The notes beneath the pieces are model-generated. The model did no database searches and had not been told where the DNA came from. It saw only the letters and a list, made by a program, of their open reading frames with translations. DNA of 63,560 nt, counting the filler, from Coriobacteriales bacterium (GTDB taxonomy: Bacteria > Actinomycetota > Coriobacteriia > Coriobacteriales > UBA8131): NCBI GenBank assembly GCA_031263105.1. It is 8 parts of 8 records of this genome, joined end to end, with 100 filler letters (N's around TTAATTAATTAA, not from the genome) between each part and the next. Parts side by side here need not be neighbours in the genome. Positions count along the whole stretch, not along the records: positions 23,985 to 33,568 come from JAISGJ010000033.1; 7 more parts are not named here. One strand, 5' to 3'. Below are positions 1 through 63,560 of this stretch, one piece after another; the first letter of the stretch is position 1; every line of letters starts with the position of its first letter. The translations under genes and the position numbers were made by a program.

Positions 1-920
1 TTGTGGTGGCCCGCCATCTCGGTGTAGGAGGAGAACATGCAGCTGTCCCAGCAGCGGAAGCGCTCCCCCTCCTGCATCCTGTTCTCCTGGCTGATGTCGA
101 AGCAGTGGCAGGTGGGGCACACGAAGGTGCAGGTGCCGCACGTGAGGCACTTCTTGGCGACTTCGTCCCAGATCGGGTGCTCGAACATGCGGTCGAGCTT
201 CTCCTTGATGCCCGTGGCGTCCACTTTGAGCGTGCAGGCGGAGTGCTCGGCCTGGGGAGAGCCGGCTTGTGGGGAGACCCCCGCGCCCACTCCGGTCGCA
301 GCCGCACCAGCAGCCGCATCCGCCCCGCCCGGTGCGCCGCCGTCGTCGAGGAAGGGGCGCCACGCCTCGAGCGCCGCCGCGCCCTTCTCCGTCTGCGCGG
401 CCACGAGATAGACGCTGCCGTCCGTGCTGGCGTTGAGCTGGATGTCCGCGCTCGGCGCGGTGTTGGGGTCGAGGCCCATGGAGTCGCAGAAGCAGGTCTC
501 GGCGGTCTCGACGCAGCCGATGGCGACCGTCGTGAGCAGCGCGCGCCGTGCACCGTAGAGCTCGTCGTCGTAGCCCTTGGTGAGAAAGACGTCGTCCATG
601 CACTCGATGCTGCGCGCGTCGCAGGAGCGCAGGCCGAAGAGCACGACCTCGTCCGCATCATGGGAGGCGTCGATAAAGGCGTTGCCTTCGGCGTCGCAGC
701 CGTAGCGGTACATCTTCTGCGTCTGGGGGAACAGGAGGTCCTTGGGCGGCATCAGGGTGTTCACCGCGTCGAAGGCGGGCGCGGTCCCCTGCGCACTCCC
801 CTGCTGGTACAGGGCGAAGCGGGTCGCCGTCCCGTTCTGCTCCCGTGCTGGCACGTAGACCCGTGCCTGCTGCGCGAGCGCTCCCAGAAGGTCGGTCATG
901 CGTTCTTGTTTGAGCAGCAT
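1..920 (-). CDS. flxB: FlxB/AsrA-like 4Fe-4S protein, 3' end outside the window
   Basis: Not in the ORF track. ATG at 920 follows a GGAGG RBS and reads MLLKQERMTDLL...FGLRSCDARSI...KCLTCGTCTFVCPTCHCFDI...RCWDSC; it lies directly after flxC. Confidence 0.8.
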   Translation of the reverse strand, partial: MLLKQERMTDLLGALAQQARVYVPAREQNGTATRFALYQQGSAQGTAPAFDAVNTLMPPKDLLFPQTQKMYRYGCDAEGNAFIDASHDADEVVLFGLRSCDARSIECMDDVFLTKGYDDELYGARRALLTTVAIGCVETAETCFCDSMGLDPNTAPSADIQLNASTDGSVYLVAAQTEKGAAALEAWRPFLDDGGAPGGADAAAGAAATGVGAGVSPQAGSPQAEHSACTLKVDATGIKEKLDRMFEHPIWDEVAKKCLTCGTCTFVCPTCHCFDISQENRMQEGERFRCWDSCMFSSYTEMAGHH

Positions 921-930
921 CCCACACCTC

Positions 931-1866
931 CTACATGAATTCCTCGACGTCGCCGACGTCGTAGCGGCCGAGTGCGTTGTCCAGCTCGTCGGTGAGGCCT
1001 TCCTCGCCGGCGGCGAACAACGTGCTCAGGTCCTTGATGAACTTGCGGTTGAGCTCCATGAGCGGCAGCTCCATGGGGCAGACGCGCGCGCACTCGCCGC
1101 ACTCGATGCAGCGGTCGCCGATGTGGAAGACGCGCGTGAGACTGTAGAAGCGGTTCTCGTTGAGGTTGTTCTGCTTGCCCTGCCAACCGGCGCGCTGCTG
1201 GTCGACGAAGCACTCGCGGCAGGTGCACACGGGGCACACCTCGCGGCAGGCGTAGCAGCGGATGCAGCGGCTGAACGCGTCGTCGAAGTGCGCACGGCGC
1301 TCCTCGCGGCTCAGCGCCTCGATGGCCTCGACCTCCGAGAAGCGCTCCTGGGTGACGGCCTCCATGATCGCGGGGTCGGGGGTGACGGCCTCGCCCAACA
1401 GCTCGTCATAGACGACGGGGTTGGGATGGGCGCAGGCCATGCAGCGGGCGAGCATCTCGCCGGTCGCGCGGTCCTTCACGCCACGACAGGGGATGCCGAG
1501 CAGGTAGACCTCGTCGCGCCTCACCTGCTTGTCGGCAATCATGCGGTTGATGCCGCGCGAGTCGCAGCCGCGCACGCAGACGGCGACCTTGTGGGCTGGG
1601 GCGGCCCCTGCCCCATCGGCACCGGAGGCGGCACGCTCGCTGACCGCAGCGACAAGGGCGTCCCTCTCCGCACTGACATACGTGGCAAGCGTGTTGACAC
1701 AGTGCTCGTTGGCGACGATGGCGCCTGCACGGGCGGCGTCCCGCACGAACAGCGGGGTGGTCTGATTGGAAAAGCGCCCGGCGCCCCAGGCGATGACCTC
1801 GCCCACCTCGCCGGATTCCAACAGCGCGCCCGCCCGTTCGCGGAGCTTGTCCTCGAGGGCTGTCAT
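931..1866 (-). CDS. flxC: FlxC-like iron-sulfur subunit (FrhB/FdhB-like)
   Basis: RGCDSR, CIRCYACREVCPVCTCREC and RCIECGECARVCP motifs; overlaps the flxD stop. Confidence 0.8.
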   Translation of the reverse strand: MTALEDKLRERAGALLESGEVGEVIAWGAGRFSNQTTPLFVRDAARAGAIVANEHCVNTLATYVSAERDALVAAVSERAASGADGAGAAPAHKVAVCVRGCDSRGINRMIADKQVRRDEVYLLGIPCRGVKDRATGEMLARCMACAHPNPVVYDELLGEAVTPDPAIMEAVTQERFSEVEAIEALSREERRAHFDDAFSRCIRCYACREVCPVCTCRECFVDQQRAGWQGKQNNLNENRFYSLTRVFHIGDRCIECGECARVCPMELPLMELNRKFIKDLSTLFAAGEEGLTDELDNALGRYDVGDVEEFM

Positions 1867-2426
1867 TGTGCATCACCGCCTTCGGAGTGACGTGGCGGGA
1901 GGGAGTCAATCGGCGCTTTCCCGGGGTCGGGCACGTAGGGGCCCAGCTTTCGTACCTGCTCGCAGACCGAGATGACGGTGTCGCGGAACTTGCCCGCCTC
2001 GGAACCCGATATCCAGCGCACCTGGAAGCGCTCCGGCTCGAGGCCGGTGTACTCCAAGAGGCGCTTGAAGGCCATGAGGCGGCGCTTGGCGAAGTAGTTG
2101 CCCGAGACGTAGTGGCAGTCGCCCGGGTGACAGCCGCAGATCAGCACCCCGTCCACGCCCTTGTTGAGAGCGGCGAGCGCGTGCTGGGGGTTGACGCGCC
2201 CCGAGCAGGGGACGCGCAGCACGCGCACGTTCGCGGGGTAGTTCATGCGGTTGAGGCCCGCGAGGTCGGCCCCGGAATAGGTGCACCAGTGGCAGGCGAA
2301 GGCCAGGATGGTGGGCTCGAAGTCGGGGGGCGGGGCGGCGGGGGCGGCCCCGGCACCTGTGGCGGCGACAGCTGGGGCGGGCTCGGCAACGATAGGGCCG
2401 GTCTTCTCCCCATTTATCCCTGGCAT
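1863..2426 (-). CDS. flxD: MvhD/FlxD 2Fe-2S subunit
   Basis: FACHWCTYSGADLAG, VPCSGRV and GCHPGDCHY motifs. Confidence 0.9.
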   Translation of the reverse strand: MPGINGEKTGPIVAEPAPAVAATGAGAAPAAPPPDFEPTILAFACHWCTYSGADLAGLNRMNYPANVRVLRVPCSGRVNPQHALAALNKGVDGVLICGCHPGDCHYVSGNYFAKRRLMAFKRLLEYTGLEPERFQVRWISGSEAGKFRDTVISVCEQVRKLGPYVPDPGKAPIDSLPPRHSEGGDAQ

Positions 2427-4396
2427 AGTGCGGCCACCTCTCTCATGATCTGTTCGTCCGAGAAGCCGCGCAGGTCCATTGCGCCGGGGCGGCAGGCGAC
2501 GGTGCAGGCGCCGCAGCCTTGGCAGAGCCCTGGGTTGACCTTCGAGACGGTGCGCGTGACGTGGCGGGAGTTCTCGCGCAGGTGCACCTCTTCAAGCGTG
2601 ATGGCCGTGTAGGGGCAGATCGCCACGCAGGCGCCGCAGCCGTTGCAGAGCGCCACGTCGGAGGCGGCGATCATCGCGTTGGACTCGAGCTCGTCCTTGC
2701 TGAAGAGGATGGCGACCTTCATGGCGGCGGCCGAGGCCTGCGCCACGCTGTCGGGGATGTCCTTGGGGCCCTGGCAGGTGCCCGCGAGGTAGATGCCGCC
2801 GGAGTTCGTCTCGACGGGGCGCAGCTTGGGGTGCGCCTCGGAAAGCCACAGGTCCTTGTCGCGCGTGATGCCGAGCATGCTGCCGAGGCGGTCGGCCTCG
2901 GGCACGGGCACCATGGCCGTCTCGAGCACCACCATGTCCGCATCGACGCTCACCTGCGCGCCGGAGAGCGTGTCCTCGCCCTGGCAGACGAGCTTGCCTC
3001 CCTGACGGTATATCTTCGAGACGCGCCCGCGCAGGTAGTGCGCGCCGTCGCGCTGGGTGTTCATGTAGAACTCGTCGTAGCCCTTGCCCGGCGTGCGCAC
3101 GTCCATGTAAAAGACGTAGCACTTCCCGTCGGGGACCTTGTCGAGGTACTGATGGGCGTGCTTGGCGCCATACATGCAGCAGGCGCGCGAGCAGTAGCTC
3201 TTGCCCTTCTCGGGGTCGCGTGAGCCGACGCATTTGATGATGACGACGCTCTTGGGCTCGGCATTGTCCGAGGGGCGCAGGATATGGCCCTCGGTCGGCC
3301 CGGAGGCGTTGACGAGGCGCTCGAACTGCAGGCCGGTGACGACGTCCTCGTAGCGCCCGCCGCCGTACTCGCCGTACAACTCCGCCCAGTCGATGAGCTG
3401 ATACCCGATGGCGACGACGATGGCGCCGTAGGTCTCCGTGGCCACCGTGTCCTCGTCCTCGAAGCGGATGGAGCCGACCGGGCAGAGCTTCTCGCACACG
3501 CCGCACTTGCCGGTCACGAACTTGCGGCAGTGCGCGACGTCGATGGTGGGCTTGCTCGGCACCGCCTGGGCAAAGGGCTTGTAGATCGCCTTGCGCTGCC
3601 CGAAGCCCTGGTCGAACTCGCTCTCCACCTTGACGGGGCACTTCGTCTCGCAGAGCCCGCAGCCGGTGCAGCTGGCGTAGTCGACGTACTTGGCCTTCTC
3701 GCGGATGGTCACCTCGAAGTTGCCCACGTAGCCGCTCACCTTCTCCACCTCGGCAAGCGTCTTCACGGTGATGAGGGGGTGCGTGCCCACGTCCGCCATC
3801 TTGGGCGTGCAGATGCAGGCGGAGCAGTCCATCGTGGGGAAGGTCTTGTCGAGCATGACCATCTTGCCGCCGAGCGAGGGCTCGCGCTCCACGAGCGTGA
3901 CGGGGTAGCCGGCATCGGCGATGTCGAGCGCGGCCTGCATCCCGGCGATGCCGCCGCCGATGACGAGCGCGCGCTTGTTCACGGGGATGGTCGTGGTGAA
4001 CAGCGGCGTGTCGCGGTCCACCTTGGCGGCCGCCATCCTCACGAGGTCGATGGCCTTTGCCGTGCCGTCCCCCTTGTCCTTGTGCACCCAGGAGCACTGC
4101 TCGCGGATGTTGGCGATCTCGAGCATATAGGGGTTGAGCGCCGTGTCGCCGAGCATCTTGCGGAAGGTGAGCTCGTGCATGCGCGGCGAGCAGGAGGCGA
4201 TGACGATGCGGTCGAGCCGGTGCTCGATGATGGCCTCTTTGATCGACTGCTGCCCGGGATCCGAGCAGGTGTACTTGTTCGTGTCCGCGAGAACGACGTT
4301 GGGGAAGGTGCGCGCGGCCTCGGCGACGCGCTCCACATCGACGGTGCCTGCGATGTTGGAGCCGCAGTGGCAGATGAAGACGCCTATCCTGCTCAT
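2414..4396 (-). CDS. hdrA: Heterodisulfide reductase-like subunit A (FAD, 4Fe-4S)
   Basis: RIGVFICHCGSNIAG, IGGGIAG, DKTFPTMDC, YCSRACCMY and QGPKDIPDSV motifs. Confidence 0.95.
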   Translation of the reverse strand: MSRIGVFICHCGSNIAGTVDVERVAEAARTFPNVVLADTNKYTCSDPGQQSIKEAIIEHRLDRIVIASCSPRMHELTFRKMLGDTALNPYMLEIANIREQCSWVHKDKGDGTAKAIDLVRMAAAKVDRDTPLFTTTIPVNKRALVIGGGIAGMQAALDIADAGYPVTLVEREPSLGGKMVMLDKTFPTMDCSACICTPKMADVGTHPLITVKTLAEVEKVSGYVGNFEVTIREKAKYVDYASCTGCGLCETKCPVKVESEFDQGFGQRKAIYKPFAQAVPSKPTIDVAHCRKFVTGKCGVCEKLCPVGSIRFEDEDTVATETYGAIVVAIGYQLIDWAELYGEYGGGRYEDVVTGLQFERLVNASGPTEGHILRPSDNAEPKSVVIIKCVGSRDPEKGKSYCSRACCMYGAKHAHQYLDKVPDGKCYVFYMDVRTPGKGYDEFYMNTQRDGAHYLRGRVSKIYRQGGKLVCQGEDTLSGAQVSVDADMVVLETAMVPVPEADRLGSMLGITRDKDLWLSEAHPKLRPVETNSGGIYLAGTCQGPKDIPDSVAQASAAAMKVAILFSKDELESNAMIAASDVALCNGCGACVAICPYTAITLEEVHLRENSRHVTRTVSKVNPGLCQGCGACTVACRPGAMDLRGFSDEQIMREVAALCQG

Positions 4397-5592
4397 GGGG
4401 CCACCGCCTCTCTGTCGGCCTGGGGAATGGGGATGAGGTCGGGAGCGGGACCCACATCGGGGGCGGTGGAGGTGGGGGCCTCGGTGGAGACCACCCCGGC
4501 GCTTCGCGCCGCCCGGGGGCCTATCGGCCCGTTCTCGCTGGAAACGCTACGCGTTTCCCGGGCGCTCGAACCCCCTCCGAGGGAGGGGAATGTCGATGCC
4601 GCAGCGGAGATGGAAGCGGCGGGGGCGGCCGGCGCGGGGGCGGCCTCGGGGGCGGGGGCGGCGGAGGCGACCGGCGTGGGAGCCTCGGGGGCGGCGACTT
4701 CGGCGGGCTCCGTGCCTGCCGTTCTCGCCGTGTCCTCGGCCGGCCAGAAGTGGCGGTCGATGCCGAGCTGCCTCATGCTGCCGCCCATGGCGATGCCCAA
4801 AAGCTCGGTGAAGTAGTAGACGGGGATGTCAAACGGCACCGCGCCCCGAGCCGCGCGCTGCGTGTTTATCTCCTGCTCGCGCATGTCGAGGTTGAGCAGA
4901 CAGAGCGGACAGGCCGTCGCTATGGCCTCGGCGCCGCAGGCGGCGGCATCCTCGAAGATGCGCTCGATGAGCCTGCGCGCGGCCTTCGGCTCGCTGATCT
5001 GATGCGAGGCGCCGCAGCATTCGGTCTTGAAGGCCCACTCCACCGGCTCGGCACCGGCGATCGCCATGAGGCCGTCCATGCTCTGCGGATCCTCGGGGTC
5101 GTCAAAGGCGCATACCTCGACAGGGCGCACGAGCGCACAGCCGTAATAGCTCGCGACCTTGAGCCCGTGCAGGCTCGACGTGAGGGCGGAGGCGATCGCC
5201 TCCCTGTTCTCCGGCAGGGCCATGACCTCGAGGAAGCTCATGACATCGGCGCACGCCTCGTAGGGCATCTCGATGAGTTCTTCGAGGTGACGACGGTTCT
5301 TCTCGCTCGCGCGGGCGTAGTGCACGGCGGCCTTGAGGGAGCTGTAGCATCCGGCACAAGGGGTGGCGACGGTAAGCCCAGGGTCCATCCGCTCGGCGAG
5401 CGCAAGCGAGCGGGCCGGGAGGGCGACGGCCAAATCTCCGTCGGTGACGAGCGCAGCAGAGGTGCCGCAGCAGCACCAGTCAGGTATCTCGGCCAGTTCC
5501 ATGCCGATGCGCTCCCCCACGTAACCGGCGGAAAGCGTGAAGGAGATGCCCGTGGCCGTGGCCGAGCAACCGGGGAAGTACGCGTACCTCAT
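4393..5592 (-). CDS. hdrB: Heterodisulfide reductase-like subunit B with a long repeat-derived C-terminal tail
   Basis: YFPGCS, WCCCG, YYGC, TECCG and TACPLC (CCG domains). Confidence 0.9.
   Translation of the reverse strand: MRYAYFPGCSATATGISFTLSAGYVGERIGMELAEIPDWCCCGTSAALVTDGDLAVALPARSLALAERMDPGLTVATPCAGCYSSLKAAVHYARASEKNRRHLEELIEMPYEACADVMSFLEVMALPENREAIASALTSSLHGLKVASYYGCALVRPVEVCAFDDPEDPQSMDGLMAIAGAEPVEWAFKTECCGASHQISEPKAARRLIERIFEDAAACGAEAIATACPLCLLNLDMREQEINTQRAARGAVPFDIPVYYFTELLGIAMGGSMRQLGIDRHFWPAEDTARTAGTEPAEVAAPEAPTPVASAAPAPEAAPAPAAPAASISAAASTFPSLGGGSSARETRSVSSENGPIGPRAARSAGVVSTEAPTSTAPDVGPAPDLIPIPQADREAVAP
4451..4597. repeat. 147-bp structured repeat (family B) inside the hdrB tail
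   Basis: Near-identical copy at 48141-48287 and a partial copy at 53195-53255. Confidence 0.85.
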
Positions 5593-6326
5593 GGGCGCTC
5601 GCCCCCTTCGTTTTGGTGCGCGTTCGCGTCCCGGTCGTCAGGAGGACGCGTGTCAGGGGGACGTAAAACTTGACACGTTGACGTATCCCACTGTGCATTC
5701 GGTATATCCAACGTGTCAAGTTTTACGTCCCCCTGACACGCTACGTCCCCCTGACACGCGTCCCCCTGACGACCACCGAGGGCCCTGTCCACAAGGCGGC
5801 GCACCGCCGCCTTGTCCCGCACGCTGTGTATCTTCGGCCCGATCATGCCGCGTGCCGCCATCCGGGGGGCGTTGAGCACGTCCTGGAAGAGATGGCCGGA
5901 GAGCAGGTTGTACTTGGCGGCGAGTATCGCCTCGTTCGACTTGCCGAAGCTGCGGATGTTCCCCACGAAGGCATCGTCGAAGATGTCTGCCTCGCGCACG
6001 GGGCGCAGCCCCCGCTTCTTGGCGGTCCGCCTGACCGCCAGCATGATGGCCGAGATGTCGACGCCCTGTGGGCAGCGCACCGAGCATACCATGCAGTTCG
6101 CGCATATCCAAGGGGTTTTTGCAGTCAGCGCCCGGTCGATGAGACCGAGCTGGAGCATACGGACAAGCTGACGGGGCACCAGATCCATCGCGTGGGCCAT
6201 CGGGCAACCGGCCGTGCATTTGCCGCATTGGTAGCAGTCCGTGAGCGTGACATCCGCGTCCTGCTCGATCCCGGCGACGCGCCTGCGGTCCTCGTCGGTG
6301 ACACGGGAGAGGTCAAGCGTTTCCAC
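5589..6326 (-). CDS. hdrC: Heterodisulfide reductase-like subunit C
   Basis: CYQCGKCTAGCP and WICANCMVCSVRCP; GTG start at 6326 after an AAGGAGG RBS. Confidence 0.9.
   Translation of the reverse strand: METLDLSRVTDEDRRRVAGIEQDADVTLTDCYQCGKCTAGCPMAHAMDLVPRQLVRMLQLGLIDRALTAKTPWICANCMVCSVRCPQGVDISAIMLAVRRTAKKRGLRPVREADIFDDAFVGNIRSFGKSNEAILAAKYNLLSGHLFQDVLNAPRMAARGMIGPKIHSVRDKAAVRRLVDRALGGRQGDACQGDVACQGDVKLDTLDIPNAQWDTSTCQVLRPPDTRPPDDRDANAHQNEGGERP
5633..5774. repeat. Long inverted repeat (family C) inside the 3' end of hdrC
   Basis: Arm GTGTCAGGGGGACGTAAAACTTGACACGTTG pairs with CAACGTGTCAAGTTTTACGTCCCCCTGACAC. Confidence 0.85.
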
Positions 6327-6530
6327 AACGTCCTCCTTCTTGGTCGGCCTGCGTCTTTGAGAAGCGCCGATGCGCCCGTTGCACCTCCAGGCAACGGACA
6401 TCGAAACCTGCCGTACAAGCCGCTGTCTGCAAACCGAGTATCATGAAATTGTACGCACTGCGCCAAGACGTGACCCCACAAATCGGGCACCGGCACCTCG
6501 TATGGTACCAAGACGACGTTGCGGCTCACA

Positions 6531-6682
6531 CCCCACTGTCATTCTGAGCGTAGGGGCGAAGCCCCGCAGTCGAAGAATCTTTGGCCGCGAAGCGGCCAAC
6601 CGCAGACGAGAGGCTCCCCGATCTGCGGTTGGCCGCTTCGCGGCCAAAGATTCTTCGACTGCGGGGCTTCGCCCCTACGCTC
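6531..6682. repeat. REP/MITE-like palindrome, family A (TGTCATTC-tagged), cut by the gap
   Basis: CCCCACTGTCATTCTGAGC...GAAGAATCTT/AAGATTCTTC nested hairpin. Confidence 0.8.
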
Positions 6683-6782
6683 NNNNNNNNNNNNNNNNNN
6701 NNNNNNNNNNNNNNNNNNNNNNNNNNTTAATTAATTAANNNNNNNNNNNNNNNNNNNNNNNNNNNNNNNNNNNNNNNNNNNN
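6683..6782. other. Artificial contig linker; others at 14894-14993, 23885-23984, 33569-33668, 37591-37690, 45706-45805 and 60671-60770
   Basis: N runs around TTAATTAATTAA, which has stops in all six frames. Confidence 0.98.
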
Positions 6783-6980
<198 letters not shown>

Positions 6981-6984
<4 letters not shown>

Positions 6985-8075
6985 AGATAGAGTTGCACGA
7001 ACTGACTGTCCGCGAGGTCACCGAGGGCTATGCCGACAACAGCGAGGAAGGCGTGACCGGCTACGGCGGCAAGCTGAACATCCGTCCCCCGTATCAGCGC
7101 GAGTTCATCTACGACGAGAAGAAGCGCAACGCGGTCATAGGCACAATACGCAGAGGCTTCCCGCTCAACGTCATGTACTGGGTGGTAACCGACAACGACT
7201 TCGAGGTTTTGGATGGTCAGCAGCGTACCATCAGTTTCTGCCAGTACGTCAAGGGCGACTTCTCGGTCATTGCCGATGACGGAAACCCCAGGTCCTTCCA
7301 CAACCTCACCGTGCCGGAACAGAAGCAGATACTGGACTACAAGCTCATGGTGTACTTCTGTCAGGGCAACGACAAAGAGAAGCTCGACTGGTTCAAGACC
7401 ATCAATATCGCAGGGGAGAAGCTCACCGACCAGGAGCTCCGAAACGCCGTCTACACCGGCCCTTGGCTCTCTGATGCCAAGCTCAAGTTCTCAAAGAGCA
7501 ACTGTGTGGCATTTCTTCTCGCGAAAGACTACGTAATCGGCTCGCCCATCCGGCAGGAGATATTGCAGACTGCCATCGACTGGGTAAGCAAAGGAGACAT
7601 CCGAGGCTATATGGCAGAGCACCAGCACGATGCCAATGCCAATGCTCTTTGGACGTACTTCCAAAACGTCATCACATGGGTCACACTCACGTTCACCACG
7701 TACCGCAAGGAGATGAAGGGGCTGGAGTGGGGCGAACTGTACGACAAGTACAAGGACGTCACCTACGACACCGATGCCCTGGAAAAAGAAATCAAGGGCC
7801 TCATGGCCGACGATGACGTGACCAAAAAGAAAGGCATCTATCCGTATGTCCTCACACGCAGCGAGAAACACCTGAGCATCCGCACCTTTACGGACAGCCA
7901 GAAGCGAACGGCATACGAACAGCAGAGCGGCACCTGCCCGAGATGCAAGGGAAGGTTCGAGTTTGACGAGATGGAAGCCGACCACATCACACCATGGAGC
8001 AAGGACGGCAGAACCCTGCCGGAGAACTGCCAGATGCTCTGCAAAGACTGCAACCGCCGAAAAGGCGATGTCTGA
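6981..8075 (+). CDS. DUF262 (ParB-like) plus HNH endonuclease, GmrSD-like defence nuclease
   Basis: RPPYQREF, LDGQQRT and F..IN..G (DUF262); C-terminal CPRC...EADHITPWS...ENCQMLCKDCNRRK (HNH); AGGAG RBS. Confidence 0.85.
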
Positions 8076-8137
8076 GAGCAGAGACGATTACACGTTATAT
8101 TCTGCGTGCCCTTGGTGTGGAGAATTATTGTGCCTTT

Positions 8138-8521
8138 TCAGGAAGATATGTTTGCCCGGACAAATGCGACGAGGGTATCGTAGGTCGCCGCGCCTGACGC
8201 GACGTCGAGAATCGTCTGTTCCAAGTCCTTGTGCCGTGGCTTGAAGCGGAGGCCGCTCAGGCGCAGGAACGCCATCATGAGCGCGGCGCCCGTCCGCTTG
8301 TTCCCATCGGCGAAGGGGTGGTTCTTTATGATGCCATAGGCATAGCGGGCCGCCTTCTCCTCGATGCTGGGATACAGGTCGATGCCATCAAAGGTCACGA
8401 AGGGCTGTGTGAGCGCAGAATCGAGCAGGCCTTCGTCGCGTATGCCGGATAACCCACCATGGTTTGCAATCTGTACCTCATGGATCGCCAAGACACCCTC
8501 GTATGCGATTGTTTGCATCAT
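8138..8521 (-). CDS. doc: Doc (Fic-fold) toxin
   Basis: GIRDEGLLDSAL and HPFADGNKRTG. Confidence 0.9.
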   Translation of the reverse strand: MMQTIAYEGVLAIHEVQIANHGGLSGIRDEGLLDSALTQPFVTFDGIDLYPSIEEKAARYAYGIIKNHPFADGNKRTGAALMMAFLRLSGLRFKPRHKDLEQTILDVASGAATYDTLVAFVRANISS

Positions 8522-8778
8522 TTTGCCAGCGCCTCGAACACATCAAAATACTCCGCATCGATTTCGGCAGCAATACGAAGCAGCTCTGACATCTCGGCTT
8601 GCTGCACGGCTTCCGTCACCCTCTCCTCCCGCTCCTCCGCCGCCCCTGCCGGCGCTATCACCAGCCAGGGCTTGCTGTTCTTGAAGACGGTCACGGGCCT
8701 GCCGCTGCGGGCGATCTCCTCGCCGAGCCGTGAGAAGTTCGAACGTGCCTCCGACGCGCTGACGGTCAACATGGCCAT
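8518..8778 (-). CDS. phd: Phd/YefM antitoxin
   Basis: VSASEARSNFSRL...PVTVFKNSKP; ATGA overlap with doc. Confidence 0.85.
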   Translation of the reverse strand: MAMLTVSASEARSNFSRLGEEIARSGRPVTVFKNSKPWLVIAPAGAAEEREERVTEAVQQAEMSELLRIAAEIDAEYFDVFEALAK

Positions 8779-8820
8779 GCCTTGCTCCTTATCCTAAACA
8801 ATATCGCTGTAATCATATCA

Positions 8821-8840
8821 CAAATTTACGCGTAAATTTG
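8821..8840. promoter_or_regulatory. Perfect 20-bp palindrome, likely Phd operator
   Basis: CAAATTTACGCGTAAATTTG about 40 bp upstream of phd. Confidence 0.65.
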
Positions 8841-8875
8841 AAGCATGGTCATTTGCTCATTTGCTCAGTTGCCGC

Positions 8876-9178
8876 TCAGTTGCCCTCTATGCGCGACAAC
8901 CAATAGCCTGGCTCACGTTTCTGGTGCGCCACAGCAACGACCTGGGGGCCCGTGTCCAAGATACGGTAATGGATGTTATAGGGGAACTTCGTCAGCACAC
9001 AACGACGGAGTCCGTCGCGAACGGGATAGCGCTTAGGGTCATCCGCGATTCGTGCAAGCGTAGCTTCGATGGCTTCTATGAAGCGCAGGCCGACACCCTC
9101 GCTACGATCGCTATAATAGCAAACAGCCTCAAAGTACTCCTTCCTTGCCGCAGCAAGAAAATCGACCTCAGGGTTCAT
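8876..9178 (-). CDS. RelE/ParE family toxin
   Basis: RRCVLTKFPYNIHYR...VVAVAHQKREPGYW. Confidence 0.85.
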   Translation of the reverse strand: MNPEVDFLAAARKEYFEAVCYYSDRSEGVGLRFIEAIEATLARIADDPKRYPVRDGLRRCVLTKFPYNIHYRILDTGPQVVAVAHQKREPGYWLSRIEGN

Positions 9179-9444
9179 GCCGTCAGTTCCTTGGCACACG
9201 CAAGACGACGTTCGACCACTAGCGCCCGAGCTTCGGCAAATACCTGCTCGGCAGGAATCGCCCGCGATTCTCCTCTGTCAAACTCATCGCAGCGACGCCT
9301 GCACTCCTCTGCCCACAGCCTGTCGTATTCTTCCTCGTCGAATCCCGTATCGCCTTCCATGAGATCCATGAGGAAACAGTAGATCTCAGAGCGCGACTCC
9401 GCGTCGAGCTTTATCAGTTCGCGCTGCATCTCTTCGACGGTCAC
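9175..9444 (-). CDS. Addiction-module antitoxin component
   Basis: W.EEC.RR..E...G....IPAEQVF pattern; GGAGG RBS; overlaps the toxin gene. Confidence 0.75.
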   Translation of the reverse strand: MTVEEMQRELIKLDAESRSEIYCFLMDLMEGDTGFDEEEYDRLWAEECRRRCDEFDRGESRAIPAEQVFAEARALVVERRLACAKELTA

Positions 9445-9611
9445 GGCGCACCTCCTTCTACGGGAATTCCACCCACATCATACCATAGGGGCCAATCGGG
9501 CACGAACAGACCGTCGCCCGCAACGCCTCGGCTTACCCTGTGGCGCTTGAGTGCTTCGTGGGGTGACGTGGGGCGACAGAGGGGCGGGGCGAGAGGAGCG
9601 GCATGCTCCTG

Positions 9612-10277
9612 TCACGCCCGAATCGCAGCCTCGGCCCATTCGTCGAGCAGGGCGAGGTCCCAGAGGAGGTAGCCCCAGACGAGCTCGATCAGGGCGGGGT
9701 AGTAGCCGACGGTGGCGGCCTCGCGGGCCGCATCGAGCAGGCGCTCGATGAAGCTGAGGGGGTGGGTTTCGATGAAGCCCTTGATCTCGACAACCTGCTC
9801 GGCGGTCGGTGGGGCATCGGCGAAGGCGGCGCCCCGCACACCCAGGTAGAGGAGCTCGAAGCCGAGGTGGTCCTCGAACTGGTGGCTGTCCGCGCCGGCC
9901 CTCACGCCCTCGCGAGCGAACAGCTGCCTCATCTCGAAGGTGGGCTGGCCGAAGAGCACCGTCCCGCCCTCCCGGTACAGGGTCTCCCAGGGAGGGGCGG
10001 CCGGCCTGCCGGGCCCGACGAACAGGCGGGTGTACTCGACGCCCACCTGCTCAAGGGCTTTTGTGCGGTCGGACGCAGCGAGGCCGCGCGCGCAGGCGAC
10101 GAGCCCGTCGAGACCCGAACGGAGATGCCCGTCTGCCGCTTCGAGGGGAAAGCCCTCCCAGAACGCGGGGTCGAGGCCCACAGCAGACTGCTCCGCCATG
10201 ACCTTCAGGAGGCTGTTGCCGAAGAAGGCATAGAGCTCGCTCCTCAGCTTCCAGGTATCGGTCCAGCTCACATCCAT
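9612..10277 (-). CDS. TorD/DmsD family molybdoenzyme chaperone
   Basis: EYTRLFVGPG, APPWETLY and EDHLGFEL. Confidence 0.9.
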   Translation of the reverse strand: MDVSWTDTWKLRSELYAFFGNSLLKVMAEQSAVGLDPAFWEGFPLEAADGHLRSGLDGLVACARGLAASDRTKALEQVGVEYTRLFVGPGRPAAPPWETLYREGGTVLFGQPTFEMRQLFAREGVRAGADSHQFEDHLGFELLYLGVRGAAFADAPPTAEQVVEIKGFIETHPLSFIERLLDAAREAATVGYYPALIELVWGYLLWDLALLDEWAEAAIRA

Positions 10278-10325
10278 GGCACGGCCTCCTGTCGCATCTC
10301 CGTCGGTTCCTCGCCGGGCCCTCTG

Positions 10326-11657
10326 TCAGACGACCTCGGACGCGGCACTGGTGGCAACGCCCGTGGCCTTGGCCCCAGACGCGGCCTCGGACGACGGAGC
10401 CGCAGGGGCAGGCGGGACGGCCTCAGCCTCGACGAGCGGCCCGGTCTTCTCCCCGAACAGACGGGGCGCAAGGGCGACGTAGATGAGGGCGGCAAGGGCG
10501 ACGACCCCTAAGACGACGACGACCTCGACCCAGGTGGGGGCATAGGTGCCCGCAAGGGCCCAGGACTCGGTGCCGGAGAGGGCCGAGCGCCCATAGGCGA
10601 CTCCGGGGGCGCCCTCGACGTTGAAGGCGGCGAAGGAGGTGACGAGCAGCCACACGCGCTTGAGGAACACGCCGCAGACCACGAGCGCCGACGCGACGAC
10701 GACGACGGGGGTGCTCTGCCGTGCCTTGGCGGACACCAACAGGAGGAAGGGCACGACGAGCCCGAGCACGACCTCGCCCCAGAAGAACGGCGCGCTCGTG
10801 CCGCTGAACAGCGCACCGAGGATCGCAGCCTCCTCGTGGGCGCCGGGATAGGCCATCGTGAGAACCTCGCAGCCCACCATGAAGGCATCGACGGCGACGC
10901 AGACGACGAGCAGGCCCGCCAGGCTCGCAAGCAGCTTCTTCTCTATGGCGAACAGGCGCGTCGCGCTGAGGACGACAAGCACGATGAGCAGCAGGGCGAG
11001 GCCCGAGTCGAGGGCAGAGGTGACGAACAGCGGCGCCATGATGGCAGAGTGCCAGCCCACCTTTGCTATCTCAAGCCCGAATATCCACGCGGTGACCGAA
11101 TGCACGAGGATGGCGACAGGCAGGGCGACGCGCGAGGCGACGGCCAGGGCGCGGTCGCTCCGTCGCCCGGCGGGACGCGCCATGAGCACAAGGTAGACGA
11201 TGTTGATCGCGAGATAGACGGTGATGACGATCACGTCCCACATGAGGGGCGACGTGAGGTTGGCGTGCGTGAGGAGGTTGAGTGCGCGCTGCACGCCGCC
11301 GAGGTCGACGAGCACGAAGGCCGCCGCCGCGACGATGCAGACGGTGGAGAGCAGCACGGCCGGCCTGGCGACCCGCTTGTACGACTTCACGCCGAACACC
11401 GAGGCCGAGGACGCCACGATGAGGCCGCCGGCGGAGAGCCCCACGAAGAACATGAAGCTCGCGATGTACAGGCCCCAGGAGGTGCCGTTGTTCATGCCCG
11501 TGACGGCGAGGCCGCCCGCGAGCTGGTAGGCCCAGGCCGCAAGGCCGCCGCAGACGACAAGGGCGAGGATGATGATGACGGGGACGCGCGCCTTGCCGAC
11601 GGCCGTCCCGCTGACGGCCGTCGTGCCGACGGCCCCCGCTTCGCTGGTTGATTGCAT
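10326..11657 (-). CDS. NrfD/PsrC family membrane anchor
   Basis: SWGLYI, FFVGLSAGG, DLG and SPLMWD; many hydrophobic helices. Confidence 0.9.
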   Translation of the reverse strand: MQSTSEAGAVGTTAVSGTAVGKARVPVIIILALVVCGGLAAWAYQLAGGLAVTGMNNGTSWGLYIASFMFFVGLSAGGLIVASSASVFGVKSYKRVARPAVLLSTVCIVAAAAFVLVDLGGVQRALNLLTHANLTSPLMWDVIVITVYLAINIVYLVLMARPAGRRSDRALAVASRVALPVAILVHSVTAWIFGLEIAKVGWHSAIMAPLFVTSALDSGLALLLIVLVVLSATRLFAIEKKLLASLAGLLVVCVAVDAFMVGCEVLTMAYPGAHEEAAILGALFSGTSAPFFWGEVVLGLVVPFLLLVSAKARQSTPVVVVASALVVCGVFLKRVWLLVTSFAAFNVEGAPGVAYGRSALSGTESWALAGTYAPTWVEVVVVLGVVALAALIYVALAPRLFGEKTGPLVEAEAVPPAPAAPSSEAASGAKATGVATSAASEVV

Positions 11658-11672
11658 GGTCTTCTCCTCTCC

Positions 11673-12290
11673 CTACTTGCAGTAGTGTATCTTGGGCTCG
11701 GTGCCGCGCTCGGGCAGCAGCTGGTAGGCGCTCTTCTCGCGAATGAGCTTTGAGACGGCGCTCTCGGGGTCGTCGAGGTCGCCGTAGGTGCGCGCCCTCG
11801 TGGGGCAGCAGACGACGCACATCGGCTCCTTGCCGTCCTCGGCGCGCTCCTTGCACAGCGTGCACTTCTCGGTGACGCCCTTGGGGCGGACCGGGACGTT
11901 CCTGTGCCCGTAGTTGAAGTCGGGGTCGCGCACGGGTTCCTCCCAGTTGAACACGCGGGCGTTGTAGGGGCAGGCCGCCATGCAGATGCGGCAGCCGATG
12001 CAGAGGTCGTAATGGATGAGGACGCGCCCCTCGTCGTCGATGTACGTCGCCCCCACCGGGCAGACCGCCTGGCAGGGCGGGTTCTCGCAGTGCTGGCAGG
12101 ACATGGGGAGGTATTCGCGCGTGAGGTGGGGGTAGGTGCCCACCGCGCCGTCCATGACGTCCGTGCCGACCGTGAGGACACGGTTCCAGAGCATCCCCAT
12201 CGGCACGTTGTTCTCCATCTTGCAGGCGTTCACGCAGGTCTGGCAGCCGATGCAACGCTCCTGATTGATGACTATCGCGAGCCTGGTCAT
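11673..12290 (-). CDS. DmsB/PsrB-like four-cluster Fe-S subunit
   Basis: CIGCQTCVNAC, CQHCENPPC, CIGCRICMAACPY and KCTLC; true start at 12290, not 13382. Confidence 0.92.
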   Translation of the reverse strand: MTRLAIVINQERCIGCQTCVNACKMENNVPMGMLWNRVLTVGTDVMDGAVGTYPHLTREYLPMSCQHCENPPCQAVCPVGATYIDDEGRVLIHYDLCIGCRICMAACPYNARVFNWEEPVRDPDFNYGHRNVPVRPKGVTEKCTLCKERAEDGKEPMCVVCCPTRARTYGDLDDPESAVSKLIREKSAYQLLPERGTEPKIHYCK

Positions 12291-14746
12291 GAGGCGCCTC
12301 CTTCGGTCGCCGGGGCCTTGCGCACCTCGACGAGGGTGTCGTTGAACGAGATGACGGCACCGGCGGGCAGGGCGGCGCCCCGCTCGACGAAGCCGTCGTT
12401 CGTCACGTTCTGGAGGTTGCCCTTCTCCATGAACTTGGTCCAGTTGCCCTCGACCATGCGCACGGAGCCGGAGCGCACGCACACGTTGGCGACGGCCTTG
12501 GCCGCGAAGCTCCCCCGGTCGTTGAACACCTCGACGGTATCGCCGTCGACAAGGCTGCGGGCCTCGAAGTCGGCGGGCGCCATCTCGATGCGCGGCTCCT
12601 TGAACTGCCTGATCCAGGTCGAGTCGCAGAACTGGTTGTGGATATGGAAGCGCGTGCGCGCGTTGGCCAGCTGCAAGGGGTAGGTCGAGCGCAGGGGGTT
12701 GCCCTCGTAGGCCTCGAGCGGCTCCTCCCACTGCGGGAGCTGCTGGTCGAAGGGCAGCATCCCCTCGTAGTAGACCTCGAAGCGCCCGGAAGGCGTGGAG
12801 AAGTTCCGATCCTCGAAGGCCCTGCGCGGCACCGTGGTGTCGACGCCCGTGATGGGCAGGCCGCCCTTGCTCGCCTTGAGGCCTTCGTAGGTGATGCCCG
12901 CCAGACGTTCGTCGGCCTCCGCGTCCAACATGGCCTCGATGAGCTCCCGTGGGTTCTTGGGGAGGTACTGCCCGTAGCCGAGCGCCTCGCCGATGGCGTT
13001 CTGTACCCAGAAGTCGGGCCTGCTGTCGAACAGGGGGTCGAGGATCTTCTCGTTGGTCAACACAAGGCCGTTGGCGCAGCAGATGTTCTGTATCTCGTCT
13101 TGGGCCTCGAACTTCGAGCTTGCCGGGAGGAGGATGTCGGCCCATTGGGAGCCGGACGAGGCCCAGACATCGCAGTACACGATGAGGTCGAGGGTCTTGA
13201 GCCACTCGATCTTCTTGGTGAAGTTCGCGCTCTCCTGGGTGATCTTGTCCCCGAAGGAGAAGTATGCGTGCACGTTGTTGGGCTTGAGGGGGTAGTCGTA
13301 GATGCCTGCGAGCTCGGCCGGGGAGGCGCTTACCTCCTTGGGGAGCTTCCACGAGCCGAAGCTGATGATGGGCCCGGCCCACCAGCCCACGTAGCTGCCG
13401 ACGCTTCCGCCGGGGATGCCGATGTTGCCCGTCAGGGCAACGAGCACGGCGCCGACATGGCCGACGATGTCTGCGTTGTTGAACTTGTCGGCGCCGCCCC
13501 AGCCGAAGCCCAATGCCGCAGGCCCGGCAGTCGCATAACGCTCGGCTATCTCACGGATCGTCTGGGCATCGACCCCGGTGACGCCTGCGGCCCACTCGGG
13601 GCTGTAGGCCGCTTGGGCGTCCTTGAACAGGCTGAACACGGTGCGGTACTTCCTGCCGGCGATGGCGAAGGTTCCCTCCAAGGCAGCCTCTGCCGCCTTG
13701 GCGGTGGCGGGACGCGCAGATGCGGTGACGGAGTCCCAGACCATCCAAGGGTTCTCGTCCGCCGTTTCGGGCTCCTCCGCATCAGGGTCTGCCGGATGCT
13801 CGCGCAGGAGGCTGCCGTCCTCGACGTCCACGAGGAAGGGGAAGGACGTGTGGGAGCGCATCCAGTCCTCCTGGTACCAGCCCTGCTCAAGGACGACACT
13901 TGCCATTCCCAAGAGCAAGGCGGCATCGGTGCCGGGCCTGATGGGGACCCACAGGTCGGACTTCGCGGCCGTGGTGGTGAAGTGCGGGTCGACGGTAATG
14001 ACATAGGCCCCTGCGTCCTTCGCGTCGAAGAAACAGCGGCTCTGCGCGAGGCTCGACTCCAGGAAGTTGTTCCCTATGTTGAGGATCGTGCGCGAGTTCA
14101 CCCAGTCGCGCGGCTCGCTCGTGGCGATGGCGAAGTACACGCCCGTCCAAGAGCCCGGCGCGTAGCCGAAGGCGGGGTCGAGGCCGTTGCCTATGCCGAT
14201 GTCCTGGCCGTTCGCCCCGCCGGTCTGTGCGCCGAGCAGGTCCTGGACGAAGTGGTACTGGTAGCCGACCCCGTTGTTCTCCCCCGAGAGCCTGACCAGG
14301 ATGCTGTCCTTGCCGTATCTCTCCCAGAGGTCCTTGACCGTGGTCGCTATGGTCTCGAGCGCCTCGTCCCAGCTTATCGCGACGAACGCGCCCTCGCCGC
14401 GCTCGCCCACGCGCCTCATGGGCGTCTGGATGCGCTCCGTGCTGTACACGTGCTGGACCTCCGAGAGACCCTTGAGGCAGAGCACCTGGTTCCGTTGCTG
14501 CGCAAGGCTGTCGTTGGGCTCGATCAGGCAGAGCCGCCCGTCGCGCACCGTGCACTTCAGCGAGCAGCGCCCTCCGCAATGTTCCTGGTGGAACGTGTAG
14601 GCGACGCGCTCCCCTTCGTCCGTTGCAGCGTCCGATGCCTCTATCCAAGAACCGAACGAGAGCATACCGGCTGCACCGGCACCGGCAAGGGCAGCCGTGG
14701 CAGCGCCAGCCTTGACGAACTGACGCCGTGACATTCTTTCCGACAT
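12287..14746 (-). CDS. Tat-exported DMSO-reductase-family molybdopterin oxidoreductase, catalytic subunit
   Basis: SRRQFVK Tat signal; LCLKG, ERIQTPMRR, ISWDEAL, IRPGTDAAL, ADILLPA and TPSGRFE; AAGGAGG RBS. Confidence 0.92.
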   Translation of the reverse strand: MSERMSRRQFVKAGAATAALAGAGAAGMLSFGSWIEASDAATDEGERVAYTFHQEHCGGRCSLKCTVRDGRLCLIEPNDSLAQQRNQVLCLKGLSEVQHVYSTERIQTPMRRVGERGEGAFVAISWDEALETIATTVKDLWERYGKDSILVRLSGENNGVGYQYHFVQDLLGAQTGGANGQDIGIGNGLDPAFGYAPGSWTGVYFAIATSEPRDWVNSRTILNIGNNFLESSLAQSRCFFDAKDAGAYVITVDPHFTTTAAKSDLWVPIRPGTDAALLLGMASVVLEQGWYQEDWMRSHTSFPFLVDVEDGSLLREHPADPDAEEPETADENPWMVWDSVTASARPATAKAAEAALEGTFAIAGRKYRTVFSLFKDAQAAYSPEWAAGVTGVDAQTIREIAERYATAGPAALGFGWGGADKFNNADIVGHVGAVLVALTGNIGIPGGSVGSYVGWWAGPIISFGSWKLPKEVSASPAELAGIYDYPLKPNNVHAYFSFGDKITQESANFTKKIEWLKTLDLIVYCDVWASSGSQWADILLPASSKFEAQDEIQNICCANGLVLTNEKILDPLFDSRPDFWVQNAIGEALGYGQYLPKNPRELIEAMLDAEADERLAGITYEGLKASKGGLPITGVDTTVPRRAFEDRNFSTPSGRFEVYYEGMLPFDQQLPQWEEPLEAYEGNPLRSTYPLQLANARTRFHIHNQFCDSTWIRQFKEPRIEMAPADFEARSLVDGDTVEVFNDRGSFAAKAVANVCVRSGSVRMVEGNWTKFMEKGNLQNVTNDGFVERGAALPAGAVISFNDTLVEVRKAPATEGGAS

Positions 14747-14819
14747 ACTTCCTCCTTTGTCTTCCGTCTGGCGGAAAAACCAAAGAGTCGGCCAACTCCA
14801 ATGTGGCCAGCTTAACACG

Positions 14820-14856
14820 ATTGTCCTATGACAATCAAGGATTGTCATAGGACAAT
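14820..14856. promoter_or_regulatory. Perfect inverted repeat with 17-bp arms, probable operator of the Mo-enzyme operon
   Basis: ATTGTCCTATGACAATC-AAG-GATTGTCATAGGACAAT. Confidence 0.65.
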
Positions 14857-14993
14857 TCGGGAAATGGCTATCCTACCTTTAGGATATACATAGNNNNNNN
14901 NNNNNNNNNNNNNNNNNNNNNNNNNNNNNNNNNNNNNTTAATTAATTAANNNNNNNNNNNNNNNNNNNNNNNNNNNNNNNNNNNNNNNNNNNN

Positions 14994-15741
14994 GGCGTGT
15001 GCGCTTGTGTTGTCGTGCGCTCCCTTCCGGGGTTGGCGCGCCCCGCCCCCCCCCGGCCCCGGGCCCCGGCCCCCCCCCCCCCCCCGACCACGGGTTGTCG
15101 GAGAGCTTGGCCACCCCGCCGTTGAGGATGCGGCGCTCCATGGCCGCCACCTCCTCGGGTGTGTTCACGTTGACGAACGAGCCCCCTCGCTGGTCCGCCT
15201 CACGTATCATCGAGGACGTGAACTCGAACACCTCGACCTTGTCGTACCAGGCGGTGGCGCGTATCTCGCCGTCGAGCAGCGCCGCCTGCACCACAGGAAG
15301 GCAGGCCTGGCGGCGGTACACCGCATGGAAGGGCTCATAGCCATGGCTCGTGACCGGCACCGCCACATCTGCCCCGCTCCTCTCGAGCGCCCTGCACTCC
15401 GCAAGCAACAGGGGCGCCGAAGGGAAGACCATGTCACAGGCGACGACGCCCACATACGGGTTCGTGGCATGGTACAGGGCGGTGTAGAGGCCGTTGAGCG
15501 CGCCTCGGATGTCGTAGACGTCCGAGTACATCTTGAGCTTGTTGTCGAACTTCACGTTGCCGCACAGGAAGTCGAGGCTCTTCTGGTCGTTCGAGGTGAC
15601 GATGAGCTCGTCGGCGGCATCGCCCAGGCGCTTCAGCCCCCGACATATGAGGGGCAGCCCGCAAAAGGAGACGAGCGCCTTGGGGCTGCCCATCCTCTTC
15701 GATTCTCCTCCAGCCTGAATCACAATCGTCAGCTTACCCAT
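14994..15741 (-). CDS. mobA: Molybdenum cofactor guanylyltransferase (stop lost at the contig end)
   Basis: IQAGGESKRMGSPKAL, ACDM, EPFHAVY and NVNTPEE. Confidence 0.85.
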
Positions 15742-15818
15742 ACAGAAGAGTATAGCAAGTTATGGCCAATGCTTCCACAGATGGGGGCAGGGCGACCATG
15801 AGTCACGGGATGGGAGTT

Positions 15819-15892
15819 TGGAGGCGACGGCCGGACTCGAACCGGCGATGAAGGCTTTGCAGGCCTCTGCCTTACCACTTGGCCACGTCGCC
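15819..15892 (-). tRNA. tRNA-Cys(GCA)
   Basis: GGCGACG/CGTCGCC acceptor stem, CTGCAAA anticodon loop, GTTCGAG T-loop, encoded CCA. Confidence 0.95.
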
Positions 15893-15940
15893 ATAGAAAA
15901 CGGCCACGCGCACCTCTGGCGCGTGGCCGGCTCGCAACTA

Positions 15941-16016
<76 letters not shown>

Positions 16017-16082
16017 TTGTGCAAGACGTTATTCTACGGAAGCCACGCCTTTGGCGCAAGCCCCCAATTTCTCAATCTTCGC

Positions 16083-16289
16083 TCATTCCGCAGAGAACCC
16101 CGCCGCCGCGACCGCATCCCTCAGTTCCTGGACACCCGTGTCGGCGGCATGCCTCACCTTCGCCTCGCCCTTCCCGAGGCTCACCTTCACCTTCTCCACG
16201 CCGGGGAGCGCCTCAAGCGCCTCGGTGACGGCGGCGACACAGTGCTCGCAGCTCATGCCTTCGACCTTCAACAACGTCTTCTCGCTCAT
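16083..16289 (-). CDS. copZ: CopZ-like heavy-metal chaperone
   Basis: 68 aa with the GMSCEHC HMA motif. Confidence 0.8.
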   Translation of the reverse strand: MSEKTLLKVEGMSCEHCVAAVTEALEALPGVEKVKVSLGKGEAKVRHAADTGVQELRDAVAAAGFSAE

Positions 16290-17146
16290 ATCCGCTTCCT
16301 TCCTGTCTGCGGGACCGACGGAGGGCCTTTGGCGGGGCCTCGGTCCACCTTTATCATGGTCCTCTGGAGGTACGCCTGCGGGTCCTGTACGCTGACCTCG
16401 TTCAACATATATATCTGATAGACGGGGCCGCCTCTTGCAATGCCGTTCTCCTCCATGTACGCGCCGATGCGCTCGGGCAGGTCTCCCATCTCGCCATAGC
16501 CCCCCTGCGCGAAGGCCGTCAGGTAGGTGCCGGCAGGCATGACGTCCAAGCCGTTGGGGTCAAGGGAGAAGTAGCGCTTGGGGCGCGAGGGACTCGCCTG
16601 GAACTCCTCGACCGTGTCGAAGTAGCCGCCGATGGGGTAGCTCAGGTTCACCCCGGAGCTGCGTGCCGAACGGTAGTACTCCGAGTATACCCGGTAGTAG
16701 CTCTCGTTCGAACGAAAGTCCGTGAGCGGCCCCAGGGTGAGACGTGCGTCCTCGACGAAGCGGACGGATATCTCGTCCACATCCTGGGAGATGCTGCCTT
16801 GGATGAGCGTGCGCAGCATGTGGACCAAGGAGAAGGACTCCTGCAGCATCTTGAGCTCGTTGGTCAGGTGCAGCTCATAGTGGGTGAACACCTCGTTCAT
16901 GCTCTCGGGGTCGCGGGCGTGCATGATGTCCTTGATCTTCTTGAGCGGTATTTTGAGGTTGCGCAACGTGTCGATGAGCTTGATGGTCTGTATCTGTGAC
17001 AGGGAATAGTAACGATAATTGTTCTCGCCCCGTGCTTCGGGCTTGAACAGGCCTATCGCGTCATAGTAGCGAAGGACGGACTGCTTGACGCCTGTGAATT
17101 CAGAGAACTCCTTGACGGAGATCAGAAGCGACCCATCGTCATCCAT
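16286..17146 (-). CDS. MerR family regulator (BmrR/BltR-like, GyrI-like effector domain)
   Basis: ISVKEFS...LRYYDAIGLFKP...NNYRYYS. Confidence 0.88.
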   Translation of the reverse strand: MDDDGSLLISVKEFSEFTGVKQSVLRYYDAIGLFKPEARGENNYRYYSLSQIQTIKLIDTLRNLKIPLKKIKDIMHARDPESMNEVFTHYELHLTNELKMLQESFSLVHMLRTLIQGSISQDVDEISVRFVEDARLTLGPLTDFRSNESYYRVYSEYYRSARSSGVNLSYPIGGYFDTVEEFQASPSRPKRYFSLDPNGLDVMPAGTYLTAFAQGGYGEMGDLPERIGAYMEENGIARGGPVYQIYMLNEVSVQDPQAYLQRTMIKVDRGPAKGPPSVPQTGRKRI

Positions 17147-17599
17147 GCCCACCTGTCCCCCATTCTTTGATCCCCCGCTCCTTGGAGCGCACACAAAAGC
17201 TCAAGCTACTTTAAGGTTTTTCCGCCCATATTGCAAAGGGGCGGTTCCGATTTGCTGCTGAGAAATGACATATACATGGTAGTTTTATGCACTAATCTAG
17301 TATATAATACGGTATTGAGTTAAAATTATATAAATTTTAAAACTTTGAGAGCTTTTTTGAATTTCCTCTTTACTTTCAGGTTACTTGATGCCTCATACTG
17401 TTTTTTGCGTCAACAGGCACCACATGCACCACATGCACCTCCTAGGCCTACCGGGTCTGGGATGGAAACTGAATATGGGTTCCCGCCAGCTTCGCTGGCT
17501 GAACCACCCCCCCCCCCCCCCCCCTTGTATACACCCTGTTCTTCGGAGCAGGGTGTATGCTATTATGCCGAAAAGACACGAATGAGAGGGGGCGGCACT

Positions 17600-18253
17600 G
17601 TGAACAAGACCCGCTTGGAAGCATTCACCGATGCGGTCATAGCCATCGTCATCACCGTTCTGGTATTGGAGCTGGTCGCTCCTGAGAGCGGCAGCGTCGC
17701 CGCGCTGTGGGATCTCCGCTACCGCTTCCTCGTCTACCTCGTCAGCTTCCTCACCTTGGCGATCTACTGGAACAACCACCACCACCTCTTCCAGATATCG
17801 CGGCATGTCTCAGGAGGGGTGCTCTGGTGCAACATCGTGCTGCTGCTCTTCCTTTCGCTCTTCCCCTTCACGACCGCCTGGGTGAACGACCACCTTCTCG
17901 ACCGCGCCCCCGAGCTGCTCTATGGCCTCACCATGCTCTGTGCCGACATCGTCTGGCTCGTCATGGCGAAGGCCCTCGTCAAGGAGAACGGACACAACAG
18001 CGAGGTGGCCAAGGCGCTCAAGGGCTTCGGCAAGTCCTACCTCTCGATTGCAACGATCGCCGTCGGCCTGCTCGTCGGGTGGTTCCTCCCCCCTGCGACC
18101 ATCGTCCTGTGCGTCGCCTCCCTCGCTCCCTGGGTCGTTCCCGACCGCCGGATAGAGCGGATGCTCCACGAGGGAACGGCGCGGGCAGAGGGGGCGGCAC
18201 ACGAGGGGGGCATGCGGACGCAGGGCCCGGACAAGGCGGACAAGGACGGGTGA
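17600..18253 (+). CDS. TMEM175-family potassium channel
   Basis: RLEAFTDAVIAIVITVLVLEL, YWNNHH and PFTT; GTG start. Confidence 0.88.
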   Translation: MNKTRLEAFTDAVIAIVITVLVLELVAPESGSVAALWDLRYRFLVYLVSFLTLAIYWNNHHHLFQISRHVSGGVLWCNIVLLLFLSLFPFTTAWVNDHLLDRAPELLYGLTMLCADIVWLVMAKALVKENGHNSEVAKALKGFGKSYLSIATIAVGLLVGWFLPPATIVLCVASLAPWVVPDRRIERMLHEGTARAEGAAHEGGMRTQGPDKADKDG

Positions 18254-18282
18254 CGGCGCAAAGGGGGCGGGCGGATGCTCCC

Positions 18283-20739
18283 TCAGTCGATAACGGACAG
18301 CGGCCTTACCGGCGCCGACCCTGAGCCTATGGCCTCAGAAGAGTCCTGCACCTGTAGCGAGACGGCCTTCTCAAGGGTGTCGAGGTCGAAGACGTCGAGG
18401 CAGGCCCCCGAGAACACGTAGAGGTACCCGTCGATGAGCAGGCCTCTGGTCCCGGACCAATAGGAGGAGTCCGTGCCCATCTCCAGCGCTGCCCTCAGCT
18501 CGAAGCCGCCCGCCTCGTCGTAGCGGTAGACGAAGTAGCGGCCCATGCTGTCATACCGTGTCGCAGACAGCGCGTCGGACGAGCCGTAGCCGGGGAAGCC
18601 TATGAGCCCGCGCCCCACGTCGACGAGGACGGCCTTGTGGTTGTACAGGGCCTCCGAGGCGACGGCGTCCACGCCCTGATGGTACGCCTCGCCCACCGCA
18701 AAGGGGTCGGACACGTCGAACATGCTGAGCTTCATCCCCTGGGTGACGGCGCCCTCGGCCTCGTTGCCGAGCCCGAGCAGGCGGCCTTCCCCAAAGGGGT
18801 GGAGGTAGGTGCTGAAGCCCGGTATCTTGAGCTCGCTCGTCACCTTCGGCCTGAGAGGGTCCGCCAGGTCGATGGCGAACAGCGGGTCCACCTGGCGGTA
18901 GGTGACCATGTACCCGACCGGTCCCGCAAAGCGGGCACTGTAGATGCGCTCGTCTTCGGCAAGGTCCTCGATGCCGCCGATGAGCGTCATCGAGGGGTCG
19001 AGCACATAGACCGCGTTGCTCGTCGTGCTCTCATGGTCCTGGTAGCTCTCGATATCGTGGGACTCGTCGCGCAGGAAGCGGTAGGAGGAGCTCTCGCGTG
19101 TCACGACGAGGCGCAGGTTGTCCTCGTACTCGTCAAGCGAGAACTGGTTGAGCAGGGCGCCCTCCACCGTGCACTGGGCTGCCACATCGAGCGCGCCGTC
19201 CTCGATGGCCACGCGGACGAGCTGGGTCGTCGTCCTGTTCACGTAGTCCACGACGGTGTAGACGCTCTCCTGATAGGGCTCGCCCTCCTCGGAGGCATAT
19301 ACGCTGGATCCCAGATAGAGGTTGCGATAGCTCATGTAGACGGTGGACGCGTAGCCAAGGACCGACTTCTGGTCGATGCGCTCGCACGCCGCGAGGTCGT
19401 ATGAGGCGACTATCGTGTAGTTCGGCTGCTGGACGACGGGCATGACGTGGATGTCTGCGGCCCTCATGAGCCCATAGCTGCCGTTCTCGCTGAACAAGGG
19501 GACGAAGGTCTCCGGCTTGCTGCGGTCGGCGCCGTAAGGGAGGTAGTAGCTGCTGACGAGGTAGAGCTTCTCGCCGTACAGCCGGGAGGTCTGATAGCTC
19601 CCGCTCTGGCCGAAGCCCGCAAGCAGTGCAGGGGCCGAGGGGTCGCTGACGTCATAGAGCGTCAGCCTGGTCTCCTCCATCCCTCCCTGCACCGGGAGAA
19701 TCGTCGCCACGCCGCTCGCAGACGGCCCCTCGGAGGCGCCGGTGCCGAAGTGGTACGACACGATCGCCAAGGTGGAGCCGCTGACGTACATCTCGTGCGG
19801 GCTCCCGTAGGTCTCGAGCCCCTGTTCGGCGACCGTGGTGCGGGAGAGCTCCTTCGTATCGGCGCCCGCCGCACGGAAGATCACGAGCTCGTTTTGCGAG
19901 AGCGCATAGACGTGCGTGCCGTCCGTCTTGACGATGTCGCCCTCGTCTATGCCCTTGACCTGGGTGTTGGTCTCCGAGTAGGTGCCCGTCGCACCCGACG
20001 AGGAGTCGCTTGAGAGCGCATCGAGCTCCCCTGCGGCATCCGTGGCCCCCTCCTGCGAGCCGCCCGCCGACGAGCCCTGTGCCGCTCCTCCTCCGCCCGC
20101 GCCTGCGCCTCCGTCCGCGTCTGCCGTAGCTGCGGGCGCGGGCGCGGCAGCGTTCGTCGCGGCCTCGCTGCCGTCACGCGCCGACGACGGGGCTGCCTGC
20201 GGCGCTGCGGTCGAGACGGCCTCTCCGGCACCCAGGGCCTCGGCGGTGTCGGCGAGGGCGTAGACGCCCCCTGCCTCCCCCATCCCCGCGATGACGGAGT
20301 AGAGCTCCTGGTAGTCGGCGGGGGACGCGACGGAGCCCACATCGGCGACTGCGTCGCGGAGCAGGGAGCCGGCGGACAACAGGCCGCTGTTCGAGGCCGG
20401 ACGGGATGTGAGCATGAGCCCCACCGCTATGGACACGAGGAGGAACGCGGCCGCGACGGAGAGGTACAGGGCCAGCCTGCGCCGACGGGCCGCAGGCGGC
20501 CCCTCCTTCCCGGCGGCGGCATCGGATCCGGCGGGCGGCGGCTCGCCGCTTGAGTCCTCGAAGCTGTGCTGGCCGTACTGGCCCCCTGGGTCGCGTGCGT
20601 CCGGGACGTCTTGTGGGCGCCCGGGGCCTTGGTGGCCGGAATCGGCCGTCGCGTCCCCTATCGCCGCGTCGAGGCGGTCCATCGCCTCTTGCCCGGGCCT
20701 CATCTGCCCGCGCATGTCACGGAAGATCTCGTCATTCAT
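18283..20739 (-). CDS. Membrane-anchored beta-propeller domain protein, putative anti-sigma partner
   Basis: TNTQVKGIDEGDIVKTDG, LNQFSLDE, ERIYSARF, VDPLF and LKIPGFSTYLHP; one TM helix; overlaps the sigma gene. Confidence 0.8.
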   Translation of the reverse strand: MNDEIFRDMRGQMRPGQEAMDRLDAAIGDATADSGHQGPGRPQDVPDARDPGGQYGQHSFEDSSGEPPPAGSDAAAGKEGPPAARRRRLALYLSVAAAFLLVSIAVGLMLTSRPASNSGLLSAGSLLRDAVADVGSVASPADYQELYSVIAGMGEAGGVYALADTAEALGAGEAVSTAAPQAAPSSARDGSEAATNAAAPAPAATADADGGAGAGGGGAAQGSSAGGSQEGATDAAGELDALSSDSSSGATGTYSETNTQVKGIDEGDIVKTDGTHVYALSQNELVIFRAAGADTKELSRTTVAEQGLETYGSPHEMYVSGSTLAIVSYHFGTGASEGPSASGVATILPVQGGMEETRLTLYDVSDPSAPALLAGFGQSGSYQTSRLYGEKLYLVSSYYLPYGADRSKPETFVPLFSENGSYGLMRAADIHVMPVVQQPNYTIVASYDLAACERIDQKSVLGYASTVYMSYRNLYLGSSVYASEEGEPYQESVYTVVDYVNRTTTQLVRVAIEDGALDVAAQCTVEGALLNQFSLDEYEDNLRLVVTRESSSYRFLRDESHDIESYQDHESTTSNAVYVLDPSMTLIGGIEDLAEDERIYSARFAGPVGYMVTYRQVDPLFAIDLADPLRPKVTSELKIPGFSTYLHPFGEGRLLGLGNEAEGAVTQGMKLSMFDVSDPFAVGEAYHQGVDAVASEALYNHKAVLVDVGRGLIGFPGYGSSDALSATRYDSMGRYFVYRYDEAGGFELRAALEMGTDSSYWSGTRGLLIDGYLYVFSGACLDVFDLDTLEKAVSLQVQDSSEAIGSGSAPVRPLSVID

Positions 20740-21250
20740 CGAAATACTCTCCCTTCAGCTTCTCGCGCATCTGCGCGCGGCCACGCGAAAGCTGCACTTT
20801 CACGGTTCCCGCTTCGAGGCAGAGCGCCGTACATATCTGGGCGACCGACATATCCTCGAAATAGTACAGATGCAGGACGGTGCGGTACTTGTTAGGGAGT
20901 TCCTGGAGGGCGGCGAACACCGCGTCCTGCTCGTCGGTGCGAAAGCGGAAGCGGTCGTCGTGCCGCTCCTCGGAGACGTGCTCGTGGAGGGGGACGATCT
21001 TTGCCTGCCAAGAGCTTTCCGTCGCCCGCTTCGCACAGTTGAGCGTCGTCACGATGAGCCATGCCTTGCGCCGCTCGTCGTCGAAGAAGGCCAAGTGCTT
21101 GCGGTGGTAGGTCAGGAAGACCTCTTGGAAGACGTCGTCGGCATCGGTGCGGCTGCGGGTATGCGTCAGGGCGATGCCGTACACCATGTCCCGGTACCGT
21201 GCAACTGCCTGCGAGGTGTCCAGATAGGAACTGGTGTCCACGGCGTTCAT
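20732..21250 (-). CDS. ECF RNA polymerase sigma factor
   Basis: DADDVFQEVFL, KAWLI, LPNKYRTVLHLYYFEDMS and TVKVQLSRGR. Confidence 0.92.
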   Translation of the reverse strand: MNAVDTSSYLDTSQAVARYRDMVYGIALTHTRSRTDADDVFQEVFLTYHRKHLAFFDDERRKAWLIVTTLNCAKRATESSWQAKIVPLHEHVSEERHDDRFRFRTDEQDAVFAALQELPNKYRTVLHLYYFEDMSVAQICTALCLEAGTVKVQLSRGRAQMREKLKGEYFDE

Positions 21251-21405
21251 TCCCCTCCGATCGTCGGCGTTTCCAGGAAAATCCCTTTGGTATAAATCCG
21301 ATTTGGAGGCCAAAAGGTTACAGGAAACGCCGATATTTCTTCAATTCCCCTCGCAACGACCGTCTACCGGCCGAAAAAGACCCCAAGGCGGAGGCGCAGA
21401 AGACG

Positions 21406-22383
21406 TCAGGCGAGCTTGAGGTGTATCGTCCTGCCCGCCTCGCGGAACTGGTCGGCCGAGGACACGCCGGAACCGAAGTCATAGGTGACCGTCAGCGTCC
21501 AGACGGTCGGAACCGTCTCGGATGTCGTCCGTCCGCTGAAGATCTGGCTCTGCTTGACCACCTTCCGGTTCGCGGAGTTGGGGTTGTCGTACACGATGCT
21601 CTCCACCGGGTCGGGGGGGACATAGGAGAAGTCCCGGGGCTGCACGCCCGCCGAGGCAAGGGAGCCCGTCACCACCCCGCTGTCCGCCAAAAGCTCGTCG
21701 AACGACCTCTCGGGATACCCGAGCAGCTGCATGTCGCAGACGTAATAGATGTCGATGACCCTCCCCTCCTCGTCGAGGCTCGCATAGATGGACTCGCTCG
21801 GCAAGGGGACGTTCGTGGCCGTAGACGACGAGCCGCCGGTGACCGAAGGGGTATAGGAGAAGGTCGCCAACTGCCGGACGGCGGGGTTCGACTCGTCGGT
21901 GGCGGCATCCGTCCTGGCCAGCTTGAAGGAGGTGCCGAGCCGCGCCTTGGCCTTCTCGACCGTAAGGCCGAACAGCGAGACGAGGTCGGGGATGCTCGTC
22001 TCCTCGACCTTGACCTCGCTCGGTGCGTCCGGATCCGTGACCTCGACCTCGGTTATCGTAGGCACCGGCCTGAGGACGGTGCTGTTAAGGGCGGTGCCGT
22101 CCCGATAGATGGTATAGGCGAGGTAGGCGAGGGCGGCGAGGGCGGCGAAGAGCAGGACGATGACGATGACGAGGACGATGCCCGTCCTCTTGGCCCTTTT
22201 GAGGCGGGCAGGCGCAATCGGGACGTCTCCCCACGTCTCCGCCGCACTCGGGGCCTCGGTGCCGTTCGGGGCTGTGGCCGCAGCGCCACCCGCTGCCGCA
22301 GCGCCGTCCGGGGCCGTGGCATCGACCGTCCCCGGGGCCTGTGCCCCATCCGTCGTCCGATCCATGCTAGCGCTCATTTCCAT
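21406..22383 (-). CDS. Hypothetical single-pass membrane protein
   Basis: One strong TM segment; RBS; typical codon bias. Confidence 0.7.
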   Translation of the reverse strand: MEMSASMDRTTDGAQAPGTVDATAPDGAAAAGGAAATAPNGTEAPSAAETWGDVPIAPARLKRAKRTGIVLVIVIVLLFAALAALAYLAYTIYRDGTALNSTVLRPVPTITEVEVTDPDAPSEVKVEETSIPDLVSLFGLTVEKAKARLGTSFKLARTDAATDESNPAVRQLATFSYTPSVTGGSSSTATNVPLPSESIYASLDEEGRVIDIYYVCDMQLLGYPERSFDELLADSGVVTGSLASAGVQPRDFSYVPPDPVESIVYDNPNSANRKVVKQSQIFSGRTTSETVPTVWTLTVTYDFGSGVSSADQFREAGRTIHLKLA

Positions 22384-22443
22384 CTCCCATCGAAGGACGT
22401 CGCAGGCGGGGCTGCCGTTGACAGCAGGGAAGGCCGACGCTCC

Positions 22444-22800
22444 TCATCGGAAGACCCAGAACCATATCAGGTATGCTATCCCGACCACCACGCCGACCAA
22501 GGCGGCCACGACGACCATCCTCTGGGCAAGCGGCATGGGTGCGCCGATGCCGACATCCTCGATGCCGTGCGCGGTCTGCGCGGGCCGGTCGGCCTGAGGC
22601 ACGGCATCCACGGTGCCAGCGGCGTCCGCAGCGTCCGTGGCGTCCACGGTACCAGAGGCATCCGCAGCGCCTGCGGCGTCCACGGCGCCTATGACCATGA
22701 CCTCCTCGTCCTCCCGGCACGCCGATGCGTCGGCATCCGCCTGGCCGATGGTCACGTGCGAGAACCGGGTCCGGTCCTTTTGGCTTATGTCATCCGGCAT
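22444..22800 (-). CDS. Small hypothetical protein with a C-terminal TM helix
   Basis: Acidic low-complexity body ending PMPLAQRMVVV-TM. Confidence 0.6.
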   Translation of the reverse strand: MPDDISQKDRTRFSHVTIGQADADASACREDEEVMVIGAVDAAGAADASGTVDATDAADAAGTVDAVPQADRPAQTAHGIEDVGIGAPMPLAQRMVVVAALVGVVVGIAYLIWFWVFR

Positions 22801-22901
22801 ATACTGTCTTCCCAGTGCGTTTCATGTGCCCCCACAGTATACGCCATTCCTCTTGTCGGCGCGACAAAGCGCCCCGTGCGCCCCCGTGCGCCCTGACGCA
22901 C

Positions 22902-23031
22902 GTTACTGTTCACACCGCTGTCATTCCGAGCCCCGCCGAGGAATCCAAGGATTCCTCGGCGGAGTTTATCCTGAGCGCAGCGAAGGACCTGCGCTGCGCT
23001 CGGAATGACAGCGGGGGACGTGAGCAGTAAC
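22902..23031. repeat. Family A palindromic element with GTTAC...GTAAC termini
   Basis: GTTACTGTTCACACC...TGTCATTCCGAG...CTCGGAATGACA...GTGAGCAGTAAC. Confidence 0.85.
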
Positions 23032-23114
23032 GGGCACACGGGCGCAGGGGGCGCAGGGGGCGCAGGGGGCACACGGGGCGCAGGGGCGCGGGTCCTCGGA
23101 AGAAGAGGCTGGGG

Positions 23115-23884
23115 TCACGCAGCGCTGCCGGAGACGGCCGTTCCCTCCTCTATGGCCATGACGCGCTCGTAGGCCCGGGTGTCGCCGAAGACGGGCCTGC
23201 CGCTCCAGGGCATAACACGGTTCCTGCGCACCTTGTACACCTCGAAGACCGCGACGCCGATGTTGGCGACGAGGGCCAGGAAACTCACCGTGAACAGCGC
23301 GGTGGGGTTGAGGGAGGCCTTGACCGCAAATGCGCTCGTGTCGATGAAGGCAGGCATGGTCTGGGCGAACATGCACCAGATGGCCAGGGTGTGGGCCCGA
23401 TGCTGGAGCCAGGCGCCCTTCTTGAGGAAGAAGGCCGCAAGCGTGCAGCTTGCGAGCAGCATGACGCCCGCATAGAAGCTGTGGTCGCCTATGCAGTTGT
23501 AGGTGTAGGCGAAGTTCCAGAGGTCGTAGGCGATTATCCACGGCCAGATCTGGTCGACCCAGAGCATATCCTTCGAGGCGCCCAGCTTGGAGGCCTTGAT
23601 AGCGAACCAACCGGTGATGGTGAGGATGTTGAGGATACCGGCTGCGGCATTCATCAGATTCCAGGGGCCGGACACCATCGCCATGCCGTCGATGATCTGT
23701 CCGCTCGCCCCGAAGCTGTAGACCTGGATGTCACGGATGACGGCTTCAAGGATGTTGATCGACAAGATGAGCGGCGGAAATGCCAGCGCCAGCTTGTTCT
23801 TCTGCAACCGCGGGATATAGCGGATGGCCATGAAGCCAACGCAGCCGGCAAGCGCGGAGTAGACCTTCGCGTAATGGAACCAGT
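23115..23884 (-). CDS. DUF5692-like membrane protein, 5' end lost in the gap
   Basis: WFHYAKVYSALAGC, INILEAV, WIIAYDLWNFAYTYNC and WLQHRAHTL. Confidence 0.7.
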
Positions 23885-24009
23885 NNNNNNNNNNNNNNNN
23901 NNNNNNNNNNNNNNNNNNNNNNNNNNNNTTAATTAATTAANNNNNNNNNNNNNNNNNNNNNNNNNNNNNNNNNNNNNNNNNNNNAGTGGGGAGCGAGGCG
24001 CACGCAGCC

Positions 24010-25002
24010 TCATCCGTGGCTGAAGGTCTCCCGGTGGCGGATGCGCCTGCGGTAGATCTGCTCGCCGTAGTCCTTGCCTCCCGGGACGCCGATGGCGTCG
24101 GCGCGGCAGTGCTGGCAGTGGCGGAACACCGCGAGGTGCCTCTCGGCCTCGGAGCGCGCCCGGTCGGTTTGTGCGCAGGTCGGCGCGGGCACCTTCGACA
24201 TCTTGGCACAGGGAATCAGCGGGATGACGTTGTACAGCCCCGCACCCGCCTCCTTGACGGCGCGGGCGACCTCCCCTATCCGCCTGTCGTTCACCCCGGG
24301 GACGAGCACGGTGTTCACCTTGACGAGCATGCCGCGCTCGACCGCCGCGCGGATGCCCGCGAGCTGTTTGGCGATGAGCATCCCTGCGGCCTCGATGCCG
24401 GTGTGGAGGCGGCCGTGGTAGACGACGTGGTCGTTGATCCGCGCGAGCAGCCCTGCATCGACCTCGTTGACCGTGACGGTGAGGGTGTCGACGCCCACCT
24501 CGGCAAGCTCGTCCATCCGCTCGGCCAACAGCAGGCCGTTCGTGCTCATGCAGCGGATCATCTGGGGGAAGCGCTCCTTGACGAGACGGAAGGTCTCCAC
24601 GGCATGCGGGGTCGCCAACGGATCGCCCGGACCTGCGACGCCCACCACGGCAAGCTCCGGCGCAAGCTCCAGGGCCCGGGCGACGACCTCGAGGGCCTCT
24701 GGAGGGCCCAACACCTCCGCCGTGACGCCGGGACGCTGCTCCGTCGCATTGAGGGAGCGCTCGCAGAAGCGGCAGGCGATGTTGCAGCCGGGAGCGACGG
24801 GCAGATGGATGCGCCCCTTGTTGTTGGGCTTGCCCAAGGCGAAGCAGGGGTGCCTGGCAGAGACGAGCCCGAGCAGGCCGGTCCCCGGGCAGGGCTGCGC
24901 CCCCCGCGTGAGCGCCCCGGCCTCGGACGGGGCCGCCTCCTTGGTGCAGCCGCATCCCGCGCACGACCGTTTGCTCTCCCTATGCACGGTCTCCCTATGC
25001 AT
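24010..25002 (-). CDS. NifB-like radical SAM protein without a NifX domain (MarB-like)
   Basis: HPCF, RIHLPVAPGCNIACRFC, GVAGPGDPLA, STNGL and HCQHCRADA. Confidence 0.9.
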   Translation of the reverse strand: MHRETVHRESKRSCAGCGCTKEAAPSEAGALTRGAQPCPGTGLLGLVSARHPCFALGKPNNKGRIHLPVAPGCNIACRFCERSLNATEQRPGVTAEVLGPPEALEVVARALELAPELAVVGVAGPGDPLATPHAVETFRLVKERFPQMIRCMSTNGLLLAERMDELAEVGVDTLTVTVNEVDAGLLARINDHVVYHGRLHTGIEAAGMLIAKQLAGIRAAVERGMLVKVNTVLVPGVNDRRIGEVARAVKEAGAGLYNVIPLIPCAKMSKVPAPTCAQTDRARSEAERHLAVFRHCQHCRADAIGVPGGKDYGEQIYRRRIRHRETFSHG

Positions 25003-26338
25003 AGCTGCCCAGAACCACGTCGTAGAGGTCCTCGATGACGCGCAGGCCGCCGCTGAAGCCTACGTAGTTCGTCGTCAGGACGAGGCGGTAGGGGCATGGT
25101 GCGGCGGCGGGGAGAAAATCGTAGCCCTTCTCCTTCGCAAGCTCCTTGTCCCAGCCGCTGCCGATGATGAGGCCGCGCCCCTCGTGCGCAAGCCCGCGTA
25201 TGACACGCTGGGACGTCCCTGCGTCGGGGTCGAAGACAAGCGGTATCTCGCGCCTCGCGCTCGTCGCGGCGAGGTCGGAGCGGATGGCGGCCTTGAACTC
25301 CTCGGGCGTGTTGTCGACGACGAACTGCTCCTTGGGCACGATGCCGACCTCGTGCAGCAGGAACCTCGACAGCCCCACGACGTAGCCTGCGTCGTGAAGG
25401 ATGTGGACGTGGTTCGGCAGCCCGTAGCGGAACTCGAGCAGGAAGGTGGCGAGGTTGTCGATCTCCTCGTAGAAGCCGTGCTCCTCGTGCGCGATGAGGG
25501 CATGCACGCGCCGTTCGTCGAGAGGTGCGCCCTGTGCTGCGGCAAAGGCGGCCAGCCCCTCGAGGAAGCGCGTCGTCTCGTTCGCGCCGATGGGCGGGTA
25601 GCCGAAGCGGTAGAAGGGCTGCCCGTACTTCCGTTCGAGATGCTCGACGATGGGCAGGCCGTACCAGGGCGACACCAGCACGTTGAAGTTCGCCGCAGGG
25701 ATGGACCGCCACTCCGCAACGCCGCCGCTCTCGGGCCCGAACAGGATGTTGACTTTGAGGCCCATGGCTTCGAGCAGGCGCTTGTACTCGCGCAGGTTGC
25801 CCTTCCAGAACGGGTCCTGGTACGGCAACGAGGCGAAGACGTTGACGAGCGCCTTGTCGCTGCGCGGCAGGAAGTCGCCCACGAAGCCGTCGACGTACTG
25901 GTCGACGACGGCGCAGACGACGTCGGAATGCGCCACGAAGTTGTTGTGCTTGAAGCCTGCGGTCTCCACATGGACGAGCGGCCTGCCCTGCTCCGTGAAC
26001 TCGCCCGCCACGCTCGCCACGTCGTCGCCCACGATGTCGGCCGTGCAGCCGGTGAGGACGACCTGCAAGTCGGTGTCGAGCACCCGGTAGGTGTTCGCGA
26101 TGATGCTGCGCAGGCGCTCTGCGCCGCCGAAGACGACCTCCGTCTCGCTGAAGTTCGTGCACGGCGAGGTGCTGCCCCCTGCGTATCCCGTCGAACGCTC
26201 GTAGAAGCCCTGCACCATCGTGCCGCAGCCCGGGCCCGAATGCAGGATGGGCACCGCACGCGGGATGGCCACGACGGATTGCAGCGCACCGATGGCGCAG
26301 GTGTAGCGTTCATGTTCGATGAGGCCAGAGGCAGACAC
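24995..26338 (-). CDS. Nitrogenase-like component 1 beta subunit (group IV, MarK-like)
   Basis: RYTCAIGA, HSGPGC, VVFGG and LTGCTADIVGDD. Confidence 0.85.
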   Translation of the reverse strand: MSASGLIEHERYTCAIGALQSVVAIPRAVPILHSGPGCGTMVQGFYERSTGYAGGSTSPCTNFSETEVVFGGAERLRSIIANTYRVLDTDLQVVLTGCTADIVGDDVASVAGEFTEQGRPLVHVETAGFKHNNFVAHSDVVCAVVDQYVDGFVGDFLPRSDKALVNVFASLPYQDPFWKGNLREYKRLLEAMGLKVNILFGPESGGVAEWRSIPAANFNVLVSPWYGLPIVEHLERKYGQPFYRFGYPPIGANETTRFLEGLAAFAAAQGAPLDERRVHALIAHEEHGFYEEIDNLATFLLEFRYGLPNHVHILHDAGYVVGLSRFLLHEVGIVPKEQFVVDNTPEEFKAAIRSDLAATSARREIPLVFDPDAGTSQRVIRGLAHEGRGLIIGSGWDKELAKEKGYDFLPAAAPCPYRLVLTTNYVGFSGGLRVIEDLYDVVLGSYA

Positions 26339-26461
26339 GGCTCGGTCCTTTCTCGGTCGGATTCTTGGCGCGGCCCAGGTGCGGGGCGGGTGCGCTCCGC
26401 CCGGATGCGCTCGCGTGCCCGGCGGCCCCGTGCCCGGCGGCCCCGTGCCCGGCGGCCCTGC

Positions 26462-28003
26462 TCAGGGTACCGGCTCCAAAAAATAGGAGGGCCGCTGCTC
26501 GAGCCACCATGCGGTGTACGGGTTGACCGCGTGACGGGCGAGGTTCGTGACGAACTCGTTGTTCTCCATGACCTCGAGGATGGCCTTCCCGTAGTTCACG
26601 ACGCCCCGGTAGCCCATCCCCCACTGTTCGTCCCCGACGAGCAGCGACGGGATGCCGAGCTTGGCGCCCCACAGCGTCATGCCGCCGTGACGGGCGAGGA
26701 GCACGTCGGGGCGCATGCGGTTGAGCACGTTGACGAGCTCGAACTCCTGCTTGTTGCAGATGCTCACCTGGGGCACGTCCCCATAGTCGCGCACGCGTGC
26801 GACCAGCGAGTCCGCCTCCTCGGAACCGATGTCGTTGATCGGGTCGTGGTGGAACAGCGCCGCCCCCCGTGCCGTCATCCCCAGCTCGCCGAGGAGGGCG
26901 AGAAGGGCGTGGCCGTGGCCGGCGCCTGCCGTCACGTAGGCGGTCCTGCCCTTGAGCCGTTTGCGAAGCCCCTCGATCTGCGGCAGGAACTCCTCGCGCT
27001 CTGCGGCGATGATGCGCTCGACCGCCTCGGGCCTGCCCAACAGCTCCCCGAGGGCACGCAGCCAGCGCTCGGTCGCCGGCACGCCGTAGGGCGGCGCCGC
27101 CCTGAGCGCGGGCACGCCGAACTCGCGTTCGAGCACGCCGCTCAGATACGAGCCGAGGGTGGTGCATATCTGCACGCTCGCAAGCGCCTCGCTCGCGTGC
27201 TCGAGCGAGTCGAGCGTCGCGTAGGGCGTGAGGTAGCTGGCCTCGACGCCCAAGGGCTCGAACCAGCGCGTGAAGACGTCGCTGCCCCAGAAGTTGATGA
27301 CGTTGACGACAGGGCGCTTCTTGCGCGGGGGCTTGATGAGCTTGCGCGCGATGCCGTGGTAGCCCGCATCGAAGCCGCTCGTCCAGACCTTCGAACGGAA
27401 GCCCTCGCAGAATATCGCCACCACCGGGATGCCGAGCTCCTCCTCCGCCTCGTTGGCGACGCCCTCCACGTCGTCGCCGATGATGCCCGAGGCGCAGGTC
27501 GTGATGATGAAGACGACGTTGGGACGCTCGCGGCCGTAGACCTCGCGGATGGCTGCGGCGAGCTTCTCGTTGCCGCCGAAGACCGTCTCGTCCTCCGTGA
27601 GGTTCGTGGAGTAGATATGGCGCTGTGTGGGCCTTTCCACCCCGCGCAACGGCGCGTTGACGCGGTAGGTGAAGGCGAACTCGTGCAAGCAGGCGCTGCA
27701 GCCGACGGGGCCGTGGCTGATGACGACGCCGTCCTGCTCGAGCGTGACCATGCAGGCGGCGTTGCCCGTCGAGCAGCCGAGGCATTGCGTGAAGCTGCGC
27801 TCGCGCTCGGAGGGGCCGCCCTGACAGGACTCCCTCACAAGCGCCTCGGCACTGCCCTCGAAGCCGGTTATCGTGTTGAGCCTGACCTCCCGCACCGCGA
27901 CCGCCGGCACCTTCAGGTTGACGGTCGGCGTGCGCGGGCCGGCGGCTGCGGCGCACGGCGTGCGCGGGCCGGCGGTTGCCGTGTCCGGGTTGACGGTCGT
28001 CAT
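26462..28003 (-). CDS. Nitrogenase-like component 1 alpha subunit (group IV, MarD-like)
   Basis: REVRLNTITGF, RSFTQCLGCS, HGPVGC, TTCASGIIGDD and CEGFRS; start at 28003 after a GGAGGAG RBS. Confidence 0.85.
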   Translation of the reverse strand: MTTVNPDTATAGPRTPCAAAAGPRTPTVNLKVPAVAVREVRLNTITGFEGSAEALVRESCQGGPSERERSFTQCLGCSTGNAACMVTLEQDGVVISHGPVGCSACLHEFAFTYRVNAPLRGVERPTQRHIYSTNLTEDETVFGGNEKLAAAIREVYGRERPNVVFIITTCASGIIGDDVEGVANEAEEELGIPVVAIFCEGFRSKVWTSGFDAGYHGIARKLIKPPRKKRPVVNVINFWGSDVFTRWFEPLGVEASYLTPYATLDSLEHASEALASVQICTTLGSYLSGVLEREFGVPALRAAPPYGVPATERWLRALGELLGRPEAVERIIAAEREEFLPQIEGLRKRLKGRTAYVTAGAGHGHALLALLGELGMTARGAALFHHDPINDIGSEEADSLVARVRDYGDVPQVSICNKQEFELVNVLNRMRPDVLLARHGGMTLWGAKLGIPSLLVGDEQWGMGYRGVVNYGKAILEVMENNEFVTNLARHAVNPYTAWWLEQRPSYFLEPVP

Positions 28004-28013
28004 ACGCTCCTCC

Positions 28014-28922
28014 CTAGATCGCTTCCTGCTGGCCGCGGATCTCGCCGCTCTCCATGGCGACGAGCTGGTCCGCCCAGAGCGCACCCCACTCCTTCAGCTC
28101 GTCCGTCGAAAGGGGCACAGGCACCGTCGACGCGGCATGCCCGTCGATGCGGCGGGCGAGCTCGCGGTAGACCTTCGCCTGCCCGCTTTCCGGCGCGGCC
28201 TCGACGACCGTCTTCCCGGAAAGCTCGCTCTGCGTGACCGCAATCGAGCGCGGCACGTACTGCATGACCTGCGTATGCGTGCGCACGGCGAAGTCGTCGA
28301 CGATCTCGCGCTGGAAGGGGTGGCTCATGCTGTTCGCGATGACGCCGCCGAGCAGGGCCCCTCCCGCGTTCGAGTACTTCTGGATGCCCTTGAACAGGTT
28401 GTTCGCTGCATAGATCGCCATGAAGTCGGCGCTGGTCACCGTGAACACGTGCTGGGCGATCCCCTCGCGGATGGGCACGGCGAAGCCGCCACAGACCACG
28501 TCCCCCAGCACGTCGTAGATGACGTAGTCCAAGTCGAGTTCCTCGAAGATGCTCTGCTGCTTGAGGAGCTGCACGGCCGTGATGATGCCGCGCCCCGCGC
28601 AGCCGACGCCCGGCGCAGGCCCGCCCGCCTCGACGCAGTAGATACCGTTGTAGCCCTCGAAGATGGCGTCGTGGGCATCGACCTTCCTGTGTTCGCGGAG
28701 AAGGTCGAGCACCGTGGGGATGTAGCTGCCGTCCCGCAGCGTGTTCGTCGAGTCCGCCTTGGGGTCGCAGCCGAACTGCATGACCCGGTAGCCCTCGTCG
28801 GAAAGCGCCGCCGACAGGTTGGAGGTCGTCGTCGATTTGCCGATGCCGCCCTTGCCGTAGATGGCTATCTGTTTCGGCTGTCTTCTGCCTTGTGGTGCCA
28901 CGGGGCTTCCTTTCATCGTCAA
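28014..28922 (-). CDS. NifH-like Fe protein (group IV, MarH-like)
   Basis: [31 protein letters not shown] and [14 protein letters not shown]. Confidence 0.92.
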
Positions 28923-28997
28923 GGAAACCCTATTCTATACTATTCTTATAAGATTGCAAGGTAAAACTTGGCAGGCACGCCCTTTGTCACACCGGAT

Positions 28998-29152
28998 GTT
29001 ACTGTTCACGCCCCCACTGTCATCCCGAGCCTGCCGAGGGATCCTCGACCGCGCAAGCGGTCGACCGCAGGTCGAGGGGCCCCTGGCCTGCCGTTGGACA
29101 CTGCGTGTTCAAAGATTCCTCGGCGAGCCTCGGAATGACAGTGGGGTGTGAC
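28998..29152. repeat. Family A element whose right terminus is interrupted
   Basis: Left end GTTACTGTTCACG; right end GGGGTGTGACC lacks the usual ...CAGTAAC. Confidence 0.8.
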
Positions 29153-29396
29153 CACATATGACCCTCGCCCCTGTCAAGTGGCAATAATGGGCCGGCCCCC
29201 CTGACCCGTCGGAAAGGGGGTCGGCCCGTATATCCATTCCCTGCTTTCGGAGTCCAAAGTCGTGCCTGTCGCAGGCGCCCGTCTGGCACTCACATATTCG
29301 TGGATACGGCCTTGCCGCCCACACTACAATGCTTCGGCTGGGGCTCTTCGCTTCAAGTGGTAAGTCAGTAATCGTGCATACCGAAAAGTCCGGCGC
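29153..29396 (-). mobile_element. Putative non-coding right-end remnant of an IS110-family element
   Basis: The minus strand has ATCCACGAATATG, GC hairpins and a TTGACA...GTCATATG end, recalled as similar to IS110 ends; no transposase present. Confidence 0.45.
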
Positions 29397-30287
29397 ACGT
29401 GGGCCGGTGCCGCGCGCGACTGGTTCTCCGCCAACGGGTCCTGCAACATCTTCGACCGTGGGGCCATCACGGGCGACCCGACGAACGGCAACGTGGGCGA
29501 CGCACCGGACCAGCAGGGCGGCGGCAACATGAACTTCTGGTGGCCGGGCTCCCAGCCTTTCCTGCGCGTCAATGCGTTCGGCCAGCGCTTCTGCAATGAG
29601 GACGGCCCCTATGACGTGGCCTTCAACCTGGCCTGCATGCAGCCGGGGCATTTCTGGTGGCAGGTTTTCGACGATTCCAGCTGGGAGGACGTCGTGGCCT
29701 TTGACACCACGATCTGCAGCCGCGTCGTAGCCAAGGAAGGCGCCAAGAACTGTCTGCTGCTGGGGCAGTTCTACCCCTGCACTTCCGACGAGGAGTGGCA
29801 TTCCGTGTACCTTGACCCCAATGTTGAGAACGGCGTGCTGATCAAAGCGGACACGCTGGAAGGGCTCGCGGACCTCATGGAGTTTGATGAGGATACCAAG
29901 GCGACCTTCCTGGCAACGGTAAAGCGTTACAACGACCTGGCAGCCGGAGGTGCCGACCTCGACCACGACAAGGCGCCTTGGCGCATGACCTCCCTCGATG
30001 CGCCGCCGTATTACGCCTGCAAGCTGACAGGCTGGCTTCTCACCACCCTCTCGGGCATTCGGGTGGACGGTCGCTACAACGCCCTCACTTCTGAAGGCGT
30101 CCCGATCCCCGGCCTTAAAATGGCAGGCCTCGACCACGGCGGGTTCTTCAGCGGCATGTACGCCCAGTACTACGGAGGCCTCAATATGGCGCACAACCTC
30201 CTTGCCGCCTGGCTCGGAGCAAAAGACATCATGGGCCTTGAGCCACCGGTGGCCCTGCCCGGCGTCCAAGCCGCATACCAGGCCTGA
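29397..30287 (+). pseudogene. 5'-truncated FAD_binding_2 flavoprotein (C-terminal half only)
   Basis: WAGA..D...FDRG, GQRFCNE, PPYYA, TLSGIRVD and PIPGL; no Tat signal or GxG FAD motif. Confidence 0.75.
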
Positions 30288-30383
30288 TTCTCTCAGCGCG
30301 AAAGGAGAGTCGCTTCAGAAGGGAAGGTGCGCTGGGGAGGCAGGGATTGATCATCGCCTCCCCAGTGAGAGCAGTCACGTAAC

Positions 30384-30806
30384 CTACAATACAAAGGGAT
30401 TCAGCAGCTTTACTCCAAGAACCGTCTGACCGTGCGCCATGTCCTCGGTGTAGACGACTTGGCAGCCGGCCGATGCCGCCGCTGACAGTATCAGGCTGTC
30501 ATAGAACGAGTAGCCGGACACGAAGTGAAGGTCTACGGCCTCCTTGATCATCGCAGGCGTTATCTGGACGATGTCGAGTTTGAAGAACTCGTCCAACAGC
30601 AGCAGCATGTCGGCTTCGGAAAGCGAGAGCTTCTTGATGCAGGCGTTTGAGAACTCCTGCAAGACCTGTGTGGAGACAAGGATCCGGTGCGCATCGGCCG
30701 CATCCCGTATGAGGTCTCTGGCTATCCCCTGCTTTCTGGCATCTGCGGCGTCATGGGCATAAAAGAGGATGTTCGTATCGAGGAAGACCTTCTGCCTACC
30801 GCTCAT
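30384..30806 (-). CDS. vapC: PIN-domain (VapC) toxin
   Basis: FLDTNILFYA, STQVLQEF, SFYDSLI and YTED. Confidence 0.9.
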   Translation of the reverse strand: MSGRQKVFLDTNILFYAHDAADARKQGIARDLIRDAADAHRILVSTQVLQEFSNACIKKLSLSEADMLLLLDEFFKLDIVQITPAMIKEAVDLHFVSGYSFYDSLILSAAASAGCQVVYTEDMAHGQTVLGVKLLNPFVL

Positions 30807-31020
30807 GAAGCTCCTCGCGGTCGAACTGCCAGCCCTGTGAGTCGCCCTGTATCTGGTGCGCGACCGCATGGTAATGGGAGTACCAGCCGCCTTGGCCGTC
30901 GGCGGTGACGTCTGCGAGGAAGCCACGAATCATCTCGTTGAGCGACGTGCCGTTCTTCTGGGCGACCGACCGCGACTTCTGCAAGAGGTCGCCGTCGATG
31001 GCAAGAGTGATATTGCTCAT
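30796..31020 (-). CDS. RHH-type antitoxin (VapB/DUF6364-like)
   Basis: NITLAID..LL...TSLNEMIR...FDREELHER; overlaps vapC. Confidence 0.8.
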   Translation of the reverse strand: MSNITLAIDGDLLQKSRSVAQKNGTSLNEMIRGFLADVTADGQGGWYSHYHAVAHQIQGDSQGWQFDREELHER

Positions 31021-31195
31021 ACGCTGCTCCTTTCTGTTGCACATAGTACACATAAGGCATATATGTGTCAATATGCGTGCTACCTGCACCGTTAGGTTAT
31101 AAATGGCGACTATGAAACTTCGAATAAGGTTACATCCGACTCTTTGACACCACTGCCTACAGCACAGGCGCTCCTTTCAAGCCTGTACTAGTTCC

Positions 31196-31450
31196 TTGAG
31201 AGGACGACCGGCGCTCGTACCGCAGAGAAGCAGCGTCGTCTTTGACTATGCCGACGAGAACCTCTTTACTTCCGAGGTAAAGCGCGTTCAAAACATGGTT
31301 GCAATGGCCGAGGCAAGCGGCGAGCCAATGAAATCCTGTTTTAGCTACGCCGAACTGGAAAAGGTATTGGAGGACGCAGGGTGGCTCATCTACGGGCATC
31401 TATCCCCCGCAGAGATTGAAACCCGCTACTGTGCTACACTTTCCCCATGA
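31196..31450 (+). pseudogene. C-terminal fragment of a class I SAM-dependent methyltransferase (LCM/YktD-like)
   Basis: SSVVFDY...GEPMKSCFSY.ELE..L...G..I..HLSP.EI; no SAM-binding N-terminus. Confidence 0.6.
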
Positions 31451-31872
31451 GACTTCCTACTGGATACTTTAGCGCTGTTCAAATCGTTGCTTACATCAAC
31501 GAGACGCTTGGCGGTGCGTCCAATCAAGACGACATCGACGCGGTTTTGCGGGTACTCCCCAAGCTGATCTATGATTGGCGCGGCCTTACCGATGATGAGT
31601 TGGCCGTTGCGATCGCCGAGCCGCCCTTGTCGGGGTGCCCTGAGTTCGATGCGCTTTTTGAGGGCATTGTCGCCTATTTCTTCCACATCGAGTTGCGGCG
31701 AAACGCTCCCGAGTGGGCAAGCCGCACACGCTTGACGAGACAGTGGGTTGCTCGTCGCAGCCAAGTTGAAAAAGGCGGCGAGCGACTCTACTTCAAAATT
31801 TGGCAAAACACGCCGATTGAGATGCTGGAGCGCGGCCTGCTGTTCTCCCGTTCAGAGTTGACCTTGCTATGA
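31447..31872 (+). CDS. Hypothetical protein, partner of the downstream nucleotidyltransferase
   Basis: EPPLSG..FDA, PEW and TP..M.ERG; ATGA overlap. Confidence 0.6.
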   Translation: MRLPTGYFSAVQIVAYINETLGGASNQDDIDAVLRVLPKLIYDWRGLTDDELAVAIAEPPLSGCPEFDALFEGIVAYFFHIELRRNAPEWASRTRLTRQWVARRSQVEKGGERLYFKIWQNTPIEMLERGLLFSRSELTLL

Positions 31873-32453
31873 CGAACGCCGGCTCTTTCCCTGCTGCGGA
31901 GTTTGACCATGACGTCTTGCTCGATTTGCTTCAATCCTTTGATGAGAAATTGGGGCAAGAGGGCTTTCACGGCAGTATCTTTATAGTCGGCGGAGCAGCT
32001 ATGGCACTTGAGTACAGCGCGCTTCGTGTTACAACGGACATAGACGCCATCTTTAACCCGAGAAGTGACATTGAGGGGATTGCAGCGTCGTTTGCCGAAG
32101 AACGGGGGCTGCCAAAGGATTGGCTCAACACTCATGTCTCGGGAATGCTTGGCTATTTTAAGACTGACGAGCAGGCACGCACTGTTTTCAGTGGTGAGAA
32201 CCTGACTGTTTCTGTTGCTTCCCCTGAGTACCTTTTCGCCTCCAAGGTTATTGCGGGACGAGACAAAGACCGTGACGACGCGGCTATACTTGCCAAGAAG
32301 CTGGGGGTGTCTACCGTCTCTGGTATGCAGGTCATTGTTGAAAGATATTATCGCGGCGAAATAACTCCCGGTGAGTATCGCGGAGATGTGATTCTCTCGA
32401 TGCTCCAAGACATTGAGGATATGATTGCCGACCCTGCCAAAGACCACGATTGA
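31869..32453 (+). CDS. DUF6036-like nucleotidyltransferase (putative toxin or Abi)
   Basis: IVGGAAM, R.TTDIDA, DWLN and SK..AGRDKD.DD. Confidence 0.75.
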   Translation: MTNAGSFPAAEFDHDVLLDLLQSFDEKLGQEGFHGSIFIVGGAAMALEYSALRVTTDIDAIFNPRSDIEGIAASFAEERGLPKDWLNTHVSGMLGYFKTDEQARTVFSGENLTVSVASPEYLFASKVIAGRDKDRDDAAILAKKLGVSTVSGMQVIVERYYRGEITPGEYRGDVILSMLQDIEDMIADPAKDHD

Positions 32454-32719
32454 CGGTAGGGGTGGGGTATGGATGATAAAAGGGGGACGGGGCTACTGTC
32501 CCACTTGCGCGGCGACAACCGTTTGGAAAAAGCAAATGCCCTGTTCAGGATAGGGCTTTTGAGAACTCCGAACTAAACTCAAAATCTAATAGTCAACGAA
32601 ACGGGTGATACCGGCTGCGGTATCCGACGTCCCTTCCGCTGGTATAATTTTCCTGCCAACAAAGAATTTGCCCAGGCATCCAAGCTGCCGACACCTTGAA
32701 GATAGCGCACTATGCGAAA

Positions 32720-33568
32720 TCAACGTTGTGACATTTTACGGTATTCCCTCGGCAGCAGACCGGTTATTTCTCTGAACAACTCCGAGAAATGACTGGCGTT
32801 TTGATAGCCTACCATCTGGACAACATCCCCGATTGAAAACCCGGTATGGGCAAGCAGGTACTCGGCGTGGCTCACACGCCGTTGCTGTACGTATTCCGTA
32901 ATGGTGCAGCCATGATGACGCTTGAAGGTGTTCTTCAGTTTCGTTGTTCCCATACACGCGATTTTGGCCAACCGTTCAATCGGGAGGTCGTGAGCGAAGT
33001 GGTCGTTGATGTATGCGGAAACATCCTCGATTCGTCGGGAGTCCTCAGAAGATAAAGCCGCTCCACCTGATGGGCGGTGCTTGCAGAACCCGACCATCAA
33101 AGAGATTGCTTCCGCCACTTTGCCTTCGTAGAACAGCTTTGCCTCAATCCCATCCCCGCGATAGCTTTTCACCTGTGTAAGCAGGCGAACCATCTCAGGG
33201 AAATGCTCTGTTTGGTCAACCGCTTGGAACGCATGAACAAGGTTCTCGAATTCTTTTGGGTATTGTTTCAAAAGATACCCTTCGTAATATCCGGGGGAGA
33301 CTTCGATACCGATAGACCGGACAGGGATTTTCTTATGCATCAATACACGGTACGGCGTTTCCTTGCCGATAAACGCCTTGACGCACCCTGCGCTCACCCG
33401 CCGGTAGGGAGAAAGCTCATCGGCAGAGAACGACTCGTAATAGGTGATCCCCAGGCAGCCCGGCAACAAGAATTCAAACAGGGAATCCTCATGGAGATAG
33501 AAATCATGTATTTTTATGTTGAACAAATCCTTTTGCCCGTATATCCAAAAGGTTCCGTCGCCTGTTTC
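32720..33568 (-). CDS. AraC family regulator (PchR-like), 5' end lost in the gap
   Basis: LAKIACMGTTKLK..FK...VGYQNASHFS..FR...G.LP; lower GC than the genome average. Confidence 0.85.
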   Translation of the reverse strand, partial: ETGDGTFWIYGQKDLFNIKIHDFYLHEDSLFEFLLPGCLGITYYESFSADELSPYRRVSAGCVKAFIGKETPYRVLMHKKIPVRSIGIEVSPGYYEGYLLKQYPKEFENLVHAFQAVDQTEHFPEMVRLLTQVKSYRGDGIEAKLFYEGKVAEAISLMVGFCKHRPSGGAALSSEDSRRIEDVSAYINDHFAHDLPIERLAKIACMGTTKLKNTFKRHHGCTITEYVQQRRVSHAEYLLAHTGFSIGDVVQMVGYQNASHFSELFREITGLLPREYRKMSQR

Positions 33569-33668
33569 NNNNNNNNNNNNNNNNNNNNNNNNNNNNNNNN
33601 NNNNNNNNNNNNTTAATTAATTAANNNNNNNNNNNNNNNNNNNNNNNNNNNNNNNNNNNNNNNNNNNN

Positions 33669-34867
<1,199 letters not shown>

Positions 34868-34877
34868 TGTCCTTTCC

Positions 34878-35657
34878 TCAGAAGACCGGTGCGCACATAC
34901 GCATGATCTCGCCCTCACGGGTCATGAACTCGACTATCTTCACACCGACGCCGTAGGCGTCGTGCATGTTGCGCTCGGTGATGATGTCCACCGCACGCCC
35001 GAACTGCATGGCCTTGTTGCGCTGCAGCAGCACCACGTTGGAGTTGCACATGAAGGCGTGGTCGGGGCTGTGCGTGGTCATGATGATCCCGTAGCCCCTC
35101 TGCGCCAGCTCGCGCACCTTGGCGATGACGCGCACGACGTTGCCGTAGTCCAGGGCGGCCGTGGGCTCGTCGAGCACGAGCAGCTGGGGCTGCTGGGCAA
35201 GGGCCCGGGCTATCATCACCAGCTGGAGCTCGCCGCCCGACACGTCGGTGTAGGGCTGGTCGCGCAGCTCGTAGACGCCCATGTCGTTGAGCGCGTTGTC
35301 GACTATCTGGTAGTCGCTGGCCGAGGGCTGGGCGTAGCCCATCTGGTTCGTGCGCCCCAGAAGCACGACATCGCGCACCTTGTACGGGAAGGGCGGGGTG
35401 TGCCCCTGGCTCACATACGCCATCACGGACGCGAGCTTCTTGGGGCCCCAGCGCGCGATGTTCTCCCCGTCGAAGGACACCGAGCCCGCCTGGCGCGGGA
35501 TGAGCCCCAGCACCGTCTTGAACAGCGTCGACTTGCCGCAGCCGTTGGGCCCCAGCACGCAGCAGATCTCGCCGGACGCCACCGCGAAGTTCACGTAGCG
35601 CTGAACGGGCCTGCCGGGCTCCCACCCACACGACACATCTCTTGCTTCCAGTTTCAT
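34878..35657 (-). CDS. ABC transporter ATPase, iron-siderophore/cobalamin type
   Basis: GPNGCGKST, SGGE and LDEPT. Confidence 0.9.
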   Translation of the reverse strand: MKLEARDVSCGWEPGRPVQRYVNFAVASGEICCVLGPNGCGKSTLFKTVLGLIPRQAGSVSFDGENIARWGPKKLASVMAYVSQGHTPPFPYKVRDVVLLGRTNQMGYAQPSASDYQIVDNALNDMGVYELRDQPYTDVSGGELQLVMIARALAQQPQLLVLDEPTAALDYGNVVRVIAKVRELAQRGYGIIMTTHSPDHAFMCNSNVVLLQRNKAMQFGRAVDIITERNMHDAYGVGVKIVEFMTREGEIMRMCAPVF

Positions 35658-35677
35658 GCGTACCTTCCTACTACAGT

Positions 35678-35900
35678 CCCACTATCATTCCGAGTGCAGG
35701 GGCGCAAGCCCCGCAGGGCCACTGTCATTCCGAGTGGAGGGGCGCAAGCCCCACAGCCCACTGTCATTCCGAGTGGAGGGGCGCAAGCCCCGGAACCGAG
35801 GAATCTTTGGACACGCAGTGTCCAAGCGGGCCGGTTGACTGCTTCGCAGTCAAAGATTCCTCGGCTTCGCTTCGCTGCGCTCGGAATGACAGTGGGGGGC
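35678..35900. repeat. Family A element with a triplicated left arm
   Basis: Three copies of CCACT(G/A)TCATTCCGAGTG..GGGCGCAAGCCCC. Confidence 0.85.
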
Positions 35901-35961
35901 GCAGCCGAAGGGCCCGGGGCGGCGGTGTGACAGGGGGTGTGAGCATGCGATACCTCCTCTC

Positions 35962-37359
35962 CTACAGCCTGAAGGACCTGAAGAAGTATCTGAGGCCACC
36001 CAGGTGGGTGCGGGCTGCCTTCCAGAATGCGAGGTAGTAGGCTGCGAAGGGGACCACGTCGTCCTCGGTGGGGACGCGGCGGCCGTAGGCGCAGGCCTCG
36101 TAGGCGTGGGTCAGGTCGGTGAAGGCCACGCGCGTCTCCTCGGTGAGCATGTCCATGGAGCGTGCCGAGTTGGCCGCGTACTCGCGGAGCGTCATGCCTG
36201 CGGGCACCTTGAAGCCGAGACGGGCGAGACGGTCGAGCGCAAACAGGTACAGCGACTCGACCTGCTCCCTCGGCTCCTGGGAGAGCATGTGCACAAGCCG
36301 CCGCCTGCGCCAAAGCCTGCGCCCGACGAAGTAGCCGACGACAGCGAGGGTGACAAGCGCAGCGGTGACGAGGGCGGCTATGATCATCGGGAAGACCTCG
36401 GACCAGGAGAGCGGGGCGAACTCCTCCTCAAGGGACTCCGGGTCGAAGGCGGTGTTCTGCCCTGAGCCTGCGGCGGCGCTCTGCTCGACCTCCTGCCGGA
36501 GCTGCTGTTCGAGCACCGATGCCGCGTCGATGGTCACGGCGGCGTTGGGGTCCGTCTTGAGGTCGTCGGTGGTGTAGGGGAAGCCCTCCACGAGGTTCTC
36601 CGAGGTCATCTCGAAGTTGAAGATGGGATGCTCGTCGGCCGTGCCCTTGTACTCATCGATGGGGAGGCGCCGGTAGTCGGTGAGGAGGGTCACCTTCATC
36701 ACCGAGGGGTCGAGCGGGGCGATGACGGCGAACCAGGCCATGAGCGCCAGGGCACCCGCCGCCAGCACCGGCAGGGCCGAGGTCACGAAGTTGCCCACGT
36801 GGGAGGGCCGCCGCGCCACGTCGGCGTTGGCGAGTCCCAGCCGGAAGTTGCGGTGCACGATGAGCGCCAGCGCAGAGAGGGACGCGGCCACGCTCATGGC
36901 CAGCTCCCCGCTCTCGTAGAAGGCCTGCACCACCGTGCAGGAGAAGGCCGAGGCCAAGAACCACAGGGCGCTCCCGGCCAGCGTGCGCGTGAGCAGGAAG
37001 CCGCCCGTTGCGGCAGCGGCCATGACAAGCGCCAGGTAGAGGTAGTTGCCCTCCGCGTCGTCGTAGGGGTTCTCGCCGCTGGAGAGGGCGATGGCGGCCC
37101 CCACCAATCCGGCCAGCACAAGCAGGTAGACGACCGCCCCCACCGCCAGACGCTTGCGGCGGTACGCCGCCGCGTACAGCGCCAGCAGCAGCACCGCGCA
37201 CGCCGCCAGCGCAAGGCCCGCACGGGCCGCATAGCCCGAGGACTCCAGCAGGCCGTCCAGGAAGTAGGCGTTGAAGCCCACCACCGAGACCGACCATACC
37301 GACAAGAGCAGCAGCAGGTACTCCCCCACGTTCTGCCTGAGATAGGCTCCAAAGCTCAC
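35962..37359 (-). CDS. Multi-pass membrane protein with a C-terminal DUF4129-like domain
   Basis: Several TM helices; G......TLREYA...LT..YE...YG. Confidence 0.7.
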   Translation of the reverse strand: MSFGAYLRQNVGEYLLLLLSVWSVSVVGFNAYFLDGLLESSGYAARAGLALAACAVLLLALYAAAYRRKRLAVGAVVYLLVLAGLVGAAIALSSGENPYDDAEGNYLYLALVMAAAATGGFLLTRTLAGSALWFLASAFSCTVVQAFYESGELAMSVAASLSALALIVHRNFRLGLANADVARRPSHVGNFVTSALPVLAAGALALMAWFAVIAPLDPSVMKVTLLTDYRRLPIDEYKGTADEHPIFNFEMTSENLVEGFPYTTDDLKTDPNAAVTIDAASVLEQQLRQEVEQSAAAGSGQNTAFDPESLEEEFAPLSWSEVFPMIIAALVTAALVTLAVVGYFVGRRLWRRRRLVHMLSQEPREQVESLYLFALDRLARLGFKVPAGMTLREYAANSARSMDMLTEETRVAFTDLTHAYEACAYGRRVPTEDDVVPFAAYYLAFWKAARTHLGGLRYFFRSFRL

Positions 37360-37380
37360 AGGATGCCCTCCTCTCTTGTC

Positions 37381-37545
37381 CCACCACTGTCATCCCGAGC
37401 GGAGGGGCGAAGCCCCGGAACCGAGGGATCTTTGGTCGCAAAGCGACCAACTGCGGGCGAGGAATCCTCCGACCTGCGGTCGGCTGCGCCGCAGCCGAAG
37501 ATCCCTCGACTGCGGGGCTTCGCCCCGCCGCGCGGGGTGACAGGG
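37381..37545. repeat. Family A element
   Basis: CACTGTCATCCCGAGC...GGGGCGAAGCCCC...GGGGCTTCGCCCC...TGACAG. Confidence 0.8.
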
Positions 37546-37690
37546 CTCATAGGCCCGCCCCCGTTGTCGACAGTGCGCATAGGCCCGCCCNNNNNNNNNN
37601 NNNNNNNNNNNNNNNNNNNNNNNNNNNNNNNNNNTTAATTAATTAANNNNNNNNNNNNNNNNNNNNNNNNNNNNNNNNNNNNNNNNNNNN

Positions 37691-38078
37691 GACTGTCGCG
37701 GGGCGAAGCTGCGAAGCAGCGGGTGAGCCCATGGAACCGACAGGCCCACGGAACGCGAAGCAGCCAACTGGCCCGGTTGGGCGCTGATGCGCCCAAAGAT
37801 TCCTCGGCTTCGCTCGGAATGACAGTGGGGTGTGAACAGTAACCACATTCACCCGCATTCATCTGGACGTCCGTTGTTACACGTCACACCCCCACTGTCA
37901 TTCCGAGCTCCGTCGAGGAATCTTTGGACACGCAGTGTCCAACGGCAGGTCAGGGGGCCCTTCGACCTGCGGTCGACCGCTTGCGCGGCCGAGGATCCCT
38001 CGGCAGGCTCGGGATGGCAGTGGGGGCCCGGGATGACAGTGGGGCTCGGGATGACAGTGGGGGGAGTGAACAGTAACG
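37691..38078. repeat. Two adjacent family A elements
   Basis: 37691-37808 is the reverse complement of the contig end at about 60553-60670; the second copy spans about 37876-38078. Confidence 0.85.
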
Positions 38079-38129
38079 CACATTCACCCGCATCCACACA
38101 CGCGCATCCATCTGGACGTTACGCCTCGG

Positions 38130-39743
38130 TTATGCCTCGAGCAATCGGTAGATCTCGTTGATGGCGTCTGTGGGCTCCTGGGCAATGACCGTGTCTGGAT
38201 ACACCTTGCACTTCCGGTTCCTTAGAGCCATGAAGGCGCCTTCGGAGTCGACCGTGCCCCCCTTGGCAACGATGTCCTCTTGCAGGCAGTGGAGAACGGC
38301 CGCAGCGATGAAGGCGAGTATCAGGTGCCCGCACGAGGTCTCCCCCTCCTGCAGCCGCAGCGGTCTCAGGTCGGCATCGCCTGTGCCGATGTCGCAGGGC
38401 TGCCCTGTCCGCTGCCCCGCGTAACAGAGCGGCAGCAGCTGCGACGCGGGGACGTCCACAGATGCCAGAGCCATGAAGAGCCTGGGGGGCGGCACGCGCC
38501 CGTCGGCCTCCCCGGCCTCCTCGGCAAGCGCACCGTCCCCATATGCGAGGGCGGCGTCCCTCCGCTGCCGACGAAGGCCGCGCCACCGACCACGGACATC
38601 CGCCGCTGGGCGGGCCTCGTCGCCCCTGTAGGCAAGGAGGGCACGCGCCATCTGCTGGTTCCTTTCGTGTGTAGTGAGAATTTTTTTACCCTCTATGGCC
38701 GAGGCGACATCCATGGCCAGATAGGCGTAGCCGTCCTTGCCGTAGACATCGACCCGCGCCTTCCTCGTGTACAGGAGGCGGTCACCGAGCCTCACCTCCT
38801 TGCCCAGCGACATCAGGCCTTCCAGCACAGAGTCCGCAGCCTGTCTGAAGATACCGCCATGAGGAGCGAGCCTGGTGATGAACGGGATGCCCGCAGCATC
38901 CAGCTCCCGCACCGTGCCCTCGCTGAAGCAGGCGGGATCCACGACGGCGTAGTCGACTGACACGCCATACTTGCCAAGGTCTCCCACAACAGCCTTCAAG
39001 GTGTCTGCGCCCACGATGCCGCCCGGGCAGCAGCTGAGGCACAGGGGCCTGCCGGTGACACGATCCAAGACGTAGACGAGCTTGGCGCCCCCGACCGTCC
39101 CGTCCCCCCTGCAGGCGCCCAGCGGGGCCACCGACATCCGCGAGGCTTTCGGTGCACTCGAACCGTCGGGGCGTGCGCCCGCAGCGGCGACGCCGTAGAG
39201 GCAGCCCAAATAGCGGTCGAAGAAGCGCTGCCGCACCGCCTCGTCACCGAGCCTGCCAAGGAACCCGTCGACACACGGGCCTTCCAAGTCGGCATCCGGG
39301 AGCAGCACGGACGCATAGCTGCCCTCCCACCACGTCTTGGCATGGCAAACGGCCTTGCGGTCGGCCAGGATCCGATGGCAGAGCAGCGCGAGCAGGGTAT
39401 CGTCCTCACCGGGCAACAGTCCGACGAGCGCCTCGTAAAACGGCAGGCTTCTCATGTAGTGGTAAAGGAAGTGCACATCACCGAAGTCCAGAATCAGGCC
39501 CTCCTGCTCCGGGCCTTCACTGCTTGGAGCACGGTAGCGCTCCGGGGCGTCCTCGAACCCGCCCTCGACGGTAAAGCGGAACACGCCGCGCTCACGGCTC
39601 TTGAACACGCCCTCGTCGGCGTCGATGACCCTGCCCAGGTTTGCCACGTACTCCTGCTTGACGCGGCCGCCCTCCCTGACGGATCGCACGAGAGATGCGT
39701 ACCGTATGCCGTTGCCCTTGTCACTGTAACGTATGTACGGCAT
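38130..39743 (-). mobile_element. IS1634/IS4-superfamily-like transposase, apparently degenerate but with an open frame
   Basis: NLGRVID...GVFKSRERGVF, LILDFGD, W.EGSYA and GHL.L.FIA...LRN.KCKVY; real start at 39743 after a GAAGGG RBS. Confidence 0.7.
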
Positions 39744-39775
39744 AGCCTGCCCCTTCCGACCGACATGGCAAGCGT

Positions 39776-40921
39776 TCAGAGGACATCCGATGCGTAGGCG
39801 ACGGCGATGCAGAGGCGGGCGAGGGCCTCCAGGTCGGCGACTGCAAGGGACTCGCTCAGGCCGTGCACGTCGGTCATGCCGGTGCCCAGCACCAGTGCGC
39901 GCATGCCTTTCTCGGCAAAGACGTTGGCGTCCGAGCCCCCGCCGCTCACGGCGGTCTGCGCCGGCAGGCCGAGCGAGCGCGCCTCCGCAAGCACGAGCTG
40001 CACGAGGGGGTCGTCCTCCCCTATCTGGAAGGCGCGGTACTCCTCCTCCCACTCGACGGCCACGCTGCCGTCCGTGCCGCAGACGGCGGCATCGAGGGCC
40101 TCTGCAAGCTGCGCCTTCACCTCGCGGGCGCGCCCCTCGTCCATCGCACGGAACTCGCCGGTGACGACGCAGCTGCCCGGCACGATGTTGAAGGCGTTGC
40201 CGCCTGAGATGATGCCCACGTTCGCCGTCGTCCGCTCGTCGAGGCGCCCCAGCTGCATCGCCAGCACCGCCTTCGATGCCAGGGCTATCGCGGAGACGCC
40301 CCTCTCGGGCTCGATGCCCGCGTGTGCCGCCCTGCCGGTGAACGTGGCCTCGAAGAGGTAGTGGAAGGGCGCGCCTGTGACGACCACGCCCGGTGCGCCG
40401 CTCGCGTCGAGGACGAGGCAGGGGGCGCAGCCGAGGTCGCGGCAATCCATGGCATGGGCGCCGCGCAGCCCGATCTCCTCCCCCACCGAGAGCAGGGCGC
40501 CTATCGCGGGATGGGGCCTGCCGCTGGCGGCGGCCTCGGCGAGGGTGCGCACCGTCTCGATGATGGCGGCGACGCCCACCTTGTCGTCCCCGCCGAGGAC
40601 GGTGTCGCCCGCAGACGTGATGACGCCATCGGCGATGACGGGCTCGATGCCCTCGCCGGGAGAGACCGTGTCCATGTGGGCGGAAAGGTACAGCGACGGG
40701 GCGGGGGCGGAGGCGTCGCCCGTGTCGGGGGCGGCGGGGAGGAGGGCTACGAGGTTGCCGGTGTCGGAGCCGGTCGTGGGCGCACTTGTGTCGAAGCGGA
40801 CGGTGCAGCCGGCCTCTTCGAGCGCCTGCTTGCAGTAGGCGGCGACATTCGCCTCCCGCAGGCTCGGCGAGTCGATCCGCACCAGGTCGAGGAAGGTGTC
40901 GAGGAGCCGCTGTGCGTTCAT
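39776..40921 (-). CDS. M20 family metallopeptidase (PepT-like)
   Basis: AHMDTV, LGGDDK, EEIG, GRAAHAG, GGGSDAN and H...E. Confidence 0.9.
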   Translation of the reverse strand: MNAQRLLDTFLDLVRIDSPSLREANVAAYCKQALEEAGCTVRFDTSAPTTGSDTGNLVALLPAAPDTGDASAPAPSLYLSAHMDTVSPGEGIEPVIADGVITSAGDTVLGGDDKVGVAAIIETVRTLAEAAASGRPHPAIGALLSVGEEIGLRGAHAMDCRDLGCAPCLVLDASGAPGVVVTGAPFHYLFEATFTGRAAHAGIEPERGVSAIALASKAVLAMQLGRLDERTTANVGIISGGNAFNIVPGSCVVTGEFRAMDEGRAREVKAQLAEALDAAVCGTDGSVAVEWEEEYRAFQIGEDDPLVQLVLAEARSLGLPAQTAVSGGGSDANVFAEKGMRALVLGTGMTDVHGLSESLAVADLEALARLCIAVAYASDVL

Positions 40922-50530: not shown

Positions 50531-51948
50531 CGGTCGGCCCAGCTTACAGCGCCCTGTTCGTCGGTGGGCATGCCCCAAGGGGCGTGGACGCGCATGCCGG
50601 TGCAACTGGTGAGCTGGTAGGAGCAGAAGGGGATCAGGCGACCGTCGGGCATGGTGACGAACATGGAGCACTCCTCCATCCGCTCGAGATCCATGGTGAG
50701 GGCGTCCATGTAGTTCATGATGATGAGGGAGAGGCCCCGCGCCGGGGAGAGCCCCTTCTTCGCGAGGATGTCGCCGAAGACGGAGCCCTGGGGGGAGGCG
50801 GGGTCGTAGAGGGCGAGGTACTCCTCGCGCGTGAGGCCGCGCGTGACGGGGACAAAGGCGGGGCGCGTGGGGGCGGCGGGGGCAGGCGGGACGGGGACGA
50901 GGGGGACGGGGGCGCTCTTCTCCCCCTGCTCGAAGACCTCGCGCGGAACGAGGAAGGTGCCCGTGTCGCACAAAGGGTGGCTGCAACCGAGCGGCCAGAT
51001 GTCTGCGGCCGTGACGAGGCCTGCGGTCTGCGCTTCGAGCATGAATATCACGTCGCCCATGTTGAGCGGCGCGACGCGGCCGGCCTCGAAGCGCCCCGAG
51101 GTGAAGGCCGGTTGCAGGGCGACGCCGGCGACGACGTCGATGTTGTCGAGCGCGTAGTCGATGACCGCGCCGACCTCGTGGTCGTTCACGCCGCTGACGA
51201 TGGTCATGGCCAGGACTGCCTGCACCCCCGCCTCGCGGCAGCGCTCGACGGCCCGCAGCTTGGTGCCGAGGAGGTCGGCCGCACGTATCTGCCGGTAGGA
51301 TTCGGCGCTCAGGCCGTCGAATTGCAGGTAGATGCCCGTGAGGCCCGCTTCGACCAGGCGTTCGAGGTAGCCGTCGTCACGCGCTATCGCCACGCCGTTC
51401 GTGTTGACCTCGATGCCCCAGAAGCCGCGCTCGCGGCCCATCCTGACGATCTGGGGGAGGTCGTCGCGCACCGTCGGCTCGCCGCCGGTTATCTGCACGC
51501 CGACGTCGAGGGTGGCGGTGTCGGCGATGGCATCGTAGAAGTCCGCGAGGCGCACGAGCGGCACGTCGGTGTGGCGGGCGTCGGCCTCGGCGCTCATGAA
51601 GCAGACGGGGCAGCGCAGGTTGCAGCGCTGGGTGACCTCGATCTCGACGAGGGTCGGCCTGCGCTGGTGCCGCTGGCAGATGCCGCAACCGGTGGGACAG
51701 GGACGCGTCGCCTCATGCAGCGCGTCACGCGCAGGCAGCACCTTGGGGAAGGCCAGCGAGGTGATCCGGCGGTAGTGCGCGGCATCCGGCCAGATCTCGG
51801 TCTCGAAGCCCCCGTGCTCAGGGCAGGTTCGGGCCATCCACACCTTGCCGTGCTCGTCGGCGGTTATCTGCGCAGGCAGCACGCGCATGCACTGCGGGCA
51901 GAGCGCCCGTGTGGTGTGGAGCGTCGATGTGGAGGGTGCGCGTGACAC
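50527..51948 (-). CDS. Multi-cluster radical SAM enzyme, MJ0619/Tes(GDGT-MAS)/TrsS-like family
   Basis: CPQC...CPEHG, CPTGCGICQRH, CNLRCPVC, TGGEPT, YLQFDG and IPFCSY. Confidence 0.82.
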   Translation of the reverse strand: MSRAPSTSTLHTTRALCPQCMRVLPAQITADEHGKVWMARTCPEHGGFETEIWPDAAHYRRITSLAFPKVLPARDALHEATRPCPTGCGICQRHQRRPTLVEIEVTQRCNLRCPVCFMSAEADARHTDVPLVRLADFYDAIADTATLDVGVQITGGEPTVRDDLPQIVRMGRERGFWGIEVNTNGVAIARDDGYLERLVEAGLTGIYLQFDGLSAESYRQIRAADLLGTKLRAVERCREAGVQAVLAMTIVSGVNDHEVGAVIDYALDNIDVVAGVALQPAFTSGRFEAGRVAPLNMGDVIFMLEAQTAGLVTAADIWPLGCSHPLCDTGTFLVPREVFEQGEKSAPVPLVPVPPAPAAPTRPAFVPVTRGLTREEYLALYDPASPQGSVFGDILAKKGLSPARGLSLIIMNYMDALTMDLERMEECSMFVTMPDGRLIPFCSYQLTSCTGMRVHAPWGMPTDEQGAVSWADR

Positions 51949-51957
51949 GTCGCTCCC

Positions 51958-52824
51958 TTAGACGTCGATGCCTTCGCGGGAGTCGCGGTCCTCGTTGGGA
52001 GGGGTCCCCGCCTTGATGCCCCGCCAATCGACCCAAGCGAGGAAGCGCTGGGGAACGTACAGCTCGGGCTGGAACTGCTGGCTGTAGCGCACGGCGCGGG
52101 CAAGCGAGACCGCATGGGCAAGGTCGCTTATGTCGTCGATGTCGGCCACCGGCAGCAGGGAGACGAGGGGTATCTTCCCGGCCATGGTCTTCTCGACATA
52201 GGCATCGAGCGCGGGACGGCCCGTCATGTTGTAGTAGACCTCTTGGTGGTCGATCGCCGTCGTGCGCGTCCAGCCGATGAGGCTGACGCCGACCTCCTGG
52301 CAGGGCGCCTGGACGACGCCGCCCGTCTCGCTCGTTGCGAGGAAGTGCTGCAGCCAGCGGAAGCCGTTGGTGATGTGCTCGCGCGGCAGCAGGGGGATGT
52401 CGGCGCCGACGCTGAGGACGCTGTCGAATCCCGCGTCGAACACCTGCTGGAACGCGTTGTCGAAGTGGTCGTCGAAGGTGGCGCCCTCGTCGACGATGTA
52501 GGCGAACTCGCGCGGCCACTCCCCTATCTCCTCGAAGGCGGCGCGTATAACCTCGACGTTCTGTGCAGGCGTGGTCGAGATGAAGAGCCGGTACTCGTGC
52601 CCGTCGGCGGCAGGGTCCGCCGCACGCGCAGCCTCGTCCTCCTCCTCGAGCCCGTGCAGGGCGAGGCAGCACAGCTCGGCGACGTCGAACATGCTCCGGC
52701 GGAATATCTCCGCAGCCTCCTCCGCAGAGAAGGGGCCGCCCTTCTCCCGCGTCAGGCGCGTCTTCACGAAGCCCGGGATGGGCGGTTTGGTGAACAGCAG
52801 GAGCGCGTGTCGTTTCATAGCCAT
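51958..52824 (-). CDS. DUF2064 / CofC-like transferase (radical-SAM-associated type)
   Basis: LLFTKPPIPGFVKTRL, GADIP.L and DIDDISDL. Confidence 0.75.
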   Translation of the reverse strand: MAMKRHALLLFTKPPIPGFVKTRLTREKGGPFSAEEAAEIFRRSMFDVAELCCLALHGLEEEDEAARAADPAADGHEYRLFISTTPAQNVEVIRAAFEEIGEWPREFAYIVDEGATFDDHFDNAFQQVFDAGFDSVLSVGADIPLLPREHITNGFRWLQHFLATSETGGVVQAPCQEVGVSLIGWTRTTAIDHQEVYYNMTGRPALDAYVEKTMAGKIPLVSLLPVADIDDISDLAHAVSLARAVRYSQQFQPELYVPQRFLAWVDWRGIKAGTPPNEDRDSREGIDV

Positions 52825-53010
52825 GGCAACCCTTCGACCTCCCGTGGGGTTTTGCATACCAAGAAGCGCCGATTCGATGCGTCCCGCCCAGCGCTTCCCT
52901 GAAAGCCGATGGGCGCTCGTCGCCCCCATCGCCTCCCTTGCAGTATAGCGGATTGAGACGGTCGCCGCCTTGGGCGGGGCGGGACAGACGTGGGGCAGGG
53001 AGACGGAATC

Positions 53011-53300
53011 GTTACTGTACACACCCCACTGTCATCCCGAGCCTGTCACCCACTGTCATCCCGAGCCTGTCACCCACTGTCATCCCGAGCCTGTCACCCA
53101 CTGTCATTCCGAGCCTGTCGAGGAATCCTCGGCCGCGCCAGCGGTCGACCGCAGGTCGAAGGGCCCCCTGGCCTGCCGTTGGACACTGCGTGTTCCGTGG
53201 GCCTGTCGGCCCGTCCTCGCTGAAAACGCGGTGCGTTTTCCGGGCGCTCGGACCCAAAGATTCCTCGGCGGGGCTCGGAATGACAGTGAGGGGTGCAACA
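53011..53300. repeat. Family A element with four 24-bp arm units and a nested family B module
   Basis: CCCACTGTCATCCCGAGCCTGTCA units; extra segment at 53195-53255. Confidence 0.85.
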
Positions 53301-53317
53301 CGGAATCGATACCCCGG

Positions 53318-54370
53318 TCAGCGAATCCTCAGTGCATAGGAGCTGCCACGGCCGTGGCCGAGCTTCTCCAGCCTCCCCTCTTTGAGCATCTGCGACAGGA
53401 CGACCTCAATAGTCCGCTCGCTGACACGTGGGCAGCGCTCCCTGATGTCCGCCTTCGTGAAAGAGCCGAGGTTCCCCTCGATCGCCTGCCTCGCAAGCTC
53501 CGATTTCGAGGATCCCTTCCCCCCTGACAGAAGCGCCCTTTCCTCGAAGTCCCGATAGGCGGCGAGGAGCACACCGAGGGAGTAGGCAGCAAACTCCTCA
53601 TAGTCGTTGTCTCCCTCGTGCCAGCCGACAGAATCCTCCCGCAAGGCATCGTAGTAGCTCGCCTTGGTACGCTCGATTATCTTTTCGATGCTGATATAGC
53701 GCCCTACCGCATGACCGGCCTGGTAGAACAGAAGCAGAGTGAGAAGGCGGCTCATCCTCCCGTTTCCGTCATTGAACGGATGGATGCAGAGGAAGTCGAG
53801 CACGAACAGGCAGGCAGGCAGCAGCGGATCGACGCGCGAATCCTTCCGGATCTGGCCGAGGGCCTCGCAAATCGCGCCGACCGCGCCGGGCGTGGCGACC
53901 GCGCCCATCGGCTGGAACCGGATGCGCACCTCCCCGTCGGCGGCAAGCTCGGCTATGGCATTGTCACTGTCCTTGAACCGCCCACCGAAGGAGTAGCCTG
54001 TGTAACGATAGAGGTCGCGATGGAGCTGAAGGATGACGCCAGGGTTCACGGGTATGTGCTCACTGCTTTCATGGACGGTCGCCAGCACGTCGCGATAGCC
54101 GGCTATCTCCTCCTCGTCGCGCGAGCGCGGCCTGGTCTTTTGCAGCGCGAGGGCCCGAAGGCGGGCGTCAGAGGTATAGATGCCCTCTATCCTGTTCGAC
54201 GAGTCGATGCTCTGTATCTTGGCAAGCTCCAACAGCCTGTCCAGCTGCTCGATGCCCCCCATCGAGAGAAGCCCCATTCTGGCCTTATGCTCATGCAGCT
54301 CGGTGAGGAGCGAGACGATACGAGGCGTAAGAAGCTTCTCTGCAAGTTTCCCATAGTTGAAATCGCGCAT
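53318..54370 (-). CDS. Fic family protein with a C-terminal HTH
   Basis: SSNRIEG and IHPFNDGNGRMSR. Confidence 0.9.
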   Translation of the reverse strand: MRDFNYGKLAEKLLTPRIVSLLTELHEHKARMGLLSMGGIEQLDRLLELAKIQSIDSSNRIEGIYTSDARLRALALQKTRPRSRDEEEIAGYRDVLATVHESSEHIPVNPGVILQLHRDLYRYTGYSFGGRFKDSDNAIAELAADGEVRIRFQPMGAVATPGAVGAICEALGQIRKDSRVDPLLPACLFVLDFLCIHPFNDGNGRMSRLLTLLLFYQAGHAVGRYISIEKIIERTKASYYDALREDSVGWHEGDNDYEEFAAYSLGVLLAAYRDFEERALLSGGKGSSKSELARQAIEGNLGSFTKADIRERCPRVSERTIEVVLSQMLKEGRLEKLGHGRGSSYALRIR

Positions 54371-54387
54371 GTCTGCCCTCCCGGTTC

Positions 54388-54439
54388 AATTGCACAGTCA
54401 TCACTTTAATTGCACATTATAGAACAAACATGTGCAATT
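54388..54439. promoter_or_regulatory. AATTGCACA repeats upstream of fic, probable autoregulatory operator
   Basis: Two direct copies plus an inverted ATGTGCAATT. Confidence 0.55.
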
Positions 54440-54534
54440 CAGGAAGCCGTGCTGACAGGCACAGTGCCGGACACAGTGCCGGACAACCTACTTCCTGGTG
54501 AGGCCGTAGGCCAAGGAAGGCAGGGGCGAGCTGC

Positions 54535-56226
54535 TTACAGCAGGCCCAGGCCCAGGCTGTGGTTGGCTGCCTTGAACGCCTGGTAGAAGCCCGGCCCGAC
54601 CGTTCCGCCGGGGCCGGGGTAGATCGAACCCACTATCGACGACGTGGAGTTGCCGCAGGCGTAAAGGCCCTCGATGGGCTTGCCAAAGGTGTCCAGCACC
54701 TGGGCGTCGGTGCTGACCTTGAGGCCCCCGTTCGTGCCAAAGGCCCCCGGCCCTATGCGCACAGCGTAGAACGGGGCGGTCGAAATGGCCTCCAGGCAGC
54801 AATTGGCAAGATCCGGACGAGGCTCGAAGCTCTCAGTCTGGATGCTGTCGTGCAGCCATGCGCCCCGCCCGAAGTCCGCATCCACACCGTCGGCGCACAG
54901 GGCGTTGAAGTGGCTTATCTCCTCAAGCAGGCCTTCCGGGTCGATCGAGCAGGCCTGGGCGAGCTCCTCCAAAGACGCGAACTCCGCCACCCATTCCGGC
55001 TTCTCCTCCGCGAACGTGGGCCAGCTGTAGTGCTCCACATGATTGGCGTCAAAGATCATCCACGCGGGAATGTTCTCGAAGGAGTAGGTCTTGGTCGAGT
55101 AGTTGTACATGGGATTGACCACCACGTCATAACCCGCCGCCTCGTTGCAGAAGCGCTTCCCCCTGCTGTTCACATAGACCGCCCCGGGGAGGCCCGCGTA
55201 CATCCCGTAGTCGGCCAGCGGGTTCTGCGCAGGGTCGTCACCGATGATGTAGAAGGGGTTTCCCCAGATAGAGGACATGTTTCCCAGATCGGCGCCTACG
55301 CGCATGCCCATCTTGTGCGCGTCGCCCGTGTTGGTGCTCGGCGAGGCCATGCCCTCCAAGGGCCCATAGAGGTACTGCTTGCGCATCTCCTCGTTGTGCT
55401 CGAAGCCCCCGCAACCCAAAAGCACGCCCTTGTTGCCCTTGACATGGATCTCCTTGCTCCCCTGCAAGGCCTTGACGCCTATCGCGCGCCCGGCCTCGTC
55501 CTGGATGACTGCGGTGACCTCGGTGTTGAGCAGGGCCTCTATGCCCGCCTCCTCCACTCGGCCCAAGAACACCTCTGCAAAGGGCTCGTCCATCCCCACG
55601 TTGCGCTCATCGACCACGCTGTCGACGAATCCCAGCGAGCGCCCCAGCCCCATGGCACCGGGGATGTCATAGTAGTCGCAGGTGGCGGGGAATATCCCCT
55701 GCTCCATGCCGAGGCTCTCCTCCATCCAGCGAAAGACCTCGCGCGCGTTCTTGATGTAGTCCATCCTCAGCTCGTCGGTGCCTCCATCGGAGACGTCGGC
55801 GCGCTTCAGGTATGCCAGCACCTCCTCGTCGGAGACGTCCGGCCCATAGCCGAGGCCGGCCATGACGTAGTTGCCCGGCACCCAGCAGACGCATCCCGAC
55901 AAGAGGGTCGTTCCGCCCAGGAATGCGCCCTTCTCAAGCAGCATGACAGAGCTGCCGGCGTGGTCGGCGACCAGCGCAGCCAGCACTGCGGTCCCCGACC
56001 CTGCCACCACCAGATCGACCTCGTGGTCCCAAGCGATGTCGCCCGGAGCCGGGGCCCCGCCGGGACTTGCCGAGCCGGGCGAGCTGGGCGCACAGGCGAA
56101 GAGGCCGCCTGCGGCAAGCGCCCCGCCTGTCAGCGCGGCACCTCTCAGAAAGCCGCGACGCGTCAAGGGTTCGAGCGCTCGCTCGGGGACGAGTTCGGGG
56201 ACGAGTTCGGGCGTTTGTTCGGGCAT
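54535..56226 (-). CDS. Tat-exported FAD_binding_2 flavoprotein (KstD-like)
   Basis: TRRGFLRG, GGTT..SG, GCGGF, GKRFCNE, GTNGGL and GPGGTVG. Confidence 0.88.
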   Translation of the reverse strand: MPEQTPELVPELVPERALEPLTRRGFLRGAALTGGALAAGGLFACAPSSPGSASPGGAPAPGDIAWDHEVDLVVAGSGTAVLAALVADHAGSSVMLLEKGAFLGGTTLLSGCVCWVPGNYVMAGLGYGPDVSDEEVLAYLKRADVSDGGTDELRMDYIKNAREVFRWMEESLGMEQGIFPATCDYYDIPGAMGLGRSLGFVDSVVDERNVGMDEPFAEVFLGRVEEAGIEALLNTEVTAVIQDEAGRAIGVKALQGSKEIHVKGNKGVLLGCGGFEHNEEMRKQYLYGPLEGMASPSTNTGDAHKMGMRVGADLGNMSSIWGNPFYIIGDDPAQNPLADYGMYAGLPGAVYVNSRGKRFCNEAAGYDVVVNPMYNYSTKTYSFENIPAWMIFDANHVEHYSWPTFAEEKPEWVAEFASLEELAQACSIDPEGLLEEISHFNALCADGVDADFGRGAWLHDSIQTESFEPRPDLANCCLEAISTAPFYAVRIGPGAFGTNGGLKVSTDAQVLDTFGKPIEGLYACGNSTSSIVGSIYPGPGGTVGPGFYQAFKAANHSLGLGLL

Positions 56227-56374
56227 GGGGTTCCTCCTTCATAGTGTCGGCAGGCACGGATGGCCTGTTGAGGCCTTGGGGCTTTGGGTGATTCGAGGAT
56301 TCGGAGACAGGGGCCAGGGGCCAGGCTGCGCGGCTTTGACTGTCGCGGCAAACCACCCCGCCCCTTCGGGGCGC

Positions 56375-58051
56375 TCAGACAAGGCCAAGGCCCATGGCGT
56401 GATTTGCGGCGCGGAAGGCACGGTAGAAGCCTGCGCCCACCGTCCCTCCCGCCCCGGGGTAGCATGAGCCAAAGACGCCGGCCGAATTGTTCCCGCACGC
56501 GTAAAGCCCTTCAATGGCAGTGCCGTCAAGGCCCAACACGCGCGCATCCAGATCGGTTTTCAGGCCACCGGAGGTCCCACAGGTTCCTGGGCCCACCTTG
56601 GCTGCGAAATAGGGAGCGGCCGCAACCGGCGCCAGGCAGGGATTGGCAAGCTCGGGGCGCTCGATCCCGTAGCTCTCGACGTCGATAGGGCCGTATATGC
56701 CGCCTCCCCTGCCCCAGTCCTCGTCGGTTCCGCTCTCGCAGAAAGCGTTGAAGCGGGCGACCTCGTCCAGCAGGGCGACCTCGTCGATGCCGCAGGCGCC
56801 CGCAAGCTCCTCCAAAGACTCAAAGGGGGCGAACCACTCCGGGCGCTCGGACGCATAACCCGGCCACCCGTAGGAATCGACATGCGCCTGGTCACAGATG
56901 AGAAAGGCGGGCATGTTCAAGTAGCGGTAGTTGTCTGAGTCATACGCGTAAAACGCCAGGTTCGCCGCGCCGTATGCGGTGTTCTCGTCGCAGAAGCGCC
57001 TGCCGCGCGGATTGACCACGAGCGCGCCCGGCAGGCCTGCGTACTCGAACCAGTCCGTCGCGTTGGGAAGGTCGTCGGGCGTGCCGATGTCGTAGAAGGG
57101 CAGCTGCCACATCGACCCCATGTTCCCCAGCGCGGCACCGATTGCCATGCCCATTTTGTGACCGTCGCCGACATTGGTCTTCACCGAGTTGGCCCCCACG
57201 ACGGGACCCCGCAAAAAGTCGTTGCGCATCTGCTCGTCGTGGTCGAAGCCTCCGCAGCCCAAGAGGACGCCCTTGTTGCCTTTCACGAAGAGATCCTTCG
57301 AGCCGTCCGAGGCCCTTATGCCGACGACGCGACCGGCCCCGTCCCGGAGGAGCTCCTTTGCCTCGGTGCCCGTGAGGACCTCGATGCCGCGCTCTGCGAT
57401 CATCGGCTCGAAGACGAGGTCGTACAGGCCTCCTCGCTCGTTGGTGAAGTAGTTCATCGAGCCGGTGATCTGGTCGCCGTCGCTGTTGGATGCTATGAGG
57501 GAGCGCCCTTGCGCCTTGCAGCCCGGCAGATCGAGATAGTCGCCGAGAACATAGACGGTCTGCCCTAATCCCCAGTTCTCGTTCGCCCAGGAGAACACGG
57601 CGGCCGCATGGGCAACGTAGTCCTCCTTGTCCTCATCACGGGAACCCTTGTAGAGGTCCGCCGCCTTGAGGTAGGCGACCACCTCGTCCGCAGAAAGGTC
57701 GGCCCCGTAGCCTTCGGCCTCCTGGATGCCGTTCAGCGGCGTCCAGACCACGCAGCCCGAAAGACGCGTGGTGCCGCCTATGGTCAGATCCTTCTCGATG
57801 ATCAGGGCGCTCCCACCCTGTTCGGTCGCCGCCAAAGCCCCGAATACGGCCGTCCCCGAGCCGACGACGACGAAGTCGACCTCGTGGTCCCAGGCGATGT
57901 CGCCCGGAGCCGAGGCCGCAGGCCCGTCCTCGCGCTCAGTCGTCTGGGGGCTGCATCCCGCAGCGAGGCCCAGCGATGCGGCACCTCCTGCCAAGGCGGC
58001 GCCCAGGGCGGCGCCCTTTATGAAGTTGCGTCTTGATAGCTTCTCTGTCAT
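56375..58051 (-). CDS. Tat-exported FAD_binding_2 flavoprotein, tandem paralogue
   Basis: SRRNFIKG; shares blocks such as APGDIAWDHEVD and KGNKGVLLGCGGF with its neighbour. Confidence 0.88.
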   Translation of the reverse strand: MTEKLSRRNFIKGAALGAALAGGAASLGLAAGCSPQTTEREDGPAASAPGDIAWDHEVDFVVVGSGTAVFGALAATEQGGSALIIEKDLTIGGTTRLSGCVVWTPLNGIQEAEGYGADLSADEVVAYLKAADLYKGSRDEDKEDYVAHAAAVFSWANENWGLGQTVYVLGDYLDLPGCKAQGRSLIASNSDGDQITGSMNYFTNERGGLYDLVFEPMIAERGIEVLTGTEAKELLRDGAGRVVGIRASDGSKDLFVKGNKGVLLGCGGFDHDEQMRNDFLRGPVVGANSVKTNVGDGHKMGMAIGAALGNMGSMWQLPFYDIGTPDDLPNATDWFEYAGLPGALVVNPRGRRFCDENTAYGAANLAFYAYDSDNYRYLNMPAFLICDQAHVDSYGWPGYASERPEWFAPFESLEELAGACGIDEVALLDEVARFNAFCESGTDEDWGRGGGIYGPIDVESYGIERPELANPCLAPVAAAPYFAAKVGPGTCGTSGGLKTDLDARVLGLDGTAIEGLYACGNNSAGVFGSCYPGAGGTVGAGFYRAFRAANHAMGLGLV

Positions 58052-58201
58052 GATTCTCTCCGTCTCCACTCTTTGAAGATTTTCTGCTCTTCCTCCCTGT
58101 CATTCTAGGCAGAGCATCACCGTGAGGGAATAACGGATAGGCTTAGCCGCGTGTCAGGTTAAAACCTTACACGACAGGGAGCGTGCCTGCGGAGGTGCCT
58201 C

Positions 58202-59077
58202 ATGACCGATGTCCAGTTGCGCTCTTTCATCCTTGCCGTCCAAATGGGCAGCTTCACACAGGCCGCGCGCTCGTCGTATATAACGGTGCCGTCCTTCTCC
58301 CAGCAGATCAGGCTCCTGGAGGGAGAGCTGGGCTTCTCCCTGTTCAATCGCAGCCCCCAGGGAGTCCGCCTCACGAGGGCCGGCGAGTCTTTCTACGCAA
58401 CGACGCATGAGATACTCCGCGCCCTTGACGAAGGCAGGAAAAGGGCGCAGGCTCTCGCCGGTCCCGCACGTCCCATGATCCGCATCTCATACAACAGCAT
58501 GGAGCCCTTGCCGACCTTCCTCTCCAACATCTCCCTGTTGTTCAACGAGCGTCATCCCGACATCGACCTCGTCTTTTATGCATCTGATTACCGTGTCTGG
58601 CTGGAGGACGTGCGTGCCGCGAAGAGCGATCTGTGTTTCTTTATGCCGCCGGACAAAGAAGTGTCCGCAGGATTGTCCTTCGTGGAACTCTATCAGGACC
58701 GATGGTTCTGCTGTCTCTCCCCGCATGACCCGCTGATCAAGAAGAGCGTCATCGAAATCGAGGATCTCAGGGGCAAGACCCTCTTCATAGACGGTGCCTA
58801 TAACGAAGCAAAGGCATACGGCGGACTGTTCAACCGTGAGGACCTGGGCTTCGTGTTGCGCGAGGAGTCTTTCAGCGTCTCCCAGGTCATGCGGGCCGCC
58901 CTGGACAAAGGCGTCATCCCCACACCGGAAGGCTATCTGTCGAGCTGCTGCCCCCCGCTGTTCGCCGTGCCGCTGAACTGGCCGCTCTTTCGACAGGGCC
59001 TGGTCTATCGGGAGGGCTCCTACGACGACATCAGGGAGTTCGTCGAAGTGGCCCGCCTTTACTTCCAAGGGCGCTAG
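58202..59077 (+). CDS. LysR family regulator, divergent from the flavoprotein pair
   Basis: GSFTQAA...S.QI..LE.ELGF.LF.R...GV.LT.AG. Confidence 0.92.
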   Translation: MTDVQLRSFILAVQMGSFTQAARSSYITVPSFSQQIRLLEGELGFSLFNRSPQGVRLTRAGESFYATTHEILRALDEGRKRAQALAGPARPMIRISYNSMEPLPTFLSNISLLFNERHPDIDLVFYASDYRVWLEDVRAAKSDLCFFMPPDKEVSAGLSFVELYQDRWFCCLSPHDPLIKKSVIEIEDLRGKTLFIDGAYNEAKAYGGLFNREDLGFVLREESFSVSQVMRAALDKGVIPTPEGYLSSCCPPLFAVPLNWPLFRQGLVYREGSYDDIREFVEVARLYFQGR

Positions 59078-59199
59078 GGAGGCAGGGCTGAGGCCCCTGC
59101 CTCGCACCCTGCGCCGTGACGCCGCAAGGAGCGGAACAACGAGGGTGTGTGGACGAAAGCGAGCAGGACCCAAGGGTGAGATAGTTCACCCTCGTGCAG

Positions 59200-59268
59200 C
59201 TCACCACAAGAGCCGGATGGCGCTCGGCAGGCTCATGGCCCTTTGAAGGATTGAAGTCGATGCGCGCG
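59200..59268 (-). pseudogene. Short MazF/PemK toxin remnant
   Basis: IDFNPSKGHEPAERHPALVVS only. Confidence 0.55.
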
Positions 59269-59303
59269 CTCCTCCCCCAGCTACCGACCGTGTCGGGACA
59301 CCT

Positions 59304-59505
59304 GTTACACGTCACACCCCCACTGTCATTCCGAGCCCCCACTGTCATTCCGAGCCCCCACTGTCATTCCGAGCCCCCACTGTCATTCCGAGCCCCGCCG
59401 AGGAATCCTTGGACACGCAGTGTCCAACGGCAGGTCGCAGGGCCCCTCGACCTGCGGTCGACCGCTTGCGCGGTCGAGGATCCCTCGACAGGCTCGGGCT
59501 GACAG
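59304..59505. repeat. Family A element with four 19-bp arm units
   Basis: ACTGTCATTCCGAGCCCC units. Confidence 0.85.
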
Positions 59506-59525
59506 CCGCCTTCTTTTTTGCGCCG

Positions 59526-60026
59526 TTATTCCTTGTTAGTGCCACCTGCGTTATCCGCGTCGTCGGCTACGCCTTCGATCATGCCTGTTACAAGCGTATC
59601 CAGTTGCGTAGCGTTCTTTGAGGTGATAACGGGTCTGCCCGTGTCGGCCTCGATCTCGCGGCGGGTGTTTCCGGCGATTCGACCGCCACGGCGCGCCACC
59701 TGTGCAAGCCACATCCTGAACGGCTCAGCTTTCTTGCTGGGAATGGACTGGACAAGGCGCAGGATGCCCTCAGCGTTTGCGGCAGTGATATGGCGCATCT
59801 TCCCATCTGCCGCCACCATCTCAACAGGGGTACAGATTGTACCCCACTTCGAGTTAAGCTCTACATCACGGTTGCGCATCTTCTTGATGTATTGCTTCAC
59901 GTCTGCGCTGTCGGTCAAGACGGCCACGACATCGGAAACAGAAAAGAACCATTCCTCTTTCTCTCCATCCCACGCCGTGCGGATACGCCTGTTCTCGAAC
60001 AGTTCAATTTTGTTGCCCTCATCCAT
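59526..60026 (-). CDS. BRO-N domain protein, probably internally deleted
   Basis: LFE...IR..WD...EEWFFSV.DVV and IPSKKAEPF..WLAQV. Confidence 0.75.
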   Translation of the reverse strand: MDEGNKIELFENRRIRTAWDGEKEEWFFSVSDVVAVLTDSADVKQYIKKMRNRDVELNSKWGTICTPVEMVAADGKMRHITAANAEGILRLVQSIPSKKAEPFRMWLAQVARRGGRIAGNTRREIEADTGRPVITSKNATQLDTLVTGMIEGVADDADNAGGTNKE

Positions 60027-60149
60027 TTGGAACTCCTTTTTGTCAAAGACGTTATATCGCAAACCTGCGTTTGCGGCAATCGGAGCCTGCAATTCCGTAC
60101 TGCGCTCCTGCGGGTCGGGAACGAGTCAGCCTCGTGGCAGCCTTGGGTC

Positions 60150-60476
60150 AAAAACGAGCCATCGCCGGGTCAGGGCGGCCTGCTACGCTGGGGGCGCCCG
60201 TGCCCGACGACGCCGAGGAGGAGCCCCGTGGCCCGCTACGCCCCGTGTTCGGGATAAACGTCTGCGACTTCGACCTGTTCCCCGGCTGCCCCGACCCCTT
60301 GCGCGGCTTCAGGCCTTTTGATACAACGTACCAGACGGAGTTTCCGGGGCCGCCGCTGCACGTGTGCTTCCTGCAGCTGCGGAAGGAGGCCCTGCCGGGC
60401 CAGGAGGGCCTCGCCCGCTGGCTGTCGTTCTTCAGGGGCGAGGAGCCCGCCGAGGGTGCGCCCGCCTACATCGGGA
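60150..60476 (+). pseudogene. Fragment of an Rpn-family (PD-(D/E)XK) nuclease/putative transposase
   Basis: LRPVFGINV..F.LF...FLQLRK...WL.FF; ends at a family A repeat. Confidence 0.55.

Positions 60477-63560: not shown

What the first reader, a model, noticed from the sequence alone, without database searches (positions are those of the whole stretch)
24010..28922. Complete group IV nitrogenase-like H-D-K-B cluster, resembling methylthio-alkane reductase
Seen: the NifH-like protein has DSTNTL rather than the DSTRL of true NifH; D and K carry P-cluster cysteines, but D lacks a recognisable MHSWDY FeMo-co histidine motif; NifB is the stand-alone type; no nifEN on this contig. Known: MarBHDK cleaves C-S bonds of methylthio-alkanes for sulfur scavenging and releases methane or ethylene. 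Inference: a Mar-like or related reductase in a probable gut-type Coriobacteriia, which nifH surveys could miscount as nitrogen fixation.
Basis: partly seen in the sequence, partly recalled or inferred. Interest (0 to 1): 0.75.

Follow-up and report, generated by a model that had tools for sequence, protein, structure and literature searches.

The report
Nfa-type nitrogenase-like cluster, not Mar
This Coriobacteriales genome carries an intact four-gene nitrogenase look-alike of the already named but biochemically unsolved Group IV-A ("Nfa") type, a neighbour of the sulfur-scavenging Mar enzyme and not a true nitrogen fixer, so it is an ordinary new member in a new host lineage.

Summary
Four intact minus-strand genes, H (28014-28922), D (26462-28003), K (24995-26338) and B (24010-25002), encode a nitrogenase-like Fe protein, a D/K core with all six P-cluster cysteines plus the Mar-type Cys/His cofactor ligands, and a stand-alone NifB-like maturase.

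The window is a chain of MAG contigs joined by N-linkers. The cluster lies on a 9,584-bp contig, and B ends 26 bp from its edge.

The Mar reading is only partly right. D and K fall in the clade that the North laboratory labels Group IV-A (Nfa, Endomicrobium proavitum type), not in Group IV-C (Mar):
- D is 67-68% identical to IV-A-type Clostridia and 38-42% to the 9FMG-like clade.
- An AU test rejects union with that clade (p 1.3e-5).
- D has the Nfa-specific extra cysteines.
- Two Mar active-site residues are replaced (Gln74 to Met, His194 to Val).

IV-A function is unsettled. N2 reduction is claimed in two organisms, and no Mar activity was seen in heterologous screens. Gene context in relatives points to sulfur: Cys/Met enzymes in 34 of 50 loci, SsuA-type binding proteins in 29 of 50, PII in 0 of 50.

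The cluster occurs in 12 of 34 genomes of the host family and in 2 of 401 sampled genomes of the class. Kin carry a conserved small-ORF plus terminator leader upstream of H, which this copy lacks. Earlier scan notes reached the same IV-A/sulfur reading on other genomes.

The parts
28014..28922 (-). nfaH-like Fe protein (ATP-dependent reductase, NflH 'Group II' type). Probable true start is GTG 28901 or ATG 28916.
   Evidence: 497 bits to MarH 9fmg_D against 295 bits to the NifH structure 1cp2. Walker A, DSTNTL, C108, C144; start position by comparison with kin.
26462..28003 (-). nfaD-like catalytic subunit, 513 aa. P-cluster Cys are C77, C102 and C170. Extra Nfa-type Cys are C74, C84 and C105. 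Cofactor ligands are C280 and H439.
24995..26338 (-). nfaK-like subunit, 447 aa. P-cluster Cys are C14, C38 and C98.
24010..25002 (-). nfaB/NifB-like radical SAM maturase, stand-alone with no NifX domain. It has HPCF at residue 51 and CNIACRFC at residue 73.
   Evidence: 283 bits to the NifB structures 7jma/7bi7..
28932..28959 (-). Sigma-70-like promoter site TTGCAA-16-TAGAAT directly upstream of H. The same promoter-like motif lies about 240 nt upstream of H in L069.
23885..23984 (.). Artificial contig joint (N runs around a six-frame stop linker). DNA to its left belongs to another contig.
33569..33668 (.). Artificial contig joint marking the other end of the cluster's 9,584-bp contig.
29493..30287 (+). 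C-terminal remnant of an FAD-binding flavoprotein gene upstream of H. Together with PIN and nucleotidyltransferase genes further on, it replaces the Cys/Met-enzyme genes seen at this place in kin.

Best explanation
The cluster encodes a Group IV-A ('Nfa', Endomicrobium proavitum type) nitrogenase-like two-component reductase.

Inferred by homology to the solved R. rubrum Mar complex:
- An H dimer with one [4Fe-4S] cluster hydrolyses ATP and passes electrons to a (DK)2 core.
- The core holds a P-type [8Fe-7S] cluster at the D/K interface and an L-type [8Fe-9S-C] cluster on D, bound by C280 and H439.
- The stand-alone NifB-like B makes that cluster without NifEN, molybdenum or homocitrate.

Shown here: the gene set, all ligands, and clade membership.

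Inferred role: reductive release of assimilable sulfur from an imported organosulfur compound, different from the three known Mar substrates. The product would go to cysteine or O-acetylhomoserine sulfhydrylase-type enzymes. The substrate pocket differs from Mar at two positions (Met for Gln74, Val for His194).

In this genome the operon appears to be driven directly by its promoter, because the leader found in kin is absent.
For: Classification:
- D is 68% identical to Kineothrix and 67% to Acetivibrio thermocellus D. It is 38-42% identical to the 9FMG-like clade and 26% to a NifD-like protein.
- The mBio 2026 Table S1 labels the A. thermocellus, Butyrivibrio fibrisolvens and E. proavitum systems NflD group A.
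- By eye, the printed N-termini of the B. fibrisolvens D and the E. proavitum K match ours far better than the IV-C ones do: about 77 of 127 and 95 of 128 positions.
- In the trees, the query lies in an 8-row Coriobacteriales clade (support 100) inside a 24-row clade (99). The 6-row clade anchored by P0131 (616 bits to 9fmg_A) is separate (100). The AU test against union gives p 1.3e-5.
- Nfa-specific cysteines (NfaD C50, C60 and C81 in the Chem Rev review) are present with exact spacing: 32 of 32 and 31 of 32 IV-A core rows have the C50 and C81 equivalents, against 0 of 6 IV-C rows.
- All P-cluster and L-cluster ligands are kept.
- B scores 283 bits to solved NifB.

Sulfur role:
- In 10 of 10 IV-A loci scanned with Pfam, the D-K-X-B genes are embedded among Cys/Met PLP enzymes, cysteine-synthase-like genes, and SsuA/NMT1- or MetQ-type ABC importers.
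- Over all 50 related loci: Cys/Met PLP enzyme 34, NMT1-type binding protein 29, MetQ 16, CysK-like 14, PII 0.
- In family kin, a cystathionine-lyase-like gene lies divergent from H (L124, L027) or a CysK-like gene lies just upstream of H (L126).
- Two SAM riboswitches flank a basal IV-A-type DK pair in L028.
- The own genome has an OAH/OAS sulfhydrylase (632.5 bits, above the cut-off) and three paralogues.
Against: - On this contig no sulfur gene is next to the cluster.
- No IV-A reference sequence could be put into my trees. The group label rests on organism names, on Table S1 read by eye, and on residue signatures.
- For IV-A, the only physiology in print points to nitrogen: acetylene reduction, 15N2 uptake and ammonium repression of nfaH in E. 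proavitum, and diazotrophic growth of Heliophilum fasciatum (passages read).
- The 13 IV-A systems tested in R. rubrum showed no relevant activity on DMS, EMS or methylthioethanol, except C. magnum on DMS. A sulfur substrate is therefore hypothetical.
- Neighbouring cysteine genes could merely feed the heavy Fe-S demand of the enzyme.
- The leader peptide of kin is rich in Arg, Asn and His as well as Met and Cys, so it does not decide between sulfur and nitrogen.
Confidence: 0.55

Rival explanations
1. It is a working, slow nitrogenase (Nfa in the sense used for Endomicrobium proavitum). It would reduce N2, or nitrite/N2O, to ammonium with an L-type cluster and make these Coriobacteriales diazotrophs.
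For: It belongs to the same named clade as the E. proavitum and H. fasciatum systems, for which acetylene reduction, 15N2 incorporation and ammonium repression are reported (passages). The gene set H-D-K-B equals the NfaBHDK set. The conserved leader peptide core in kin has three Arg, one Asn and one His, which could sense nitrogen starvation.
Against: - D lacks the nitrogenase residues Val70, Gln191 and His195; it has Cys, Trp and Phe, as Mar does.
- PII genes are found in 0 of 50 related loci, while sulfur genes are found in 34 of 50.
- The review itself questions whether N2 fixation is the primary function.
- SAM riboswitches flank a basal member.
Confidence: 0.2
2. It is a methylthio-alkane reductase in function. 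It would cleave DMS, ethyl methyl sulfide or methylthioethanol to methanethiol plus methane, ethane or ethylene.
For: - The best solved relatives are MarD, MarK and MarH.
- It has the same ligands and most pocket residues: Cys73, Trp195, Phe199, His375 and Arg428 equivalents.
- H is of the MarH-like Group II type.
- An OAH sulfhydrylase is present in the genome.
- One IV-A system (C. magnum) made methane from DMS above the threshold.
Against: - D is outside the 9FMG-like clade.
- The Gln74 and His194 equivalents are Met and Val here. They are Met in 27 of 32 and Val/Ile in 32 of 32 IV-A core rows, against Gln and His in 6 of 6 IV-C rows.
- 13 of 43 IV-A systems were tested without relevant activity on methylthioethanol or EMS.
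Confidence: 0.1
3. It reduces some other substrate unrelated to sulfur or nitrogen assimilation, such as a cofactor or a xenobiotic, or it is a decaying relic.
For: No substrate is known for the clade. This copy has lost the NifX gene and the leader that kin have, and it lies beside a low-GC island with toxin-antitoxin-like genes.
Against: All four ORFs are intact with every ligand conserved. The cluster is kept in 12 of 34 family genomes. NifX-less Mar systems work with the help of other maturases.
Confidence: 0.1

Closest known systems
NfaBHDK of Endomicrobium proavitum (Group IV-A nitrogen-fixation-like system)
   Same: - Four-gene set.
- Six P-cluster cysteines plus the extra D cysteines at the same spacing.
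- Cys/His cofactor pair.
- Group II-type H.
- The printed K N-terminus is about 74% identical by eye.
   Different: - The host phylum is Actinomycetota rather than Elusimicrobiota.
- The gene order is H-D-K-B, with no NifX gene in this genome.
- No physiological data exist here.
- The E. proavitum sequences could not be placed in my tree.
Methylthio-alkane reductase MarBHDK of Rhodospirillum rubrum (Group IV-C; PDB 9FMG, 9D9U)
   Same: - Closest solved structure (398, 385 and 497 bits).
- Same cluster ligands.
- NifEN-independent maturation by a NifB homologue.
- Trp195, Phe199, His375 and Arg428 equivalents are kept.
   Different: - Separate clade, about 40% identity.
- Gln74 is Met and His194 is Val here.
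- Two extra cysteines lie near the P-cluster site.
- K has Ser where MarK has Cys52, next to the second P-cluster cysteine.
Molybdenum nitrogenase NifHDK with NifB/NifEN (Groups I-III)
   Same: Two-component ATP-driven architecture, P-cluster cysteines, the Cys275-equivalent ligand, and NifB chemistry.
   Different: - D scores 124 bits against the nifD cut-off of 653.55.
- No Val70/Gln191/His195.
- The histidine ligand sits on a different loop.
- No NifEN was found in the assembly.
Group IV-A clusters of Clostridia (e.g. Acetivibrio thermocellus, Kineothrix alysoides, Faecalispora)
   Same: D is 67-68% and K 72-74% identical, with the same residue signature.
   Different: - Those clusters run D-K-X-B, then a sulfhydrylase, then an SsuA-type ABC importer, then a Group I H, inside a Cys/Met gene block.
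- The Coriobacteriales form is H(Group II)-D-K-(X)-B behind its own leader.

Membership tests
Group IV-A Nfa (NfaBHDK) | NflD falls in the IV-A clade of the nitrogenase/NFL tree. | tested here: met
   - Clade support is 99-100.
- D is 67% identical to A. thermocellus D, whose system is labelled group A in Table S1.
- The printed N-termini of the B. fibrisolvens (A), Lachnospiraceae AC2014 (A) and Methylomusa (A) D proteins match the core and basal sub-clades by eye.
- Caveat: no reference sequence was in the tree.
Group IV-A Nfa (NfaBHDK) | Six P-cluster cysteines (NfaD C53, C78, C146; NfaK C13, C37, C97). | tested here: met
   D has C77, C102 and C170; K has C14, C38 and C98.
Group IV-A Nfa (NfaBHDK) | Additional D cysteines near the P site (NfaD C50, C60, C81). 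| tested here: met
   D has C74, C84 and C105 with the same spacing (x2, x6, x17, x2). The C50 and C81 equivalents are absent from 6 of 6 IV-C rows.
Group IV-A Nfa (NfaBHDK) | Cys257 plus the Mar-type histidine for an L-like cluster, and a NifB-like maturase with all motifs. | tested here: met
   D has C280 and H439. B has HPCF and CX3CX2C motifs and scores 283 bits to NifB structures.
Group IV-A Nfa (NfaBHDK) | N2 or acetylene reduction, with expression repressed by ammonium. | not testable with these tools
   Known only from cultures of E. proavitum and H. fasciatum (passages read).
Group IV-C methylthio-alkane reductase (MarBHDK) | NflD falls in the IV-C clade with R. rubrum MarD. | tested here: not met
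   The 9FMG-like clade is separate with support 100. Union with it is rejected (delta lnL 108.7, AU p 1.3e-5; the group was named after the tree was seen).
Group IV-C methylthio-alkane reductase (MarBHDK) | Pocket residues around the S2B site as in MarD: Cys73, Gln74, His194, Trp195, Phe199, His375, Arg428. | tested here: not met
   Five of the seven are kept. Gln74 is Met and His194 is Val.
Group IV-C methylthio-alkane reductase (MarBHDK) | Minimal gene set B, H, D, K without NifEN. | tested here: met
Group IV-C methylthio-alkane reductase (MarBHDK) | Hydrocarbon release from DMS, EMS or methylthioethanol. | not testable with these tools
   In print this was negative for 13 tested IV-A systems, except C. 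magnum on DMS.
Canonical nitrogenase (Groups I-III) | D/K reach the NifD/NifK (or Vnf/Anf) equivalog scores and carry Val70, Gln191 and His195. NifEN is present. | tested here: not met
   - nifD scores 124 against 653.55 bits; nifK scores 68 against 427 bits.
- Cys, Trp and Phe stand at the three positions.
- The genome has six PF00148 matches, none of NifE/N grade. The assembly is 86% complete.

The most novel reading that the evidence does not exclude
The Coriobacteriales Nfa system is a genuine, FeMo-co-independent nitrogenase. It would be switched on by a nascent-peptide leader that senses nitrogen starvation through its Arg/Asn/His-rich core. That would make a family of Actinomycetota diazotrophic with only four genes, and the window's leader-less copy would be a naturally de-repressed variant.
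Probability: 0.1. Interest if true: 0.8.

Novelty: new member of a known kind. Interest (0 to 1): 0.4.

Why it matters
- Annotation: H passes NCBI's nifH model, and a second NifH-like gene in the same genome scores even higher. Yet the genome has no nitrogenase-grade D/K or NifEN, so marker-gene counts of diazotrophs would be inflated by such genomes.
- Host range: the papers I read list Group IV hosts as Clostridia, Negativicutes, Bacilli, Fibrobacteria, Bacteroidia, Alphaproteobacteria and Elusimicrobia. A Coriobacteriales family in which about a third of the genomes carry the cluster extends this list.
- Open question: whether IV-A enzymes fix nitrogen or mobilise sulfur is unsettled. The compact H-D-K-(X)-B operon of this family has a MarH-like H, which is compatible with the published R. 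rubrum test host, and a dedicated leader in kin. That makes it a convenient test case.

Tried and rejected
1. DUF5692 membrane protein gene (23115-23831) as part of the operon. Rejected: it lies beyond an artificial contig joint.
2. Contig C9 of the same genome as the continuation after B. C9 runs OAH-sulfhydrylase-like, SsuC-like, SsuA-family, CysK-like, and begins with a poly-C run. Its ends share no sequence with the cluster's contig, and kin do not have this module after B. Unsupported.
3. Getting E. proavitum or R. hungatei reference proteins into the tree.
   - The genome-contig scan returned 50 loci, none of them these organisms.
   - The K search listed only hits of 70% identity or more.
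   - Cluster look-ups gave no matching accession.
   - Sequences printed in the paper's supplement were compared by eye only and not fed to any tool.
   - The Newick file of the paper's tree is held only as its first 429 characters.
4. Riboswitch reading of the conserved element upstream of H in kin. There is no Rfam match at gathering score or at E up to 5, and third-position variation shows that it is coding.
5. Rfam on the cluster's contig: nothing at E up to 0.1.
6. Expression data: no RNA holder listed.
7. The Zheng et al. 2016 paper is not held.
8. Papers linking nitrogenase-like genes to Coriobacteriia:
   - 'nitrogenase-like' + 'Coriobacteri': 0 papers.
   - 'Coriobacteri' + 'nifH' + 'termite gut': 1 paper, with no statement on such genes.
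   - 'Group IV' + nitrogenase + Coriobacteri + termite: 3 unrelated papers.
Full report
**What is there.** The window is high in G+C, so many long spurious ORFs appear. The real genes in 24010-28922 are on the minus strand.
- H is 28014-28922, D is 26462-28003, K is 24995-26338 and B is 24010-25002.
- H hits Fer4_NifH (335.6 bits). It just passes NCBI's nifH equivalog (405.3 against 394.35 bits).
- D and K hit only the general Oxidored_nitro domain. They are far below every Nif, Vnf, Anf or NifEN cut-off (nifD 124 against 653.55 bits).
- B is a radical SAM protein scoring 259.8 bits on nifB, below the 343.65 cut-off, with no NifX domain.

**The window is not one piece of DNA.** Seven 100-bp joints, each a run of N around a six-frame stop linker, divide it into eight contigs of a 250-contig, 2.9-Mb assembly. 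That assembly is 86% complete with 6.5% contamination.
- The cluster's contig is window 23985-33568 (9,584 bp), and B stops 26 bp from its end.
- The DUF5692 gene to the left is therefore no neighbour, and what follows B is unknown.
- Upstream of H lie a C-terminal remnant of a flavoprotein gene, then PIN, nucleotidyltransferase and AraC-type genes in a lower-GC stretch.

**The rest of the genome.** PF00148 matches six places, forming three D/K-like pairs. One pair is this one. The other two sit on other contigs inside iron-chelate-type ABC transporter clusters, each with its own NifH-like gene, and neither approaches NifE/N scores.
- There are three NifH-like genes, only one NifB-like gene, and no NifX-type domain.
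- An OAH/OAS sulfhydrylase scores above its cut-off (632.5 bits), and three paralogues score just below.
- One PII gene lies elsewhere in the genome.

**Solved relatives.** D, K and H match the chains of 9FMG/9D9U best: 398, 385 and 497 bits, against 137, 65 and 295 bits for the next entries. Passages of the Nature Catalysis 2025 paper identify 9FMG as the R. rubrum MarDK-MarH complex and name its residues:
- P-cluster ligands: MarD C66, C91, C158 and MarK C32, C56, C121.
- [Fe8S9C] cluster ligands: MarD C270 and H429.
- Pocket residues: C73, Q74, H194, W195, F199, H375 and R428.

Through the printed alignments, every ligand is conserved here. Two pocket residues differ: Met for Q74 and Val for H194.

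**Which Group IV clade.** No other Group IV clade has a structure, so the PDB result cannot decide this.
- Word-indexed search: the best D hits are unnamed or 'Coriobacteriales bacterium' MAG proteins at 73-85% identity, followed by many Clostridia at 65-68%, including Acetivibrio thermocellus. K behaves the same way.
- Exhaustive search of 50%-identity representatives: the query's own cluster representative is 66% identical, and the next full-length one only 42%.
- mBio 2026 paper (sections read; Table S1 parts): it divides Group IV NflD into clades A and C-F. It finds Mar activity only in IV-C (15 of 20 tested at or above threshold). None of the tested IV-A (13 of 43), D, E or F systems was active, except C. 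magnum on DMS.
- Table S1 labels the A. thermocellus, B. fibrisolvens and E. proavitum systems group A.
- By eye, the printed 5' parts of the B. fibrisolvens D gene and the E. proavitum K gene match ours at about 77 of 127 and 95 of 128 residues. The IV-C entries (R. hungatei C, Pleomorphomonas, R. rubrum) carry the clearly different Mar-type motifs.
- These supplement sequences were not stored proteins, so I did not feed them to any tool.

**Trees.** I collected D-type proteins from three sources:
- 50 named loci.
- All PF00148 paralogues of five of those genomes.
- Full-length 50%-identity representatives.

After dropping all but four of the near-redundant 'OH_' Bacillota MAG rows and five duplicate rows, 105 rows went into FastTree. 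A 48-row subset went into IQ-TREE with LG+C20. In both trees:
- The query lies in a clade of eight Coriobacteriales rows (support 100).
- That clade sits inside a clade with Bacillota, Synergistaceae, Treponema and Olsenella rows (99).
- The clade that holds P0131, a representative scoring 616 bits to 9fmg_A, is separate (100).
- An intermediate clade scores 453 bits to 9fmg_A and a further one 313 bits.

Holding the Coriobacteriales and the 9FMG-like rows together costs 108.7 log-likelihood units (AU p 1.3e-5). I named this group after seeing the tree.

**Residue signatures agree.**

| Position | IV-A core (32 rows) | 9FMG-like (6 rows) |
|---|---|---|
| NfaD C50 equivalent | Cys in 32 | absent in all 6 |
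| NfaD C81 equivalent | Cys in 31 | absent in all 6 |
| MarD Q74 | Met in 27 | Gln in 6 |
| MarD H194 | Val or Ile in 32 | His in 6 |

Both groups share W195, F199, H375, R428, H429 and C270. The seven Nif-type rows instead have Val at the MarD C73 position (7 of 7) and, in 5 of 7, Gln and His at the W195 and F199 positions. The extra cysteines are exactly those listed for E. proavitum NfaD in the 2026 Chemical Reviews article (passages).

**What Group IV-A does is not known.** The review and two other papers (passages) report three things:
- Acetylene reduction, 15N2 uptake and ammonium-repressed nfaH in E. proavitum.
- Diazotrophic growth of Heliophilum fasciatum without a canonical nitrogenase.
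- No enzyme has been purified, and the review doubts that N2 is the main substrate.

**Gene context points to sulfur.** Of 147 ORFs called in 11 loci, I scanned 122 from 10 loci with Pfam. All 14 ORFs of L034 and 11 short or antisense ORFs were left out. Every one of the 10 loci had Cys/Met PLP enzymes, cysteine-synthase-like genes, or SsuA/NMT1- or MetQ-type importers around D-K-X-B, and none had a PII gene.

Seed searches over all 50 loci gave these counts (flanks vary in length, and the two Cys/Met seeds cross-hit):

| Gene type | Loci of 50 |
|---|---|
| Cys/Met PLP enzyme | 34 |
| NMT1-type binding protein | 29 |
| MetQ | 16 |
| CysK-like | 14 |
| NifX | 27 |
| PII | 0 |

NCBIfam names the neighbours as cystathionine lyase/synthase-like, cysteine-synthase-like, OAH/OAS-sulfhydrylase-like and SsuA-family, all below the equivalog cut-offs. 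One basal IV-A-type pair (L028) is flanked by two SAM riboswitches. On balance I favour a sulfur-mobilising reductase with an unknown substrate, but only modestly.

**Distribution.**
- A D relative at E up to 1e-60 was found in 2 of 401 sampled genomes of the class. One is the window's own genome; the other is 60% identical.
- In the host family it was found in 12 of 34 genomes (9 of 19 genera, counts including the window's genome). Ten of the 33 others have a copy at 71-84% identity.
- Four of them also carry a second, 51-53% identical copy.
- All family genomes are incomplete MAGs, so absences are soft.
- Family kin have the order H-D-K-X-B. A cystathionine-lyase-like gene lies divergent from H (L124, L027), or a CysK-like gene lies just upstream (L126).
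- The window's copy has no X gene and different upstream DNA.

**A leader that this copy lacks.** Aligning the DNA upstream of H shows the following elements, in order, in all nine kin loci where that DNA is assembled:
- A promoter-like site.
- A 40-52-codon ORF whose first roughly 27 codons are conserved at the protein level (core KLGGAR(M/V)RCRNHG-x-MP), with changes mostly at third codon positions.
- A short hairpin, then a variable spacer.
- A GC-rich hairpin with a T-run just before the H ribosome-binding site. This hairpin carries compensatory changes.

Other results on this leader:
- The degenerate pattern for the core occurs once in each of 9 of the 33 other family genomes, always at this place. 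It is absent from the window's genome and from reversed controls.
- It is absent from the Bacillota and Olsenella loci.
- It matches no Rfam family at E up to 5, and no Pfam family (5 of the 9 peptides scanned, E up to 10).
- In the window the promoter-like site (28959-28932) lies immediately before the H start. About 200 nt of leader are missing, and the operon is probably no longer attenuated.
- What the leader senses is open. It contains Cys and Met codons but also three Arg, one Asn and one His.

**Verdict.** The finding is real and the family assignment 'Group IV' is right. The specific Mar label is not: this is a new member, in a new host lineage, of the named but uncharacterised Group IV-A.

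**Earlier notes.** Two earlier notes of this scan, on other genomes, reached the same IV-A/sulfur reading. A third describes iron-importer-linked sets like the two extra ones in this genome.

Noticed in passing
L069:6867-7124, L022:4585-4813, L026:4051-4281, L124:4504-4740, L027:4997-5242, L126:8689-8952 (minus), L030:119-330, L029:2865-3100, L048:235-440; absent at window 28923-28960: A conserved leader sits upstream of nfaH in nine family genomes. It consists of a promoter-like site, a 40-52-codon small ORF with the core KLGGAR(M/V)RCRNHG-x-MP, a hairpin, and an intrinsic-terminator-like hairpin. It occurs once per genome and only at this place. It has no Rfam or Pfam match. It is missing in the window's copy, where the promoter abuts H. 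It may be a peptide-dependent attenuator; the signal it senses is unknown.
   Followed up: partly
G000 contig C221 (L007:263-6285) and contig C232 (L008:167-8563): The same genome holds two more nitrogenase-like sets, both embedded in FecCD/FecE/FhuB-type chelate ABC transporter clusters.
- C221 has a 252-aa NifH-like gene plus 516- and 493-aa Oxidored_nitro proteins.
- C232 has two short (236 and 286 aa) Oxidored_nitro ORFs and a NifH-like protein scoring 439 bits on the nifH model, above its cut-off.
   Followed up: partly
window 6683-6782, 14894-14993, 23885-23984, 33569-33668, 37591-37690, 45706-45805, 60671-60770: The window is eight MAG contigs joined by 100-bp linkers of N around a six-frame stop sequence. 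Gene neighbourhood across these joints is artificial.
   Followed up: yes
L028:7133-7238 (minus) and L028:7733-7833 (plus): Two SAM riboswitches (87.8 and 91.9 bits) face outward from one intergenic region in Candidatus Clostridium eludens. One leads into a basal IV-A-type D-K pair. The other leads into a Cys/Met-enzyme plus SsuA-type ABC operon.
   Followed up: no
G000 contig C9 (L123:152-5599): A sulfur module runs OAH/OAS-sulfhydrylase-like (472 bits), SsuC/TauC-like permease, SsuA-family binding protein, then cysteine-synthase-like gene. It starts 150 bp from a contig end that begins with a poly-C run. It resembles the module that follows B in Clostridial IV-A loci, but linkage to the cluster could not be shown.
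   Followed up: partly
L069:3322-6436 (minus); also G408:C29, G413:C73, G414:C197: Four family genomes carry a second D/K pair, only 51-53% identical to the first. In L069 it lies head to head with the nfa operon and next to an ABC transporter. It branches at the base of the IV-A clade.
   Followed up: no
G004 (genome of locus L028): The Candidatus Clostridium eludens genome has 37 PF00148 matches. These are many paralogous nitrogenase-like D/K pairs, including several 9FMG-like ones, besides Nif-type sets.
   Followed up: no
window 30384-32453: A lower-GC stretch (0.52-0.56) beside the cluster holds a PIN-domain gene and a DUF6036/AbiEii-type nucleotidyltransferase gene, followed by an AraC-type regulator at 32720-33526. 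It looks like a small accessory island.
   Followed up: no

Follow-up and report, generated by a model that had tools for sequence, protein, structure and literature searches.

The decayed right end of a probable RNA-guided, IS1111-type insertion sequence at a MITE-like repeat terminus in a Coriobacteriales genome

The segment described here lies between a nitrogenase-like gene cluster and a broken flavoprotein gene in a Coriobacteriales bacterium (GenBank assembly GCA_031263105.1; 250 contigs, 2.9 Mb, 86% complete, 6.5% contaminated). The window, by which we mean the whole 63,560-nucleotide stretch of DNA that was analysed, joins eight contigs, and the contig of interest (JAISGJ010000033.1, here C113) occupies positions 23985-33568. 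On the far side of the repeat that adjoins the segment, the nitrogenase-like cluster (24995-28922, minus strand) contains a NifH-family gene (28922-28014; Pfam Fer4_NifH, E = 3e-100) and two Oxidored_nitro genes (28084-26462 and 26338-24995). A long plus-strand open reading frame (24434-28237) gives no Pfam hit and probably just shadows these genes. Past the truncated flavoprotein gene there are genes for a PIN-domain protein (30384-30926, minus strand), a DUF6036/AbiEii-like nucleotidyltransferase (31869-32453, plus strand) and an AraC-type regulator (32720-33526, minus strand). The elements that a repeat finder listed as D1 and I1-I23 ("100% identical") are runs of N around TTAATTAATTAA that join the eight contigs, and they have no biological content. 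Coordinates of the features are given in Table 1.

Table 1. Features of the segment and its surroundings (window coordinates unless a contig is named; RE, right end)
Feature	Position	Strand	Remarks
Filler joins	6683-6782, 14894-14993, 23885-23984, 33569-33668, 37591-37690, 45706-45805, 60671-60770		
Left terminus of the adjoining family-A repeat copy, GTTAC-TG-TTCACGCC	28998..29012	+	Example of an unoccupied target
Family-A MITE-like repeat body	29005..29152	.	GGTGTGAC at 29145-29152 is the right end; insertion at this terminus
Core dinucleotide TG (CA on the + strand)	29153-29154	-	Repeat/IS junction
IS-derived DNA, ~244-245 nt	29155-29398	-	Boundaries refined in this analysis
RE terminus of the IS, ...GGGCGAGGGTCATATG	29155..29170	-	Carries the RE half of the sub-terminal inverted repeat
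TTGACA	29172..29177	-	Candidate -35 box of a circle-junction promoter
GC-rich terminator-like hairpin, then AUUAUUG	29189..29227	-	
Left donor guide (LDG), ATATG+TG = RE end + core	29291..29297	-	Tracks core and RE end across elements
Hairpin 2, stem of the donor-binding loop	29300..29322	-	Base stem of 5 pairs, 3 compensatory, 95.6% of cells paired
CCCCAGC, 3' strand of the outer stem closing the target-binding loop	29337..29343	-	5' partner deleted here
Left target guide (LTG), TTAC+TG = left flank of repeat terminus + core	29366..29371	-	
Hairpin 1, stem within the target-binding loop	29374..29398	-	9 pairs, 6 compensatory, 96.3% of cells paired
5'-truncated flavoprotein gene fused to the broken IS edge	29400..30287	+	Pfam FAD_binding_2, positions 315-407 of 414 only
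Footprints (10-bp insertions at repeat termini)	C124:5701, C135:8006, C176:3076, C202:101, C228:8111	+, -, +, +, +	None in the window

On the minus strand, the segment meets the repeat in the sequence GGGTCATATG-TG-GTCACACC (29170->29145). The preliminary description read this junction as CATA-TG, and the junction indeed sits at the TG of a family-A repeat terminus. The TTACTG, ATATGTG and TTGACA motifs that it reported are also where it placed them. Its limits for the segment needed a small correction, since the end given as 29396 is 2 nt short and the positions 29153-29154 (plus-strand numbering) form the core. The DNA that we assign to an insertion sequence (IS) stops at the 5' base of hairpin 1, and homology to a second copy on contig C157 ends at the same base.

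Family-A repeats are abundant in this genome, and their intact ends have the form GTTAC-TG-... that had been proposed, the usual continuation being GTTAC-TG-TTCACACC. The whole assembly contains 372 termini with CACRCC..CACTGTCA. Among the 307 regex-matched termini of the assembly, the spacer from GYTAC to CACRCC is TGTT in 70, ACGT in 41, AGTT in 33, TGCT in 12, TGGT in 8 and TGAGGT in 5. The left terminus of the repeat copy that adjoins the segment is of the commonest type in the assembly. The predicted insertion site TTACTG.TCACA occurs 108 times in 2.9 Mb, compared with 0.35 occurrences expected from base composition; these sites are mostly at repeat termini, with the repeat signature following 80 of the 108. 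Elsewhere in the window, family-A repeats at 47424-47585, 53025-53143, 59298-59411 and 63326-63559 carry a variable number of 18-24-nt tandem units (CCCCCACTGTCATTCCGAG and variants), with at least 13 of them at the window end.

The copy on C157 is the only other one in the assembly, and the two are 91% identical (246/271). Both abut a repeat terminus at ...GGGGTGTGA(C/A)CA|CATATGACC, and the C157 copy runs from the terminus to ...CCGGCGCAC, which corresponds to window position 29398. On the minus strand of C157, the segment copy is preceded by an open frame ending ...KPVNVAKVAVASEMVRWVWATGLL... that constitutes the last 64 codons of a transposase. This frame matches positions 304-336 of 343 in the NCBIfam profile NF033542, "IS110 family RNA-guided transposase" (a weak match, E = 0.0015). 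Over 44 aa it shares 50% identity with the C-terminal part of the transposase at locus L042, one of the relatives described below. Because the C157 copy lies 3' of this remnant, the segment can be identified as the 3' tail of a minus-strand insertion sequence. C157 also has the sequence GTTGGGG, which is the 5' partner of the outer-stem strand CCCCAGC. The repeat copies beside the two segments differ (their best match is inverted, 93% vs 75%, and the C157 repeat has an additional 18-nt unit), and the two copies are therefore old insertions that probably arose separately. At C157:3087-3196 (locus L011) the loop of hairpin 1 carries a 75-nt insertion composed of 40 nt of other sequence and a 35-nt duplication of the right-target-guide region. 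The transposase remnant on C157 stops where another family-A repeat begins with a complete terminus, and this suggests past mobility of the repeat itself.

Homologues of the segment occur in related genomes. Matches were found in 6 of 61 genomes, the window's own included; they always cover the first ~75 nt of the query and often lie at contig ends, as expected for a multi-copy element. A scan for the pattern of conserved ends returned 20 loci in the genome collection and 8 in metagenomes, nearly all of them from Coriobacteriia to judge by record titles. The pattern required TTGACA, so that the scanned loci are no test of its conservation; the hexamer is conserved in the RE ends that were aligned. 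The 14 scanned loci with at least 1.3 kb upstream of the end comprise four with an intact IS110-family transposase directly upstream (L032, L042, L050 and L051), one with a frameshifted transposase (L047), six transposase-less relics and three chance-like matches. Homologous tails lie directly 3' of the transposases of L042, L032, L050, L051, G054 (L019) and C96, which score 165-224 bits against NF033542 (cut-off 140). In G054 the element was assembled as one collapsed contig (L019), and three left and three right junctions lie on other contigs. C96, from the window's own assembly (~1780-3300, minus strand; locus L004), appears to be intact and encodes a 357-aa transposase that is 33% identical to that of L042. 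The preliminary description had suggested a search for copies next to DEDD IS110 transposases, and both the C157 remnant and the intact genes of the relatives are such cases. Its claim of an IS110-like origin holds, because the segment is homologous to the right-end non-coding region of IS110-family elements with RNA-guided transposases.

Several other loci were set aside or are of separate interest. L035, L046 and L052 were considered as relatives, but their ends have no hairpin or IS-like tail and tblastn finds no transposase beside them, so these chance-like loci were left out of the comparisons. L030 was dropped as redundant with L051, whose insertion site it shares. Seven transposase-less relics (L026, L033, L039, L043, L045, L048 and L049) were left out of the guide matrices. 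These right-end relics lie at conserved positions on Olsenella/Atopobiaceae-type contigs, with L039, L043, L045 and L048 in one set and L026, L033 and L049 in another, and they have the flank AGCACCCAGCGAGACGG in common, with one base different in L043. Related genomes therefore retain fossil ends of this IS clade. The right flanks of some related copies are themselves repeats, with GGGGTCGGATCYCCCTGTCA found three times in one MAG (L031, L034 and L041) and AATGACAGGGGG in L038. Homing to host repeats seems to be common in this IS clade. The window's assembly encodes another IS110-family transposase at C29:15119-15595 (locus L003; 395-aa frame, DEDD domain 109 bits), which tblastn does not relate to the L042 transposase (E <= 1e-3) and blastn does not match to the segment.

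The full-length relatives show how the intact element is arranged. The RE sequence CATATGACC..TGTCAAG...CAA is common to the window copy and its relatives. In C157, C96, L042, L032, L047, L050, L051 and G054, the non-coding region after the stop codon is ~270-400 nt and the left ends (LE) are ~40-150 nt. The relatives have sub-terminal inverted repeats (ATATGACC.../...GGTCATAT) that match at 13-14 of 16 positions between LE and RE in full-length elements, with ATATGACCGATAAC in G054. The window copy keeps only the RE half, and the LE half of its lineage survives as a stub on contig C65. Because the left end is short, a long region follows the transposase and the inverted repeats are sub-terminal, we assign the arrangement to the IS1111 type as it is outlined in PMC11187229 and PMC11208160. 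The proposed parallel to IS110 and IS621 is consequently correct as to the IS110 family but not as to the type, since here the RNA gene lies downstream of the transposase. An IS621-like bridge RNA element was considered and rejected, because the RNA region is 3' of the transposase in every relative and in C157 and not in the left end.

The hairpins noted earlier in the segment are poorly supported when it is folded alone (z = -1.45; 19 of 200 shuffles fold equally well), but both hairpins of the centroid structure show compensatory changes in an alignment of nine copies. RNAalifold predicts two hairpins from this alignment, and 9 of their 14 predicted pairs have compensatory changes. With an outer stem (GTTGGGG and CCCCAGC) that was added by hand, there are 21 proposed pairs in which 90.6% of cells are paired. 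Twelve of these are changed on both sides, compared with 5.8 in shuffles, and none of 500 shuffles reaches 12. Shifting the partner by 1-3 columns lowers pairing to 30-50%. The outer stem itself has seven pairs, three of which are changed on both sides (78.6% of cells paired). A further hairpin occurs at the place of the terminator-like one in L042, L050, L047 and L032, with a different sequence. No curated Rfam family covers the RNA region. At the gathering threshold, Rfam finds only two tRNAs in the window, and at E up to 1 it gives two weak, unrelated hits in the four loci with the RNA region, neither of which is in that region.

Around hairpin 1, the layout of the nine copies is constant. 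A conserved CGCG is followed by 8-9 nt, a spacer of 1-2 nt, hairpin 1, 2 nt and then 6 nt. The 8-9 nt are the reverse complement of the element's own core and right flank, and we refer to them as the right target guide (RTG). The 6 nt are the last four bases of the element's own left flank plus its core dinucleotide. This LTG occupies nucleotides 3-8 after hairpin 1 in 9 of 9 copies. The guide that is complementary to the top strand is 5' of the guide that is complementary to the bottom strand.

Matches between guides and their own targets are much better than those between guides and the targets of other elements. Cognate LTG matches out of 6 are 5, 5, 6, 6, 6, 6, 5, 5, 5 and 5 (mean 5.4), with a non-cognate mean of 2.63 (n = 54). 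Cognate RTG matches out of 9 are 7, 8, 7, 7, 9, 8, 6 and 7 (mean 7.4), with a non-cognate mean of 3.95 (n = 56). The non-cognate maxima (6/6 and 8/9) equal the cognate ones where targets are alike, as in C96, G054 and L051. The C96 element sits in the palindrome GCTTCCCT-AG-GGAAGC, and the G054 element targets the similar TCCCT-AG-GGA. In C96, the LTG CCCTAG matches at 6/6 and the RTG GCTTCCCT at 8/8 (8/9 in the matrix). L047 has an LTG match of 5/6 and the RTG GCTTTCGCT at 9/9, and in L050 the RTG ATTCGACT matches at 8/8 by eye (8/9 in the matrix). In L042, the LTG CTAAAG matches at 6/6 and the RTG at 7/9, and the core positions of this RTG are not complementary to the element's own AG core. 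The LTG of the window copy matches GTTAC-TG at 6/6, and its RTG is deleted. The C157 copy has the LTG TTTCTG (5/6) and the RTG TGTGAGCA, which pairs with TG-TTCACA at 7/8 plus a possible G-T wobble.

A left donor guide occurs 2 nt after hairpin 2 and corresponds to the last five RE bases plus the core. It reads ATATG-TG in the window lineage, ATATG-AG in L032, L050 and G054, and ATATC-AG in C96, whose RE ends in ATATC; L042, L047 and L051 have one mismatch each. The comparison with relatives therefore bears out two readings of the preliminary description. In the nomenclature of PMC11208160, TTACTG, which it took for a guide to the missing flank and TG, is the LTG by its covarying position, and ATATGTG, which it matched to its own junction, is the LDG because it changes with the core and RE end across elements. 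The caveat that matches of 6-7 nt could be due to chance applies to the window copy alone, where the chance of finding a particular 6-mer or 7-mer within 244 nt is ~0.02 or ~0.004 (arithmetic from base composition, for motifs picked post hoc). The matches become significant only through the relatives, since in eight other copies these two positions hold the respective element's flank and core. The search for a right donor guide compared, by eye and in eight elements, the 8-10 nt preceding hairpin 2 with the reverse complement of core and left end, and no convincing fit was found. ATTG(T) fits ACAAT in four of the eight, the core positions misfit, and C96 and L047 do not fit.

TTGACA may serve as the -35 box of a promoter that forms when the ends are joined. 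Across the RE-core-LE circle junction, the hexamer is followed after 18 nt by TGnGACAAT (by eye), and hybrid junction promoters have been published for IS621 (PMC11208160) and ISPpu10. In the present chromosomal context, a promoter scan finds no promoter that uses TTGACA. The scan also supports no outward promoter from the relic into the nifH-like operon.

Independent scars elsewhere in the assembly suggest that the element once occupied further repeat ends, and they confirm the left side of the insertion, which neither relic retains. A repeat terminus on C65 has the sequence GTTAC-TG-ACAATATGACCC, followed by a join to the repeat interior. This is a left-end stub whose first bases are those of the L042, L032 and C96 left ends. 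Five other termini contain a 10-bp insert of the form GTTAC-core-ACA(A/C)(T/C)ATG-core-TT. One example, GTTAC-TG-ACAATATG-TG-TT, consists of the first three left-end bases, (A/C)(T/C)ATG and a second core. The two cores of these footprints are TG/TG on C135, C202 and C228, AG/AG on C176 and CG/TG on C124. In the relatives, the core on both sides of the element is AG in L042, L047, L051 and C96, and L032 has AG on the left and AA on the right. By the evidence of the stub and footprints, the IS was inserted at the core of repeat ends that already existed, and copies have since been lost. Excision in the IS110 family is usually described as precise. The 10-bp scars may derive from deletion between the ATATG sequences of both ends or from an aberrant recombinase event.

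Missing from the window copy are the RTG, the 5' outer-stem strand, the transposase gene and the left end. Neither a transposase nor a left end is found at the locus, and position 29398, the other edge, interrupts the RNA gene and bears no LE motif. Motif searches, tblastn and nhmmer likewise recovered no full-length copy of the lineage in the 86% complete assembly, but only C157, C113 and C96. This broken edge could in principle be an assembly chimera at 29398/29399, with the segment really continuing into a complete IS and an intact flavoprotein gene elsewhere. The fragmented, incomplete and partly contaminated source assembly would favor such an error, and the breakpoint is also a branch point in public contigs. 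The region is present in public contigs of two runs (X1 and X2) labelled termite gut metagenome, however; a third run, X3, contributed none. A 1888-nt contig from X1 (0 differences, depth 24.7) reaches from the gene into the segment by 30 nt, over bases that are specific to the C113 copy. With a bridging threshold of 31 nt per side, this contig has 30 nt on the IS side of the join, and the interior of the segment is represented in the same run by a variant with 5 differences. We conclude that the join is likely to be real and that a chimera is very improbable. Loose ends in the two runs show other copies that continue into the RTG region, one of which reads TGTGAACA, a perfect complement of TG-TTCACA. 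The source community thus probably contains more complete copies.

These further copies, together with the intact LTG and LDG of the window copy and the published stand-alone small-RNA modules of ISPpu9/ssr9 (as reported in PMC12288879), would fit a reading of the segment as a working, non-autonomous guide-RNA module. Such a module would have its own transcript, use a transposase that a full-length copy elsewhere in the cell or population supplies in trans, and move or recombine repeat termini. The absence of the RTG and of the 5' outer-stem strand argues against this, as does the lack of a left end, without which there is no donor site. In addition, the minus strand has no predicted promoter-like site upstream, the assembly contains no cognate transposase, its two copies are 9% diverged, and the C157 copy has the 75-nt insertion and duplication in its hairpin 1 loop. 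The earlier suggestion of "a remnant or non-autonomous bridge RNA" thus stands for the remnant, whereas a working non-autonomous RNA at this locus is unlikely, if slightly less so than a chimera. Since the missing RTG, transposase and left end are explained by deletion, the window copy is immobile and most likely inert. A MITE or non-autonomous IS derivative that has both ends and no transposase was also considered and rejected, because only the right end is present. The least credible reading is that of an ordinary intergenic regulatory region in which the guide matches arose by chance. Its position between the divergent nifH-like operon (28922<-) and the flavoprotein reading frame, and the insignificant fold of the segment alone, would suit a regulatory region, but the homology to transposase-linked tails in C157 and other genomes extends over the whole length, the guides covary by position, and the junction at the core dinucleotide is sharp.

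We conclude, with a probability of about 0.88, that 29155-29398 on the minus strand is the decayed right end of an IS110-family, IS1111-type insertion sequence that was inserted by RNA guidance at the TG of a family-A terminus. The assignment to an IS rests on homology, because both the window locus and the assembly are without the transposase gene and left end of this lineage. The original target would have been 5'-GTTAC|TG|TTCACA at a repeat terminus. In the intact element, a DEDD transposase gene would have stood between a short left end (ACAATATGACC...) and ~300-400 nt of 3' non-coding DNA. This region is predicted to encode a bridge/seek RNA in the order RTG, hairpin 1, LTG, linker, hairpin 2 and LDG, and it would be followed by the terminator-like hairpin, TTGACA, the sub-terminal inverted repeat and the end CATATG. 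By the mechanism of published families, the element would leave as a circle joined at the core. One RNA loop may then pair with both target strands and the other with the circle junction, and the transposase would exchange strands at the core. In the simplest history, a single later deletion took the RTG, the transposase gene and the left end together with the 5' half of the adjoining flavoprotein gene.

IS1111-type insertion sequences with a seekRNA have been described for ISEc11, ISPa11 and ISKpn4 (Siddiquee et al. 2024, PMC11187229). As far as that description extends, the relatives of the window copy resemble these elements in that a long non-coding region follows the DEDD transposase gene and the inverted repeats are sub-terminal. 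The guides also resemble those of seekRNAs, in which two short segments match both target strands, the top-strand-complementary segment is 5' and the target is specific to the element. The relatives differ in that their transposases have 357-383 aa, compared with the 330-350 aa that the same paper quotes for the IS1111 family, and they form a Coriobacteriia clade known here from sequence. The window copy further differs from IS1111-type elements because it is a truncated relic.

The bridge RNA of IS621 and the IS110 group, as presented by Durrant et al. (2024, PMC11208160), similarly has target and donor loops, with left and right guides and a 2-nt core, and IS621 likewise has a -35 box in its right end. 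Within the scope of that account, IS621 is unlike the window lineage in that its RNA is encoded in the left end, ahead of the transposase, its guide order is reversed, its sub-terminal repeats are 2-3 bp and its core is CT. ISPpu9/ssr9 of Pseudomonas putida provides another parallel, since it is described in PMC12288879 as an IS110-family element in a genomic repeat (REP) with stand-alone small-RNA modules elsewhere in the genome. According to the same source, transposition does not require Ssr9, which moves as a circle of its own. In contrast to ssr9, the orphan copies here look like deletion products, because they have no second end and one edge is inside the RNA gene. The target of the window lineage is the terminus of a ~150-bp MITE-like repeat with hundreds of copies. 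This differs from the case of an IS1111-family element whose reported target is a terminal inverted repeat belonging to a different mobile element.

An activity of this clade that has gone unrecognised might also underlie both the 10-bp scars and the orphan copies of the guide RNA. It could be either an imprecise route of excision through the ATATG present at both ends or the use of orphan guides in trans by a transposase from full-length copies that persist in the community. We consider this improbable, though a little less so than a functioning module at the window locus itself. If either activity were real, the hundreds of repeat termini would be a network of RNA-addressable recombination sites.

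The window lineage and its relatives provide a natural, internally controlled example of an IS1111-type guide-RNA layout from a little-studied Coriobacteriia clade, in which nine copies with different targets place the target guides and the left donor guide. The preferred reading also matters for annotation, since it accounts for the truncated flavoprotein gene and for an otherwise anonymous stretch of intergenic DNA upstream of a nifHDK-like operon. Because the window copy is most likely inert, practical value lies in the full-length relatives L042, L032, L051 and C96, which are candidates for programmable recombinases. The RNA-guided IS would home to the terminus of the MITE-like repeat that is most abundant in its host, where 108 candidate sites are available. 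By homing to repeat termini the element would avoid genes, and this explains why elements and relics are found beside repeats.
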